From Octopus sinensis (Eukaryota), in contig NW_021833663.1 in assembly GCF_006345805.1 (NCBI RefSeq), positions 1 to 56,982 of the forward strand: a stretch of DNA of 56,982 nt, in the 5' to 3' direction. The position numbers and the translations under genes are program-made. The notes under the pieces were generated by a model that worked only from the letters and a program-made list of their open reading frames with translations, was not told the origin of the DNA and ran no database searches. Positions 1 to 56,982 of the stretch are shown one piece after another. The stretch's first letter is position 1; each line of letters begins with the position of its first letter.

Positions 1-700
1 TCTCTTCATATAGCTGCTTTAGCCCTTCTCTTTCCTCCTCCTTCGCATCCCTCCATCTGGTTCTGAGTTTTTCTTCTCTTCTCGAATCTTTGCGATCCGT
101 CTTTCTCTCCTCGATGATCCACTCTTTGCCGTTGATTCTACCTTCCCTGTTGTTTCCAGTCCAAATCTTTTCTCTCCTTCCTGGTAGATTGTATTAACCA
201 GGTTTTCGAGCTTTTGTTCGTCGTCGCCTTTGAATTTGGTGGTCATTCTTGCTACCTCGTCGTCGAATTTTTTATAGCTCGCTGCGTCATTTGCTTTCGG
301 CCACTTAACCTTTGTCTTCTTCACGCCTATCAGTCTTTTTGACTATTCCGATTCAACTGTGGAATGAACCTCGCTGTGGTTATTTTCCGGGGGGTTTTGG
401 CCACACGTCTTATGGTTTATCAACCAACGTTGTTGAATTACTTTCTTCTCACACACCTTCCCTTGGTGGATTCTCAGCCCGATGTAACTAGCAAACACCT
501 TTCCGCAGCAGCTGAACTCCTCATCTACCATTCCTATACCGTTTCCTTTCCCATTGTCTATTTCCGGTCCAAGTCCATTTCGTTTTTTCCCGTCCCTATT
601 TGATCCTTTGTTATCCCCCCGTGGTCCGGGATCATGGGGCCATGATTTCCCATGTTTTTTTTGTTGCAATTTTTTCCCGGATCCGGCTGCAAGCCCATTT
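1..700 (-). mobile_element. 5' fragment of an RLE-type non-LTR retrotransposon (HERO/NeSL-like), frameshifted
   Basis: N-terminal Zn finger CCGKVFASYIGLRIHQGKVC, then VKWPKAND…FDDEV…IYQEGEKRFG…RRERRIAKIREE. Confidence 0.65.
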
Positions 701-1330
701 CATCCTTCGTTACGCTGTCGTACTGTCAAATATGCTGTTAGTAAAGTACCTAAATTCTTAATACATAAATGTTGCTAATTGCAATGCAATTAACTTATTT
801 ATTGTATCAATTCCACATTTGAGTGGTGGAGCAGCTGTTTCAGTACCCAGTCATAGTGTTGTAAGAATGTATATATTTCAATAATTTATATTATGATATT
901 TATAATTTGTATTCTTATCTTATATGTATTGAATTATAATGTATATATGTATGCTATTAAGGCGCTTTTTTGTTAAATGAATAAATAATATCCGAAAGCT
1001 GTTTCTCCAATTTGGTAACGAACCACATGGTTCCGGGTTCAGGCCCACTGCGTGGCATCTTGGAGATGTATCTTCTACTATAGCCTCAGGCTGACCAAAG
1101 GCCTGTGAGTGGATTTGGAATACGAAACTGAGAGAAGCCCATCCTATATATATATATATATATATAGTTACGCATATTTGCCATTTGAATATGGGGAACC
1201 CCTAAGGGTGGATGCTACTGTAGTTTGTAGCCTCAGGAAGATATCTCCTCCTGCTGGCTATAGACACACTATCTGTGCCCTCTCAGTATTTGTGAAGGGA
1301 AGTCACCCTCCCCGTCTTCAACTCATGATA

Positions 1331-1375
1331 CACACGGACTCGAGTTTCAAGGTGTTTACCTATCATCAGCGTGTG
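1331..1375 (-). ncRNA. Hammerhead ribozyme, inverted copy of 1709-1753
   Basis: Exact reverse complement of the + strand motif. Confidence 0.9.
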
Positions 1376-1708
1376 AACACCTTGAAACTCGAGTCCGTGT
1401 GTATCATGAGTTGAAGACGGGGAGGATGACTTCCCTTCACAAATACTGAGAGGGCACAGATAGTGTATCTATAGCCAGCTGGAGGAGATATATTCCTGGG
1501 GCTACAATCTACAGTAGCATCCACCCTTAGGGGTTAGCCATATTCAAATGGCAAATATGCGTCACGATGTGTTACCGCTACTGTTTATAACTCGCTCTGA
1601 GATTTATCATTGTTTGACTTCACTTTTTCAATATCAGTGTCAATCGACACTGGAAAAAGTATATGTATTTGTGAAGGGAGCTGACTTCTCGTCGACAACC
1701 ATGATTGT

Positions 1709-1753
1709 CACACGCTGATGATAGGTAAACACCTTGAAACTCGAGTCCGTGTG
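1709..1753 (+). ncRNA. Type I hammerhead ribozyme (minimal, palindromic stem III)
   Basis: CACACG-CUGAUGA-U AGGU AAAC ACCU U-GAAA-CUCGAG-UC^-CGUGUG; GUC cleavage predicted after 1747. Confidence 0.9.
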
Positions 1754-1958
1754 TATCATGAGTTGAAGACGGGGAGGATGACGTCCCTTCACAAATACTG
1801 AGAAGGCACAGATAGTGTGTCTATAGCCAGCTGGAGGAGATATCTTCCTGGGGCTACAAACTACAGTAGCATCCACCTTAGGGGTTAGCCATATTCAAAT
1901 GGCAAATATGCTTCACTATGTGCTACCGCTACTGTTTATAACTCGCTCTGAGATTATC

Positions 1959-2019
<61 letters not shown>

Positions 2020-2599
2020 TAGTAGATTAGTAGATTGATTGCATATTTAATATCATTATTTCATCAGAGCTTTCTTCGTCCAACAAATGCCGATATGGGA
2101 ATTTTTCGAATCAGCATGTACACAATATGTTAAAATTTAATTAAAATTATCAACCTTTCTTTAAGTTAAACGGAAGCAAAATCGAGGGGCACACATGTGT
2201 AGGAATACCATATGGGCATTCGATACAGTGTATATACGTACGTGCCAAGAAACAGTTTGTGTGAGATTTGGCTGCTTTTTCTAGCATGTGGGTATCCTGT
2301 TTGAAGTCTGTAGAATCGGGAGGTAAGAGGGTTGATGCAGATTTTATTTTTTGACATTTTGAAAATTTCCATTTTACAAACAATTATTTTTTTCAGAATC
2401 AGTTTCTCAGTTTTTTATATCACCTATTTTGTCAAAATAAAATTCTGGAGAAAGAGAAAAACGAAGAAAGAGAGGGCGCAATTGAAAATTTTGAAATTGC
2501 GATTTTTCTGAATTTTTTTCGTTTGTGGAATCGCTATCTCCATAACCTAAAACATGGTTCTCCGTAAAAAATCACACAAATGTGAGAGTGGTGGGTTAA

Positions 2600-2815
2600 G
2601 TCTCCAACATGTGTACCTCACTTCACCTCCAGGGTGACCAGGAGAACGAAATATCTTGTAGCAGTGTAGGAGGAGAGAAATGCTTGTCATTCCACTCATC
2701 CAGGTTTCTCTAACTACTACCATATCCAAATTAGGCGTCCTGAGGTCATCGAGGAAAAGCCCTTGTTTCCAATTCGACGTCAGGTTGCAAACATTTACAT
2801 TGAGTGTAAACATGA
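2600..2815 (-). mobile_element. LINE APE-endonuclease N-terminal remnant (L1/Tx1-like)
   Basis: TLNV..L....K…DLR..NLD.VVVRETW motif. Confidence 0.5.
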
Positions 2816-3947
2816 AAAAAAAAGTTGGTCTACCTTCGGTTGGAGATGGGCGTTAACCCCTCACGTTCCATTTATTTCGGAGCTTGTGAAGTCTCTATGT
2901 GTGTGTTTGTGTGTGTATGTGAGTGTGAGTGTTCATGTTTATGTGTGTCCTTATCCTACGATCGCAGGCTGGCACGGCGTTGCTTTGTTTATGTCTCTAT
3001 AAAGAAACGTTCAGCAAGAATAAGAAGACATTACAAATAAATAAACAGGTCCAGTGTACCTGACAGAAACTCATCAAGGCAGTGCTCCAGCATGGCCACA
3101 ATCCATTGAATGAAAGAAATCCAGGGTAAAGAGTAAACTGCTACAAACTTCGATGTAAGGATATAGAGCTTCTTACTGTTTCCTCCACCGACTATGCTTT
3201 TCTCTCTCCCTACCTCTCTCTCACAAGCACACACACACACACACACACGCACACATTCACACACACACACACACATACAAACACGCACACGCACATACAC
3301 AGACACACTCTTTCACACACACATTCACACACACACACATTCACACACACAAACACACACACACAAACACACACATACACACGCAAACACACACACACAC
3401 ATTCACCTGCGCGCGCGCGCACCCACACTGACACACACATAAAGCCATACACAAACAGACACAAGGAAAGAAGCACAGACACACACAGAAATATCAATAG
3501 TAACATTAACATGGATATTTTATTTCAAGGGAGGCTACTCTAATTTATACGATCTATATTTAAGAGTTACCTCCCTTAAAACTATATTATAATGCTTGTT
3601 ATCTACGTTAAATATAAATATATATACATAAGAACGACCCGTCGGTTACGACGACGAGTGTCCCAGCTGATATGATCAACAGAACAGCCTGCTTGTGAAA
3701 TTAACGTGCAAGTGGCTGAGCACTCCACAGACACGTGTACCCCTAACGTAGTTCTCAGGGAGGGAGATTTAGGGTGACACAGAGTGCCACAAGGCTGGCC
3801 CCATGAATTACAGATACGACTCAGTTCTCAAGTTTTAAGGAAAAACACAGATAGACAGACAGACAGACAGACACACACACATTCTAAGTTTTATATATAG
3901 AGAGATACATCTGTAAATGTAATATGTGACATGTATTCGGTAGCCAA

Positions 3948-4008
3948 GATAAAACTCCGAGTTTCGGATGCCGAGGTGGAATTCCACGCCACCATCTCTT
4001 CAGTTATC
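3948..4008 (-). ncRNA. Hammerhead ribozyme-like motif
   Basis: GAUAA-CUGAAGA-GAUG…CAUC C-GAAA-CUCGGAG-UU^-UUAUC; inverted partial copy at 4016-4043. Confidence 0.7.
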
Positions 4009-4184
4009 CGTTGGCCGGATAACTGAAGAGATGGTGGCGTGGATTTTAGTGGAGTAATTAGTAACTGACGAAATCACTCTATCTGTCTGTCTGTCTCTCT
4101 CTCTCCCCATGCGTTTTTTTAACTTACAGTAGAATATAACGATGTTTCAAATAAAAACAAAACATATTGTATTAAGAAACCACA

Positions 4185-4190
4185 TTTATT
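4185..4190 (-). promoter_or_regulatory. Candidate polyadenylation signal AATAAA of the aGPCR
   Basis: tttatt on the + strand, downstream of the probable last exon; weak evidence in AT-rich DNA. Confidence 0.3.
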
Positions 4191-4461
4191 TCTTCGTTAA
4201 TAAAAGTTAAAGATTATATTGAAAATTAGTAGTGAAAATTGGCAGTTAGAAAATATCTATAGAATTACAAACCATATGATGTTAGATTTTGTGAGTTACA
4301 GAAAATAAGAAGGTTTAAAGTACATTGCTGTTTATAAAGTGTCTAAGTTTCGTAGTGTTGTATTGATAGATAAAAATGAAGTTCTCTTTTATGCAAGCAT
4401 GTTTAATGTAATATAAGAAGAAAAGAAGATTCTCAAAGACATTAATTTTTTATATTCTTAA

Positions 4462-4514
4462 TTATGTTCTCGTCTCTGCTGTTCCAACATCTGTTTCATT
4501 ATCAGAACTTGAAC
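4462..4514 (-). other. Probable terminal exon of the aGPCR (phase 1 reading SSSDNETDVGTAETRT*), not reached by translation in the present reading frame
   Basis: Pyrimidine-rich acceptor tttccag, short open Ser/Thr-rich frame ending in TAA, AATAAA about 270 nt downstream. Confidence 0.6.
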
Positions 4515-5749
4515 CTGGAAACACAATGAGAAAAAACTTCTATAAAATAAAGTAAAATAACCCGAGCCCTTATGTTTTATATATAACCCCAATTGTCATC
4601 TGCTATTTCCCCATACGTTAAACATATGAATTACAGAAGAATCATACACAATTTATATTCAAAAACATAGTTTACATTAATTACAGAAACTAGTAATGAG
4701 AATTTAATTATGAGGAATATGTTGTACAATCCTGACAATATTGGTTCAGGAATATCTTCCAGAAAAACTGGGCAAGTTGAGAAGGAAAATATGAGAAACT
4801 TCTTAGTTCTATTCTGTGGATGTATGTTTTACATATATCTATCTATGGCACAGTGAAGACTTTACGTTGTTCTGTTTATGACTGTGTTTAAATTTCATGT
4901 ACAATTATCTATAGAAATATAACGAGAGAGCACTCCGTCGGTTACGACGACGAGCGTCCCAGCTGATACGATCAACGGAACAGCTTCCTCGTGAAATTAA
5001 TGTGCAAGTGGCTGAGCACTCCACAGACACTTGTAACCTTAACGCAGTTCTCAGGGAGATTCAGCATGACACAGAATGTGACAAAGCCGGCCCCCTTCAA
5101 ATACAGGTACAACTGATTTTTGTCAGCTGATTGGACTGAGGCAACATGGAATAAAATCTTGCTCAAGGTCGCAACGCCTCGCCAGGAATTGAACTCATGA
5201 CCTTACGATGGTGAGCAAAATAACCAAACCACTAAGCCACGCGCCTTCTATCTCCCCCTCTCTCTCTCTCTCTATATATATATATACTCTTTTACTTGTT
5301 TCAGTCATTTGACTGCGGCCATGCTGGAGCACCGCCTTTAGTCGAGCAAATCGACCCCGGGACCTATTCTTTGTAAGCCCAGTACTTATACTATCGGTCT
5401 CTTTTGCCGAACCGCTAAGGGACGGGAACGTAAACACACCAGCATCGGTTGTCAAGCAATGCTAGGGGGCAAACACAGACACACAAACACACACACATAC
5501 ATATATATATATATGTATACATATATACGACAGGCTTCTTTCAGTTTCCGTCTACCAAATCCACTCACAAGGCATTGAGGGTGCAAGGGTTGAATTGTCG
5601 GCGTTTTATATTTTTTTCTAATTTAGCGCATTGTTGTCTTAGATTTTGTCGACTAAGCATTATAGTAGGCTCCATTTGTTATTATGACACAATTCACACA
5701 GCTAGATACTTTGGAAACGACATGTTGTTCTGCTTGGCATTCGCCCCGG

Positions 5750-6260
5750 AAGTTCCAGTAGTAACATGTACCCAGAGTTGTCATTCAGTCAACATCATGG
5801 TGTTTGGAGTGATCACTAGTTATGCCTCCATTTATCTTCTGGCACGGCCTCAAATATCTGTAGAAGTTAGTGACACCTTGGGTAAAAGGGGCAGTTGCTG
5901 GAAGACTCTCCATGTCTGGCAATAGGACTCTGCACCTTGCCGCACAAGCAGAACCCAGTAATGGTTGTCAGGAAATTTATGCGACCACACCACCCCTACC
6001 ATCTGGCCGTCTAACGTCCCAGATTACAACCCACTTGATTATTATGTGTGGGGCGCAGCTGAGTGACGGATCAACAAAACTCCTTGTCACACCAAAGATG
6101 AACTGAAGACAGGGATTATGGCAGTATTCACCAATTTAACAAGGAGACCGTCCGGAAGAGTTGCAGGCGATCTTGAAGTCATCTGGAGACCGTCGTTGAA
6201 GCCAATGGCGGATTTGTTGAATAAATTTAGTCTTTCAAAATATTTGTATGTTTTTCTGGT
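5750..6260 (+). mobile_element. Tc1/mariner-superfamily transposase remnant
   Basis: IMVFGVITS; WPSNVPDYNPLDYYVWG (WPP.SPD.NPLD motif). Confidence 0.75.
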
Positions 6261-6618
6261 GATTATCAGTTAAAATGATGTGTCAGTATTATTTTCATTT
6301 TTGCCTAATTTAGAAGATAGCTTAAACAACTCAACCTGTATGCACACACATACACACTCACACATACACACTCACACATACATATAAACATACATGCATA
6401 TATACATATTTATATAAATAAGTATAAGATCGTTCATTTAGAATAAAATATCGATTTTATCAAGTTGCCAGCTTGGAAAAAATAACCTTCAAAGGTGATA
6501 ATTATATGGACAGTTAAGATGGTTTTAGAGTCAGATCATAGCTGCTATTTTCAGCATGGTGGTATCTCGTAGATACCCTAATTTATAATTTACATATATA
6601 TATATATATGTGTGTGTG

Positions 6619-6826
6619 TATATGAAAGAAAAAAGGTGTTCAGAATGCTTGATGGTTGTAAAAAATATATGTTTATTTACATATCACATATTATTCCTTC
6701 ATATTAGCACTGATGAAACTACAGGAGTAGTTGAAAGCGCTAATATGAAGAAATAATATGTGATAGGTAAATAAATATATATTTTTCTAACCATCCAGCA
6801 TTCCAAACACCTTTTTTCTTTCATAT
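6619..6826. mobile_element. Fold-back element with a hammerhead core in the loop (6710-6742, +)
   Basis: ~90-bp inverted arms 6619-6708 and 6739-6826; CUGAUGA-AACUAC AGGA GUAGUU-GAAA-GCGC-UA, but stem I is not formed; TA flanks. Confidence 0.65.
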
Positions 6827-7020
6827 GTATTAAATCTGTACATCACCCCCAATACTTCTAACATATATATATATATATATATATACATACATACAGATGG
6901 TTACGATGTTGACAATGGTTTATGTTGGTGTTTGTGATTAGCCCCATTGTGACATATTGGTTTTGGTTATGGCAGTGGGAGAAATAAGAAATATAAAATT
7001 GCACTCACTCTTATTGGTTC

Positions 7021-52510
<45,490 letters not shown>

Positions 52511-52899
52511 CTGTAAAATAAAATGACGTTAAGGACTTGTATCGATCTGATTTGTAACAGAATATTAAATATAATGTCTAAACAATGTGATGACAAGCAA
52601 AATATTAAAAGGTCGGCAGAAATCGAGAATGCGAAATGTAAAATCCGATGAGGTGGGATGAAATCTGGAAGAAGTAAAAATAAGGACGAGTATAAAATAA
52701 GGGAAAAGATGACGAGAATGAGGGAGAAATAAAATAATCGAATGAATTTATAGAAGTGAAGGAATTGAAGAAGGAAAGAAGGAAAAATAAATAGGAGCAG
52801 AAGAAAAGGTAGAAGGAAATGGAAAAGAAGAAAAAGAAAAAAAGAGGTGGAAAAAGAGACAAAGAAGGAGAACAAGAACGTGGTGTAGAAAATGAAGAA

Positions 52900-53425
52900 G
52901 ACGAAGAAGCAGAAGAGAAAAGGAAAGGAAGACGAAGAAGCAGAAAAGGAAGGGTGAGGTGGGGGAGATGAAAATAATGAAAGGAAGATGAAGTTAGAAG
53001 AAGAAGAAGAAGAGGAAGAAGAAGAAGAAAAAGAAGAAGAAAAAGAAGAAGAAGAAGAAGAAAAGGAAGGAGAAGGTGGGGGGAGATGAAAATAATGAAA
53101 GGAAAGAGGAAGTTGAAGAAGAAGGATAAGAATAAAACGAAGAAGAAGAAGAAGACGAAGACGAAGAAGAAGAAGAAGAAGAAGAAGAAGAAAAAGAAGA
53201 GGAAGAAAAAGAAGAAGAAGAAGAAGAAGAAGAAGAAGAAGAATAAAGAAGGAGGAGGTGGAGAAAGATGAAAATAATGAAACAGAAGATGAAATTGAAG
53301 AAGGATAAGAATTATAAGACGAAGAAGAAGAAGAAGAAGAAGAAGAAGATGAAGTTGAAGAAGAAGGATAAGAATTAAACGAAGACGAAGAAGAAGAAAA
53401 AGAAGAAGAAGAGAAGAAGAAGAAG

Positions 53426-53456
<31 letters not shown>

Positions 53457-53634
53457 TAATGATACGTTTTTTGTAGTTAGTCGAGAAGAATTTTAGGAAG
53501 AGAAAGAATAATTAGAATACAATCAGAAAGAAGAAAAGGAGGAAAATAGAGAAAGAAGGATATAGAGATTATTTACAACGAAGATAACGGGGAGAGAGGG
53601 AAAAGTCTGAAAAGGGTCAAGAGCATAAGAGGAG

Positions 53635-53703
<69 letters not shown>

Positions 53704-53847
53704 CAGTAGTAGTAGTAGTAGCAGTAGTAGCAGTAGTAGTAGTAGTAGTAGCAGTAGTAGTAGCAGTAGTAGTAGTAGTAGCAGTAGTAGCAGTAGTAGT
53801 AGTTGTTGTTGTTGTTGTTGTTGTTGTTTGTTGTTGTTGTTGTTGTT

Positions 53848-53889
<42 letters not shown>

Positions 53890-53890
53890 A
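52900..53890. repeat. Compound (GAA)n/(TAG)n/(TTG)n microsatellite array
   Basis: Direct inspection; similar arrays at 22770-23010, 29148-29275, 46600-46695 and 48420-48590. Confidence 0.95.
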
Positions 53891-53908
53891 GGGAAAAAGT
53901 GTTTGAGT

Positions 53909-55330
53909 TGTTGTGGTCAGAGTTGCGACGCCCCCTTGCGAGAGATAGACTGGTGCAAGTAAAGTATGAATAGTAACGATCCGAGTGAGTTCAGTGTCCG
54001 GAGTTTGGAGTCGAGTAAAGTTCGTGTTAGCTCGCAGTGAAGTCGTAGGATGTCGGTTGGTTAATTCACAAGGAATATTGATCGTTGCTTCGTAAAGAGA
54101 TTTGTTAGTTCGATACGTTGCCGTTACTGTAGTCTGGTGATCTTATTTATTGTATGTAACAATTAAGTTATAACGTCTGGCGACGGGCCTTTCGAGGGTC
54201 ATGTAAGTTGTTTAACATATTGTTTTGTCATACAACTTGTTAAATAAGGGAGGACCTGTTAGCTTCCATAGTACAGTTGCAAATGCAAGAATAGGAGAAA
54301 TAACAAAAGTAGCAGAAGCAACAACAACAATTATTGGAGCTATATTCAAAGAAGTCCCAAAACTACATAAGTTTGTTTTCGCCAGACGCCATTTTGAACT
54401 CGATTAACGAATTCAGTTATATATTTATTTATTACTCAAAAGGGGCTAAACATAGAGGGGACAAACAAGGACAGACAAACGGATTAAGTCGATTACATCG
54501 ACGCCAGTGCGAGACTGGTACTTTATTTATCGACCCTGAAAGGATGAAAGGCAAAGTCGACCTTGGCGGAATTTGAACTCAGAACGCAACGGCAGACGAA
54601 ATACCTATTTCTTTATTACCCACAAGGGCCTAAACATTGAGGGGACAAACAAGGACAGACATAGGCATTAAGTCGATTATATCGACCCCAGTGCGTAACT
54701 GGTACGATGTAATCGACCCCGAATGTATGAAAGGTAAAGTCGACCTCGGCGGAATTTGAACTCACAACGTAACGGCAGACGAAATACCGCTAAGCATTTT
54801 GCCCGGCGCGCTAACGTGTCTGCAAGCTCGCCGCCAAAGGAATTCAGTTATAACCCAGAGAAGGGGATAACAATTGCTTCGTATTACAGAAGGCACGAGG
54901 AGAGTTTTAAGCAAGATTGCAAATCATGTTCAGACGAACAAAAAGTGAGATTGTTATTTCGAAATTATCTCTGTTAGAGCATGAAAGTTCCTGGAATTCC
55001 ATGTTACCCGATTCCAATGAAATTCGTTTTAAATAAAAAGTAGATTTACTGTCTAACATATTCATAGATAAATCTTCTCTATTTAACACTCAAATAAAGT
55101 GTTGGAATATAACGAAAAAAGAGAATGATGATTTTTATGACATACACAAGAACAGTCAGCATGAGGTGTGAAAGATTTAAACTCAAAGAACTTACACCTG
55201 AGATGTTCAAATGGCTTACTTTCGTACAAGGCCTTACAGCAAGCGGAGATACAGAGATTCGGGCTGGAATTCGTTCTAAATTGGAACAAGAAAACTAAGA
55301 TCTAACCTTAGAGTAGGTGGTAGGAGAATG
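53909..55330 (+). mobile_element. Ty3/gypsy remnant: LTR-like segment (53909-~54175), PBS-like TGGCGACG (54178-54185), degenerate gag interrupted by a SINE
   Basis: EFSYNPEKGITIASYYRR.E..F..DC….KVRLL; ELTPEMFKWLTFVQGL. Confidence 0.7.
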
Positions 55331-55543
55331 CCAAATGAGGGTACGCAACCAGTACTTAATATTTTGACGCCGAAAATATGAAAGGCAAAATCGACCTCGG
55401 CAGAATTTGAACTCAGAACATAAAAACAGAATGTAAAAAACAGACGCTATACATTTCGCACGGTATGCTATCGTTTCTGCCAGCTCGCCTCATTTGTGGT
55501 AATATATTGTCAATGAAGTATTATCAGGACTTATCCAACTTAA

Positions 55544-55616
55544 TGATATCCTAAACTGGGCAGGTCATCGATGGTTCCTACCTGAATTTTGTCGGGTATT
55601 ATTTTCATTCAAATGA
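55544..55616 (-). pseudogene. Dead LRR pseudo-exon (HLNENNT/DKIQVGTIDDLPSLGY)
   Basis: Paralog of the 47328-47399 exon including intron flank (ttatccaactta); 73 nt (+1 frameshift); donor GTAAGT mutated to TTAAGT. Confidence 0.75.
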
Positions 55617-56029
55617 CTGTAATATAAAATTTTAATTGACAAGGCGGTGCTCCAGCCCTTAAAGGCGGTGCTCCAGCATGGCCGCAGTCAAATGACTGAA
55701 ACAACTAAAAGAGTAAAAAAAAAGAGAGTAAGTGTAGTAGAATTATTCCGTCCACACCCTAGCCCCAAAGTGACGAAGGTGGACTGACAAATTTCTGTTA
55801 AATGGACAATTGTCGAATCGTCAGAAATTAGTTGTGAGCAATTGTTTGGAATACATTTCGCTCTGAGCTCTTCACAGAGATCGTTTAACCTTGTGTAACT
55901 TGTGTAATAATAATCAAAGTGCGTCGGATGAATACATCTAGGATTTTAAAATGGCGTCGATTTGTTCGAAGCTTGCGCTGGACGTTTAGAATGTCTTTTT
56001 GCAATATCAAAGAAAAAAATATTATCATG

Positions 56030-56598
56030 ATCTAGCAACTAAAATAACAAGAAAAACAAAGGCAACAACAACAACAAAGCCAATAGTTGTTGGAATTAAT
56101 GTTGAAGAGGTCGGGAAATACTCCATGGTTTTACTCGCCAGATACGTAGGTAATTCAATTGATGAACTCAGTTATAATCTTGAAGAATCAATTACTTTCT
56201 CAGCATCATTTCTCAGATACGAAGAAATCTTCAAAGAAGGATGTAAAATTGGTCTTACGAGAAAGAGTACGACTTCTTTTAAGCAAGTTATTCCCTGCCT
56301 TGCCAAACACGAAAAATATAATAATTATATTACGTCGAAGAAAGCAAGTGGGATTTGATTCGAGGAAACAATTCATTTTTATAGAAAATCTTCTCTGAAA
56401 GGAGTTCCCTGTTCAATACTCGCTGACAGTATTTAAATTTGGTTAAAAACGATGATAAGGATTTTGTCAACGATGCTGAGGTTGTTAACAGAGAGTGTGG
56501 TGAAAATTTCGAATTAAATGAATTAACCCCGGATATGTTCAAATGTCTAATTTTTGTTCAAGCGCTAACAAGCAAGGATGCAGATGTAAGTTCCCGGA
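56030..56598 (+). mobile_element. Second Ty3/gypsy gag remnant of a related family
   Basis: SIDELSYNLEESITF…RYEEIF…SSLFNTR…ELTPDMFKCLIFVQALT. Confidence 0.7.
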
Positions 56599-56982
56599 TG
56601 TTGTGATGCGAGTTACTACACCCTCTTACGAAGAATAGACTGGACTGAGCAATTATAAATAGTAGCAGTCGGAGTGAAGTTTGTGTGTCAGTTCGCAGTA
56701 AAGTCAGAGGTTTGTAGCTTAGTACCTTTGGAATATTGATTGTTGGTTCGTGAAGAGATTGTTAGTTTGTTATGTTGTTATTACGACTGCATCGTTATCT
56801 TGTTTACTGTTGAAGCACTGGTATAGTGTATATAAACCATCCACCACAATATCGTATCGATATCACGACATTTGCTGACGGAGGATACAACATCCGGCCA
56901 TGAGTAACTACGTTACAGCACCGGATATTAATAAAATAAGAACAGAACGAAACAATTAACTCTACAGGCAGTAGCAGAAGAA
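56599..56982 (+). mobile_element. Related LTR (TG…CA, 56599-56870) plus degenerate PBS, interrupting the second gag copy
   Basis: Similar to 53909-54175 (gaatattgat.gttg.ttcgt.aagagatt.gttagtt). Confidence 0.6.

Follow-up and report, generated by a model that had tools for sequence, protein, structure and literature searches.

The window, i.e. the whole stretch of Octopus sinensis DNA that was analysed (56,982 nucleotides, an entire contig), carries at positions 1164-1960 a single insertion of a 352-bp non-coding unit, flanked on both sides by (TA)n. Three pieces of this unit make up the insertion; they are approximately 95% alike, one being inverted and two direct. We number the unit such that its position 1 is window position 1609, and the predicted ribozyme cut falls between unit positions 139 and 140. 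Both flanks of the insertion consist of (TA)n, which would hide any target-site duplication. The features of the locus are as follows.

1145-1166, no strand: (TA)n tract at the left end, the insertion target (from sequence; target-site duplication obscured)
1164-1376, minus: inverted 5'-truncated arm, unit positions 100-311, ending at the tail-less stop; 95% identical to 1708-1919
1331-1375, minus: complete type I hammerhead core of the inverted arm, predicted cut 1337/1336, predicted to be masked in its context
1373-1376, no strand: GTGA, 4-nt overlap of the two arms where they meet head to head (from sequence)
1373-1608, plus: direct 5'-truncated unit, unit positions 117-352, holding a half hammerhead
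1396-1747, plus: monomer from cut site to cut site, 352 nt, a predicted branched rod (folding against shuffles)
1609-1960, plus: complete 352-bp unit, unit positions 1-352 (alignment to the unit)
1622-1660, plus: side hairpin with compensatory changes between subfamilies (fold and alignment)
1665-1798, plus: long rod extending stem I of the hammerhead (1665-1679/1784-1798, 1685-1693/1768-1776, 1696-1705/1755-1765)
1709-1753, plus: complete type I hammerhead, GUC^ at 1747 (generic scan, core and helices)
1815-1955, plus: 3' module, unit positions 207-347, 62-78% identical to a sister family
1920-1960, plus: 41-bp "tail" between the preferred ends (unit ~311 and ~352), on the direct arm and without a counterpart on the inverted arm
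1958-2018, no strand: (TA)n followed by a (TG)n tract, right end (from sequence)

The sequence-only reading of this DNA had placed here, at 1166-1961, a retrozyme candidate with self-complementary flanks. The retrozyme reading stands for the family, as does the existence of the element, with its limits corrected to a start at approximately 1164-1167 and an end at 1960; what had been overlooked is that the locus is a single insertion of the Penelope-like element (PLE) type from a high-copy family. The supposed flanks are the second arm, inverted and 5'-truncated, rather than terminal repeats. The inverted 5' copy itself had been recognised correctly, with 1164-1376 being 95% complementary to 1708-1919, and the cleavage motif does recur with the period described: GAAACTCGAGTC is found on the plus strand at 1384 and 1736, exactly 352 nucleotides apart, and once more at 1337-1348 on the minus strand. 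Frames on the plus strand within the element reach only 56-101 aa, in line with the earlier remark that it holds no credible open reading frame. A tblastn search of the window with PLE protein gave no match, and no frame combining a reverse transcriptase (RT) and a GIY-YIG domain is present inside the element. No tRNA gene was found in the window, and a match to mir-339 at 1324-1415 (37.5 bits, cut-off 60) was rejected, as it is the hairpin of the inversion junction.

Window positions 1-3460 are duplicated at 99% by contig C9503, which is likely the other haplotype, i.e. an uncollapsed haplotig. Several other repeats lie in the window. Positions 1104-1166 are the 3' end of an abundant SINE-like repeat, the TA tail of which hosts the retrozyme insertion, and copies of this repeat occur elsewhere (e.g. 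5506-5569, 41685-41748, 51773-51838). Another interspersed repeat is present in two copies, 81-91% alike, at 3639-3802 and 4935-5094. On the minus strand, open frames at 19-669 run off the contig start and contain a weak C2H2 zinc finger (E 0.005); they look like the N-terminal region of a non-LTR retrotransposon of the R2/NeSL/HERO type.

The hammerhead and its predicted folding

Both strands of the 57-kb window were scanned with a generic type I pattern, at least five of six stem I positions being required to pair. Exactly two complete type I hammerheads were found, at 1709-1753 (plus) and 1375-1331 (minus). The plus-strand one comprises the CUGAnGA / GAAA / UH core and helices I-III, and is open at stem I. 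Its stem I is CACACG/CGUGUG, CUGAUGA occupies 1715-1721 and GAAA 1736-1739; a U-U mismatch is followed by stem II, AGGU/ACCU, and the 2-bp stem III carries the palindromic ACUCGAGU. No Rfam model matches the element at the gathering score, and the hammerhead models give nothing at E<=1 either; the ribozyme is therefore called from its core motif and helices. The upstream plus-strand copy is a half hammerhead that keeps the 3' side of stem II, GAAA, stem III, GUC^ at 1395 and the 3' strand of stem I; as had been reported, it lacks CUGAUGA, since CTGATGA occurs within the element only at 1715 (plus) and 1363-1369 (minus).

The pairings named in the sequence-only reading reappear in the predicted folds. 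These are the extension of stem I, CATGAT (1700) with ATCATG (1755), the pairing of GTATTTGTGAAGGGA (1665-1679) with TCCCTTCACAAATAC (1784-1798), and the hairpin at 1622-1660. Folded as a circle, 1396-1747 is predicted to form the self-paired branched rod that had been proposed (z -5.0 against 60 shuffles); for the linear monomer z is -5.8, and none of 100 dinucleotide shuffles folds as well. The predicted probability of monomeric stem III is 0.0, and the active fold of the monomer is predicted to lie 3.6 kcal/mol above the minimum free energy (MFE).

The loop of stem III had been described as a palindromic CUCGAG that allows double-hammerhead cleavage, which could release a circularisable RNA. 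It is a palindrome indeed, of 8 nt rather than six, namely ACUCGAGU. For the family the double-hammerhead idea holds as a prediction: helix III is short and palindromic, and the predicted two-strand minimum-energy fold (-47.9 kcal/mol) is exactly the double hammerhead, which agrees with the dimer model described in PMC4209133. The case for release of a circle from this particular locus is weak, because the upstream plus-strand hammerhead has no core and the inverted arm is predicted to mask the other one. Specifically, every hammerhead helix has a predicted probability of 0.0 in a transcript of 1164-1960, as the inverted arm pairs with these helices; in a transcript of 1373-1960, which is free of the inverted arm, the downstream core is predicted to pair with the upstream cut site at ~0.12. 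The window copy is a daughter insertion, and it is predicted to be a poor source of new circles.

A high-copy family and the ends of its insertions

A DNA search, suggested earlier as a check of copy number, showed that the family is high-copy, with 2734 first-look candidates in the 2.72-Gb assembly (40 scored, from which 79 matches were listed). Exact patterns, the counts of which are lower bounds, have at least 91 matches for the intact 35-nt core, at least 318 for a 35-nt motif just downstream of the cut site, and at least 275 for a gapped core pattern, which additionally picks up older subfamilies and two or more unrelated hammerheads. The copies are grouped into discrete subfamilies with approximately 1.2% further scatter; older subfamilies, 73-89% identical, share the unit as well as its two ends. 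The family consists, as a non-LTR retrozyme does, of non-coding tandem units (352 bp here, within the 150-450 bp typical of the class), with one type I hammerhead each and GC content below 50%. Tandem arrays of 3-8 units occur, the longest one seen (locus L173) having seven full units and a partial one. Parts of the unit are covered by contigs from four runs, three of them guessed to be RNA and one unlabelled; since such contigs hide ends, strand and circles and may contain DNA, we weighed them neither for nor against expression. The junction of a circle would, moreover, read the same as that between tandem units in the genome.

Hammerheads generally tolerate the changes U4C and C17A, and are inactivated by G5A. 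We selected 90 core-spanning segments by the downstream motif, i.e. independently of the core, and 71 of them have an intact core. Common variants, which are the changes between subfamilies, are U4C, C17A and an A-to-G change in loop III that keeps its self-pairing through G-U. Loop III is ACUCGGGU in 40 segments and ACUCGAGU in 35, both being self-complementary (75/90). Helix II lacks the G10.1-C11.1 pair at its base, where 51 of the 90 segments have A-U and 37 have U-U, as at the window locus; G-C and C-A are seen there in older subfamilies. In the L173 / L028 array (C2, 197.25 Mb), all seven full units carry the core change G5A, thus either no working ribozyme was involved in the origin of the array, or the change spread through it later. 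In the axolotl, the base of helix II of the hammerhead HHR_Amex2 likewise shows the U-U; like the window hammerhead, HHR_Amex2 has a 2-bp stem III with a tetraloop, and it cleaves better as a dimer (PMC7229834).

Covariation in the predicted structure is partly above controls. An alignment of 50 units, mostly picked by best hit or intact core and so biased towards core conservation, has 93.6% paired cells for the named structure. Two-sided change is observed in 53 cells, against 22+-3.5 in shuffles, a count inflated by relatedness of the copies and obtained for a structure derived from the window's copy; by pairs (n = 10) the signal is not above shuffles (216/500 shuffles). The two-sided changes are located in the side hairpin, the long rod and helix II. 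The RNAalifold consensus of the linear alignment partly prefers local hairpins over the long rod, therefore the named rod was counted separately.

For the insertion ends the 318 motif matches were ordered along the genome and the first 100 used, which gave 86 stretches and, after four overlapping duplicates were dropped, 82 loci holding 84 insertions and 133 arms. Almost all arms (127/133) end at unit positions 300-314 (n = 67) or 345-352 (n = 60). Head-to-head arrangement is observed in 49 of the 84 insertions, and 45 of these 49 pair one end near 311 with one end near 352; none has two like-ended arms, and four have at least one end elsewhere. The window locus obeys the same rule, its inverted arm stopping at 311 and its direct arm at 352. 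In an earlier set, which overlaps partly with this one and was selected by best hit or by an intact core, 31 of 38 head-to-head insertions had one end of each kind. In that set, outward ends abut TA repeats in 95 of 116 cases, as a raw count.

This is the anatomy of PLE insertions: a partial tandem with an inverted 5'-truncated copy, a tail at one end only (here 41 bp), and an AT-rich or microsatellite target. In PLEs the inverted 5'-truncated copy is accompanied by a one-ended tail of 30-40 bp (PMC8557442, PMC3846280), the tail corresponds to the interval separating two internal sites at which the RT starts, and the enzyme, a predicted dimer, cuts both strands of AT-rich DNA (PMC11167929). 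The ends of the retrozyme insertions match both this inverted-copy and tail pattern and the two internal RT start sites. Further features shared with EN+ PLEs, as these are described in PMC3846280, PMC8557442 and PMC11167929, are the short junction overlap and ends that lie downstream of the hammerhead cut and are unrelated to it. In contrast to EN+ PLEs, the window family has no RT/GIY-YIG frame, its tail is slightly longer (41 vs 30-40 bp), and it is the whole unit that is repeated, rather than an element with an ORF.

The inversion junctions are all different (49/49), and among the 31 solo arms there is no shared 5' boundary and no shared upstream flank beyond one pair with a CA/TA microsatellite. 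Thus, the inverted structure is built at each landing. These observations also bear on the alternative that the unit is a DNA-level repeat (a satellite, MITE or fold-back duplication) with an incidental hammerhead-like motif. The tandem and inverted organisation and the lack of an Rfam match would suit such a repeat; on the other hand, the 3' ends of the arms are fixed at two positions with scattered 5' ends, every inversion junction is different, and a sister family, detectably similar only in the 3' module, has likewise retained a hammerhead core. We regard this alternative as extremely improbable.

Locus L093 (6800-8230) has three neighbours separated by TA tracts, namely a PLE, a retrozyme of the window type and another inverted repeat with a hammerhead; this cluster is nested use of one microsatellite target.

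The template of the insertions

The element is likely an animal non-LTR retrozyme, i.e. a non-autonomous PLE. We consider it probable that the 352-bp repeat, being such a retrozyme, is copied in trans by a PLE RT/GIY-YIG protein, probably from circular RNA. The arms end 172 or 213 nt downstream from where the ribozyme is predicted to cut, hence these are not ribozyme ends. Among the 93 arms with the downstream motif (L173 excluded), 82 cross the cut site and 45 continue from unit position 1 into unit position 352. No pile-up of 5' ends is seen at the cut site in these 93 arms (8 observed vs 6.4 expected, P 0.31). Such a pile-up had been hinted at by the best-hit loci and was rejected with this less biased sample; another one, at unit position 1 (11/64), is largely an artefact of short unaligned remainders. 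Near the unit junction, the hazard of 5' ends is only mildly raised against the natural tandem. As the cut site is crossed without a pile-up, the cleaved linear monomer is not the usual template, and genomic 5' ends give no indirect sign of self-cleavage at the predicted bond.

Segments of one insertion are more alike than segments of different loci. With L173 excluded, they diverge by 2.2% within an insertion vs 5.8% between loci; at subfamily-diagnostic cells they mismatch in 50 of 1030 comparisons within an insertion vs 44.8% between loci, and 46 of 348 observations of rare variants are common to segments of one insertion. Thus, one template variant yields both arms. Gene conversion between the arms could add to this agreement.

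Long arrays are rare in the sample: only six arms at the 82 loci contain two or more cut sites, and two intact hammerheads on one arm were found at three of the 82 loci, so most loci would be unable to template long concatemers linearly. (The Xenopus retrozyme preprint, bioRxiv 10.64898/2026.07.22.740005, calls "active" the loci with at least two consecutive complete hammerheads, an arrangement absent from the window locus and present at these three.) The fresh junctions, the read-through and the shared variants, taken together, indicate that each insertion is built anew from a circular or multimeric template. A circle explains how short loci regenerate full concatemers, and a circular-RNA model for retrozymes has been proposed (PMC7229834); a long uncleaved multimer explains the read-through equally well.

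The latter leads to the alternative that the template of the same non-autonomous PLE is a long linear RNA, read through from one or several tandem master arrays, with the hammerhead trimming the RNA or being a passenger, and with no circle involved. Read-through of the cut site without a pile-up fits uncleaved RNA, arrays of 3-8 units do exist, one of them with G5A throughout, and the active fold of the monomer is unfavourable, as given above. From the literature, hammerhead cleavage is dispensable for PLE insertion in vitro, where unprocessed RNA was the main substrate (PMC11167929), and only one of nine Xenopus dimers was cleaved (bioRxiv 10.64898/2026.07.22.740005). Against these points, long arrays are as rare as stated, the 31 solo arms share neither a 5' boundary nor a non-microsatellite upstream flank, the changes between subfamilies remain compatible with cleavage and keep the palindrome, and the unit junction is bridged by the rod, as would be expected of a circle. 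We judge the linear template to be unlikely, and retain the circle as the preferred one.

If a circle is formed, it could also be a viroid-like RNA that replicates from RNA to RNA and is occasionally written into the genome by a PLE. The size of 352 nt, the rod fold and the hammerhead agree with this, and RNA-RNA replication has been raised for mussel circles unmatched by database entries (PMC7229834). However, the unit has a hammerhead in one polarity only, the minus-strand core belonging to the inverted arm, and discrete subfamilies with ~1.2% scatter are what master-gene retrotransposition yields. We find a viroid-like origin very improbable, and return below to copying of a retrozyme by a PLE enzyme.

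The mobilising enzyme, the 3' module and known systems

Two PLE families of the genome were compared with the retrozymes. One is young and intact (L092, L094, L095), with a 775-aa RT + GIY-YIG frame and a median divergence of 0.4% among its top 29 matches; the other is more decayed, and both end in TA tracts with optional tails. Neither the first family (29 match loci and four longer stretches) nor the second (11 loci) shows similarity to either retrozyme family beyond nested copies, and thus no autonomous PLE sharing terminal sequence with the unit was found among these two. At L094 there is a separate upstream frame of 467 codons, and the young PLEs (L092, L094, L095) have in their 3' region a variant hammerhead-like motif, CCGAAGA or CUGAAGA.

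Fragments of PLE coding sequence lie near copies L038, L093, L113, L130, L135, L150 and L209. At two of these loci, L038 and L093, we considered PLE-retrozyme chimaeras and rejected them, as these are separate insertions sharing TA tracts. Such proximity would be expected if the unit were the pseudo-LTR (pLTR) of an autonomous PLE and the loci its 5'-truncated stumps, and PLE pLTRs do carry type I hammerheads and have the same inverted and tail anatomy (PMC4209133, PMC3846280). Yet 45 of the 93 arms pass unit position 1 straight into position 352 of another unit, none of the arms crossing the unit junction was seen entering coding DNA, the PLE fragments at L038, L093, L130 and L209 are set apart by their own ends or by TA tracts, and the unit has no sequence in common with the two PLE families compared. 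There is little probability in this explanation, and we proceed with a retrozyme mobilised in trans.

What could recruit the enzyme is suggested by an older sister family (L246-L265, e.g. L258 and L259), with 1410 candidates, a period of 367 in L259, and both tandem and inverted forms. It was reached by chance, from one locus of a genome search with Rfam RF00163 in which 74 of 265,813 candidates were scored and which otherwise returned other hammerhead families. The sister hammerhead is different, having a CUGAGGA core and a longer stem III. The similarity detected between the two retrozyme families is confined to unit positions 207-347 (~140 nt), and three helix positions of this module swap G-C and A-U between the families (10 sequences). 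As the module contains both start sites, we infer that it is the element recognised by the enzyme, i.e. a candidate loading signal for the reverse transcriptase.

The preferred reading then implies the following course of events. A source locus with a tandem pair of hammerheads would be transcribed; the hammerheads, having a short stem III, are predicted to fold as a double hammerhead via ACUCGAGU and to cut at GUC^, giving a 352-nt monomer. By analogy with mussel and axolotl retrozymes of the literature, a host ligase may close the monomer into a rod-like circle. The putative PLE protein would likely bind the 3' module and cut a (TA)n target, such targets being those observed. Synthesis of cDNA would start inside the unit at ~311 and at ~352, two fixed sites separated by 41 nt, as the observed end points suggest. 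Two cDNAs of variable lengths would pass the cut site and the unit junction, and be joined head to head by a chemistry presumed from the observed anatomy.

A stronger version is that rolling-circle reverse transcription of a ribozyme-made circle by a PLE enzyme has left its record in the genome as this family: subunits of a dimeric RT-endonuclease would start at the two fixed sites on one circle, one per target strand, and build both arms at once, and the ~140-nt module would be a portable PLE-loading signal for any RNA. We put this forward tentatively, as a possibility that we hold with less than even confidence.

The retrozyme class is already known, hence the locus itself is ordinary. The nearest relatives by description are the axolotl Rtz_353 with HHR_Amex2 and the mussel 350-390-bp repeats, which have likewise a non-coding tandem unit of ~350 bp, low GC content, one type I hammerhead per unit and a highly self-paired monomer (Cervera and de la Pena 2020, PMC7229834). 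The window family differs from the retrozymes described there in that most of its insertions are shorter than two units, and more than half combine a head-to-head arrangement with a PLE tail; circles and cleavage were demonstrated in that work, whereas for the window family they are predicted from sequence. The plant LTR retrozyme, with a type III hammerhead in its LTRs, a PBS and PPT, and a 4-bp target-site duplication, is a different thing, since here the topology is type I and the units are tandem. Among non-autonomous PLEs, the Chlamys ones, e.g. MRC1, are similar in being non-coding, multicopy, head-to-tail insertions mobilised by PLEs; as described in PMC8557442, MRC1-type elements have 3' sequence in common with an autonomous family, and their clade is one that lacks canonical hammerheads.

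The Xenopus preprint (bioRxiv 10.64898/2026.07.22.740005) also reports co-occurrence of retrozymes with PLEs and proposes mobilisation by PLEs. As presented there, the case rests on co-occurrence and pLTR homology, and the sampling described includes no mollusc; the octopus link rests instead on the anatomy of insertions, no pLTR homologue being found in the two PLE families. To the published case the octopus insertions add the signature of two start sites (45/49). Retrozymes in cephalopods were not found reported in the literature searched, nor did the titles and abstract openings tie the PLE tail signature to retrozymes, the scope of both searches lying outside subscription papers, repeat databases and supplements. 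The analysis adds evidence on which enzyme mobilises animal retrozymes and from what template: the insertion anatomy points to a PLE-type enzyme and excludes the cleaved linear monomer as the usual template, and the module common to both retrozyme families provides a short, defined candidate cis signal.

Several other hammerhead families are present in the genome (L119, L120, L239-L245). In one of them (L244/L245) the hammerheads are arranged in tandem approximately 431 bp apart, and the copies end in TA tracts.
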